Shown: in pieces, positions 1-24,000 of the stretch | How positions within the stretch are numbered: position 1 is the stretch's first letter | Layout: each line of letters begins with the position of its first letter | Assembly: GCF_000009965.1 (NCBI RefSeq) | Contig: NC_006624.1 | Span: 1,933,989 to 1,957,988, forward strand | Source: Thermococcus kodakarensis KOD1 | GTDB lineage: Archaea; Methanobacteriota_B; Thermococci; Thermococcales; Thermococcaceae | Length of the DNA: 24,000 nucleotides | Direction of reading: 5' to 3' | Notes under the pieces: generated by a model | Seen by the model: the letters and a program-made list of their open reading frames with translations, nothing else | The model's database searches: none | What the model was told of the DNA's origin: nothing | Made by a program: the position numbers and the translations under genes

Positions 1-1111
1 CCTCCGGGTACTTCTCGAGCGTCTTGGCCAGGAGTTCAGCGGCGGGCTTTATCTCCTCCTCGCTCCAGTGGCCGGTGACTACTATGTCATACTTGGCCAG
101 CCACTCCCACTCCCTCGGGACGACGCCGAAGGGTGAAGTCAGTATCAGCTCGTGAACCTTGGAGGTTCCCGAACCGAGTGCCTCTTTCACGGCCCTTCTG
201 TAAAGGGTGTGGCTCCTTGAGAAGGAGTAGGGTTTTTTCGCGGAGCAAGGGAAGAGCAGGAGGAGTTCAACGTTCTTGGGCGGTGTGAAGCGCTCAAGCA
301 CGCGCTCGTGCCACCTTTTGACCTCGGGCCTTCTGATGGATGCATCGCTGATGAAATATACCGTCTCCTTCTGGATTGGAGTGTATTTCTCAAGATAATC
401 TGGGTGCTCAAGGTCCGCTATTCTCAGAATTCCAGCGTTGTACTGGGTCGGAAAGAAGTTTTCTACTAGATACCTCAGCTTGCCCTCTTCAAGGGCCTTC
501 CTCACGAGCAGTATGACTTCGCGGGCGAAGTCGAGGGAGTTGGGCTCGTTGCTCCAAAGGAATGGAGAGAACTGGGTGAATCCCTTACCCTCGAAGTCGT
601 AGAGCTTGAGAGAGCGGGTATCGAAGGCATCAATGCCAAGATAAACCGCCAGCGGGTAGAAGAACGGCTCAAGGTCGGCTATAATCATGACGTTCGGGAA
701 CCTCTCGCGGAGTTCCCTTAAAATCCTCACGAAGTAGCGGTACTCCTTGATTAGAATTTTCGAGTTGCCGAGGTAGACGGCATCGAAATTGTGTCTATCT
801 ATAATCTTGAAGAACTCCTCAAGGTACTCCGTTCTTCTCAGGGCAGGAAGGTAGAAGGCGTTGAAGCCATCGTAGTTTACACTCCACAGCCTCCCGATGG
901 CCTTCTGGATTACCTCATCGGGAGTGTAGAACCCGAGAGGTATCGAGGGAGCGAGGTTGAAGTCGTACTCGCCCGGCTCTTTGGGATGGAAGAAGGAGTT
1001 GAAGGGAGACAGGGTAAAGTCTATCCCGACTAACGCGGGAGTTCTGAAGGAATAATCCCCTAGCCTGACTACCCCAAGCCTTCCGGGTCCTTCGTGTTTG
1101 ATGACTTCCAT
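1..1111 (-). CDS. arcS: Archaeosine synthase ArcS (TGT-like / DUF5591 protein). N-terminal ~370 aa only; the 3' end runs off the left edge of the window
   Basis: My own minus-strand translation from the ATG at 1111-1109 gives MEVIKHEGPGRLGVVRLGDYSFRTPALVG... and stays open to position 2. It is missing from the ORF track because it has no stop in the window. Residues 288-301 (FPCSAKKPYSFSRSH, nt 209-250) match the ArcS signature PC-X3-KPY-X2-S-X2-H as I recall it from the literature. Confidence 0.8.
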   Translation of the reverse strand, partial: MEVIKHEGPGRLGVVRLGDYSFRTPALVGIDFTLSPFNSFFHPKEPGEYDFNLAPSIPLGFYTPDEVIQKAIGRLWSVNYDGFNAFYLPALRRTEYLEEFFKIIDRHNFDAVYLGNSKILIKEYRYFVRILRELRERFPNVMIIADLEPFFYPLAVYLGIDAFDTRSLKLYDFEGKGFTQFSPFLWSNEPNSLDFAREVILLVRKALEEGKLRYLVENFFPTQYNAGILRIADLEHPDYLEKYTPIQKETVYFISDASIRRPEVKRWHERVLERFTPPKNVELLLLFPCSAKKPYSFSRSHTLYRRAVKEALGSGTSKVHELILTSPFGVVPREWEWLAKYDIVVTGHWSEEEIKPAAELLAKTLEKYPE

Positions 1112-1120
1112 AGCGATTCC

Positions 1121-2026
1121 TCAGACGAGGTTGTACCTCTGCAGGAGCAGGAGCTCGTCGAGGGTGAGCTTCTCGCCGCGCTTGAACTTCTCGAGGGCTT
1201 CAACTGCCTTCTCGAAGTTGGCGTCCTTCTTGGCGCGCATCTTGGCGACAAGACGGTAGGCGATGAGCTCCTTGTGCTTCTCGTCGTACTCCCTGATCTT
1301 CCTCTCGATCTCCCTGAGCTGCTTCCTGGCTTCCCTGACCTTCTCGCGGAGCTCGACGACCTTCTGGTGGTACTCGTCGGCCTCTTTCTTGACCTCGTCA
1401 GCCTTGTTGAAGGCCTGAATCATCTGCTCGTGGAACTGCTGGCTCTGGTTGGCGAGCTTCTGTATCTCAAGGCTGATGGCTTTCCTGGCCTTCTTGAGCT
1501 GGTCTACCTTTTTCCTCGTCTCAACGAGCTTCTTGTGGAACCTCTCAGCCTGCTGGATGATCTCAAGCTCGGTCGCGAGAACCTGTATTTGGTCAACGAT
1601 CTGCTTCTCCCTCTCTGGAGTTATGTTCGGGTTGGTCTGGAGCTCCCACTCAAGCTTCTCGATCCTCTCCTGTATCCTCTCGGGGGACATCTTGAGCCTC
1701 CTGAGCTGGTTGTACTCGTTTCTCTTGGTCTTGTACTCGAGTATTTCCTGGTAGAGGAGGTCAAGCTTGGCGTTGATCTCCTCGCGGTTCTTCTTAAGCT
1801 CCTGTATCTTCTGGTTTATTTCATCCCTCTTCGCCTTGTACTCGCGCCCCTTCTGGCGGAGCTGCTGTACTTCCTTGTTCTTTTCATCCCTCTTTTGAAT
1901 CCAGACCTGGAGCTCCTTTTCGAGCTCATCCAGTTTGGCCCTGATCTCGTTTCTCTCCTTTTCCAGGGCCTCAATCTCCCTCTTGATCCTCTTAATTTCC
2001 TCTGGGTCTACTTTAACCGTTGTCAT
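1121..2026 (-). CDS. Archaeal coiled-coil protein (COG1340-like), function unknown
   Basis: 301-aa ORF, extremely E/K/R/L/Q-rich with heptad-like periodicity (MTTVKVDPEEIKRIKREIEALEKERNEIRAKLDELEKEL...). It ends 10 nt upstream of the arcS start, so the two are probably co-transcribed. On the minus strand a TTTTTATTTA-like TATA lies roughly 60 nt upstream of the ATG. Confidence 0.7.
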   Translation of the reverse strand: MTTVKVDPEEIKRIKREIEALEKERNEIRAKLDELEKELQVWIQKRDEKNKEVQQLRQKGREYKAKRDEINQKIQELKKNREEINAKLDLLYQEILEYKTKRNEYNQLRRLKMSPERIQERIEKLEWELQTNPNITPEREKQIVDQIQVLATELEIIQQAERFHKKLVETRKKVDQLKKARKAISLEIQKLANQSQQFHEQMIQAFNKADEVKKEADEYHQKVVELREKVREARKQLREIERKIREYDEKHKELIAYRLVAKMRAKKDANFEKAVEALEKFKRGEKLTLDELLLLQRYNLV

Positions 2027-2263
2027 CTCTCTTACCCCTCTCCCTTTTTAGAACAGCTCTGTTCACTTCGGACATCTGGACTGGAAATTGAGAGAGTAAA
2101 TAAAAACTTTTTGGATGATTCGGCGGTATTGTCTTGAGCACGATAGATTCGTTTCCCTTTTGTTTGATGTAGCCAACTCTGTAACAGCGAATTCTACAAA
2201 AGTCTTCAAAAACATTCAAAATTGAGACAGAATAATGGTAAAACAAAAAACTTTGCTCCAAAT

Positions 2264-3211
2264 TCACTCCCGTACAACCTGCGTCCCCGTCTTCCCCTCA
2301 AGCGCCTCGACGGCCCTGTCAAGGGAAGCTATTACTGCCCTCTCGCCTCCCCACTCAACGAACCTTATCGCGGCAAGAACCTTCGGCCCCATGCTTCCCT
2401 TCTTGAAGTGGCCCTCTTTGTAATAGCGCTTCAGCTCGTCCACGGTTACCTTCCCGAGCCACTTCTCATCGGGCTTTCCGTAGTTTATTGCCGCGCCGTT
2501 CACGTCCGTGAGTATCATGAAGATATCCGCTTTAACCTCTTCAGCCAGCTTTTCACCGGCTAAATCTTTGTCTATAACCGCCTCAACGCCCTTAAGCTCT
2601 CCATTCTCCTCAATCACTGGGACGCCACCGCCGCCGCTCGCTATGACGATGAAGCCCTTCTCGACGAGGTCAACTATGACCGGAGCCTCTACGTGCCCCT
2701 TCGGGTCGGGACTCGGAACTACCCTCCTCCAGCCCCTCCCGGCGTCTTCTATAACCGTCCAGCCCTTTTCCTTTGCTAGCTTCTTGGCAGTCTCCTCGTC
2801 GTAGAACGGGCCGACCGGCTTGCTCGGGTTCTGGAAGGCTGGGTCGTTCTTGTCAACGATGGTCTGGGTTACTATCGTTGCGACGGGCTTCTCGACCCCT
2901 CTCTTCCTAAGCTCGTTTATGAGCGCCTGGCCGATCATGTAGCCTATCTGCCCCTGGGTCATCGCTCCAGCGACGTCCATAGGCTGGGCTGGGATGCCGT
3001 AGACCTGCTGGCCAGCGTCCATGTGGAGAAGGAGCGCACCAACCTGTGGACCGTTTCCGTGGGTGATAACGACTTCATAATCGCCGTCAAGGATTATGTC
3101 AGCGATCTGCTTGGCAGTCCTCCTCACGTTCTCCATCTGCTCCTCGTAAGTCCCCTTCTGGCCTCGCTGGAGTATGGCGTTCCCGCCCAAGGCTATGACA
3201 ACTCTCTTCAT
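2264..3211 (-). CDS. arcC: Carbamate kinase (carbamate kinase-like carbamoyl-phosphate synthetase of Thermococcales)
   Basis: 315 aa. The N-terminus [25 protein letters not shown]...[12 protein letters not shown] is the typical carbamate kinase / amino-acid kinase fold signature. A GGAGGTGAGAGC ribosome-binding site sits directly upstream of the ATG (minus strand). Confidence 0.9.
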
Positions 3212-3340
3212 GCTCTCACCTCCAGGGATGACTAATTACGCTCACTGGCATAAAAACGTTCGTTAGGCTTCACTCATGTTCACTTGAATAAGGTTCGGGA
3301 AAGATGCCAACCACTCTACAAATGTAAAGAAAAGTGCCGC

Positions 3341-4603
3341 TCAGAGGTACCATTCGGAAAAGCTTCCAAGTCCGAGCCTTTCAAGGGTCTTCATGACACC
3401 GAGGGCTATACCCTCGACCTCTATCCCGCCGGGTAGCTTGTAGGCATCGCCGACGATGTAGATATCCTGAATCGGGAAGTCCTCAACGGCCTGCCCGCTG
3501 GCGACCCTGTTGACAGGATTTCCGTCGAGGTAGGTCTGGATGAGCAGGATCTCGCCCTCTTCATCGAGGTTAGGGAAGATTCTGTAAATGTCGTCTATGC
3601 CCTTCTTCTGCTCCTCCTTAACGTTCCTGCTCTGAAGGGCATGGTGGAGCATTATGAGGGTGTATCCCTCTGGAGCGAGCTCCGGGCTTAGAGCTGTTGG
3701 CTCATTATAGCCGTTTATTCTCTCAGTATCGAGAGTGAAAACGACGGTGTTCCCGATCCTTGATTCTCCTTTCAGGGCGACGTTGTACTTTATCCCCTCG
3801 CTCGGCTTCAGAGACTCAACGTGCCTGAGGTATTCCCTATCGAAATTCTCCCTTCCGAGGAGCTCAACGGTCTCCTTGATGCCGATGTTCGAGATAAGGA
3901 CATCGTAAGGAAACTCCTCGTTGTCGGCCGTCACCACCTTCTTTGCCTCGGCATCGACTTCAACGGCCTTCTTCCCCGTCAATATTTTTCCGCCGTTTTC
4001 CACCACAATTCTCGCAAGCTCGTCGGTTAAGGCCTTACAGCCGCCTCTGACGAGTCCAGGGCCGCCCCACTTTAGGGCCGCTTTAATCTCCCTGGCCAGC
4101 TCTCCAGCAGGTACATCCAGCACGCTGTCGGCCCAGCCGAGGAAGCTCTTGATGAAGAGGTCGGTGAACTCGTTGTCGCCTATCTTTTCCTTAATCCACC
4201 CGCGCCCGCTCATCTCGGCCTCTTCTCCGGTCGGGAGCTTGTTTCTCTTTATGTCCGCCATCAGTTTCATCGCCCTGGCTTTCTCCTTCCAGCCGAGGTA
4301 CTTCCAGCCCTCGCGGTAGTGGAAGGTCTTGCCCTCGTAGAAGATCATGCCCTTTGGGTTGGAGTTCACTATGGTGACGTTCGCACCGAGGAGTTTTAGG
4401 AGGTGTGCCAGTGGGCCGTCTTCGCCGTGAGGGAGCATGTGAAAGGCTCCCGTTGAGAGGCCGAAGCCCTTGTAATTCAGATTTGTGAAGCGGCCGCCGA
4501 TATAAGGAGCTTTTTCAAGAACCGTGACATCGTAGCCTTTCCTGGCTAGAAATCCAGCTGTCAAAAGCCCGCCGATTCCAGAGCCAATAACCACTGCCCT
4601 CAT
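3341..4603 (-). CDS. FAD/NAD(P)-binding oxidoreductase, phytoene-desaturase-like (COG1233-type); substrate unknown
   Basis: The track ORF runs 3341..4681, but the likely start is the internal ATG at 4603-4601 (MRAVVIGSGIGGLLTAGFLARKGYDVTVLEK, a GxGxxG Rossmann dinucleotide-binding motif). It is preceded by a GGTGG ribosome-binding site (minus strand: caggtggtagaATG). The 26-codon extension has no ribosome-binding site. Confidence 0.75.
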   Translation of the reverse strand: MRAVVIGSGIGGLLTAGFLARKGYDVTVLEKAPYIGGRFTNLNYKGFGLSTGAFHMLPHGEDGPLAHLLKLLGANVTIVNSNPKGMIFYEGKTFHYREGWKYLGWKEKARAMKLMADIKRNKLPTGEEAEMSGRGWIKEKIGDNEFTDLFIKSFLGWADSVLDVPAGELAREIKAALKWGGPGLVRGGCKALTDELARIVVENGGKILTGKKAVEVDAEAKKVVTADNEEFPYDVLISNIGIKETVELLGRENFDREYLRHVESLKPSEGIKYNVALKGESRIGNTVVFTLDTERINGYNEPTALSPELAPEGYTLIMLHHALQSRNVKEEQKKGIDDIYRIFPNLDEEGEILLIQTYLDGNPVNRVASGQAVEDFPIQDIYIVGDAYKLPGGIEVEGIALGVMKTLERLGLGSFSEWYL

Positions 4604-4778
4604 TCTACCACCTGAAATGCCAAGGGTGAGGAAAAATATAAGGGTTTGGCCGTTGTATGGATGTACAACTCCTTTACTCATGCTTCTTTTGATCCGTTCT
4701 AAGAAGAAAACTTAAGTTTTAATAATTTTATACCTCAAAAAGAGAATAAAATATGGTTAGCAAAAACAAATAGAAAAA

Positions 4779-4788
4779 TTTATAAATA
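4779..4788 (+). promoter_or_regulatory. Candidate archaeal TATA box (TTTATAAATA) with an A-rich BRE-like flank, serving the small ORF / rSAM operon
   Basis: gaaaaaTTTATAAATAtaag lies about 45-55 nt upstream of the GTG at 4833. A start site about 25 nt downstream would give a ~20-nt leader that contains the Shine-Dalgarno site. Confidence 0.45.
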
Positions 4789-4832
4789 TAAGTTGTTCAA
4801 AATATATTGCAAAAACTTAAGGAGGTGATAAC

Positions 4833-4937
4833 GTGGAGGAATTGATTGTGCTAGAGAGGGGAGCATTCGGCTTCAACGAGCCAAACTTTTTCATCTGCGG
4901 GAGCTTCTGTAACCCTGTGAAGGATAACCCGAACTGA
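4833..4937 (+). CDS. Unlisted 34-codon ORF: candidate RiPP precursor peptide MEELIVLERGAFGFNEPNFFICGSFCNPVKDNPN (GTG start)
   Basis: GGAGGTGA (4821-4828) is a full anti-16S Shine-Dalgarno site 4 nt upstream of GTG 4833. The frame is bounded by an in-frame TAA at 4818-4820 and a TGA at 4935-4937. The ORF is about 50% G+C (hand count 52/105) inside an otherwise very AT-rich intergenic region. It lies 66 nt upstream of a radical SAM/SPASM gene and has two Cys (CGSFC) in its C-terminal half. Confidence 0.5.
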   Translation: MEELIVLERGAFGFNEPNFFICGSFCNPVKDNPN

Positions 4938-4942
4938 TGGGG

Positions 4943-4967
4943 TTTTATCTTTTTATTTTTAAATTTT
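4943..4967 (+). terminator. Oligo-T tracts (T4, T5, T5, T4): candidate archaeal termination or attenuation signal after the small ORF. May also serve as an A/T-rich promoter element for the rSAM gene
   Basis: ggTTTTatcTTTTTaTTTTTaaaTTTTg follows the TGA immediately. Archaeal RNA polymerase terminates at oligo-T runs. Confidence 0.4.
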
Positions 4968-5003
4968 GAACTACTAAACTACTGAAAATGGGGGTGGAGA
5001 AAT

Positions 5004-6335
5004 ATGAAAAATGTTAAACTCTCGAGATATACTCTCGCTGTTCCATATCAGGGACGTATAATACTATTTAATACCCTTTCACGCTCATTAGTTGCTATTT
5101 CAGAAGATGCTTGGAACAGGCTTAAAAATAGTATCAGCAATGCCAACGCTGATATTGACAATGGAACTCTTAATGATAGCCTAATTAAAGAACTAACCAC
5201 TTTGGGATTTTTGATACCTTCCCAATTAGATGAAAAGGAGCTAATGAGGACTCATGTGAATGTTCTAAAATATACTCCAACACACATGGGAATGTTTGTG
5301 AACTTAACTTCAAGATGTAATCTCTCCTGTCCTTATTGTTACCAAGACTTAAGAAAAGCTTTAGACAGTAATCAGGATTTAACAACTGATAGCTGGAATA
5401 GAATAATGAGACTAATAAACAAGAGGATAAACATTCTGAGAAATGTCAATGTTGTGTTCTTCGGAGGAGAACCAATGTTGAATTATAATACTCTAAAAGT
5501 GGCAGTAAGAGATTTAGATTCTTTAAAAGAAATCGGCATTAAAACCTCTATGTCCATAATAACTAATGGGACGTTATTTTCCAAACAAAGAGCCCAGGAG
5601 CTGGCACCCTACATTAGCTCGGTTCAAATTACTTTGGATGGAATGAAAGAGACGCATGATAAAATGAGGCCATACTCTGATGGAAGTGGAACCTTTGATA
5701 TCATTCTAAAAAATATTATCGATAATATTGACCAATATCGGAAAAGAATTATATTAAGATCAAATATAAATGATGATAATATCGCCAGTGTCAAGTCCTT
5801 ATTACACTATTTGAAAGAAGAATACGGGCTTCACAAGTTACTAAAAGGAGTTGGTTTTGAATACATATTCCCAACTCAAACGTCGATACATGTAGGTGAG
5901 AGCTATAAATTAACCCAACATATTTCAAAACTACTAATTGAGATTTATTCCTACGCTGTGGATTTGGGGTATTCCATAGGAAACCCCCTAATACTTGGCC
6001 CATGTATGGCAAACCATGCCTTTAGTTTTGCAGTGGATGAACAACTAAATGTTTATAAATGCCCAGGCTTTCTATATTCAAATCCGGATGGATACATTGA
6101 CGAAGAAGGCAATCTTGTCATCACAAGTTCTAGATGGTATTCTTTAATAAACTTCGAGCCACCATGTGCTCTCAATTGTAAATTTGGCCCAGTATGCTAC
6201 GGAGGATGCAGATGGATGGCCAGTTCATCAAAGTCCAAAATTTCCTGTAATATAGAGCACCTACAGAATTACAGCGAATTTTTAGCACTTTATGTTAAGT
6301 CAAGATATAAAAAACTTCTGGAGGGCGAAGGATGA
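5004..6335 (+). CDS. Radical SAM enzyme with a C-terminal SPASM-type auxiliary Fe-S domain and an N-terminal extension of ~95 aa (candidate peptide-recognition element); putative peptide maturase
   Basis: 443 aa. The CNLSCPYC motif (C105/C109/C112, nt 5316-5339) is CX3CX2C, and FFGGEPML is the SAM-binding glycine motif. The C-terminal seven Cys are C334, C353, C388-X3-C392-X5-C398-X3-C402 and C415 (nt 6003-6248), which is SPASM-like. A GGTGGAG ribosome-binding site sits 4 nt upstream of the ATG. G+C is much lower than in the neighbouring genes. Confidence 0.85.
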   Translation: MKNVKLSRYTLAVPYQGRIILFNTLSRSLVAISEDAWNRLKNSISNANADIDNGTLNDSLIKELTTLGFLIPSQLDEKELMRTHVNVLKYTPTHMGMFVNLTSRCNLSCPYCYQDLRKALDSNQDLTTDSWNRIMRLINKRINILRNVNVVFFGGEPMLNYNTLKVAVRDLDSLKEIGIKTSMSIITNGTLFSKQRAQELAPYISSVQITLDGMKETHDKMRPYSDGSGTFDIILKNIIDNIDQYRKRIILRSNINDDNIASVKSLLHYLKEEYGLHKLLKGVGFEYIFPTQTSIHVGESYKLTQHISKLLIEIYSYAVDLGYSIGNPLILGPCMANHAFSFAVDEQLNVYKCPGFLYSNPDGYIDEEGNLVITSSRWYSLINFEPPCALNCKFGPVCYGGCRWMASSSKSKISCNIEHLQNYSEFLALYVKSRYKKLLEGEG

Positions 6336-7240
6336 ACGTGATAGAAATTGACAACCTCACCAAGGTGTATCCCGACGGCACAAAGGCCAACGATGGAATC
6401 TCAATCCGCGTCAGGAAGAATGAAATTGTTGGGATCATCGGTCCCAACGGTGCTGGAAAAACCACGCTCATACGACAGCTTCTGGGGCTTTTGAAGCCAA
6501 CGGAAGGCTCAATCAGGGTGATGGGAAGGGACATCGTGAATAACCCAGATATTGTAAAAAGAACCCTTGCCTACGTGCCTCAGTATCCCCTCAGCTTTCC
6601 CTCTTTGAGGGTTGAGGAGGTTCTGGAGTACGTCCTCAGGATGCGGGGCGAAAGCATTTCACCAGCCGAGATGGGGAAGAGAATATCGGGTGTTCTAGAG
6701 CTCCTCGGTCTCAGTGGGGCGGCAAAGTTCTTCGGGTATCAGCTCTCGGGGGGTATGAAAAAGTCCCTGCTGCTGGCGATGGCCATCATTCAGGAGCTTC
6801 CGGTCCTCGTGCTGGACGAGCCCACGAGCATGGTGGACATCGTTACAAAGCACCGGCTGTGGGATGTAATAAGGAATTCAAACCGGGAAGGAATTCTCCT
6901 CGCCAGCCACGACATGAACGAAGTAAAGGCGCTCTGCGACAGGGTGTACCTCCTCGTTTATGGAAAGATAGTGACCTCCGGCACTCCCGCGGACATAGTC
7001 TCGATGGTTAAGATGCCCACCGAGGTTCGTTTAATCCCCGGGAGGGAGATACCCCAGAGCATCCTCCCCAAGGAGCACAAAAAACGCGGAGACCTCTACG
7101 AGCTGGCCTTCGACACGCTTGAGGATGCATTGCGGACTGTGGATGCAATCCTCAAAAGTGCGGGGGTGTCCTACCTCGAGATTGAGTCCCCCTCATTTGA
7201 GAACCTCGTGATAAACCTCATCGGGAGGGATGGCGAATGA
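6332..7240 (+). CDS. ABC transporter ATP-binding protein (ABC-2 / DrrA-like exporter type)
   Basis: 302 aa with Walker A GPNGAGKTT (nt ~6440-6466), signature LSGGMKK, Walker B LVLDEPT and H-loop ASHD. The start overlaps the rSAM stop (ATGA at 6332-6335), indicating translational coupling. Confidence 0.9.
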   Translation: MNVIEIDNLTKVYPDGTKANDGISIRVRKNEIVGIIGPNGAGKTTLIRQLLGLLKPTEGSIRVMGRDIVNNPDIVKRTLAYVPQYPLSFPSLRVEEVLEYVLRMRGESISPAEMGKRISGVLELLGLSGAAKFFGYQLSGGMKKSLLLAMAIIQELPVLVLDEPTSMVDIVTKHRLWDVIRNSNREGILLASHDMNEVKALCDRVYLLVYGKIVTSGTPADIVSMVKMPTEVRLIPGREIPQSILPKEHKKRGDLYELAFDTLEDALRTVDAILKSAGVSYLEIESPSFENLVINLIGRDGE

Positions 7241-7884
7241 TTCGTCCTCTAATTGGGATGGAGCTTAAGGGAATGCGGCTCTACAGGACGTTCCTCTTTG
7301 TCAACCTCCTGCTCATGCCCTTCGCCTTGCTCTTTATGATGCTCATGAACTCCAGCTCGAGAACTCCGGAGGACATCTCTTACCTGGTGAGCGGCTTTAT
7401 CGTTGTTTCTCTGGTTAGTTCTTTCCTCGGAACGCTAACGAACAGGGTCAGCAATGTCTTCGAACCCAGTGTTCTTGAGCTTTACTCAACACTACCCCCA
7501 AGAATATCAGCGGTAGTCCTCGCCCAGTTCCTCACTTACTCCCTGCTGGTCCTCCCCCAGGTGCTCCTGGGTCTCGCGGTTATCGTTTACTATCAGGGAA
7601 CTAGCAGAATAAACATCCCCCTTCTGATTCTGGCACTTTCATTAACTTTCCTTGAGCTGGGGGCGCTTGCGGTTTCCATAGGTGCGAAGATTGGAAACCC
7701 CTACAAGGCGATGGCCGTCACGGGAATACTGCCCTGGCTCCTCGTGGTGTTCTCCCCTGCCTACTACCGCTCCAGCTCCCCTGTGCTCTACCTGAACCCC
7801 ATTACTTTCCTGTTATCATGTATCCGCTCGACCATTGGACTGCAGAGCGTGAGCCCTACCCCCTGCCTGTTTCGATGGCTCTAA
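7237..7884 (+). CDS. ABC-2 type transporter permease, apparently truncated or frameshifted at the C-terminus
   Basis: 215 aa with five clear hydrophobic helices and an NP-containing motif (YLNPITFLLSCIRSTIG) typical of ABC-2 permeases. ATGA overlap with the ATPase gene at 7237-7240. The expected sixth helix is encoded in a different frame (7851-7952); see findings. Confidence 0.8.
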   Translation: MIRPLIGMELKGMRLYRTFLFVNLLLMPFALLFMMLMNSSSRTPEDISYLVSGFIVVSLVSSFLGTLTNRVSNVFEPSVLELYSTLPPRISAVVLAQFLTYSLLVLPQVLLGLAVIVYYQGTSRINIPLLILALSLTFLELGALAVSIGAKIGNPYKAMAVTGILPWLLVVFSPAYYRSSSPVLYLNPITFLLSCIRSTIGLQSVSPTPCLFRWL

Positions 7885-7994
7885 CAGGAGTTTTCCTGCT
7901 CTTTGCACTCAGAAGTCTGCGTTCCGGCTATATGCTTGAGAAACCATTTTAATTTCTCTTTTCATTAATGGGGAGAAAGGAAATAAAACGGCGG

Positions 7995-9953
7995 TTAAAG
8001 CCTCCACTCGACCCCAAGCATCTCGCTGTACGTATCGAGCACCTTCTCAAGGTACTCCCTGGCCGTTCCGACCTTGTCGATCTTGAACTTCTCGGCCCAC
8101 TTTTCGTTGCCGAACTCTTCACTTCCCCTGGCAACGAGGTCGATGACGCGCATGCTGTCCCAGAACACTGGAGTATAGCCAGCCTCCCTCGCGAACTCTA
8201 TAAGGCGCTTTATCTGTTTCTTAGCATGCTCCTCCATGTCAACGTTCTCACCGTAGGCCTCCATGAAGAGAGCCTTAAGTACTGGCTTCATCCAGCCGCG
8301 GTGGAAGCGGCACCAGCCGACGTTGTCGTACCAGAACTCCCATAGGGCGCTGGCGATAATCTTCTGGGCAAGCTCCTCGGGCTCTAGGAAGACTCCGAAC
8401 TGGTAGAACGTCCAGTACCTCCCCTGAATCGGGAGCGGGATGTAGTTTCCGATGGCCCAGTACATCGTCGGCGTCATCTCGCCGTCCTCGCCGAGGGGGG
8501 TAAACACAGCGTAGTCCTTGAAGCTCTCGCCATACTTTAGCCTGTCCTTGAACTTCTCGTCGAGGATTACGCTTGCTTTTCTCTTCCCGAGGCCGAGTAT
8601 CTTGGCTATCTCGTTCTCGGCGAAGGCGACGCGGTGGGCCAGTTCAGCGACGAGCTTGGCGTTCTTCTCGCTGGCCTCGACGGGCCTCTCAAGGAGGGCC
8701 TCTTTCGTGAAGTCTGGGACATCGCTGAGGCCGACTTCCTCAGGCTTGAGTATTCCGCGGTGGACGAGCTCGAGAACCCACGCAGCTGTTCCGCCGAACT
8801 CTATGGCGTCGAAGCCCATCGCATCAACGGCCGGAACGCTTATGTCACTGGCGCGGAGGGTTATAACGCCGCTGAGCGGGCCGTTGGCCTCCCTCGGCTC
8901 GTACTCGATGTGGTGACCGTTGGCGTACTTCTTGCACACGACCGGGCACGGCTCACCGCAGTTCGTCCAGTTCTTGGTCTCTATCGCCTCCTTGTTGAAG
9001 GGCTCCCAGTAGTACTTCATTATTGCCTCGTGGATCTTGATCCTCTCTTCTTTCGGGATGTAGGGCATCTGCCAGTTGAGAATCGGGACGAAGTCGCCCT
9101 CCGCCGGGTAGTTCCCACCGAAAGTTCCTCCTGTCTTGAGCTTGGGGTTGTACTTGTACTTGACGGTCTTCTCAGCTATGACGTCGTTGTAGGGCTTCTT
9201 GTGGACGCCTTCAACGATCTCTTTGGCGGTTCTGAATGACGAGATATCCTCGCCCGGGAATTCCCTCTTCCTCGGCTTTCCACCGAAGATTATACCGACT
9301 ACGTTGTGGGCCCTGAGGAGGACGCTTCCAGAGCCACCCCTTGCCGCCCAGTCCTCGCTTCCCTCAACGCGCTTGCCCTTCCTTAGGGTCTGGGAGAAGA
9401 TGGCACCGTAGTTGGAGTTGAGGGCTGCAGGACCCACGACGGCGATGCGGTACTCGAAGTCGAACCTCTCGCCGAAGGTGTCTATGAGGTACTGGGTGAG
9501 CGCGTAGACGCCCTCCTCGCCCTTATAGTCCTTCCAGATCTCGATCAGCTTTTCGAGCTCTATCTCGTGGAGCTCGACGTTGATGTTCGAGCCGTCGTTG
9601 TAGAGGATGACAACAACCGGCTTCTCAGCCTTCCCTTCAAATGTGACGAAGTCAACGCCGACGTTCTTGAAGGCGTAGGCGGCACCGCCCATCGCCGACG
9701 GGAAGAGCGTCCCGTAGAGCGGCGAGCGGAAGAAGAACATAAGCCTGTGGGCACCGGGCAGTATTGAACCCGAGAACGGCCCCATCCCCATTACGACAAC
9801 GTTCTTCGGATCATACGGTTCAATTGAGTGAGTTCCAAGCCTCTCATGGAGTTCGAGGCCGTAGTCTATGATGCCGTAAACTCCCTCTTTTTCGAACTCC
9901 TCGCTCTCAACTTTCCTCTCGTCAAGCTTCAGGTGAAGCACCGTGAACTTCAT
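7995..9953 (-). CDS. gor: Tungsten-containing aldehyde:ferredoxin oxidoreductase family protein, most likely glyceraldehyde-3-phosphate:ferredoxin oxidoreductase (GAPOR)
   Basis: 652 aa. The N-terminus MKFTVLHLKLDERKVESEEFEKEGVYGIIDYG...GPFSGSILPGAHRLMFFFRSPLYG closely resembles the Pyrococcus furiosus GAPOR N-terminus as I recall it, and the length is about the same. It is adjacent to fbp and has a TGM-like operator over the predicted transcription start. Confidence 0.8.
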   Translation of the reverse strand: MKFTVLHLKLDERKVESEEFEKEGVYGIIDYGLELHERLGTHSIEPYDPKNVVVMGMGPFSGSILPGAHRLMFFFRSPLYGTLFPSAMGGAAYAFKNVGVDFVTFEGKAEKPVVVILYNDGSNINVELHEIELEKLIEIWKDYKGEEGVYALTQYLIDTFGERFDFEYRIAVVGPAALNSNYGAIFSQTLRKGKRVEGSEDWAARGGSGSVLLRAHNVVGIIFGGKPRKREFPGEDISSFRTAKEIVEGVHKKPYNDVIAEKTVKYKYNPKLKTGGTFGGNYPAEGDFVPILNWQMPYIPKEERIKIHEAIMKYYWEPFNKEAIETKNWTNCGEPCPVVCKKYANGHHIEYEPREANGPLSGVITLRASDISVPAVDAMGFDAIEFGGTAAWVLELVHRGILKPEEVGLSDVPDFTKEALLERPVEASEKNAKLVAELAHRVAFAENEIAKILGLGKRKASVILDEKFKDRLKYGESFKDYAVFTPLGEDGEMTPTMYWAIGNYIPLPIQGRYWTFYQFGVFLEPEELAQKIIASALWEFWYDNVGWCRFHRGWMKPVLKALFMEAYGENVDMEEHAKKQIKRLIEFAREAGYTPVFWDSMRVIDLVARGSEEFGNEKWAEKFKIDKVGTAREYLEKVLDTYSEMLGVEWRL

Positions 9954-9969
9954 GCTCCCACCACCTTTG

Positions 9970-9986
9970 TATCACTCCGAGTGTTG
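9970..9986 (-). promoter_or_regulatory. TGM-like operator (minus strand CAACAC-TCGGA-GTGATA) downstream of a TTAAATATT TATA box (10001-10010) in the gor promoter
   Basis: The TGM consensus is TATCAC-N5-GTGATA. One half-site is perfect and the other matches 3 of 6 positions. It lies 17-33 nt upstream of the gor ATG and about 15-35 nt downstream of the TATA box, so it overlaps the expected transcription start. Confidence 0.5.
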
Positions 9987-10105
9987 AAATCAACTTGAAG
10001 AATATTTAAGGTTTCCGCTCCAGCTTAGACTATAGGGTGTTGAAATATAAAAACCTTGGTGGATAAAACGGTACAGGGGTAAAATGAACAGAAAAGGGCT
10101 GGAAA

Positions 10106-11233
10106 TCACTCGATAGGCTCGAACCTGTCGGTGAGCCTCTTGAGAACTCCCGGAAGGGTAGTGTACTCCATCTCCTCTAGCGGGAGCCTGTGCGGTTCGA
10201 AGGGTCCGTGCCTGCGCATGTATTCGGTTATCTCAAGGGCCTTCTGGCGGGCATAGTCGAAGGCAGGGTCGTCAAAGAGGTCAACTGGGCCGACTAGCTT
10301 TCCTTCTGGGCTTATCTGCCAGCCGAGAGCGACAACCCTCGGCGGGCCGTCGAACCTGGTCGGGTTGGCCTGGTGCATCGGGACCGGCATTAGTGGGCCG
10401 TTGTGGGAACCCCTCATCCAGCCGCTGACGAGGTGCGGGAAGGCGAAGGGCTCGAGGACCTCACCGAGGGCGGGTAGACCGCTCTGGGCTCTGACGATGG
10501 CAACTGGGTCGTCCTTTCCGACGTACTCTCCGGCTACTTCGTATAGCTTCTCGGTGCTGACAACAGCGACCGGCTCGTTCTCAGGGATTGGGTGCCCAGG
10601 CTTCGGATAGACCCTCTTGATGACGTAGCGGCTCTTTGCACCTATGAGGGCCAGAAGGTCGTAGAGCTCTTCTGGAGTGTTAAGAATGACCCTCTTGTGC
10701 TCGAGGATGTCCCAGACCTCAAAGCGGAAGCCCATGTGCATCTTCGGGTCGATGATGAGGCCCGCGGTGTTGAACGGGTCTGCGAACATCCTGAATATCG
10801 GGAGGTTGAAGGCTCCGGGCTCTGTCTTGTCCATGTGGAATGTAACTACAGGCTCGCTCTTCCTGAGGGTTATTTCCATCTCGGCAACTCCTGGTCCCAT
10901 TCCGCGGACGTTGCCGCTGAAGGCATCCTTGAGGAGGTCCTGGCCAGCTCCGTAGAGACCGAGTTCCTTTGCGACCTTGGTGGCCTCTTCGAAGGCCTTC
11001 CATGCAAGGCCATGTATGTCTGGACTGTCAACGCCCCTCTTGTGGGTCATGATGAGCTGTAAATCATCGCCGCAGGTTGCAACGTAAAAGTCTATTATAG
11101 TGCCATCTTCGACTGCTTTTGAAAGAACATCCTCGGCTGTCTCAACGAGCTGCGGGTGAACCCTTGAGTGTCCAGGCCAGCCGCCTATATCCGCTTTGAT
11201 AACGCTGATGGTGATCTTATCTCCAACGGCCAT
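10106..11233 (-). CDS. fbp: Fructose-1,6-bisphosphate aldolase/phosphatase (class V FBPase)
   Basis: MAVGDKITISVIKADIGGWPGHSRVHPQL... is the characteristic N-terminus of the archaeal bifunctional FBP aldolase/phosphatase. The track ORF starts at GTG 11242, which sits inside the GGTGGT ribosome-binding site. The ATG at 11233 is the more likely start (375 aa). Confidence 0.92.
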   Translation of the reverse strand: MAVGDKITISVIKADIGGWPGHSRVHPQLVETAEDVLSKAVEDGTIIDFYVATCGDDLQLIMTHKRGVDSPDIHGLAWKAFEEATKVAKELGLYGAGQDLLKDAFSGNVRGMGPGVAEMEITLRKSEPVVTFHMDKTEPGAFNLPIFRMFADPFNTAGLIIDPKMHMGFRFEVWDILEHKRVILNTPEELYDLLALIGAKSRYVIKRVYPKPGHPIPENEPVAVVSTEKLYEVAGEYVGKDDPVAIVRAQSGLPALGEVLEPFAFPHLVSGWMRGSHNGPLMPVPMHQANPTRFDGPPRVVALGWQISPEGKLVGPVDLFDDPAFDYARQKALEITEYMRRHGPFEPHRLPLEEMEYTTLPGVLKRLTDRFEPIE

Positions 11234-11280
11234 GGCAACCACCGGTATTTTTAACCTCTTTTATGCTTATAAAACGTTAA

Positions 11281-11297
11281 TATCACTGTCGATGATA
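11281..11297 (-). promoter_or_regulatory. TGM operator (TATCAC-TGTCG-ATGATA, one mismatch) immediately upstream of the fbp BRE/TATA
   Basis: Read on the minus strand: TATCAT-CGACA-GTGATA, then ttaacg, then TTTTATAAGC (TATA, ~11266-11275), then GGTGGT ribosome-binding site, then ATG 11233. A TGM placed upstream of the TATA is the arrangement reported for gluconeogenic genes. Confidence 0.65.
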
Positions 11298-11369
11298 CTC
11301 AGAAAACTCTAAATTCGAAGGTGATAGAAGCGGAATGTTGTACATCAAAATGTCTATAAAAGGAGAAAT

Positions 11370-11606
11370 TCACTCGCAGAGGTCGCTCCAGCCGAACTTT
11401 TCCTTTGCGATCTTTATCAGCTGTTTGAGCTCATCCTTCTTGATGTTGACGCTTGAGCTGGCCCCGACTAGGGCAATTATGCCGTGAACTTCTTCCTGAA
11501 TCTGGATAACGTCGTCGTGAACTTTAACGACTCTCAGCTCCCTCTTTGCGGTTTCGTCCTCCCCAATCTTGAACTTGTCGTGGCCGATAACTACTGGCTC
11601 CTCCAT
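11370..11606 (-). CDS. Small hypothetical protein (78 aa)
   Basis: The likely start is the ATG at 11606, preceded by a GAGGTGG ribosome-binding site (minus strand: agtGAGGTGGtacccATG). Product: MEEPVVIGHDKFKIGEDETAKRELRVVKVHDDVIQIQEEVHG... The 118-aa track ORF (to 11726) would run antisense through the tRNA-Trp promoter and 5' exon, so the extension is probably spurious. Confidence 0.55.
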   Translation of the reverse strand: MEEPVVIGHDKFKIGEDETAKRELRVVKVHDDVIQIQEEVHGIIALVGASSSVNIKKDELKQLIKIAKEKFGWSDLCE

Positions 11607-11660
11607 GGGTACCACCTCACTATATTTTTGTAATCCAAAGTTAATAAAACTGTCGGGACA

Positions 11661-11671
11661 AAATTTATAAA
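11661..11671 (+). promoter_or_regulatory. TATA box (AAATTTATAAA) for tRNA-Trp
   Basis: Located about 28-38 nt upstream of the tRNA 5' end at 11699. Confidence 0.5.
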
Positions 11672-11698
11672 CCCCAAGCGGATAAGCTACTCCCGGAC

Positions 11699-11838
11699 GG
11701 GGGCGTGGTGTAGCCTGGTCCATCATCGCGGGCTCCAGAGGTATGAGGACTTGCGGGTTTACTGATTGGGGATGAGCCTTTGGAGCTCTGACCCGGAGAA
11801 ACCCGCGGACCGGGGTTCAAATCCCCGCGCCCCCACCA
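11699..11838 (+). tRNA. tRNA-Trp (anticodon CCA at 11735-11737) with an intron of ~62 nt and a genomically encoded 3' CCA
   Basis: The acceptor stem GGGGGCG (11699-11705) pairs with CGCCCCC (11828-11834), followed by discriminator A and CCA (11836-11838). T arm: CGGGG-TTCAAAT-CCCCG. Anticodon stem: GCGGG (11728-11732) pairs with CCCGC (11802-11806). The loop CUCCAG is interrupted after position 37. Confidence 0.9.
11739..11800 (+). ncRNA. tRNA-Trp intron carrying a box C/D guide RNA (C, D', C', D boxes). Intron boundaries are good to about 2 nt
   Basis: Box C is AUGAGGA (11743-11749), D' is CUGA (11762-11765), C' is GGAUGA (11770-11775) and D is CUGA (11788-11791). The guide upstream of D (11776-11787) pairs with 11731-11742, and the N+5 rule places the modification on C34 (11735). 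The guide upstream of D' (11753-11760) pairs with 11799-11806, and N+5 falls on position 39 (11802). Confidence 0.8.
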
Positions 11839-11849
11839 CATCAGCCCTT

Positions 11850-12660
11850 TCTTGCGAAAGCGCTGGCGGAAGAGTAGTATGCGTTTTTAATGAGCTGGCT
11901 TTTGAGCGGGTTTGCTTATCTAGTTGCTAGATTTACAGGATTTCCTCGCAGTATAGCGCTCAAAGAGCGCTAAAAAGAAAGTTCGAAATCACATTAACGG
12001 GAGATTTTAGAGTTAAACCCGCGCGAACTTGCTTTCTGAGCGAGCATACGCTCATCAACGGGCAAGTTCAGGAAGAAAGGGCACTTTTTGGTCAAGCTTT
12101 TTCTAAAAGCTTGCTGGCGAAAAGTTTCATCAAAGGTGGAATGTCCTTTTAAGCGTCCTGTTTTTAGTGATTCTTCTCATCAATTAGCAGTTTTCAAGGG
12201 GTTTGCTCACAGTATAACGCCCTTCGGGCGTTAAAAAGAAAGGAAAACCACACTTCTCTGCCCGTCTATCAAGAGAATCTAACCGCATCAGGCCAACATC
12301 AAGAAGACATTCAAACTTTTGGTGAAGCTTTTCCTAAAAGCTTCCATCGCGAAGTTTGATCAGGGTTTGTGGTTCCTTCTGAAATTGCCTTTCTACGAGG
12401 ATTTTCAAGATACACAAGTTAGCATTAGTGAATTCCCCTAAGTTTCAGCTTATCAAGAAGGAGTTTCTCTCTTTGACGCCCTACGGGCGTCGATTAAAAG
12501 TAAACTCACTCCGAAAGCTCTCACTAAAATTGAATTCACACTTAAACAAGAGCCCTTAATGAAAAATCCCTTTCAAAACCGTTTACAAACAAGAACCACA
12601 AACTTTGATGAAACTTTGCCTTGCAAAGTTTCTTTGGTCAAGCTTTTCCTAAAAGCTCCC
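11850..12660. repeat. ORF-free region built from three degenerate modules (~230-320 bp), each with two perfect short hairpins with 3-nt loops (H and P families), plus a 10-bp hairpin and a 15-nt inverted repeat
   Basis: H family: AGCGCTC-AAA-GAGCGCT (11955-11971), TAACGCCC-TTC-GGGCGTTA (12215-12233), GACGCCC-TAC-GGGCGTC (12475-12491). Each is followed by an A-rich TAAAAAG(A/T)AA-like tail. P family: CAAGCTTTT-TCT-AAAAGCTTG (12093-12113), GAAGCTTTT-CCT-AAAAGCTTC (12324-12344), AGCTTTT-CCT-AAAAGCT (12641-12657). Each is preceded by TTTGGT(C/G)A. The 10-bp hairpin is GAAACTTTGC-CTT-GCAAAGTTTC (12610-12632). Confidence 0.7.
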
Positions 12661-12704
12661 TGAAAAGTACTTAAGCCTTAACTCAAATTCTTCTTGGTGA
12701 TCGT

Positions 12705-13823
12705 ATGGATGAGTTTGAACTATTAAAACGTCTCGTCTCAATAAAGTCCCCCTTTGGAGAGGAGCACGAGATTTCGGAGTTCATAGCTTCACTCCTCGAA
12801 GAGAACGGCATACCTGTGGAGACAGTTCCCGTTGAAGGCTTTGGCGATGATGTGGTCGCTTACCTCAAAGGTAAAGGCCCGACAGTTGTTTTAAACGGGC
12901 ACATGGACACGGTGCACCTATCTCAGGGATGGACAAAGAACCCATGGGGCGAGCTTGATGGGGATAGGTTCTACGGACTCGGGAGTGCCGACATGAAAGG
13001 TGGGCTGGCAGCGCTCCTAAGTGCCTTCCTTGAGCTTTCGGAGCTTCCAAAAAATGAGAGGCCCAACGTCATCTTCACCGCTGTCAGTGATGAGGAGGGC
13101 TTTTCGAGGGGGAGTTGGGAGCTTATAAAGAGCGGCAGGCTCGACAAAGCCGACCTCGTTCTCGTTGGGGAACCAACGAACGAGAAACTCATGCTCGGTG
13201 CCAGGGGCAGGTTCGTGATTGAGGTAGGGGCAAAGGGAAAGAAGGCCCACGCGGCGAGACCTTACCTCGGTATCAATGCCATTGAAGAGCTTGCCAAGCT
13301 CGTCTCCAACCTCAACAGGATACGGATGAAGAAACACCCGAAGCTCGGAAAAGGCTCGTACTGCACCCTCTACTTCTCTGGCTCGGCCGATGGATTGAGC
13401 GTGCCAGACGAGGCAATTGCGATAATTGACAGGCACGTGGTCGTTGGTGAGGACTGGGAGAAGGTTAGAGGAGAACTCTACAGGCTCGCAGAAAGAGTTG
13501 GTGTAAGGGCCGAGCTTGAGATAGAAAAATACAGGCGCCCAACTCCTGAGATGCTCCCCTACGTTGTGAAGGAGAACAACAGGTTCGTCAGGCGGTTTAA
13601 GGAAGCGTACAGGGAAGTTGAAAGAAAAAGCGTCGAGATTACCTACGGGGCAAGCGTTGGGGACTTCAACTACTTCGGAACTTACCTGAGCAAACCGACG
13701 CTCGTCTTCGGCCCAATAGGCGGTAACTGGCACTCCGCCGACGAGTGGGTCAGTGTCTCTTCCGTCAGGAGGGTCAAGGGAATCTATCTGCGCTTCCTAA
13801 GGGCTTTGGCTGGCCTCAGATAA
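12705..13823 (+). CDS. M20 family metallo-deacylase/peptidase (ArgE/DapE/CPG2-like)
   Basis: 372 aa with M20 motifs LNGHMDTV, GSADMKGG and VGEPTNEK. A GGTGAT ribosome-binding site sits 3 nt upstream of the ATG. Confidence 0.8.
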   Translation: MDEFELLKRLVSIKSPFGEEHEISEFIASLLEENGIPVETVPVEGFGDDVVAYLKGKGPTVVLNGHMDTVHLSQGWTKNPWGELDGDRFYGLGSADMKGGLAALLSAFLELSELPKNERPNVIFTAVSDEEGFSRGSWELIKSGRLDKADLVLVGEPTNEKLMLGARGRFVIEVGAKGKKAHAARPYLGINAIEELAKLVSNLNRIRMKKHPKLGKGSYCTLYFSGSADGLSVPDEAIAIIDRHVVVGEDWEKVRGELYRLAERVGVRAELEIEKYRRPTPEMLPYVVKENNRFVRRFKEAYREVERKSVEITYGASVGDFNYFGTYLSKPTLVFGPIGGNWHSADEWVSVSSVRRVKGIYLRFLRALAGLR

Positions 13824-13903
13824 GCCGGTCTCCTCACCGGTCGGGGCAGGGAGTTCTCCTCATCGGCCAAAGCCTTTTAAGTTCTCCCCTTTTAAACTCG
13901 ACC

Positions 13904-15211
13904 ATGTTCACAATAGTCGCAAGAGCTAGAAAGGACGCGAAGGCTCTCCAGTACATAAACGAGCGTAACTATGGCGGCTTTCTCGAAGTTAAAAGCCTCG
14001 GCGGTGGGAGGAGCTTTGAGGAAATAGAGGATGGTCTTAACGAGGTTCTTGGAGAACCCTATATCCCTATATTCCTATTCGGTGAGAAAGAGAAGGCCCT
14101 CATGGAGGACATCCTTGAGGTTGTGAAGGAGAGCGAAAAGCCGTTCTACGCAAGGCTTTTGAGAACCAAGAAGGTCCGCAACATGCGCGTTGATGAGCTG
14201 TACGCCAACCTTGAGGAGATAAAGGCCCGCTTCAGGCTCGGAATCGAGTGGAAGAACGCTTACTCCCTCAATCCTGAAAATCCATTCGGGGTGGAAGTAC
14301 ACCCCGACTACGACATCTATCTGGCCGTTGGCGACGGTTTTAGAAAGGCCATGAAGTCCCTCCTTGACGTTGATCTCGGCGAGAACTCTCTCGTTCTCAG
14401 GAAGCTGATGAACCAGGAGGTTTACTTCTCGGGTCCGAATAAAGTTGCAGAGGTTAGCAAAAAGCTCGGCTTTCCGACCGAGGTTCTCTGGAGGTGTCCC
14501 TGCACGGAGGACGTTTCGCTTGAGGACCTGATGGCCGCCAACAGAGACTACATCGAGGCCTTTGCAAACGCGAGCAAAGAGTTTCTGAGGAGATTCAAAG
14601 GGTACGATATAGTTGTCCCCTGGAGCGGTGGAAAGGACTCCACGGCGGCCCTTATACTGGCAAAGGAAGCGTTTGGTGAAGTTAATGCTGTCTACGTCAG
14701 GATGGAGTACGAGATGCCAGAGACGGAGGAATACATCGAGAAGCTCGCAGGAAAGCTGGGCGTCAACCTCATCAGGGTGGACGTCCCGATGCCCATAGAG
14801 AAGTTCGGCATGCCAACCCATAGAAACCGCTGGTGCACCAAGATGAAGGTCGAGGCATTGTACAATGCCGTCAGCGAGTTTGAGAACCCACTTTTAGTCG
14901 TCGGTGACCGCGATGGAGAGAGTGCCAGGAGGCGCCTAAAGCCACCTGTAGTCGAGAGAAAAACTGACTTTGGCCAAATCCTTGAGGTTATGCCCATAAA
15001 GTTCTGGAGCGGAATGATGGTTCAGCTGTTCATCCTCATGAGGGGCTTTGATCTCCATCCGCTCTACTACGAGGGCTTCTACAGGCTCGGATGTACCGTC
15101 TGCCCGAGCCTTGCAGAATGGGAAGTCGAGCTTTTGAAAAGAAAAGGTGTGAAAGACCTCCCGCTCACCCACGCCTCCTCAGGAGCGGGAGAAGTGCGAG
15201 GGCGAGAATGA
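13904..15211 (+). CDS. PP-loop ATP pyrophosphatase of the PAPS-reductase family, with an uncharacterised N-terminal region of ~240 aa
   Basis: The PP-loop is VVPWSGGKDST (SGGKDS), and RNRWCTKMKVEAL plus GCTVCPS are typical of PAPS reductase-like proteins. The probable start is ATG 13904 (MFTIVARARKD...), about 25 nt downstream of a CTTTTAAG TATA-like element, so the mRNA may be leaderless. The track ORF from 13745 overlaps the M20 gene and its extension looks non-coding. Confidence 0.7.
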   Translation: MFTIVARARKDAKALQYINERNYGGFLEVKSLGGGRSFEEIEDGLNEVLGEPYIPIFLFGEKEKALMEDILEVVKESEKPFYARLLRTKKVRNMRVDELYANLEEIKARFRLGIEWKNAYSLNPENPFGVEVHPDYDIYLAVGDGFRKAMKSLLDVDLGENSLVLRKLMNQEVYFSGPNKVAEVSKKLGFPTEVLWRCPCTEDVSLEDLMAANRDYIEAFANASKEFLRRFKGYDIVVPWSGGKDSTAALILAKEAFGEVNAVYVRMEYEMPETEEYIEKLAGKLGVNLIRVDVPMPIEKFGMPTHRNRWCTKMKVEALYNAVSEFENPLLVVGDRDGESARRRLKPPVVERKTDFGQILEVMPIKFWSGMMVQLFILMRGFDLHPLYYEGFYRLGCTVCPSLAEWEVELLKRKGVKDLPLTHASSGAGEVRGRE

Positions 15212-17096
15212 AAGCTGGACCGCAGACCGATTGTATCCCTGAGCTTGTGGTACTTGTTGAGGTTGCGCTCGGCGTGGAAGTGGTTTCCCCGTTTGTGTTT
15301 GTATTGGTTGGCAAAGCTGGTATGGCAGTTTCGTTGCTTGGAACGTTTGGTGTGCTCTCGTTCACCTTTATCAGGAACACGCCCGCGCTTTCCCTTGCGT
15401 ACTGATAGAATATCATAGCGTTGACTAGGTCATCGGTTGTGTTGCCCTTCTCGTAGCTCTCTGCGAACTCGTAGTAGGCTATGGAGAGGAGCGGATGTAG
15501 TCCGTTCATCTGCGCTACCCCTATGGCGGTCTTCGCGGCCTCTTTCATCTCTTGTAGCTTCTCCCTCAGAATGGTCTCGTTGTCTATGCCGAGGGTGTCT
15601 AGGAACACCTCCCCGCGAACCCTCGCTTCCATGGCGGTGAAGATTGCCGCTGAGTACTTTCCGTCCCCGTAGTACTGCTCCGCCTTTTGAATCGTGTCCA
15701 TTAGATCAGTTCCTATGACGTTCCCATACATGGACTCAATGTAGGTCACTATGAGGTTCGACTCGTCTATGTAGTTTCTTGCAGTGTCTTTGAGCTCTTC
15801 CCTATCTATAACATCACCCGTTGCAAACCTCTCGCCCAGTCCTGCCCAGAAGCGCGCAGTCTGCGCTCTCTCGTAGGCATAGGCGGCTCTGTCAATGGCA
15901 TTCCAGTAGTCGGCGCTGTAGTAGTACTTCCACCCCTCTTGTAGGCTTGCCTTGGCGTCCTCTACCCTCTCCTCTGCGGCGGCAACCGCCTGGAGCATCG
16001 TCATTCCCCTTATTTCCTTGGACGAGACGAGGCTTTCGGTCTGGTTTATGTAAGAGTTCACACTAGTCAGGAGGTTCGCAACGTCCTCCGGGCTCTCAAC
16101 GCTGATGTACCAGTCGACGTGCCTCAGGACTATTCTCGCCTGAAAGTTCTTGCTGAGGGCCGTGTAATACATTCCAGAGTCCAAGGCTTCTTTAGCGCCG
16201 TCGAGTATGACCTTAGCCTGGTCCAGGGCCTCTTTGAGGACTGTATATGCCGTGTAGTCAACGTTGCTCTTTTTGAGCTTCTCCCTGACGCTCTCGTAGT
16301 AAGCGGTGGTGTTCTGATAGTCCTTAACGGCATCGTCCTTGAGGAAGGAGGTGTCTATGAAGACGTTGGCTGGTGCCTTCGGCTTCGGGAGCGCGTGGCC
16401 GGTGAAGTAATAGACGGCCTCGTATATGTCGCTTACTTCCTTAACCTCGAGGCCCCAGCGCTCCTTTGCGTATTCGACTACATCAACCTTTTCGCTCTTC
16501 GTCTGTACAACCTGAACTATTCCACCTATGGTTTTCTGCTGGGTCTCTTGGATGACCTGAATCCTCTGGCCTTTGGGGATGAGGAAAAGCTTTGCCCCGA
16601 CCGAAGCGGCCGCTGAAGCCTTTTCAAGGATTCCACCGACGGGGCCTATCGTTCCGTCAGGGTTTATCATTCCAGTCATCATCACCTTGGGGTTTACCTC
16701 CCACCCCATGAGAGCTGCGATTATACCCACTGTCATTGTTCCTCCTGCCGATGGCCCGCCTATGATCGGAGTGTCCGTTTTGACCTGTATGAAGACGTCG
16801 TACTTGCTCATGTCCTTGCCAGTCACCTTTCCAGCTATTTGGGCCGCCAGCCTCGCGCTTGCCTGCATGTCAACCTCTGAGAGAGGCCAGGTCTCGACGT
16901 AAACGTGCCCGCTACCAGGAGCGACGGTTATCACGAAGTCCGTTGCGACACCGACGAGCCGTCCATCCGGGGTTTTTGAGACTGCCGGCGCCTTCAGGAC
17001 AACTGTGGTTCCCTCTGAGGGACACTGCGCCTTCACTGGGGTTAAGAACGACGCTATGAGGAACACTGCCAGCAGGATTGATAACGCTCGTTTCAT
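15165..17096 (-). CDS. Secreted S16 (Lon C-terminal-like) serine protease with a helical C-terminal domain, a Thr/Ser-rich linker and a CGP-CTERM-type membrane anchor
   Basis: The likely start is ATG 17096 (MKRALSILLAVFLIASFLTPVKAQ, a signal peptide), preceded by a GGTGGTGA ribosome-binding site. The Lon-type catalytic motif is IIGGPSAGGTMT. The linker is NTNTNGETTSTPSATSTSTTSSG. The C-terminus is VCGPAFILALALLPLLRRRG. The 52-codon upstream extension in the track has no ribosome-binding site. Confidence 0.75.
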   Translation of the reverse strand: MKRALSILLAVFLIASFLTPVKAQCPSEGTTVVLKAPAVSKTPDGRLVGVATDFVITVAPGSGHVYVETWPLSEVDMQASARLAAQIAGKVTGKDMSKYDVFIQVKTDTPIIGGPSAGGTMTVGIIAALMGWEVNPKVMMTGMINPDGTIGPVGGILEKASAAASVGAKLFLIPKGQRIQVIQETQQKTIGGIVQVVQTKSEKVDVVEYAKERWGLEVKEVSDIYEAVYYFTGHALPKPKAPANVFIDTSFLKDDAVKDYQNTTAYYESVREKLKKSNVDYTAYTVLKEALDQAKVILDGAKEALDSGMYYTALSKNFQARIVLRHVDWYISVESPEDVANLLTSVNSYINQTESLVSSKEIRGMTMLQAVAAAEERVEDAKASLQEGWKYYYSADYWNAIDRAAYAYERAQTARFWAGLGERFATGDVIDREELKDTARNYIDESNLIVTYIESMYGNVIGTDLMDTIQKAEQYYGDGKYSAAIFTAMEARVRGEVFLDTLGIDNETILREKLQEMKEAAKTAIGVAQMNGLHPLLSIAYYEFAESYEKGNTTDDLVNAMIFYQYARESAGVFLIKVNESTPNVPSNETAIPALPTNTNTNGETTSTPSATSTSTTSSGIQSVCGPAFILALALLPLLRRRG

Positions 17097-17201
17097 AATC
17101 ACCACCAGAACCTTGGTAGTTTTTAACCGTATAAGCTCTTCGGTTTTTAGGCTGGCAAAATGATATAAACCCAGCTCCGGACTGCCTCCAGGTGAGACGA
17201 G

Positions 17202-18569
17202 ATGGAAGTTGAGAGACTCATCAGGTCTGCGGAAGAGCTGGCGAGAAAGCACGGTATTGGTTATTATGAAATCAGGATTTCAAGGGTGGTCATGACCGAG
17301 GTGTCCATGAGCAACGGTCAGCTCAGGGGGCTTTCCAGTAACTCCGAGACGGGAATAGGCGCGAGGGCCTTCAACGGAGCGTGGGGATTCTCAAGCGCAA
17401 ACGACTTTGAAAGGTTTGAGAAAGCGATAGAAACAGCCATGAAAATAGCCAAGCTCTCCCGGGGAGAGTCAAAGATATACACTGGCGATCCCGTTGTTGA
17501 TGATGCCGAGATGCCCGTGAAAAGGCCCTTCTCCGATATAAACATTGAAGAAAAGGTTGCCCTTGTGAAGGAGACCGATTCCATGCTGACTGGCGAGAGA
17601 ATAGTGAACAGGAACGTCTCTTACCGCGATACTGTTGTGGAAACCTTCTATTTCAACTCCCTGGGGAGCGAGATAAGGACGGTTGTTCCCAGGATACGCT
17701 TCGGGTTTTCCGTAACTGCGAAGGAGAACGGGGAGATGCAGCAGTACTGGAAGAGCTTCGGGGGAACGCTGGGCTGGGAGATGGTTGAGGGAATTGACAT
17801 TTCTCACTGGACTTCCCTGGTAGTTGAAAAAGCGAGGGCGCTGTTAAAAGCCAGTTCTCCCCCGTCGGGCGAGTTCCAGGTGATAGCCGACCCGGAGCTT
17901 ACGGGCCTCTTCATCCATGAGGCGCTTGGACACGCAGTCGAGGCAGACCTCGTGAAGAACGGGGACAGCATTTTGGCCGGAAAACTCGGACAGAAGATAG
18001 CGGTTGATGGGCTTACAGTCGTTGATGACCCAACCCTCCCGGGCAAGTTCGGCTCCTACATCTACGACGACGAGGGAATAAGGGCCAAGAGGGTTGAGAT
18101 TATTCGCGACGGCGTCCTGGTGAACTACCTCAACGACCGCGAGACGGCCCAGTACTTCGGCCTTGAGCCGAACGGCCACGGGAGGGCGCAGAGCTATGCC
18201 CACCAGCCCCTCGTAAGGATGGGCAACACATACGTCGAAGCTGGCGACTGGTCGTTCGAGGAAATGCTTGAGGAGGTCAAATACGGGCTTTATATGATAG
18301 GCGACAAGGGAGGACAGGTGGATACCGCCAACGGAACCTTCACCTTCGGTGCGAGGGAAGGCTACATAATCGAGAACGGCGAGCTTAGGAAGATGGTGCG
18401 CGACGTTGCCCTCTCGGGAAAAATCCTTGACGTTCTCAAGAGCATCCGCGCCATTGGAAAGGACGTCAGGATTGAGTACCCTGGATACTGCGGCAAGGGG
18501 CAGTCGGTTCCCGTGGATGATGGCGGCCCGCACCTACTCACGAAGGCCCTTGTGGGGGGATTGAAATGA
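17202..18569 (+). CDS. tldD: TldD family zinc metalloprotease
   Basis: 455 aa with the HExxxH motif in LFIHEALGHAVEADL and a typical TldD C-terminus GKGQSVPVDDGGPHLL. Its stop overlaps the start of the downstream pmbA-like gene (ATGA at 18566-18569). Confidence 0.88.
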   Translation: MEVERLIRSAEELARKHGIGYYEIRISRVVMTEVSMSNGQLRGLSSNSETGIGARAFNGAWGFSSANDFERFEKAIETAMKIAKLSRGESKIYTGDPVVDDAEMPVKRPFSDINIEEKVALVKETDSMLTGERIVNRNVSYRDTVVETFYFNSLGSEIRTVVPRIRFGFSVTAKENGEMQQYWKSFGGTLGWEMVEGIDISHWTSLVVEKARALLKASSPPSGEFQVIADPELTGLFIHEALGHAVEADLVKNGDSILAGKLGQKIAVDGLTVVDDPTLPGKFGSYIYDDEGIRAKRVEIIRDGVLVNYLNDRETAQYFGLEPNGHGRAQSYAHQPLVRMGNTYVEAGDWSFEEMLEEVKYGLYMIGDKGGQVDTANGTFTFGAREGYIIENGELRKMVRDVALSGKILDVLKSIRAIGKDVRIEYPGYCGKGQSVPVDDGGPHLLTKALVGGLK

Positions 18570-19855
18570 TCGATGTCATTGAGAGCCTCGCTGAAATCCT
18601 GAACTCAAAGGACGTTGAATGGGAAATCTACTGGGAGAGCGGGAGGAGCGGTTCCTTCAGGATAGAGCGTGAGACCCTCGACCGCTCTCAGAGGAAGTTC
18701 TACTCCGGCATTGGCCTAAGGGTGGGACTGAACGGAAAGCTCGGCTTCTCTTATATAACTGGCATCCACCACTCTCGTTCAGAGCTTGAAAAGTTCGTGG
18801 AGCGGACGATAAAGCTGGCCAAGGTAAGTGAGGTTCCTTTCAGGGGTTTCCCCGTTCCATCTAAAGTTCCCGAGGTCAAGGGAATATACGACAGAAAGAT
18901 CGAAGAAATACCCTTTGAGGATGCCCACGCTCTCGCGCTCCAGTACGCTGAGAAAATGAGGGAGCTGAAGGAAAAAGAGACCCTTTCGGGCTCGATCTCC
19001 CTGGCCTTTGAGAGGTATGGTGTCGTGAACTCCAACGGAGTTGAGCTTGAAGCCTCTTCAACGTACATGGGGGTCTCTGCCTACGCGGTCAGGGAGGACA
19101 CTCCAGGAAACGGGTCGTTCTACCAGAGCTACCGCTCCCTCCAGGGCATCGAAGCCCTTGAAGAGGCCATAATGAAAGCGAAGGAGGATGCAGAGCTAAG
19201 CGCCAGGGCGAAGAGGCTTGAACCCTACGAGGGAGAAGTAGTGCTGGAGCCAGAGGCCGTCCTGTCCATTGTGGAAGTCCTCCTTGAGAACTTCTACGGT
19301 GATGAGGTTTACTACGGCAGGAGCAGGTTTTCCAGCTTCGGAGATAGGGTAGCTTCAGAGGACTTTACCCTCCTGGACGATTCAACGCTCGAAGGCCTTC
19401 CGGGAAGCTACCCCTTCGACGGCGAGGGCACTCCTGGGCAGAGAACCACACTGATTGAGAACGGTATTCTAAAGGGCTTTCTCCTCGACCATACTTACGC
19501 CTCCCTGCTCGGACTTAAGAGTACTGGAAACGCAGTTAGAAGCTTCAGGACTGTTCCATCAATAGGATCGAGTAACCTCGTGGTCGAACCTGGGAAAGAA
19601 GGCCTGGAGGACTTTGAAGGGATAATCATAAAGAACGTCTTCGGTGAGCACACCGCCAATCCGGTCAGCGGTGACTTTTCACTTCCAGTTGGTCTCGGCT
19701 ACGTTGTCAGAGATGGAGAGCTCGTTCCCTTCAAAGACAACATGCTCGTGGGCAACGTCTTTGATCTCCTAAAGACGGCCGAGCCTGGAAAGGCCATTAA
19801 AAGAATCTCCTCATTTATGGCTCCGAGGGTTAAGGTTCACGCAAAGATTGTTTAA
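18566..19855 (+). CDS. pmbA: PmbA/TldE family protein (partner of TldD)
   Basis: 429 aa, a paralogue-like TldD/PmbA fold without HExxxH (GxFxxP-type C-terminal region: NPVSGDFSLPVGLGYVV). Translationally coupled to tldD. Confidence 0.85.
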   Translation: MIDVIESLAEILNSKDVEWEIYWESGRSGSFRIERETLDRSQRKFYSGIGLRVGLNGKLGFSYITGIHHSRSELEKFVERTIKLAKVSEVPFRGFPVPSKVPEVKGIYDRKIEEIPFEDAHALALQYAEKMRELKEKETLSGSISLAFERYGVVNSNGVELEASSTYMGVSAYAVREDTPGNGSFYQSYRSLQGIEALEEAIMKAKEDAELSARAKRLEPYEGEVVLEPEAVLSIVEVLLENFYGDEVYYGRSRFSSFGDRVASEDFTLLDDSTLEGLPGSYPFDGEGTPGQRTTLIENGILKGFLLDHTYASLLGLKSTGNAVRSFRTVPSIGSSNLVVEPGKEGLEDFEGIIIKNVFGEHTANPVSGDFSLPVGLGYVVRDGELVPFKDNMLVGNVFDLLKTAEPGKAIKRISSFMAPRVKVHAKIV

Positions 19856-19916
19856 TTATTTGAACAATCTTCCGAGTTTCGATACTTTTTTATATTTCCT
19901 CGTTAAGTAACCACAG

Positions 19917-20585
19917 GTGGTTGACGTGTCAGTGCTAAATCTCCGTGAGTTCTTGTCTGCCTTTTACCCCGGCGAGACAGTGATGATTGAGTACGACACG
20001 GTTTCAATGCCCGAAGTGCTGTTCTACCTCATATACCTGAACAGGGAAAACCGACCGGTGCTCATTGACGACGTTGCGGATACTCTCTGCGAGACTCTCA
20101 CCAAACTTGAGTTCATGGGTTTTGACGTTTCCGGGTTCAACGATGTGCCCGTTATTAAAATAGGCGGTGGGGAAAGAAACTGCGGCAACGTCCTCGGCGA
20201 GGTTGACGTTGACAGGTATTCTCTGGATATAAGCTACTACGGCAGGATAGTTGAGAAGGCGTCCTTCAATGACGTCGTTCTAAACCCAGTTCTCGGAGTC
20301 CACAAGCTCTTCCTGGCTCTCGAAAGGAGGGGGGCCCTCAGGCTCGTCAAGAACATAGCAACGTTTGAGGGCGACAAGAGGAGAATAGCCTTTTACTTCA
20401 TCAACCGGGACGTGGTTGAGATGTCTTACCCCGAGCTTCTGCCTCTCCTAGAGGAGATTGCAAGCACGGTGATGAACTGGTCCTTTGAGGGTGAAGAATT
20501 CGTGCTTTACGTTTCAAAGTCCGCAAACCTGAATATTATGGGGAAAGGAATCTCTTTTACCCTCGATGAAATCTCTTCCCTTTAG
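19917..20585 (+). CDS. Hypothetical protein, conserved-archaeal type; function unknown
   Basis: A ~220-aa ORF with host-typical composition. TATA-like CTTTTTTATATTT at ~19883-19895 and an AGGTGG ribosome-binding site at 19915-19920. The true start may be GTG 19926 rather than GTG 19917, because the latter lies inside the ribosome-binding site. I recognise no catalytic motifs. Confidence 0.55.
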   Translation: MVDVSVLNLREFLSAFYPGETVMIEYDTVSMPEVLFYLIYLNRENRPVLIDDVADTLCETLTKLEFMGFDVSGFNDVPVIKIGGGERNCGNVLGEVDVDRYSLDISYYGRIVEKASFNDVVLNPVLGVHKLFLALERRGALRLVKNIATFEGDKRRIAFYFINRDVVEMSYPELLPLLEEIASTVMNWSFEGEEFVLYVSKSANLNIMGKGISFTLDEISSL

Positions 20586-20610
20586 CCCAAAGCTTTTAAC
20601 TGCCCTCTCT

Positions 20611-20627
20611 TATCACTTCTGGTGATA
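20611..20627 (+). promoter_or_regulatory. Perfect TGM operator TATCAC-TTCTG-GTGATA between the TATA box and the start codon of the GH13 gene
   Basis: Exact match to TATCAC-N5-GTGATA, ending 2 nt before ATG 20630. A CTTTTAAC TATA-like element at ~20593-20600 puts the predicted transcription start inside the operator. Confidence 0.75.
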
Positions 20628-20629
20628 CA

Positions 20630-22771
20630 ATGGGGAGACTGGTCTCGGTAGTGCTGATAGTCCTACTCCTTACTCCCATCGCCTCTGCCTGGGAAGTTCC
20701 CGAGCGGGGGATAATATACCAGGTCATGGTGGATCGATTTTACGACGGCAACACCTCAAACAACGAACCGTTCTACGATCCGACTCACTCCAACTACCGC
20801 CTCTACTGGGGTGGAGATTTAGAGGGCCTCATTGAGAAGCTCGACTACATCAAGAGCCTTGGAGTCTCAATGATATGGGTCTCGCCGCTCAACGACAACA
20901 TCAACTCCCTCGCCTACGGGAGCGCTCCCTATCACGGCTACTGGACGAGGGACTACAAGAGAATAGAGGAGCACTTTGGGGGCTGGGAGGACTTCAGGCG
21001 GCTCGTTAAGGAGGCCAAAAAGCGGGGAATCTGCATAATCGTTGACTACGTGCCCAACCACTCGAACCCGGTGAACTACGGTGAATATGGTGCCCTCTAC
21101 GACAACGGCACCTTCCTGACGGACTACTTCAAGGACACGAAGAACGCTGAAGTGAACCCGATTACCGGAATCCGTGAGAACGTCTACCACCACAACGGCA
21201 ACATCTACACCTGGAGCGGGATACCGCTTAAGTACGCAAACCTCTATGGCCTCGCCGATTTCAACCAGCTCAACCCGTGGGTGGATTCATACCTCACCGA
21301 GGGGGCCATGCTCTTCGTTGACTCGGGCGCCTGCGGCCTCAGAATAGACGCCGTAAAGCACATGGAGCTCGGCTGGCTCGAGACATTTTACCTCCGCCTC
21401 TACTCCAAGGGGCCGCTCTTCATCTACGGCGAGTACTTCACTCCCTCTCTCCAGAAGGGCGATGACCTCTACGAGTTCTACCGCTACTCGAACGTCTCCC
21501 CGGTTCTCAGTATTCCAATCAGAGAGGACATTGTGAGGATCTTCGCCTTCTTCGGCGGTCTCGACAAGCTCTCCGAGGAGCTTGGAGATTATTACTCCCA
21601 CTTCGTCTATCCAACAAAGGCTGTGAACTTTCTCGACAGCCACGACCTCGTCCGCTTTTTAAACGCTGGCGATAGAAAAGACGAAATTCAGCGCTTTCAC
21701 ATGGCTCTTGCATTAACCCTAACTCTGCCGGGGATTCCTGTAATCTACTACGGCGACGAGAGCTACCTCGTTAGCAAGGACGGAAAGGGCGATCCCTACA
21801 ACAGGCCGACGATGGTCTTCGACAACACCACCGAAGCTTCCAGAATAATCCGCACTCTTGGGGGGCTGAGAAAGACCAACGACGCCCTTGTCTTCGGCGA
21901 CTTCATGACTGTAACAGCATCCTACGAGACCTGGGCCTTTGAAAGAACCTTTGGGAACCACAGCCTTCTCGTGGTCATGAACAAGGGGCCTGCGGTCAAC
22001 CTGACTTTCTCCGTAGACTGGCCCGATGGTAACTACCGCGACGCCCTCTACGGTGGAGAAATGGTCGTGTCGGGCGGGAAGGCTTCTGTTTATCTTCCAC
22101 GGGACAGCGTCTACGTCTTTCACATCGAGGGGGAACAGAAAAAGCCACTTATCGGCTCAATAACTCCCTATGCCGCCCGGCCTGGCCAGGAGATAGTAAT
22201 CGGAGGTGCAGGGTTTGGAAAGGGTGGCAAGGTCATAATCGGCGGTAGGGAAGCAAAGGTTCTTTCCTGGGAAGACGGGAAGATAGTCGTTGAAGTCCCC
22301 AGGCTGGAGACCTCGGCGGCCTGGGTGAACGTTACGGTCGTTTCAGACGGAGGGAGAAGTCCCCCGAGGCCTCTCCGCTACTACTCAGGAAACGACGTTC
22401 CCGCGCTCATAGCCCTCAACGCCAGCCTCGTGGGGGAGGTCTCTGGGACGCTGTGGCTTAGCGGCGACCTTCCAGAGCTTGGAGAACCAAGGCCGCTCCT
22501 GAAGTCGTCAATGGGCTACTACTTCACGGTTGCTCCACTACCAGAAGGCGTGCCGTTCTCAGTCAGGCTCTACGAGGGAAAAGCCTGGGGCGCTTTAAGG
22601 CCGCTGAACTTAACCCTCTACGGCGTTGGGAACAGAACCGTTACCCTTACTGAGAAACCGCCCGGGGTTTCAGAGGGGCAAAAAGCTGGCCAGAAAGATG
22701 TTGCTCTCTATGCTCTCTCAGTGGTTATGATAGCGGCCTTGATTGCAGTAGTATGGAAACGAAAAGGGTGA
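20630..22771 (+). CDS. GH13 alpha-amylase-family enzyme (cyclomaltodextrin glucanotransferase-like) with a signal peptide, an IPT/TIG-like domain and a C-terminal transmembrane anchor
   Basis: 713 aa. GH13 regions: I VDYVPNH, II GLRIDAVKHM, III IYGEYF, IV FLDSHD. Signal peptide: MGRLVSVVLIVLLLTPIASA. IPT-like segment: GSITPYAARPGQEIVIGGAGFG...VTVVSDGG. C-terminal helix: VALYALSVVMIAALIAVVWKRKG. The size matches my recollection of the T. kodakarensis CGTase (unverified). Confidence 0.85.
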   Translation: MGRLVSVVLIVLLLTPIASAWEVPERGIIYQVMVDRFYDGNTSNNEPFYDPTHSNYRLYWGGDLEGLIEKLDYIKSLGVSMIWVSPLNDNINSLAYGSAPYHGYWTRDYKRIEEHFGGWEDFRRLVKEAKKRGICIIVDYVPNHSNPVNYGEYGALYDNGTFLTDYFKDTKNAEVNPITGIRENVYHHNGNIYTWSGIPLKYANLYGLADFNQLNPWVDSYLTEGAMLFVDSGACGLRIDAVKHMELGWLETFYLRLYSKGPLFIYGEYFTPSLQKGDDLYEFYRYSNVSPVLSIPIREDIVRIFAFFGGLDKLSEELGDYYSHFVYPTKAVNFLDSHDLVRFLNAGDRKDEIQRFHMALALTLTLPGIPVIYYGDESYLVSKDGKGDPYNRPTMVFDNTTEASRIIRTLGGLRKTNDALVFGDFMTVTASYETWAFERTFGNHSLLVVMNKGPAVNLTFSVDWPDGNYRDALYGGEMVVSGGKASVYLPRDSVYVFHIEGEQKKPLIGSITPYAARPGQEIVIGGAGFGKGGKVIIGGREAKVLSWEDGKIVVEVPRLETSAAWVNVTVVSDGGRSPPRPLRYYSGNDVPALIALNASLVGEVSGTLWLSGDLPELGEPRPLLKSSMGYYFTVAPLPEGVPFSVRLYEGKAWGALRPLNLTLYGVGNRTVTLTEKPPGVSEGQKAGQKDVALYALSVVMIAALIAVVWKRKG

Positions 22772-22773
22772 AG

Positions 22774-23355
22774 TCAAATCTCCTCCAACAGCTTCTTTCT
22801 CTTTTCTTCGTACTCCTCCTGGCTTATCACGCCCATGTCGTAGAGCTCCTTGAGCTTCTTCAGCTTTTCGAGCGGGTCTTCTTTCTCTTCCCGAACCTGG
22901 GCTGGCTGGTAAGCTGGCATAGTCCTCGTTACGAATTCCCTCGGCTTCTTCAGAACCCACGTCTCGCTGGTCAGCCCTTTGTTGACGTCTATTGAGACGG
23001 GTTCTACGGCTATGGCGTTGAGGGCATCCTTTATGGCGTTTATCGCCTTTCTAGCTTCCTCCTTGTCCATCCAGCCAAGCTTGAGCGTTATGTTCTCCTC
23101 TCCCTCTATGATAAATTCCGAGCTCATTATACCGAGCTTGACCACGACCTGCTCAAGCTTCTGGTATGGGATGGCCTTGAAGTCGTACCTTCCGAGAACT
23201 TTCTCGTCGAGGTATATTATCCTCCTGTCGGTAACGAGGAGCCACTTTGGCTTTTCGATGCTTATCTTCTTCTTTATGGCGAACAGAACCCTCTCATCCG
23301 GCTCAAGATGTCTTTGAACTGACTTTGGAAGTTTGGGGTTTTCCTCGACTCCCAT
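22774..23355 (-). CDS. Bacterial-type PH-like domain protein with a C-terminal SHOCT domain
   Basis: The likely start is ATG 23355 (MGVEENPKLPKSVQRHLEPDERVLFAIKKK...), preceded by a GGTGAT ribosome-binding site. The PH-like pattern is LLVTDRRIIYLDEK...IPYQKLEQV. The C-terminus LEKLKKLKELYDMGVISQEEYEEKRKKLLEEI is a textbook SHOCT motif. The 76-codon upstream extension in the track is doubtful. Confidence 0.65.
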   Translation of the reverse strand: MGVEENPKLPKSVQRHLEPDERVLFAIKKKISIEKPKWLLVTDRRIIYLDEKVLGRYDFKAIPYQKLEQVVVKLGIMSSEFIIEGEENITLKLGWMDKEEARKAINAIKDALNAIAVEPVSIDVNKGLTSETWVLKKPREFVTRTMPAYQPAQVREEKEDPLEKLKKLKELYDMGVISQEEYEEKRKKLLEEI

Positions 23356-23480
23356 GCGTATCACCCATGATGTCTCTGCGGTTATCGTATATGTACTTTG
23401 CTTCCATCCCCTCTTACAGTGCATCTTTGTTTCTATCTGTGGATTCCTCCAGTTAGGTAGCTCCCATACCAAGTGCACAC

Positions 23481-24000
23481 TTACCCGTCTAATTTCCTGA
23501 ACCTTTCGGGCTTGATCTTTCCCAGGGGGTATATCCTCCAAACTCCCTCGACGCCTTTCCTGGGATTCACCCGGGCTGTCCACGCTTCAACTCTCTCCCT
23601 CTCTCGTGATTGAGAACTCAAAGCGAAGGGACCCTTGATATTACTCACGAGCTCCCCAGACTTCAGTTTTTGAACAATATCTTCCAACGGGACTTCTTCC
23701 AGCGTCCACGTTTTGTTGCTCGGGGCTTTTACTTTCGCCGTTGTTGAGACTGTAACATTGCCCGGGTAATGAGTGACCGCCCTAATCGTGCCGTTCTCTC
23801 CAGCTTATGAACTCCAGTATTACATTCCTCTCAGGAACGCTCATGGGTGAAGGCAGGCGAAGCAAACCTCTGTATCCTAAGGGGGCCTCGTAGAATCCCG
23901 TGATCTCCCACTCTTCCCGTTATTTTGCCTGCTGATATTTCGCTGTCCTTGACGAGTACAAAGTTAACGTAGGTAGTGCTCTTCTTGGGGACTTTTTCAA
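23481..24000 (-). pseudogene. Possible disrupted gene: one protein-like reading split over three minus-strand frames. It extends off the right edge of the window
   Basis: Frame A (24000-23831) ends ...YVNFVLVKDSEISAGKITG then stop. Frame B (23919-23782) reads REEWEITGFYEAPLGYRGLLRLPSPMSVPERNVILEFIS then stop. Frame C (23804-23481) reads AGENGTIRAVTHYPGNVTVSTTAKVKAPSNKTWTLEEVPLEDIVQKLKSGELVSNIKGPF...KIKPERFRKLDG then stop. The segments abut or overlap by a few codons at each switch. Confidence 0.35.

What the first reader, a model, noticed from the sequence alone, without database searches (positions are those of the whole stretch)
4770..7952. Candidate thioether-type RiPP locus: precursor ORF, rSAM/SPASM enzyme and ABC-2 exporter in a hyperthermophilic archaeon
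What the sequence shows:
- A promoter-like TATA at 4779-4788.
- A 34-codon ORF with a strong Shine-Dalgarno site (4833-4937).
- An oligo-T tract (4943-4967).
- A 443-aa radical SAM protein with CX3CX2C at residues 105-112 and a GGEP motif. It also has a seven-Cys SPASM-like C-terminus and about 95 residues N-terminal to the rSAM core.
- An ABC ATPase and an ABC-2 permease joined by ATGA start/stop overlaps at 6332-6335 and 7237-7240, so the three large genes form one translationally coupled unit.

Established knowledge: SPASM-domain rSAM enzymes with an N-terminal peptide-recognition element install Cys-to-carbon thioethers or other crosslinks on small ribosomal peptides encoded immediately upstream (sactipeptides, ranthipeptides). 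The order precursor, rSAM, ABC ATPase, permease mirrors sboA-albA...albC-albD of the Bacillus subtilis subtilosin cluster.

Inference: the 34-aa peptide is the substrate, Cys21 and Cys25 are the crosslink donors, and the ABC-2 pump exports the product or confers immunity. No leader peptidase is encoded in the module. I am not aware of any characterised rSAM-modified peptide from Thermococcales. If real, it would be an archaeal RiPP made and active near 85 C.
Basis: partly seen in the sequence, partly recalled or inferred. Interest (0 to 1): 0.85.

Follow-up and report, generated by a model that had tools for sequence, protein, structure and literature searches.

The report
Unannotated RiPP peptide cassette in Thermococcus
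Thermococcus kodakarensis carries a conserved four-gene cassette (a small unannotated cysteine-containing peptide, a radical-SAM enzyme predicted to modify it, and a two-part ABC pump), giving a genetically tractable hyperthermophile in which to find out what such archaeal peptides are and do.

Summary
The window is Thermococcus kodakarensis KOD1, and the finding is real. The 34-codon ORF (4833-4937) belongs to a precursor-peptide family absent from the libraries I searched. Its signature is (V/I)LExG-x5-EPNF, followed by a variable 9-27 aa core with 2-4 Cys.

- **Cassette:** peptide, radical SAM enzyme (rSAM), ABC ATPase and ABC-2 permease lie in the same order in at least 10 distinct loci, from Thermococcus, a crenarchaeal-looking contig, Thermotogae and other bacteria.
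- **Family size:** a search of 1.84 billion protein representatives gave 48 hits, 47 of them short peptides with the signature.
- **Selection:** between KOD1 and T. henrietii the ORF shows saturated silent change but pN of only 0.11.
- **Enzyme:** the rSAM has CX3CX2C, GGEP, seven C-terminal Cys and an RRE-like (peptide-recognition) N-terminal domain. Its best solved relatives are CteB and TigE. It falls below every curated NCBIfam cut-off.

- The Cys are residues 22 and 26.
- The permease is frameshifted in this window. It stops at 7884; the intact 238-aa form ends at 7952 and appears in 88 other assemblies.
- The likeness to subtilosin is one of gene order, not homology.

Thioether chemistry, export and bioactivity remain untested. 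I rate this a new member of a known kind.

The parts
4772..4788 (+). Archaeal promoter: A-rich BRE-like stretch plus TATA box TTTATAAATA
   Evidence: Read directly. The core AAATTTATAAA is invariant in KOD1, T. henrietii and metagenomic locus L004 at the same distance from the start codon. Promoter activity itself was not tested.
4821..4830 (+). Shine-Dalgarno site AGGAGGTGAT, 2 nt before the GTG start
   Evidence: Read directly. It is invariant in all three aligned loci. Complementarity to the 16S rRNA 3' end is from general knowledge.
4833..4937 (+). Precursor peptide gene (34 aa): leader MEELIVLERGAFGFNEPNF and core FICGSFCNPVKDNPN
   Evidence: Translation.
- Conserved upstream of rSAM homologues in at least 10 loci.
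- 38 collected members all share E-(P/R)-N-F and LExG.
- 47 short-peptide representatives were found in an exhaustive search.
- Between KOD1 and T. henrietii, 16 codons differ synonymously, 9 differ non-synonymously and 7 are identical; pN is 0.11.
- No protein carrying a name matches the peptide exactly in the protein collection.
4943..4967 (+). Oligo-T tract (T4, T5, T5, T4) between the peptide gene and the rSAM gene. It is a candidate archaeal terminator or attenuator, and possibly also an A/T-rich promoter element for the rSAM gene.
   Evidence: Read directly. T-rich tracts sit at the same place in T. henrietii and L004. No significant RNA hairpin (z -0.34) and no Rfam match. The function is inferred from the known oligo-T termination of archaeal RNA polymerase.
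5004..6335 (+). Radical SAM/SPASM peptide maturase, 443 aa (100% identical to the T. kodakarensis KOD1 protein; probably TK2160). RRE-like domain about residues 1-94, rSAM barrel about 95-330, twin-cluster C-terminal domain about 330-443.
   Evidence: - Identity.
- NCBIfam and Pfam matches.
- Invariant C105, C109, C112, GGEP, C334, C353, C388, C392, C398 and C402 across 26 homologues.
- AF2 model pLDDT 90, pTM 0.89, with N-terminal beta-beta-beta-alpha-alpha-alpha order.
- Foldseek best matches CteB, TigE, SuiB and anSME.
- The family profile matches CteB at E 8e-38, and TigE residues 9-427 at E 8e-22.
6332..7240 (+). ABC transporter ATPase, 302 aa (BAD86350.1; probably TK2161), start overlapping the rSAM stop (ATGA)
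   Evidence: ABC_tran 2e-30 and DrrA subfamily 3e-54. It follows the rSAM in every cassette. Its identity to KOD1 tracks that of the rSAM: 85/79, 67/60, 56/54, 45/40 %. Accession.
7237..7952 (+). ABC-2 type permease (BAD86351.1; probably TK2162), start overlapping the ATPase stop (ATGA). It is frameshifted in this window at about 7866-7870, so the annotated product stops at 7884 (215 aa). The intact form is 238 aa and ends at 7952.
   Evidence: Weak ABC2_membrane_3 hit, 6e-4. Frames. Alignment to T. henrietii shows a 1-nt gap. The intact, otherwise identical 238-aa form P0161 is in 88 assemblies. Orthologues are 236-246 aa in other cassettes.

Best explanation
This is a self-contained four-gene RiPP cassette.

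1. **Transcription.** A promoter at about 4772-4788 drives a short, strongly translated precursor gene. The oligo-T tract after it probably lets most transcripts end there and a fraction read on into the three overlapping genes.
2. **Recognition.** The N-terminal RRE-like domain of the rSAM enzyme binds the conserved leader, probably the beta-prone (V/I)LExG segment. The invariant EPNF marks the leader/core junction.
3. **Modification.** The enzyme cleaves SAM at the CX3CX2C cluster and abstracts a hydrogen from the core. It then closes one or more intramolecular crosslinks, with two auxiliary Fe-S clusters taking the electron. The most likely product is a thioether from Cys22 and/or Cys26 to a carbon of a neighbouring residue in the FC(N/S)P(V/I)K region. 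As in CteB, one auxiliary cluster has only three Cys ligands and could bind the substrate thiolate.
4. **Export and processing.** The DrrAB-like ABC-2 pump exports the product or protects the producer. The leader would be removed by a protease encoded elsewhere.

**Shown:** cassette conservation, purifying selection on the peptide, and the enzyme's domain make-up and homology.

**Inferred:** substrate relationship (strong), thioether chemistry (moderate), export or immunity role (moderate), and any bioactivity (open).
For: **Peptide family and cassette**
- The peptide family lies upstream of rSAM homologues of 34-91% identity, and the ABC ATPase and permease follow, in the window, L001-L005, L007, L087-L089 and L093-L095.
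- The leader is conserved and the core is variable and Cys-rich, which is the usual RiPP precursor layout.
- The family profile finds 48 representatives at E<=1e-3 among 1.84e9 proteins.
- For the peptide gene, pN is 0.11 with silent sites saturated.
- The three large genes diverge in step with each other across cassettes.
- No fifth gene is conserved.

**Enzyme**
- Full-length matches to Cys-rich-peptide maturase families.
- The family profile aligns to TigE from residue 9, across its crystallographically defined RRE at residues 3-85 (PMC10878394).
- AF2 pLDDT 90 with a beta3-alpha3 N-terminal domain.
- CteB is the top structural and sequence match.
- Only seven conserved C-terminal Cys are available for two clusters.

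**Expression**
- TK2161-2162 were reported strongly induced (log2FC 4-7) after 72 h of iron exposure, so the operon is expressed in vivo (PMC12827226).
Against: - There is no direct evidence that the peptide is made or modified. I found no transcript or TSS data for it (searches returned nothing).
- The enzyme scores far below the curated cut-off of every named maturase family. Pfam SPASM and PqqD models do not match.
- The second-best structural relative, TigE, makes cyclopropyl groups rather than thioethers. The fold therefore does not fix the chemistry.
- Spacing between the Cys varies across the family (CVFC, CGVFC, CVFSNC), which argues against one fixed ring.
- No leader peptidase is encoded in the cassette.
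- The window copy of the permease is frameshifted. Related Thermococcus contigs (L090-L092) carry an in-frame ~227-aa deletion of the rSAM. The cassette is therefore dispensable and sometimes decays.
Confidence: 0.8

Rival explanations
1. It is the same cassette, but the rSAM installs a non-thioether modification: a carbon-carbon crosslink involving the conserved Phe residues, a cyclopropane, an epimerisation, or a modification of Asn or Pro. The Cys would then form a disulfide or bind a metal instead.
For: - TigE, a cyclopropyl synthase, and SuiB, a Lys-Trp C-C crosslinker, are among the closest folds (SuiB chemistry is from my own knowledge).
- Phe is conserved next to Cys, and N/S-P-V/I is conserved after the last Cys.
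- The variable Cys spacing fits poorly with one fixed thioether ring.
Against: - The three best NCBIfam matches are described as maturases of Cys-rich peptides, and CteB is the top solved relative.
- The GYW motif that defines cyclopropyl synthases (PMC10878394) is absent from the sequence.
- The first core Cys is invariant in the 25-sequence alignment.
- The repeated TVGG/TIGSVS-type motifs are absent.
Confidence: 0.25
2. The cassette is a decaying remnant in T. kodakarensis. It was once functional, but it is now silent or broken, so no mature peptide is made in this strain.
For: - The permease is frameshifted in the reference sequence.
- The rSAM is internally deleted in L090-L092.
- The rSAM gene has strongly atypical codon usage, GC3 0.32 against 0.66-0.78 for its neighbours.
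Against: - 88 independent assemblies carry the intact 238-aa permease with otherwise identical sequence. The frameshift may therefore be a reference error or a minority allele.
- The rSAM is intact and under purifying selection, dN/dS 0.14 against T. henrietii.
- The promoter, SD site and ORF are conserved.
- TK2161-2162 are reported as inducible.
Confidence: 0.15
3. The small ORF is a regulatory upstream ORF or attenuator for the rSAM-ABC operon, or a chance ORF. The rSAM would then mature some other protein, for example a neighbouring oxidoreductase, sulfatase or quinoprotein.
For: - The oligo-T tract after the ORF could act in attenuation.
- Distant hits to anSME and QhpD exist.
- A tungsten-type aldehyde:ferredoxin oxidoreductase and an FAD oxidoreductase flank the cassette.
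Against: - The flanking genes differ in every non-Thermococcus locus, while peptide, rSAM and ABC genes stay together.
- The amino-acid sequence of the leader is conserved across domains of life despite saturated silent sites.
- The enzyme keeps a peptide-recognition-type N-terminal domain.
- The anSME and QhpD scores are 69 and 90 bits against cut-offs of 349 and 453.
Confidence: 0.04

Closest known systems
CteB / thermocellin (CteA) system of Clostridium thermocellum (ranthipeptide-type thioether synthase; PDB 5WGG, 5WHY)
   Same: It is the best solved relative by sequence profile (E 8e-38) and by fold (Foldseek E 5e-18, TM about 0.65). The three-part architecture is the same: RRE, rSAM barrel and twin-cluster C-terminal domain. 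There are seven C-terminal Cys, so one auxiliary cluster has only three Cys ligands. The substrate is a small Cys-containing precursor encoded next to the enzyme.
   Different: Identity is only about 19%. The SCIFF-maturase model TIGR03974 scores 75 bits against a cut-off of 425. The precursor has a different leader (LExG...EPNF) and a much shorter core. The motif is CX3CX5CX3C instead of CX2CX5CX3C. The cassette has its own dedicated ABC-2 pump.
NCBIfam geopeptide maturase (TIGR04280), CefB 'Cys-every-fifth' maturase (NF038107) and TIGR04463 rSAM/SPASM RiPP maturase
   Same: These are the closest curated families. The alignments are full-length (residues 5-415, 5-407 and 16-404) with E 4e-54 to 4e-46. 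All three are described as maturases of Cys-rich peptides.
   Different: The scores are 184, 173 and 158 bits against cut-offs of 400, 600 and 525, so the protein is a member of none of them. The precursor peptides match no NCBIfam model even at E<=10. As far as I know, the chemistry of these families is itself uncharacterised.
Subtilosin A cluster (sboA-albA...albC-albD) of Bacillus subtilis, and its proposed Thermococcus celer / T. nautili homologues
   Same: The gene logic is the same: small precursor, rSAM/SPASM enzyme, ABC ATPase and membrane partner. The subtilosin-like cluster shows that rSAM peptide clusters do occur in Thermococcus (bioRxiv 10.64898/2026.07.27.741052).
   Different: The peptide has no similarity to SboA. 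There are no AlbE/AlbF-type proteases and no head-to-tail cyclisation signal. No AlbA model is among the 25 best NCBIfam matches shown, and the sactipeptide maturase models StsB and RumMC score E 1e-17 and 2e-15, far below cut-off. The preprint does not mention T. kodakarensis.
TigE / TvgB cyclopropylglycine synthases (PDB 8VPO)
   Same: TigE is the second-best fold match (TM 0.68). The profile alignment covers nearly the whole protein, including the RRE.
   Different: The GYW motif whose Tyr ligates auxiliary cluster I and is required for activity (PMC10878394) is absent here. The substrate has no repeated TVGG/TIGSVS motifs.

Membership tests
Radical SAM/SPASM RiPP maturase with RRE (general class) | CX3CX2C radical SAM cluster motif and GGE-type SAM-binding motif | tested here: met
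   C105, C109, C112 and G154-G155-E156-P157 are invariant in 26 homologues. Pfam Radical_SAM scores 54.6 bits against a cut-off of 29.5.
Radical SAM/SPASM RiPP maturase with RRE (general class) | C-terminal SPASM domain with seven Cys for two auxiliary [4Fe-4S] clusters | tested here: inconclusive
   - For: seven Cys are present, six invariant and C415 nearly so. NCBIfam alignments run through this region. The fold matches SPASM enzymes.
- Against: Pfam PF13186 gives no hit even at E<=10, and the motif is CX3CX5CX3C rather than the canonical CX2CX5CX3C.
- Cluster content was not measured.
Radical SAM/SPASM RiPP maturase with RRE (general class) | N-terminal RiPP recognition element (winged helix-turn-helix; three beta-strands and three helices) | tested here: met
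   - In the AF2 model, residues 10-90 read E10-15, E18-23, E28-33, H34-45, H58-66, H77-90, at pLDDT mostly 84-93.
- The profile aligns from position 4 to TigE residue 9, across its crystallographic RRE at residues 3-85.
- The Pfam PqqD model does not match.
- Binding to the leader was not tested.
Radical SAM/SPASM RiPP maturase with RRE (general class) | Small precursor gene with conserved leader and variable core encoded beside the enzyme | tested here: met
   Found in at least 10 distinct loci. Leader and core pattern.
Sactipeptides (e.g. subtilosin A / AlbA) | Cys sulfur to alpha-carbon thioether in the mature peptide | not testable with these tools
   This needs MS/MS and NMR of the modified peptide.
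Sactipeptides (e.g. subtilosin A / AlbA) | Homology of the maturase and the precursor to known sactipeptide systems | tested here: not met
   StsB scores 64 bits against a cut-off of 625, and RumMC 57 against 720. The peptides match no NCBIfam precursor model.
Ranthipeptides (SCIFF/CteB, PapB, NxxcB) | Maturase scores above the family cut-off (TIGR03974 SCIFF maturase; NF047865 PapB) | tested here: not met
   75 bits against a cut-off of 425, and 102 against 340. CteB is nevertheless the nearest solved structure.
Ranthipeptides (SCIFF/CteB, PapB, NxxcB) | Cys sulfur to beta- or gamma-carbon thioether | not testable with these tools
   This needs chemical analysis.
Geopeptide (TIGR04280), CefB (NF038107) and TIGR04463 maturases | Score at or above the curated cut-off | tested here: not met
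   184 against 400, 173 against 600, and 158 against 525 bits.
rSAM cyclopropyl synthases (TvgB/TigE) | GYW motif with Tyr ligand to auxiliary cluster I, and a repeated TVGG/TIGSVS substrate motif | tested here: not met
   There is no GYW in the 443-aa sequence. The motif definition is from PMC10878394. The peptide has no such repeats.
Protein maturases anSME / QhpD | Above-cut-off score and an adjacent sulfatase or quinohemoprotein amine dehydrogenase | tested here: not met
   69 bits against a cut-off of 349, and 90 against 453. No such neighbour is present in any locus.
ABC-2 (DrrAB-like) exporter | ABC ATPase plus a separate multi-span ABC-2 permease, with no C39 peptidase domain | tested here: met
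   ABC_tran 2e-30 and DrrA subfamily 3e-54, though below the cut-off (184 against 312). The permease has a weak ABC2_membrane_3 hit, and the orthologues hit ABC2_membrane. Transport direction and substrate were not tested.

The most novel reading that the evidence does not exclude
The EPNF-leader peptides are a previously unrecognised RiPP class shared between hyperthermophilic archaea and anaerobic bacteria. Their crosslink would be chemically new, for example a thioether or C-C bond onto the conserved Asn-Pro-Val/Ile-Lys segment. Their product would be a heat-stable secreted effector at about 85 C, acting as an archaeocin or inter-domain weapon, or as a thiol/metal-linked factor tied to the iron-sulfide stress response in which TK2161-2162 are induced.
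Probability: 0.2. Interest if true: 0.8.

Novelty: new member of a known kind. Interest (0 to 1): 0.58.

Why it matters
- **Gap in knowledge.** According to PMC12144867, functional characterisation of archaeal RiPP clusters was limited to lanthipeptides from Haloarchaea. Archaeal rSAM-type clusters are known only as bulk genome-mining predictions.
- **A concrete test case.** This cassette is small (four genes) and sits in T. kodakarensis, the standard genetic model among hyperthermophiles. The precursor carries no name in any source I could check.
- **Defined precursor family.** The signature (V/I)LExG-x5-EPNF plus a Cys core can now be searched for and typed. It links the archaeal copies to bacterial ones, including one in Hungatella hathewayi, a gut Clostridium.
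- **Simple experiment.** Deleting or overexpressing TK2160 and the peptide, then analysing by mass spectrometry, would show whether an archaeon makes a radical-SAM-crosslinked peptide at 85 C, what the crosslink is, and what the peptide does.

Tried and rejected
**Searches that led nowhere**
- **Transcript evidence.** The supplements of the T. kodakarensis primary-transcriptome paper (PMC4247193) returned nothing for TK2157-TK2165. The tables are probably truncated or formatted differently, so this says nothing either way. The supplement of PMC12827226 held no TK2159-TK2162 entries.
- **Literature for the motifs.** EPNFC, FCNPVK and CNPVK occur in no paper; the 216 papers found hold only 'EPNF', and the ten listed use it in unrelated senses. 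Searches on Thermococcus with rSAM/RiPP terms, and on Hungatella with rSAM terms, found no description of this family.
- **Genome-collection scan with the rSAM alignment.** It returned mostly 25-30% identical maturases of other families. Only L007 and L016 were useful.

**Ideas tested and rejected**
- **Known RNA element in 4600-5100.** No Rfam match. The post-ORF region has no significant fold.
- **A conserved fifth gene, such as a leader peptidase.** The genes downstream of the permease in L088, L090, L094 and L095 are unrelated to each other. The window neighbours are housekeeping genes.
- **L008, a Thermococci MAG with a 27% identical rSAM.** It is a different, two-rSAM cluster without this peptide.
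- **Recent horizontal transfer as the cause of the low-GC rSAM.** Rejected as a simple story. The cassette and its flanks show the same dS, about 1.0-1.45, between KOD1 and T. henrietii.

**Technical limits**
It was redone with a 42-aa first row.
- The Hungatella peptide, 29 aa, is too short for the contig look-up.

Full report
**Origin of the window.** The 443-aa protein encoded at 5004-6335 is 100% identical to a Thermococcus kodakarensis KOD1 protein annotated 'hypothetical protein, conserved, radical SAM superfamily'. The ATPase and permease are BAD86350.1 and BAD86351.1. From the accession order and the neighbouring class V fructose-1,6-bisphosphatase, I infer the locus tags TK2160 (rSAM), TK2161 (ATPase) and TK2162 (permease).

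**Checking the observation.**

- TTTATAAATA at 4779-4788, behind an A-rich stretch
- AGGAGGTGAT at 4821-4830
- a GTG-initiated 34-codon ORF at 4833-4937
- T-runs at 4943-4967
- the rSAM ORF with C105-x3-C109-x2-C112, GGEP at 154-157, and C-terminal Cys at 334, 353, 388, 392, 398, 402 and 415
- ATGA overlaps at 6332-6335 and 7237-7240

Three details need correcting.
1. Counting the initiator, the cysteines are Cys22 and Cys26.
2. The permease frame that starts at 7237 stops at 7884 (215 aa).
   - The sequence up to 7952 encodes the orthologous C-terminus in another frame.
   - Alignment to T. henrietii shows a one-base gap at about 7869/7870.
   - An otherwise identical intact 238-aa form occurs in 88 independent assemblies. 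The 215-aa form occurs in three NCBI records.
   - The frameshift is therefore either an error in the reference sequence or a minority allele.
3. Pfam's SPASM model does not match this protein, even when the C-terminal domain is searched alone at E<=10. The motif here is CX3CX5CX3C.

**Is the small ORF real?** Yes.
- In T. henrietii (rSAM 76-79% identical) the same position encodes MEELIVLERGSASFDEPNFCGVFCNPVKGGDNPN.
- In a metagenomic contig (58-60%) it encodes MEEVKEIVVLERGSSGFDEPNFCVFCNPVKN.
- In a Thermotogae MAG (38%) it encodes MVRVSKRVQVLEKGSAGVEEPNFCGYFCNPVKISDG.
- A six-frame motif scan of all fetched loci found further members upstream of 33-39% identical enzymes.
- Between KOD1 and T. 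henrietii, only 7 of 32 aligned codons are identical, 16 differ synonymously and 9 change the residue. pN is 0.11 with silent sites saturated, in line with the flanking genes.
- The TATA box, a TGCAAAAAA element and the SD site are also conserved.
- A word-indexed profile search returned 33 peptides.
- An exhaustive HMMER search of 1.84 billion representatives returned 48 hits at E<=1e-3. Of these, 47 are peptides of 29-90 aa with the same signature.
- In the 38 sequences I collected, E, N and F of E-(P/R)-N-F are invariant. The LExG block sits exactly five residues upstream in 34 and seven in four. The part after EPNF is 9-27 aa with 2-4 Cys and varies freely, apart from a recurrent C-x(1-3)-F-C-(N/S)-P-(V/I).

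A conserved leader with a variable Cys-rich core is the textbook layout of a RiPP precursor. No NCBIfam model matches any of the peptides at E<=10, and no paper in the library contains the motifs.

**The cassette.**
- In every locus with enough sequence the order is peptide, rSAM, ABC ATPase, ABC-2 permease. The large genes overlap or abut.
- Identities to KOD1 fall together for the three large genes: 79/85/86% for T. henrietii, 60/67/69% for L004, 54/56/50% for L006, about 40/45/39% for L007, and 34/41/31% for L095. The pump is therefore a co-inherited part of the unit, not a chance neighbour.
- Flanking genes differ between lineages. No fifth gene is shared.
- One cassette lies on a contig with crenarchaeal-type neighbours: PaREP1, deoxyhypusine synthase and PF0610-like proteins.
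- Others are labelled Thermotogae, Lachnospiraceae, Bacteroidales, Marinitoga, Clostridium cuniculi and Hungatella hathewayi.

**The enzyme.**
- NCBIfam gives full-length matches to the geopeptide maturase (E 4e-54), CefB (E 7e-51) and TIGR04463 (E 4e-46). All are far below their curated cut-offs. Weaker matches follow to many other rSAM/SPASM peptide maturases.
- A profile of 26 homologues hits CteB (5WGG) at 8e-38 and TigE (8VPO) at 8e-22. The TigE alignment runs over residues 9-427.
- The AlphaFold model is confident (pLDDT 90.1, pTM 0.89). It begins with three beta-strands followed by three helices before the barrel. This is the winged-helix RRE layout described for TigE, CteB and SuiB (PMC10878394).
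- Foldseek ranks CteB, TigE, SuiB, anSME and ChlB first.
- Only seven conserved Cys are available for two auxiliary clusters. One cluster must therefore have a free or non-Cys ligand position, as in CteB, where the substrate Cys binds it (my knowledge of Grove et al. 2017), and in TigE, where a Tyr does.
- The TigE-type GYW motif is absent.

**How it most likely works.**
1. The promoter drives a short precursor transcript.
2. The oligo-T tract probably terminates part of transcription before the enzyme genes. This is an inference from oligo-T termination by archaeal RNA polymerase. No hairpin and no Rfam family is involved.
3. The RRE binds the leader. The rSAM domain generates a 5'-deoxyadenosyl radical and crosslinks the core.
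4. The ABC-2 pump exports the product or protects the cell.
5. An unlinked protease trims the leader near EPNF.

I put thioether formation from the conserved Cys at roughly 55-60%. The nearest curated families are described as maturases of Cys-rich peptides, and the nearest solved enzyme is a thioether synthase. The fold alone cannot exclude C-C crosslinks or other chemistry, and the variable Cys spacing is a caution.

**Expression.** I found no direct data for the peptide. One RNA-seq study reports TK2161-2162 among ABC transporters induced with log2FC 4-7 after 72 h of iron exposure (PMC12827226). Given the overlapping genes, this implies that the operon is transcribed.

**Comparison with what is known.**
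- The system is an rSAM/SPASM-RRE RiPP cassette, which is a known kind. It fails the membership cut-offs of every named family, and its precursor family is not in NCBIfam or Pfam.
- The subtilosin analogy is one of gene order only.
- Archaeal rSAM RiPP clusters have been counted by genome mining, but that paper reports only Haloarchaeal lanthipeptides as functionally characterised (PMC12144867).
[quoted passage not shown] That is a different cluster.

**Verdict.** The chemistry and the biological role are still open. I rate it a new member of a known kind. Interest is moderate to high because it sits in a tractable hyperthermophile and defines a cross-domain precursor family.

Noticed in passing
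window 4833-7884; L001 4822-7947: Codon usage is a mosaic inside one co-inherited cassette.
- In KOD1, GC3 is 0.69 for the peptide gene, 0.32 for the rSAM, and 0.68 and 0.66 for the ABC genes. The flanking genes are at 0.67-0.78.
- In T. henrietii the values are 0.29, 0.31, 0.58 and 0.59.
- dS between the two species is about 1.0-1.45 for the cassette genes and the flanks alike.

The rSAM gene has therefore stayed AT-rich in both lineages despite near-saturated silent change. Simple recent transfer does not explain this.
   Followed up: partly
window 7860-7884 (and up to 7952): The permease gene is frameshifted in this reference sequence: TGCCTG-TTTCG here, against TGGCTGGTTTCG as inferred from the intact protein. 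The intact 238-aa form is in 88 read-based assemblies. A second, different 215-aa frameshift variant is in 4. The GC-rich run looks prone to sequencing error.
   Followed up: partly
L090 5171-5827 (also L091, L092): Thermococcus-like contigs from three public sequencing runs carry an in-frame internal deletion of about 227 aa in the rSAM (...EIGIKAS|KSKISCNIEHL...). They keep the peptide gene and an intact pump. They also have an extra 460-aa gene without Pfam hits between the permease and the aldehyde:ferredoxin oxidoreductase gene.
   Followed up: partly
L095 5001-8103: The same four-gene cassette lies on a contig whose neighbours (PaREP1, deoxyhypusine synthase, PF0610-like zinc-ribbon proteins) suggest a crenarchaeon. 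That would be a second archaeal lineage with this peptide family.
   Followed up: no
P0151 and P0154 (Hungatella hathewayi; 29-aa peptides): A gut Clostridium carries short members of the family (MKFTVLEKGMLSFTEPNFCVFSNCNTKIW). They are annotated only as 'Uncharacterised protein', and P0154 is seen on 145 contigs. Their gene context could not be fetched because the look-up needs at least 30 residues.
   Followed up: no
P0169 (89 aa) and P0181 (68 aa): Two longer predicted proteins contain the leader/core unit. P0169 has a second, degenerate VMEKGCITF repeat further on. These may be tandem precursor genes merged by gene calling.
   Followed up: no
L008 3947-6557: A MAG labelled Thermococci has two adjacent rSAM/SPASM-like genes (442 and 438 aa, about 27% identical to the window enzyme) and no EPNF-type peptide. 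It is a separate candidate peptide-maturase cluster.
   Followed up: no
window 4950-4967: The T/A-rich tract after the peptide gene (TTTTTATTTTTAAATTTT) lies about 40 nt upstream of the rSAM start codon. It could therefore double as a TATA-like element for an independent rSAM-ABC transcript. This was not tested.
   Followed up: no

What the first reader, a model, noticed from the sequence alone, without database searches (positions are those of the whole stretch)
4833..4937. Unlisted 34-aa ORF with leader/core-like organisation and a CxxxC pair
The peptide is MEELIVLERGAFGFNEPNFFICGSFCNPVKDNPN. The ORF is below the length cutoff of the supplied track.

Evidence for coding seen in the sequence:
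- A perfect GGAGGTGA Shine-Dalgarno site lies 4 nt from the GTG.
- G+C is about 50% (hand count 52/105), while the flanks are far more AT-rich.
- T-tracts follow the ORF directly.

The N-terminal half (MEELIVLERGAFGF) is charged and aliphatic, like a leader. The C-terminal half (NEPNFFICGSFCNPVKDNPN) holds both Cys, three Phe, two Asn-Pro dipeptides and one Asp. Asp, Asn and other residues are known acceptor sites in ranthipeptide and sactipeptide chemistry, so acceptors are available near the Cys donors. The start codon is uncertain, because TTG 4842 and GTG 4848 are in-frame alternatives.
Basis: partly seen in the sequence, partly recalled or inferred. Interest (0 to 1): 0.8.

Follow-up and report, generated by a model that had tools for sequence, protein, structure and literature searches.

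The report
Unannotated archaeal radical-SAM peptide precursor gene
The 34-codon ORF is a real, unannotated gene in Thermococcus kodakarensis that most likely encodes the precursor of a cysteine-cross-linked peptide, made by the radical-SAM enzyme next door and exported by the adjacent ABC pump; the precursor family is widespread but not in Pfam or NCBIfam.

Summary
The window is Thermococcus kodakarensis KOD1. ORF 4833-4937 (+) encodes MEELIVLERGAFGFNEPNFFICGSFCNPVKDNPN behind a 10-nt Shine-Dalgarno site.

It lies 66 nt upstream of TK2160, a radical-SAM/SPASM peptide maturase with an RRE-like N-terminal domain. TK2161 and TK2162, an ABC-2 exporter, follow.

The same four-gene cassette (peptide, rSAM, ABC ATPase, ABC-2 permease) recurs in other Thermococcus, Alkaliphilus, Bacteroidales and many metagenomes. 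Every maturase homolog of at least 33% identity with readable upstream DNA has a cognate peptide. All four peptide-first look-ups landed upstream of a TK2160 homolog.

About 30 peptides share the motif [IV]VLExG-x5-EPNF-C-x1-3-FC[NS]P[VI]. KOD1 versus a 91%-identical ortholog shows 10 synonymous changes and 1 conservative change (dN/dS 0.014). The GTG start is ATG in orthologs, and indels are multiples of three.

There is no Pfam, NCBIfam or Rfam match and no RNA-structure signal.

Best reading: a RiPP precursor whose Cys22 and Cys26 are cross-linked, probably as thioethers, by TK2160. The chemistry is inferred, not shown.

This is a new member of a known kind. The gene is unannotated in a genetically tractable hyperthermophile. 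Interest is moderate to high.

The parts
4772..4789 (+). Archaeal promoter-like element: purine-rich BRE (AGAAAAA) plus TATA box (TTTATAAATAT). The transcription start is predicted near 4809-4811.
   Evidence: Read directly from the sequence. The core GAAA[A/G]ATTTATAA is invariant in KOD1, the Thermococcaceae MAG L001 and T. henrietii, while the surrounding intergenic DNA diverges. The TSS position is inferred from usual archaeal TATA-to-TSS spacing and was not measured.
4820..4829 (+). Shine-Dalgarno site AGGAGGTGAT, ending 3 nt before the start codon.
   Evidence: invariant in all three Thermococcus loci. Complementarity to the 16S rRNA 3' end rests on my own knowledge.
4833..4889 (+). Proposed leader of the precursor (residues 1-19, MEELIVLERGAFGFNEPNF), with the family motifs VLExG and EPNF at fixed spacing.
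   Evidence: Alignment of 29 family peptides. The GTG start corresponds to ATG in orthologs. The leader/core boundary is inferred.
4890..4937 (+). Proposed core (residues 20-34, FICGSFCNPVKDNPN) plus the stop codon. Cys22 and Cys26 are the probable modification sites, and FC[NS]P[VI] is the family signature.
   Evidence: Only 3 synonymous differences from L001 across this stretch.
4938..4975 (+). T-rich tract (T4, T5, T5, T4) preceded by a weak CCC/GGG stem. Probably a leaky archaeal terminator between the precursor and the maturase.
   Evidence: T-richness is retained in L001 and T. henrietii, but the sequence itself is not. The function is inferred.
5004..6335 (+). TK2160, a radical-SAM/SPASM peptide maturase of 443 aa. 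It has an N-terminal RRE-like domain, a CX3CX2C motif at C105/C109/C112, and seven SPASM Cys.
   Evidence: Pfam Radical_SAM and Fer4_12. Best NCBIfam models are RiPP maturases, all below cut-off. 100% identical to a KOD1 protein. The AF2 model has pLDDT 90.9. Best fold matches are CteB, TigE, SuiB and anSME. Cys conservation is shown.
6332..7240 (+). TK2161, an ABC transporter ATPase of the DrrA type. Its start overlaps the maturase stop.
   Evidence: It is co-conserved with the maturase in all cassettes.
7237..7952 (+). TK2162, an ABC-2 permease. The ORF ends at 7884 in the window. The last 27 aa of the ortholog are encoded in another frame at 7869-7949, with the frame switch at a C5 run at 7857-7861.
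   Evidence: Other KOD1-derived assemblies call a 238-aa product.

Best explanation
ORF 4833-4937 is a translated gene for a 34-aa RiPP precursor. It is the first gene of a four-gene cassette: precursor, TK2160, TK2161, TK2162.

The proposed mechanism has five steps. All five are inferred; what the data show directly is listed under evidence for.

1. A BRE/TATA promoter and a strong Shine-Dalgarno site drive high expression of the peptide. T-tracts after the stop codon attenuate read-through into the enzyme gene.
2. The leader segment ELIVLERG...EPNF is bound by the N-terminal RRE-like domain of TK2160.
3. TK2160 cleaves SAM reductively. The 5'-deoxyadenosyl radical abstracts a hydrogen from an acceptor residue, and Cys22 and/or Cys26 forms an intramolecular cross-link. 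The cross-link is most probably a thioether of the sacti or ranthi type, assisted by the SPASM auxiliary clusters.
4. The ABC-2 transporter exports the product or protects the producer from it.
5. The cassette reached Thermococcus by horizontal transfer.

The confidence of 0.8 applies to the gene being a translated precursor of TK2160. Thioether chemistry specifically is about 0.55-0.6.
For: Coding evidence:
- KOD1 versus L001 shows 10 synonymous changes and 1 conservative R->K change, giving dN/dS 0.014.
- The start codon is GTG in KOD1 and ATG in orthologs, and the Shine-Dalgarno site is invariant.
- Indels between KOD1 and T. henrietii are 6 nt long.
- A peptide profile retrieves about 20 further 29-42-aa proteins at E<1e-3 from 1.8 billion representatives.

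Evidence for the precursor role:
- A cognate peptide lies 40-131 nt upstream, on the same strand, of every TK2160 homolog of at least 33% identity with readable upstream DNA: L001, L002, L003, L062 (three tandem copies), L142/143, L144, L146, L147 and L148.
- All four peptide-first look-ups found a TK2160 homolog (29-91% identity) immediately downstream. Three of them also show the ABC pair; the fourth contig ends inside the rSAM gene.
- The motif was absent from all of the more distant rSAM loci L004-L141 (apart from L062) that were scanned.

Evidence on the maturase:
- Full-length matches to RiPP-maturase models: geopeptide 184 bits, CefB 173, TIGR04463 158, PapB 102, QhpD 90, SCIFF 75.
- The closest solved sequence is CteB, at E 6e-33.
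- The AF2 model (pLDDT 90.9) has a three-strand, three-helix N-terminal domain, and its best fold hits are CteB, TigE, SuiB and anSME.
- CX3CX2C and seven SPASM Cys are conserved in 34/34 homologs.

Evidence for thioether chemistry:
- The Cys of FC[NS]P is present in 28 of 29 aligned peptides (C. cuniculi L147 lacks it), and a second Cys is conserved.
- The nearest characterised enzymes by HMM score form thioethers: PapB, QhpD and CteB.

Other evidence:
- TK2161-2162 is transcribed and inducible, with log2FC 4-7 in iron-sulfide mineralisation cultures (PMC12827226).
- For horizontal transfer: the rSAM gene is 35.7% GC against 51.7% for the window; distribution is patchy; and the cassette sits in a different genomic context in L153.
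Against: - No direct evidence of translation or modification was available. The published TSS tables are truncated in the held copy.
- The maturase is below the curated cut-off of every NCBIfam RiPP-maturase model. The peptide matches no Pfam or NCBIfam family, so the chemistry cannot be transferred by homology.
- The best structural match by TM-score is TigE, a cyclopropylglycine synthase that makes C-C bonds rather than thioethers.
- The spacing between EPNF and the first Cys differs in KOD1 (NFFIC) from most members (NFC), so a fixed Asn-Cys ring is doubtful.
- No protease is encoded in the cassette, so leader removal is unexplained.
- The permease ORF is frameshifted in this reference sequence, which could impair export in this strain.
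Confidence: 0.8

Rival explanations
1. The ORF is a genuine precursor of TK2160, but the modification is not a thioether. Possibilities include a C-C cross-link, cyclopropanation of the conserved Val/Ile after CNP, an ether or aryl cross-link on the conserved Phe, or oxidation of Cys.
For: The best TM-score is to TigE, a cyclopropylglycine synthase (TM 0.68), and SuiB, which makes a Lys-Trp C-C link, is also a top hit. RRE-rSAM-SPASM enzymes of one fold catalyse many chemistries (PMC11851443 and PMC10878394, listed). Phe and Val/Ile flanking the Cys are also conserved. The best-scoring HMM families (geopeptide, CefB, TIGR04463) are uncharacterised.
Against: Two Cys are the most conserved core residues. 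By HMM score, the nearest characterised enzymes are thioether formers: PapB, QhpD and CteB. The precursors lack the repeat motifs typical of cyclopropyl synthase substrates.
Confidence: 0.22
2. The ORF is translated but is not a substrate of TK2160. It would be a small regulatory or membrane protein, or an upstream ORF whose translation merely tunes TK2160 expression.
For: The ORF is short, lies in the same frame and on the same strand as TK2160, and has T-tracts in between. There is no experimental link between the peptide and the enzyme.
Against: A regulatory uORF would not keep a specific amino-acid motif (VLExG...EPNFC..FCNPV) across Archaea, Bacillota and Bacteroidota while the nucleotides diverge. 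Three tandem copies occur in L062, which is typical of RiPP precursors. The maturase has a dedicated peptide-binding RRE-like domain.
Confidence: 0.04
3. The ORF is a chance reading frame inside a non-coding leader or an RNA element upstream of TK2160.
For: Many ORFs of similar size occur by chance in the window. The ORF is not annotated in KOD1 or T. henrietii.
Against: dN/dS is 0.014, with 10 of 11 substitutions inside the ORF at third codon positions. Indels preserve the frame. There is no Rfam hit. The folding z-score is 0.04. Protein-level homologs were found by profile search.
Confidence: 0.01
4. The cassette is real but decaying or silent in KOD1, a horizontally acquired remnant. The peptide would then be made rarely or not exported in this strain.
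For: The permease is frameshifted at a C5 run in the window. One KOD1-derived assembly has a split ATPase (L150). The composition is atypical.
Against: The peptide, promoter, Shine-Dalgarno site and maturase are intact and under purifying selection; maturase dN/dS is 0.094. Other KOD1-derived assemblies call a full 238-aa permease, so the frameshift may be a sequencing error. TK2161-2162 transcripts are strongly induced in one study (PMC12827226).
Confidence: 0.1

Closest known systems
CteA/CteB (thermocellin; SCIFF-type ranthipeptide system of Clostridium thermocellum, PDB 5WGG/5WHY)
   Same: Both have a short Cys-containing precursor next to an RRE-rSAM-SPASM maturase. CteB is the closest solved sequence (E 6e-33) and the top Foldseek hit. 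Both enzymes have a seven-Cys SPASM motif.
   Different: Identity is only about 18%. The SCIFF maturase model TIGR03974 scores 75 bits against a cut-off of 425. The precursor is not a SCIFF peptide: there is no NCBIfam hit, it has two Cys rather than six, and its leader motif is different.
NCBIfam geopeptide maturase TIGR04280, CefB (Cys-every-fifth) NF038107, and TIGR04463 rSAM/SPASM maturases
   Same: These are the best-scoring full-length HMM matches (184, 173 and 158 bits, covering residues 5-415). They share the same three-domain architecture and pair with short Cys-rich peptides.
   Different: All three scores are far below the curated cut-offs (400, 600, 525). The peptide matches none of the curated precursor models. 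One search retrieved no paper on any of these families in its listed results (all 20 listed papers matched only the unrelated string 'cefb'), and I know of no published chemistry for them.
PapA/PapB (freyrasin) and QhpC/QhpD: Cys-to-Asp/Glu beta/gamma-thioether formers
   Same: They are the nearest experimentally characterised enzymes by HMM score (102 and 90 bits). A Cys donor lies within a few residues of an Asn/Asp/Glu candidate acceptor.
   Different: The alignment to PapB covers only the rSAM core (residues 99-279). There is no repeated CX3D motif. The conserved polar residues here are Glu and Asn of EPNF and Asn/Ser of FC[NS]P.
NxxcB (streptococcal NxxC peptides: Asn C-beta to Cys thioether)
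   Same: The conserved N-F-C (or N-F-F-I-C in KOD1) resembles an Asn-x-x-Cys donor/acceptor pair. This resemblance comes from my own knowledge and was not tested here.
   Different: The spacing is N-x-C or N-x3-C, not N-x2-C, and it varies within the family. No sequence comparison with NxxcB was run.
TigE/TvgB cyclopropylglycine synthases (PDB 8VPO)
   Same: TigE gives the highest TM-score (0.68) and 20% identity to the AF2 model, including the N-terminal domain.
   Different: Their substrates are repeat peptides (TIGSVS, TVGG) without Cys. In this family, the most conserved core residues are two Cys.
Subtilosin-like sboA-albA-albC clusters in Thermococcus celer and T. nautili (preprint 10.64898/2026.07.27.741052)
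   Same: This is also an rSAM-modified peptide cluster with an ABC component in the genus Thermococcus. It is likewise interpreted as horizontal acquisition from thermophilic bacteria.
   Different: The precursor, maturase family and species all differ. KOD1 is not mentioned in that preprint, and the KOD1 peptide has no similarity to SboA.

Membership tests
RiPP precursor of an RRE-rSAM-SPASM maturase (generic class) | A short ORF on the same strand, immediately next to the maturase gene | tested here: met
   The gap to TK2160 is 66 nt. Gaps are 40-131 nt in 9 other loci.
RiPP precursor of an RRE-rSAM-SPASM maturase (generic class) | Peptide and maturase co-occur across taxa in both search directions | tested here: met
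   Starting from the maturase, 9 of 9 loci with readable upstream DNA have the peptide. Starting from the peptide, 4 of 4 have the maturase. The motif is absent from the more distant rSAM loci.
RiPP precursor of an RRE-rSAM-SPASM maturase (generic class) | The maturase has a CX3CX2C SAM cluster, a SPASM 7-Cys motif and an N-terminal peptide-recognition domain | tested here: met
   C105/C109/C112 and C334/353/388/392/398/402/415 are conserved. The AF2 model has a three-strand, three-helix N-terminal domain, and full-length fold matches include CteB, TigE and SuiB. There is no Pfam PqqD hit.
RiPP precursor of an RRE-rSAM-SPASM maturase (generic class) | The peptide is demonstrably post-translationally modified | not testable with these tools
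   This needs mass spectrometry after co-expression, or analysis of the native peptidome.
Sactipeptide / ranthipeptide | Cys donor residues in the core | tested here: met
   Cys22 and Cys26. The Cys of FC[NS]P is present in 28 of 29 peptides.
Sactipeptide / ranthipeptide | An S-to-C-alpha (sacti) or S-to-C-beta/gamma (ranthi) thioether bond | not testable with these tools
   This requires MS/MS and NMR.
Sactipeptide / ranthipeptide | The maturase belongs to a curated thioether-forming family (SCIFF maturase TIGR03974, PapB NF047865, StsB, RumMC, GggB) | tested here: not met
   Scores against cut-offs: 75 vs 425, 102 vs 340, 64 vs 625, 57 vs 720 and 58 vs 650 bits.
SCIFF peptide and other curated precursor families | The precursor matches the curated peptide HMM | tested here: not met
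   No NCBIfam or Pfam family was matched at E<=1 (KOD1 peptide vs NCBIfam) or E<=10 (KOD1 peptide vs Pfam and six relatives); one relative gave a sub-threshold GluRS_N hit (E 0.014).
Geopeptide (TIGR04280), CefAB (NF038107) and TIGR04463 systems | The maturase scores above the curated cut-off | tested here: not met
   184 vs 400, 173 vs 600 and 158 vs 525 bits.

The most novel reading that the evidence does not exclude
The VLExG...EPNFC..FCNPV peptides could define a RiPP class with a cross-link type or topology not yet described. One example would be a very small Cys-centred ring on the invariant F-C-N-P-V element, possibly involving the conserved Asn, Phe or Val. It would be produced natively at 85 °C in a genetically tractable archaeon, and would be the first archaeal rSAM-modified peptide open to direct genetics. 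Its role might be in metal or sulfide stress rather than antibiosis, given the induction of TK2161-2162 during iron-sulfide mineralisation.
Probability: 0.2. Interest if true: 0.75.

Novelty: new member of a known kind. Interest (0 to 1): 0.58.

Why it matters
T. kodakarensis is the main genetic model for hyperthermophilic archaea, yet this gene is missing from its annotation. The enzyme next to it is labelled only as a conserved hypothetical radical-SAM protein.

According to a 2025 survey (PMC12144867), archaeal rSAM RiPP clusters are predicted by genome mining, and the only archaeal RiPP products it cites as functionally characterised are two haloarchaeal lanthipeptides.

This finding supplies three things:
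- a concrete precursor/enzyme pair that can be deleted, overexpressed and analysed in the native host;
- a precursor family with about 30 representative sequences, absent from Pfam and NCBIfam, spanning Archaea, Bacillota, Bacteroidota and many metagenomes, with a sharply defined motif suitable for building an HMM;
- a likely case of inter-domain transfer of a minimal four-gene peptide cassette.

A cross-linked peptide that is made and functions at 85 °C would also be useful as a stable scaffold.

Tried and rejected
- **Published TSS data.** I looked for a published transcription start in Jäger et al. 2014 (PMC4247193). The held supplementary TSS and expression tables are truncated and contain no TK215x/TK216x entries. 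The sRNA table lists only genome coordinates. I could not convert these to window coordinates because the window has no tRNA anchor and the contig look-up did not return the complete-genome record.
- **Metagenome scan.** A scan with the maturase alignment used very general rSAM patterns. It returned mostly homologs of 22-33% identity without the peptide. Only L062 was informative.
- **Peptide-first homology search.** It worked after re-ordering the alignment.
- **Contig look-up.** P0023 (Marinitoga) is not on record.
- **Literature searches.** TK2160 gave no hit. TK2161-2162 appears in one paper. The 'geopeptide/CefB' search returned only unrelated uses of the string 'cefb'. The small-protein and ribosome-profiling search found nothing for T. 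kodakarensis. 'Thermococcus' plus 'ranthipeptide' gave no hit.
- **RNA-element reading.** There is no Rfam match and the folding z-score is 0.04.
- **TK2159 as a cassette member.** I rejected this divergent FAD oxidoreductase as part of the cassette. It has host-like composition and is absent from all non-Thermococcus cassettes.
- **Subtilosin relationship.** I rejected a link to the subtilosin-like clusters reported in T. celer and T. nautili. The precursor and species differ.
Full report
**1. What is in the sequence**

Window 4833-4937 (+) reads GTG GAG GAA TTG ... AAC TGA. It translates to (M)EELIVLERGAFGFNEPNFFICGSFCNPVKDNPN.

- AGGAGGTGAT lies at 4820-4829, so GGAGGTGA is 4 nt from the GTG.
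- ORF G+C is 0.495 (52/105). The upstream spacer is 0.232 and the downstream spacer is 0.288.
- T4/T5/T5/T4 tracts follow the stop codon directly.

A 34-codon ORF by itself is not unusual. Nine ORFs of at least 20 aa overlap 4600-5100. The case therefore rests on context and comparison.

**2. Where the window comes from, and the neighbours**

The 443-aa ORF at 5004-6335 is 100% identical to a protein annotated 'hypothetical protein, conserved, radical SAM superfamily [Thermococcus kodakarensis KOD1]'.

Three points fix the locus tags:
- The downstream genes are an AFOR-family enzyme and the class V FBPase.
- A 2026 paper calls Tk2161-2162 a drug/metabolite ABC transporter (PMC12827226).
- From my own knowledge, TK2163 is GAPOR and TK2164 is FBPase.

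The order is therefore: TK2159 (FAD oxidoreductase, minus strand), the unannotated peptide, TK2160 (rSAM), TK2161 (ABC ATPase, whose start overlaps the TK2160 stop), and TK2162 (ABC-2 permease).

The exact peptide sequence is in the 15-billion-protein collection only from ENA metagenome calls, not from NCBI. Gene callers did not call it on KOD1-derived assemblies or on T. henrietii.

**3. The enzyme next door**

TK2160 matches Pfam Radical_SAM and Fer4_12.

Against NCBIfam it aligns over nearly its full length with RiPP-maturase models. The scores are geopeptide maturase 184 bits, CefB 173, TIGR04463 158, Clo7bot 109, FlmE/OhkG 105, PapB 102, CcpM 101, QhpD 90 and SCIFF maturase 75. All are well below the curated cut-offs.

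A profile of 34 homologs finds CteB (5WGG) as the closest solved sequence, at E 6e-33.

An AlphaFold2 model (pLDDT 90.9, pTM 0.89) begins with a domain containing strands 10-15, 18-23 and 28-33 and helices 34-45, 58-66 and 77-89 (plus short strands 4-6 and 70-72), which is the RRE-like arrangement. Its best PDB fold matches are CteB, TigE (TM 0.68), SuiB, anSME and ChlB.

C105/C109/C112 (CX3CX2C) and seven C-terminal Cys (334, 353, 388, 392, 398, 402, 415) are conserved in the family. This is the SPASM pattern.

TK2160 is therefore a three-domain peptide-modifying rSAM/SPASM enzyme of no curated subfamily.

**4. Comparative evidence that the ORF is a gene**

*Close orthologs.*
- A Thermococcaceae MAG (L001, maturase 91% identical) encodes MEELIVLEKGAFGFNEPNFFICGSFCNPVKDNPN with an ATG start.
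- Across the 33 compared codons (start and stop excluded) there are 10 synonymous changes and one conservative R->K change. This gives pS 0.52, pN 0.013 and dN/dS 0.014, against 0.094 for the maturase itself.
- Meanwhile the flanking spacers have diverged with indels.
- T. henrietii (maturase 76% identical, same synteny between the FAD oxidoreductase and GAPOR) encodes MEELIVLERGSASFDEPNFCGVFCNPVKGGDNPN.
- Its differences from KOD1 include one 6-nt deletion and one 6-nt insertion, both frame-preserving.
- The candidate alternative start GTG 4848 is GTA in both orthologs, so 4833 is the start.
- A BRE/TATA-like element (4772-4789) and the Shine-Dalgarno site are invariant in all three.

*Distant relatives.* Each of these loci has a short ORF 40-131 nt upstream of the maturase, on the same strand:
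- Alkaliphilus transvaalensis (40%): MKKELFMVLEEGHIEFSESNFCVFCNPVQITH.
- A Bacteroidales MAG (37%): ...SSVIVLEKGTVFSHHEEPNFCGLCAFCNPIKGSAEMVH.
- L144 (58%): MEEVKEIVVLERGSSGFDEPNFCVFCNPVKN.
- L146, L147 (Clostridium cuniculi) and L148.
- L062 (33%), with three tandem copies of MEMEVFEEGSMGMDCVFCNPVC....

*Profile searches.* A profile of these peptides retrieves further 29-54-aa proteins from two very large protein sets. About 20 are short (29-42-aa) representatives at E<1e-3.

*Reverse test.* I started from four peptides found by the peptide profile (P0100 by the word-indexed search, the other three by the representative search): P0100, P0113, P0109 and P0118. Each has a TK2160 homolog (91, 31, 32 and 29% identity) immediately downstream. 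The ABC pair follows wherever the contig continues.

*Negative control.* The motif was absent from all the more distant rSAM loci scanned.

**5. Anatomy of the peptide family**

The alignment of 29 peptides gives an 80% consensus of VLE.G, then five residues, then EPNF, then C, one to three residues, and FC.P followed by V or I.
- The spacing from VLExG to EPNF is fixed in 26 of the 28 peptides that carry EPNF (L003 has a two-residue insertion).
- Some members carry a third Cys (CGLCAFC).
- The tail after P-V/I is variable in length and sequence.
- KOD1 and its closest relatives are slightly atypical. Two extra residues separate EPNF from the first Cys (NFFIC instead of NFC).

The conserved recognition region runs through EPNF.

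**6. Is it something else?**
- No Rfam family matches 4600-5100 at E<=1.
- The predicted transcript folds no better than shuffled sequence, with z 0.04.
- No Pfam or NCBIfam model matches the KOD1 peptide or six relatives (E≤1 for the KOD1 peptide against NCBIfam, otherwise E≤10), apart from one sub-threshold GluRS_N hit (E 0.014) to the Bacteroidales peptide.
- A purely regulatory uORF would not keep an amino-acid motif across two domains of life while synonymous sites saturate.

**7. Most likely mechanism**

What is shown:
- The ORF is under strong purifying selection as a protein.
- It is co-inherited with an RRE-rSAM-SPASM enzyme and an ABC-2 exporter as a four-gene cassette. Identities of the three proteins fall in parallel across loci.

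What is inferred:
- The leader (ELIVLERG...EPNF) docks on the N-terminal domain of TK2160.
- TK2160 uses SAM-derived radical chemistry to cross-link Cys22 and/or Cys26 to a nearby residue.
- The ABC-2 transporter exports the product or confers self-protection.
- The T-tracts act as a leaky terminator that keeps precursor in excess over enzyme.

I favour thioether chemistry at about 0.55-0.6, for three reasons. The Cys are the most conserved core residues. The nearest characterised enzymes by HMM score are thioether formers. The seven-Cys SPASM pattern resembles CteB.

This is not a homology transfer, because every curated family cut-off is missed. TigE, a C-C bond former, is the best structural match. 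Other chemistry therefore remains a serious rival, at about 0.2.

No protease is encoded in the cassette, so the fate of the leader is unknown.

**8. Origin**

The stretch 4650-6300 is about 35% G+C in a 52% window. The cassette occurs in only some Thermococcus lineages. In L153 it sits in a different neighbourhood. The closest non-archaeal cassettes are in anaerobic and thermophilic bacteria.

Horizontal acquisition is the simplest reading. It parallels a 2026 preprint that infers transfer of an unrelated subtilosin-like cluster into T. celer and T. nautili.

**9. Comparison with the literature**
- No paper in the held library mentions TK2160.
- A 2025 survey states that archaeal rSAM RiPP clusters are predicted, and the only archaeal RiPP products it cites as characterised are two haloarchaeal lanthipeptides (PMC12144867).
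- TK2161-2162 is reported as strongly up-regulated (log2FC 4-7) in 72-h iron-sulfide mineralisation cultures (PMC12827226). This shows the operon's downstream half is expressed and regulated. TK2160 and the peptide were not discussed there.

**10. Verdict**

The ORF is a real, unannotated RiPP precursor gene in a model archaeon. It is the founding KOD1 member of a widespread precursor family, absent from Pfam and NCBIfam, that is paired with an rSAM/SPASM maturase subfamily of its own.

It is a new member of a known kind, not a new kind of system. The cross-link chemistry and the biological role are open.

Noticed in passing
window 4833-7884; also L143, L001, L153, L157: Base composition is mosaic within one operon. 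The rSAM gene is 35.7% GC (GC3 0.32). The peptide ORF (GC3 0.69) and the two ABC genes (53% GC, GC3 0.66-0.68) look host-like. The same gap between rSAM and ABC genes appears in T. henrietii, two Thermococcus-like MAGs and one bacterial locus (L157: 37.5% vs 51.6%). Identity ranks also disagree between genes: L001 is 91% identical in rSAM but 85% in the ATPase, while T. henrietii is 76% and 85%. This hints at recombination inside the cassette. It remains unexplained.
   Followed up: partly
window 7857-7952: The TK2162 permease ORF stops at 7884, giving 215 aa. The last 27 aa of the 238-aa T. henrietii ortholog are encoded in another frame at 7869-7949. The frame switch coincides with a C5 run at 7857-7861. 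Other KOD1-derived assemblies call a 238-aa product, so this may be a reference-sequence error or a strain polymorphism.
   Followed up: partly
L150 2329-3206 (Logan SRR29948418): One KOD1-derived assembly has the TK2161 ATPase split into 91-aa and 211-aa products. This suggests a frameshift variant, or an assembly error, in a laboratory strain.
   Followed up: no
L062 2574-2926 (Ga0074197_1000286): Three tandem, nearly identical precursor genes (MEMEVFEEGSMGMDCVFCNPVC...) lie upstream of a 33%-identical maturase. They lack the EPNF motif but keep CVFCNPV.
   Followed up: partly
L156 10-1165 and L157 501-2183: In bacterial relatives the cassette sits next to regulatory genes. L156 has an AgrB homolog plus a 48-aa ORF (quorum-sensing-like). 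L157 has an ECF sigma factor and a zf-HC2 anti-sigma pair.
   Followed up: no
window 1094-2137 (+) and 1121-2026 (-): Two long ORFs overlap on opposite strands. The plus-strand ORF (347 aa) has no Pfam hit. In T. henrietii the syntenic gene is a minus-strand SDH_protease/NfeD-like protein, so the plus-strand ORF is probably spurious.
   Followed up: no

What the first reader, a model, noticed from the sequence alone, without database searches (positions are those of the whole stretch)
11850..12660. ORF-free 0.8-kb region made of three modules of perfect 3-nt-loop hairpins, with compensatory substitutions between copies
No ORF of 60 aa or more occurs on either strand for about 860 bp between tRNA-Trp and the M20 gene, which is unusual for this compact genome. 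The region is not random, and two hairpin families each recur three times.

H family, spaced about 260 bp apart:
- AGCGCTC/GAGCGCT (11955-11971)
- AACGCCC/GGGCGTT (12216-12232)
- GACGCCC/GGGCGTC (12475-12491)

The three H copies differ at stem positions 1, 2 and 6, and every change is matched on the opposite arm (A:T to G:C, G:C to A:T, T:A to C:G). All three therefore stay perfect 7-bp stems with 3-nt loops. Each is followed by an A-rich TAAAAAG(A/T)AA-like tail.

P family:
- CAAGCTTTT-TCT-AAAAGCTTG (12093-12113)
- GAAGCTTTT-CCT-AAAAGCTTC (12324-12344)
- AGCTTTT-CCT-AAAAGCT (12641-12657)

The closing pair of the P hairpins is swapped from C:G to G:C between copies 1 and 2. Each copy is preceded by TTTGGT(C/G)A.

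Extra small hairpins of the same style occur at TCTAG-TTG-CTAGA (11920-11932) and GAGCG-AGCATA-CGCTC (12039-12054).

Compensatory change argues for selection on pairing (RNA hairpins or DNA cruciforms) or on dyad-symmetric protein-binding sites. It does not match CRISPR, terminator, oriC ORB or tRNA-like patterns that I know. At about 40% G+C it is unlike the GC-rich structural RNAs of hyperthermophiles. Possible explanations are a cluster of small RNAs, a family of palindromic (REP- or MITE-like) elements, or an array of operator sites.
Basis: seen in the sequence. Interest (0 to 1): 0.65.

Follow-up and report, generated by a model that had tools for sequence, protein, structure and literature searches.

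The report
Palindromic repeat modules behind tRNA genes
The gene-free stretch after the tRNA-Trp gene of Thermococcus kodakarensis is a tandem array of three members of an apparently undescribed family of hairpin-rich repeat modules, found in several Thermococcus genomes only just downstream of tRNA genes; at least one module carries an active promoter for an orphan small RNA.

Summary
There are 7 perfect hairpins in 865 bp, against 0.25 expected by chance.

The window is Thermococcus kodakarensis KOD1. The region holds three tandem modules: A (11839-12103), B (12104-12334) and C (12335-12649). Each module is a 230-315-bp imperfect inverted repeat with a GC-rich H hairpin at its apex.

Four module types recur at 60-85% identity directly downstream of other tRNA genes in T. 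stetteri, T. peptonophilus and several Thermococcus MAGs. All 13 P sites that have a nearby tRNA lie on its 3' side. T. stetteri keeps the same A-B-C array.

Blocks around P and F are conserved above four-fold-site level. H stems change by compensatory double substitutions.

A published transcription start site (genome 1946296, minus strand = window 12308) lies 26 nt from the centre of P2. P therefore behaves as a symmetric BRE-TATA promoter, and oligo-T runs in both arms would cut transcripts short.

Best reading: an old, BIME/MITE-like family of mosaic repeats tied to tRNA flanks, with promoter and terminator activity. Its cellular role is unproven.

Unexpectedly, the same 25-29-nt P unit sits inside tRNA introns of DPANN archaea.

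The parts
11699..11838 (+). tRNA-Trp gene (TKt41) with a 62-nt intron carrying a C/D-box sRNA-like element (11739-11793). It is the anchor of the array.
   Evidence: Sequence reading. The Rfam sR3-like hit is in the intron. The length and position match TKt41, genome 1945687-1945826. ARAGORN with introns detects the orthologues.
11839..12103 (.). Module A. It holds a trailer with a small hairpin and the G box (AGCGCTGGCGGAA, 11859-11871), a T5 run (11884-11888), the K box (11899-11913) pairing with 12015-12027, H1 at the apex, and A5 (11972-11976).
   Evidence: It folds as one long hairpin with the ends paired, z = -3.8. It is 72-79% identical to copies behind tRNA-Val, tRNA-Ala and tRNA-Trp in a Thermococcaceae MAG and in T. 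stetteri.
11954..11972 (.). H1 hairpin, TAGCGCTC-AAA-GAGCGCTA (8 bp).
   Evidence: The T. stetteri orthologue is TAGTGCTC-GGA-GAGCACTA, a compensatory C:G to T:A change.
12093..12113 (.). P1 palindrome, CAAGCTTTT-TCT-AAAAGCTTG, at the junction of modules A and B.
   Evidence: It lies in a block at least 90% identical to T. stetteri (12085-12155).
12104..12334 (.). Module B. It holds a half-F (12113-12135), a T5 run (12161-12165), H2 at the apex, A5 (12233-12237), and the end repeats GAATGTC / GACATTC.
   Evidence: It folds as one long hairpin, z = -5.0. It is 81% identical to T. stetteri and 83% to the copy behind tRNA-Gln in the MAG.
12215..12233 (.). H2 hairpin, TAACGCCC-TTC-GGGCGTTA (8 bp).
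   Evidence: The stem is invariant and the loop free in 8 type-B copies.
12233..12308 (-). Orphan sRNA. The published primary TSS at genome 1946296(-) corresponds to window 12308. The 3' end is inferred at the T5 run (window 12237-12233).
   Evidence: Jaeger et al. 2014, Table S6. The coordinate offset is fixed by tRNA-Trp and checked with Tko-sR65. G+C is 0.43 against the published 0.44. The 3' end is inferred, not shown.
12324..12344 (.). P2 palindrome, GAAGCTTTT-CCT-AAAAGCTTC. It acts as the promoter for the minus-strand sRNA. Its centre (12334) is 26 nt upstream of the TSS.
   Evidence: The two other promoters in the window with mapped starts have TATA centres 24.5 and 28.5 nt from the TSS. 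It lies in the conserved block 12298-12344.
12335..12649 (.). Module C. It has a 39-nt terminal inverted repeat (12337-12375 with 12593-12631), H3 at the apex and A5 (12562-12566).
   Evidence: Inverted repeat I1. Fold z = -6.7. Homologues lie behind tRNA-Val, tRNA-Gln and others. The middle evolves at about the neutral rate while the ends are conserved.
12475..12491 (.). H3 hairpin, GACGCCC-TAC-GGGCGTC (7 bp).
   Evidence: T. stetteri has GATGCCC-GAA-GGGTATC, with one compensatory pair and one G.T.
12610..12632 (.). F palindrome, GAAACTTTGC-CTT-GCAAAGTTTC (10 bp), preceded by TTTGAT.
   Evidence: In other loci F starts 2-3 nt after the tRNA 3' end. The stem is invariant and the loop free in T. 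stetteri and L077.
12641..12657 (.). P3 palindrome, AGCTTTT-CCT-AAAAGCT, the distal end of the array.
   Evidence: In the JGI contig L077 it is a perfect 9-bp form, CAAGCTTTT-GGA-AAAAGCTTG.
12658..12704 (+). Conserved leader of the M20 gene. It holds a BRE/TATA-like GAAAAGTACTTAAGCC (12663-12678), a Shine-Dalgarno GGTGAT (12695-12700), and the ATG at 12705.
   Evidence: The block 12587-12689 is at least 90% identical to T. stetteri and is also present in L077. Its promoter role is inferred.

Best explanation
The region is a tandem array of three members (types A, B and C) of an old family of mosaic repeats that lives specifically in the 3' flank of tRNA genes in a subset of Thermococcus.

Architecture. 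Each module is a 230-315-bp imperfect inverted repeat with a GC-rich apex hairpin (H). Modules are joined by 21-23-bp AT-rich palindromes (P = SAAGCTTTT-N3-AAAAGCTTS; F = GAAACTTTNC-N3/4-GNAAAGTTTC), each followed by AYCAAAAG.

Mechanism, shown. P2 lies at promoter distance from a mapped primary transcription start.

Mechanism, inferred. P is a symmetric BRE-TATA-BRE cassette that recruits TBP/TFB. Each arm of each module carries a T4-T5 run on the strand read outward from the adjacent P. Transcripts started at P, or reading through from the tRNA gene, would therefore be cut to short orphan RNAs of about 35-100 nt. The H core would stay essentially untranscribed. The last F-P block sits directly upstream of the M20 promoter and is conserved with it.

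Origin, inferred. The modules spread and were shuffled among tRNA flanks, either by a transposition-like process or by recombination at the shared palindromes. They are now kept by selection on the junction blocks and on H pairing. They behave like archaeal counterparts of bacterial BIME/REP arrays or domesticated MITEs rather than like RNA genes.
For: Organism and coordinates.
- The window is T. kodakarensis KOD1. The M20 protein occurs on a contig of 2,088,737 bp.
- tRNA-Trp and the C/D sRNA Tko-sR65 both fit one offset, genome = window + 1933988.

Palindromic modules.
- 7 perfect hairpins against 0.25 expected.
- Each module folds end-to-end, with z = -3.8, -5.0 and -6.7.
- The two arms align at about 68% complementarity.

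Dispersed family tied to tRNA genes.
- The genome scan found P in 11 Thermococcus/Thermococcaceae loci.
- Module-length homology of 72-86% was found behind tRNA-Val, Ala, Pro, Gln, Arg, Asp and Trp.
- All 13 P sites with a nearby tRNA are on its 3' side.
- T. peptonophilus has tRNA-Gln followed by C then A.

Age and constraint.
- T. stetteri has the syntenic A-B-C array.
- Four-fold sites are 60-67% identical, module B is 81%, and five blocks around the tRNA trailer, P1, P2 and F-P3 are at least 90%.
- Copies within the MAG are as diverged as copies between genomes.
- H pairing is preserved by compensatory doubles.

Promoter.
- The published TSS 1946296(-) corresponds to window 12308, 26 nt from the centre of P2.
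- The sRNA G+C fits termination at the T5 run.
- In the same published table, several other orphan TSSs lie about 205-265 nt beyond tRNA 3' ends and point back at them. That is where a first-module P would place them.

Not coding. Orthologous indels of 1, 2 and 21 nt.
Against: - Only one TSS links P to promoter activity. No plus-strand start from any P is documented, and the full TSS table was not readable.
- TTTTAGGA is a poor TATA box.
- No target-site duplications, no autonomous partner element and no near-identical burst of copies were found, so mobility is inferred only from distribution and mosaicism.
- Other KOD1 copies could not be read, so the link to the other orphan TSSs rests on distances alone.
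- The long-range stems are almost invariant, so they say nothing for or against pairing.
- Nothing shows what benefit, if any, the array gives the cell.
Confidence: 0.55

Rival explanations
1. The arrays are functional boundary elements of tRNA genes. They would be AT-rich, A-tract-rich platforms bound by chromatin proteins (TrmBL2, histones) that stall Smc-ScpAB and insulate the strongly transcribed tRNA gene from its neighbour. In this reading P, F and H are protein-binding or structural sites, and the promoter activity is a side effect.
For: - The arrays sit strictly on the tRNA 3' side in 13 of 13 cases.
- The junction blocks are under purifying selection, and the array order is kept in T. 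stetteri.
- The region is 59% A+T with 24 runs of four or more A or T.
- In KOD1, TrmBL2 and Smc co-occupy tens of AT-rich, A-tract-rich loci, including a 1.9-kb intergenic region (PMC11840125).
Against: - No binding data for this locus could be read.
- Many Thermococcus species lack the array behind tRNA-Trp, so it is dispensable.
- The H stems co-vary instead of keeping their sequence, which does not fit a sequence-specific site.
Confidence: 0.15
2. Each module is a gene for a structured non-coding RNA of 230-315 nt that folds into a long hairpin. P and F would be processing hairpins, and the array a polycistronic precursor.
For: - Folding z-scores are strong.
- H pairing co-varies.
- There is one G.U-compatible change on the plus strand in each of L033 and T. 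stetteri H3.
- The region is transcribed at least in part.
Against: - T5 runs lie inside the arms on both strands, and oligo-T is the archaeal terminator.
- The mapped TSS is inside module B, and its transcript would stop before H2.
- Arm mismatches show no strand-specific wobble bias: G.T 91 against A.C 77.
- Only 2 of 49 predicted pairs show a double change in module B.
- No Rfam family matches.
- At about 41% G+C such helices would be weak at 85 C.
Confidence: 0.08
3. P, and perhaps F, are operators for a dimeric transcription factor. That factor would control the M20 gene and the flanking promoters, and the upstream copies would be auxiliary or decoy sites.
For: - The P and F stems are conserved in sequence while the 3-bp centre varies freely, as expected for a dyad site with an uncontacted spacer.
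- F-P3 lies directly upstream of a conserved BRE/TATA-like box of M20 and is at least 90% conserved.
Against: - Most copies in other genomes are not next to a co-oriented gene.
- The same motif follows many unrelated tRNA genes.
- It does not explain H or the long inverted repeats.
- No known Thermococcales regulator motif (TGM, SurR, Phr) resembles it. This comparison is from my own knowledge and was not tested.
Confidence: 0.07
4. The modules are decayed remains of plasmids or viruses that integrated into tRNA genes. They would be left behind after repeated integration and deletion.
For: - tRNA 3' ends are the usual attachment sites of archaeal integrative elements (established knowledge).
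- Arrays differ in number and order between genomes.
- They are absent from some species.
Against: - No partial tRNA direct repeats bound the modules.
- There are no integrase fragments and no ORFs.
- There is no similarity to 72,556 plasmids or 50,697 phage records, even in sensitive mode.
- The same modules follow seven different tRNA species.
- The order is conserved in T. stetteri and the blocks are conserved above the neutral level.
Confidence: 0.07

Closest known systems
BIMEs / REP arrays of enterobacteria (bacterial interspersed mosaic elements)
   Same: They are intergenic and placed just after genes. They are built as mosaics of a few kinds of short palindromic units joined by conserved linkers. 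The number and order of units vary between loci and strains. The hairpin stems are preserved while the loops vary. They have side effects on termination and transcript ends.
   Different: The host is an archaeon and there is no sequence similarity. The units here are nested in 230-315-bp inverted repeats and are restricted to tRNA 3' flanks. The junction palindrome has promoter activity. No RAYT-type transposase has been linked to them (not tested).
MITEs (for example Sulfolobus SM elements and haloarchaeal PATEs, the IS200/IS605-derived elements)
   Same: They are non-coding, 200-300 bp long, have terminal inverted repeats (39 nt in module C), fold as long hairpins, are dispersed as paralogues, and are present or absent between species.
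   Different: No target-site duplication, parent IS or near-identical copies were found. Copies are 60-85% identical and stay orthologous across species. The location is exclusively tRNA-proximal. Modules share their end palindromes instead of each having its own.
Archaeal BRE-TATA promoters, whose orientation is set by BRE
   Same: An AT-rich 8-9-bp core is flanked by a purine-rich hexamer. A mapped start lies 26 nt from its centre, as at the tRNA-Trp and Tko-sR65 promoters in the same window.
   Different: P is a perfect dyad, so BRE-like hexamers flank the core on both sides. The core (TTTTAGGA) departs from TTTAWATA. Only one direction of firing is documented.
Eukaryotic tDNA boundary elements and tRNA-gene-targeted transposons (Ty3, Dictyostelium TRE)
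   Same: Repeats accumulate specifically beside tRNA genes, and chromatin-boundary behaviour is possible.
   Different: The eukaryotic cases use RNA polymerase III factors, which archaea lack. There is no evidence here for retrotransposition or for boundary activity.
Transposed non-canonical tRNA introns of Thermoproteales and ARMAN/Micrarchaeota
   Same: The 25-29-nt P unit (hairpin plus ACCAAAA) recurs inside introns at D-loop, anticodon-loop and T-loop positions of DPANN tRNA genes, which looks like copy-and-paste.
   Different: In Thermococcus the unit lies outside the tRNA body, in DNA that is mostly not co-transcribed with it. Homology as opposed to convergence is not established.

Membership tests
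MITE | Terminal inverted repeats on a short non-coding element | tested here: met
   Module C has 39-nt arms at 77% complementarity. All three modules fold end-to-end.
MITE | Target-site duplications flanking each copy | tested here: not met
   No direct repeats bound the modules. Neighbouring modules share one palindrome, and the 3-nt centres differ.
MITE | Many similar copies at unrelated sites, and a related autonomous IS | tested here: inconclusive
   Copies are dispersed but only behind tRNA genes, and they are 60-86% identical, apart from one 99% pair at contig ends. No parent IS was searched for genome-wide, because the KOD1 genome was not readable outside the window.
REP/BIME | Mosaic arrays of short palindromic units with conserved linkers in intergenic DNA | tested here: met
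   Units F, P and H and module types A-D occur in varying order: A-B-C in KOD1 and T. stetteri, B-A-B/C-D in L038, and C-A in T. peptonophilus.
REP/BIME | An associated RAYT (TnpA-REP) gene, and sequence relationship to known REPs | not tested
   No transposase search of the genome was possible. There was no Rfam hit and no plasmid or phage match.
IS200/IS605-derived PATE | Subterminal hairpins at both ends, insertion 3' of a fixed 4-5-nt target, no TIR and no TSD | tested here: inconclusive
   Hairpins sit at the module ends, and TTGAT precedes F. However, the ends are true inverted repeats, and no TnpA or TnpB link was examined.
Archaeal BRE-TATA promoter | An AT-rich box centred about 24-29 nt upstream of a primary TSS, with an adjacent BRE | tested here: met
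   The centre of P2 (12334) is 26 nt from TSS 12308(-). For comparison, the distances are 28.5 nt at tRNA-Trp and 24.5 nt at Tko-sR65.
Archaeal BRE-TATA promoter | Binding of TBP/TFB and initiation in vitro, and firing in both directions | not testable with these tools
   This needs in vitro transcription or the complete dRNA-seq table, which was cut in the stored copy.
Bacterial-type intrinsic terminator | A GC-rich hairpin followed by a T run on the transcribed strand | tested here: not met
   H is followed by TAAAAAG on the plus strand. On the minus strand the T run comes before H, not after it.
CRISPR array | Identical 24-48-nt direct repeats at regular spacing, separated by unique spacers | tested here: not met
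   Repeat spacings are 231/315 and 261/259 nt, and the sequence between repeats is itself homologous between modules and loci. The only Rfam CRISPR hit has E = 2.2.
C/D box or other curated RNA family | A match to an Rfam covariance model | tested here: not met
   Nothing in 11839-12704 reaches a gathering score or a meaningful E-value. The only real C/D hits are in the tRNA-Trp intron and at 13814-13867.
Protein-coding small ORFs | A reading frame kept between orthologues | tested here: not met
   The longest ORF inside the region is 48 aa. KOD1 and T. stetteri differ by indels of 1, 2 and 21 nt and further gaps.

The most novel reading that the evidence does not exclude
The P/F unit (a 9-10-bp AT-rich hairpin followed by AYCAAAA) may be a small mobile palindrome that targets tRNA genes and is shared across archaeal phyla.

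In DPANN archaea the splicing endonuclease is permissive, so the unit can land inside the tRNA body and persist as D-loop, anticodon-loop and T-loop introns. In Thermococcus the endonuclease is strict, so only copies outside the tRNA body survive. They would then pile up, with their cargo, as module arrays in the 3' flank.

This would link the origin of non-canonical tRNA introns to a DNA- or RNA-level hairpin element. It would also explain why about a third of the orphan sRNAs of T. kodakarensis sit beside tRNA genes.
Probability: 0.12. Interest if true: 0.85.

Novelty: new variant of a known kind. Interest (0 to 1): 0.55.

Why it matters
- T. kodakarensis is the main genetic model for hyperthermophilic archaea. 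Its 55 orphan sRNAs were reported as mostly species-specific and of unknown origin. If many arise from promoters carried by one repeat family behind tRNA genes, they are by-products or functions of that family rather than independent genes.
- The family would be an archaeal counterpart of bacterial BIME/REP arrays. Its placement rule (tRNA 3' flanks only) points either to a targeting mechanism or to a role in ending and insulating tRNA transcription. Both can be tested in a tractable organism.
- The perfect-dyad promoter offers a natural test of how BRE symmetry sets transcription direction.
- The recurrence of the same hairpin unit in DPANN tRNA introns bears on how non-canonical tRNA introns spread.

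Tried and rejected
Searches that found nothing useful
- Rfam at gathering and at lenient thresholds: nothing in the region.
- Similarity to plasmids and phages in sensitive mode: no match.
- Viral-contig scans for P and F: only low-complexity or coding repeats in AT-rich giant-virus MAGs and one archaeal-looking contig. F gave none.
- Literature searches for a described Thermococcus tRNA-flank repeat, MITE or DPANN intron hairpin found nothing specific.

Data that could not be reached
- Other KOD1 arrays, sought through the triosephosphate isomerase gene next to tRNA-Gln. The KOD1 protein was not among the named hits, and the candidate contig was a 958-nt fragment matching T. peptonophilus.
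- The full TSS table of Jaeger et al. was cut before 1.9 Mb, so starts for M20 and any plus-strand starts could not be checked.
- ChIP-seq peak lists for TrmBL2 and Smc are not held.

Ideas considered and dropped
- IS6-type ends. An 8-nt resemblance (GCAAAGTT) was judged too short, and the GG...cTGTt...caaa signature is absent.
- A C/D-box reading of TGATGA...CTGA around F-P3: no C'/D' boxes, and it is not conserved in the MAG.
- Reading P(RC)+ACCA as a tRNA minihelix: the GGT was forced by my search pattern, and F has AUCA instead.
- A strand-specific wobble test for RNA-level selection gave no bias.
Full report
**What the window is**

The gene order is aldehyde:ferredoxin oxidoreductase, class V fructose-1,6-bisphosphatase, a small ORF, tRNA-Trp, M20 peptidase, PAPS-reductase-like, Lon, TldD/PmbA, and a cyclodextrin glucanotransferase-like amylase. 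The M20 protein occurs on a contig of 2,088,737 bp. Both facts identify Thermococcus kodakarensis KOD1.

The 140-nt intron-containing tRNA-Trp at 11699-11838 matches TKt41 at genome 1945687-1945826 (Jaeger et al. 2014, Table S8). This gives the offset genome = window + 1933988. I checked the offset with a second anchor. The published start of the C/D-box sRNA Tko-sR65 (1947856, minus strand) predicts window 13868, and a C/D-box sRNA is found at 13814-13867 on the minus strand.

Yes. Perfect hairpins with a stem of at least 7 and a loop of 3-4 number seven in 11840-12704 and three in the other 23 kb. Dinucleotide shuffles of the region give a mean of 0.25 and never more than 3. The P motif occurs three times, with none expected. 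No ORF reaches 60 aa.

Two small hairpins are off by one base.

**Anatomy**

The region is three tandem modules: A (11839-12103), B (12104-12334) and C (12335-12649). Each module is a long imperfect inverted repeat whose two ends pair and whose apex is the GC-rich H hairpin. Single-strand folding gives z-scores of -3.8, -5.0 and -6.7 against shuffles. Aligning each left arm to the reverse complement of its right arm gives about 68% complementarity.

Modules are joined by the P palindromes. F and P are related to each other. Both are AARCTTT...AAAGYTT dyads followed by AYCAAAAG, and this combination forms the outer part of each module's terminal inverted repeat.

**A dispersed family tied to tRNA genes**

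A scan of one genome per prokaryotic species for GGTNAAGCTTTTNCTAAAAGC returned 60 loci. Eleven are Thermococcus or Thermococcaceae. One MAG (DJKA121_NP-J24_bin.11) carries at least 12 copies on seven stretches of six contigs.

BLAST and alignments show module-length homology to the window. This defines four module types, A to D, each with its own H variant. Arrays start immediately after the 3' end of tRNA-Val (three isoacceptors), Ala (two), Pro, Gln, Arg, Asp and Trp. They begin either with F, 2-3 nt after CCA, or with the trailer-plus-G-box of type A. All 13 P sites that have a tRNA in the fetched DNA lie on its 3' side. T. peptonophilus has tRNA-Gln followed by C and then A.

The tRNA-Trp locus itself varies between genomes:
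- A-B-C in KOD1 and in the fully syntenic T. stetteri locus.
- B-A-B/C-D in the MAG (L038).
- A different set in L015, although its upstream genes are 82% identical to KOD1.
- No array in Thermococcus sp. 4557 or in two other genomes, where homology stops at the tRNA 3' end.

Public short-read assemblies of KOD1 and of a T. stetteri-like strain both break inside F-P3 (L001 starts at window 12620; L076 is similar). This is expected if near-identical copies exist elsewhere in those genomes. That is an inference.

**Age and constraint**

Between KOD1 and T. stetteri, four-fold degenerate sites in three flanking genes are 60-67% identical. Module A is 72% identical, B 81%, and C 65% (with gaps). 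Five blocks are at least 90% identical:
- the tRNA trailer with the G box (11839-11873);
- P1 with the start of module B (12085-12155);
- 12163-12194;
- the end of module B with P2 (12298-12344);
- the end of module C with F, P3 and the M20 leader (12587-12689).

Copies within the MAG are as diverged from each other (56-86%) as from KOD1, apart from one 99% pair at contig ends. The family is therefore old and its junction blocks are under purifying selection. It is not a recent burst. Orthologous indels of 1, 2 and 21 nt exclude coding.

**Compensatory change**

On 21 homologous H sites, 93.9% of cells pair and five of seven pairs show changes on both sides. No shuffle reaches the observed covariation score, and slid controls collapse to 30-44% pairing.

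Two limits apply. The module types count as only a few independent events, and some sites from other species were picked by eye.

More telling are the orthologues:
- H1 is GCGCTC/GAGCGC in KOD1 and GTGCTC/GAGCAC in T. stetteri.
- H3 is GACGCCC/GGGCGTC in KOD1 and GATGCCC/GGGTATC in T. stetteri.
- Half-changed intermediates exist (L055, L052, T. peptonophilus).

Loops vary freely in H, P and F.

P and F stems are conserved in sequence. The C:G to G:C swap at the P closing pair goes with the type of module that follows, and that pair is mismatched in several copies.

Arm mismatches show no strand-specific wobble bias, with G.T at 91 and A.C at 77. The long-range stems of module B are almost invariant. 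Nothing therefore points to RNA-level selection on either strand.

From established knowledge, reverse gyrase keeps hyperthermophile DNA positively supercoiled, which disfavours cruciforms. Template-switch correction of quasipalindromes can symmetrise arms without selection. What keeps H paired is therefore open.

**Transcription**

Jaeger et al. list an orphan sRNA start at 1946296 on the minus strand, conserved only in T. kodakarensis. This is window 12308, a G preceded by T, 26 nt from the centre of P2. The two other promoters in the window with mapped starts have TATA centres 28.5 nt (tRNA-Trp) and 24.5 nt (Tko-sR65) upstream.

Read on the minus strand, P2 gives GAAGCT (BRE position), then TTTAGGAA (TATA position), then CACCAAAAGTTT (an AT-rich proximal element). 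Because P is a dyad, the same arrangement faces the other way.

The transcript would meet TTTTCCTTTCTTTTT after about 60-75 nt, just before H2. Its G+C to that point (0.43) matches the published 0.44. Every module arm carries a T4-T5 run on the strand read outward from the nearest P. Module-length transcripts are therefore unlikely, and H lies between convergent stops.

In the same published table, many other orphan starts lie beside tRNA genes. Several point back at the tRNA from 208, 250, 262 and 265 nt beyond its 3' end. The first P in the arrays I could read lies 229-297 nt beyond the tRNA, which predicts starts at 203-271 nt. This fits, but it rests on distances only, because I could not read those KOD1 loci.

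**The gene side**

F-P3 and the following CCCTGAAAAGTACTTAAGC are almost identical in KOD1, T. stetteri and a metagenome contig. In that contig P3 is a perfect 9-bp palindrome with a different centre. Either P3 or the GAAAAG-TACTTAAG box could be the M20 promoter. The start site is not available to me.

**Interpretation**

I file the region as a new variant of interspersed mosaic palindromic repeats. It is closest in logic to enterobacterial BIME/REP arrays and to old, domesticated MITEs. Its distinguishing features are a strict tRNA 3'-flank location and a junction palindrome with promoter activity.

What is shown:
- the architecture;
- the family and its tie to tRNA genes;
- conservation above the neutral level;
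- H covariation;
- one promoter-distance TSS.

What is inferred:
- bidirectional firing from P;
- termination at the T runs;
- how the modules spread;
- any benefit to the cell.

The rivals are a tRNA-gene boundary or TrmBL2-Smc platform, structured RNA genes, an operator array, and remnants of integrated elements. They are weighed in their own sections.

**An unexpected finding outside the question**

About 25 of the 60 scan hits are DPANN archaea (Micrarchaeota, Bilamarchaeaceae, Altiarchaeota, Aenigmarchaeota, Nanoarchaeota and others). They carry the same 25-29 nt, including the flank (GTTTTGGT-SAAGCTTTTNCTAAAAGCTTS).

The Rfam tRNA model and intron-aware ARAGORN place the motif as follows:
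- inside tRNA genes (L024 tRNA-Asn, L044 tRNA-Gln, L048 tRNA-Leu);
- 3-6 nt after tRNA 3' ends (L029, L053, L054);
- 14 nt before a tRNA-Leu (L046).

Reading further loci by eye shows the unit at the edge of introns in D-loops, anticodon loops and T-loops. There it is followed by a second small hairpin, SACC-AAAAC-GGTS, which itself co-varies. F-like hairpins accompany it.

Micrarchaeota are known to have heavily disrupted tRNA genes and a permissive splicing endonuclease (PMC3239211). I found no description of this shared unit.

Bacterial hits look like chance or terminator palindromes. Viral hits are low-complexity repeats. Whether the DPANN and Thermococcus units are homologous or convergent is open. 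The most novel reading is given as the novel case.

Noticed in passing
L024 6954-7083; L044 2901-3072; L048 1396-1552; L029 74-189; L053 4118-4216; L054 1682-1832; L036 2150-2230; L039 3880-3960; L018 3150-3240; L059 2600-2700: In DPANN archaea the same 25-29-nt P unit (hairpin plus ACCAAAAC, then a second co-varying hairpin SACC-AAAAC-GGTS) sits inside tRNA introns at D-loop, anticodon-loop and T-loop positions, or abuts tRNA ends. One Micrarchaeota MAG (CAZBWC01) has six copies. In two loci (L009, L051) the unit lies directly upstream of what reads as a C/D-box sRNA.
   Followed up: partly
window 13814-13867 (-): A C/D-box sRNA (Tko-sR65; published TSS 1947856 = window 13868). It lies antisense to the last codons of the M20 gene (which ends at 13823) and inside the longest GTG-started reading of the next ORF (13745-15211). 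That ORF's real start is therefore probably further downstream.
   Followed up: partly
window 11739-11793 (+): The tRNA-Trp intron carries a C/D-box sRNA-like element (Rfam sR3, 35.7 bits, below the gathering score). This is a known feature of euryarchaeal tRNA-Trp. Default ARAGORN misses the whole tRNA gene because of the 62-nt intron.
   Followed up: yes
L001 (starts at window 12620) and L076 (starts 102 nt before the T. stetteri-like M20 gene): Independent short-read assemblies break inside the F-P3 block. This suggests that near-identical F-P copies exist elsewhere in those genomes.
   Followed up: no
KOD1 genome coordinates from Jaeger 2014, Tables S6 and S8 (for example 307013+, 655621+, 1127031/285/691+, 1311594-, 1320419-, 2049165/712+): Roughly a third of the published orphan sRNA starts lie within about 1 kb of tRNA genes. 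Several are convergent with the tRNA at 208-265 nt beyond its 3' end, and others are co-directional at 67-85 nt. This is as expected if module arrays flank many KOD1 tRNA genes.
   Followed up: partly
L033 6409-6567 and L052 3727-3884: Two contigs of the same MAG end in stretches that are 99% identical (end of module B, P, start of a G-box module) and then diverge. This could be a recent duplication, gene conversion, or an assembly fork at a repeat.
   Followed up: no
L003, L011, L027 (Novacetimonas hansenii) and L022 (N. pomaceti): Acetic-acid bacteria carry a repeated GGTGAAGCTTTT(C/T)CTAAAAGCTTC palindrome followed by a second hairpin and T runs. It looks like a repeated intergenic terminator element. 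It is unrelated to the archaeal contexts apart from the shared sequence.
   Followed up: no
window 11370-11726 (-): The 118-aa ORF overlaps the tRNA-Trp promoter and the 5' end of the tRNA gene. In relatives the called gene at this position is only 78 aa (57 aa in one), so the real start is probably an internal codon.
   Followed up: no
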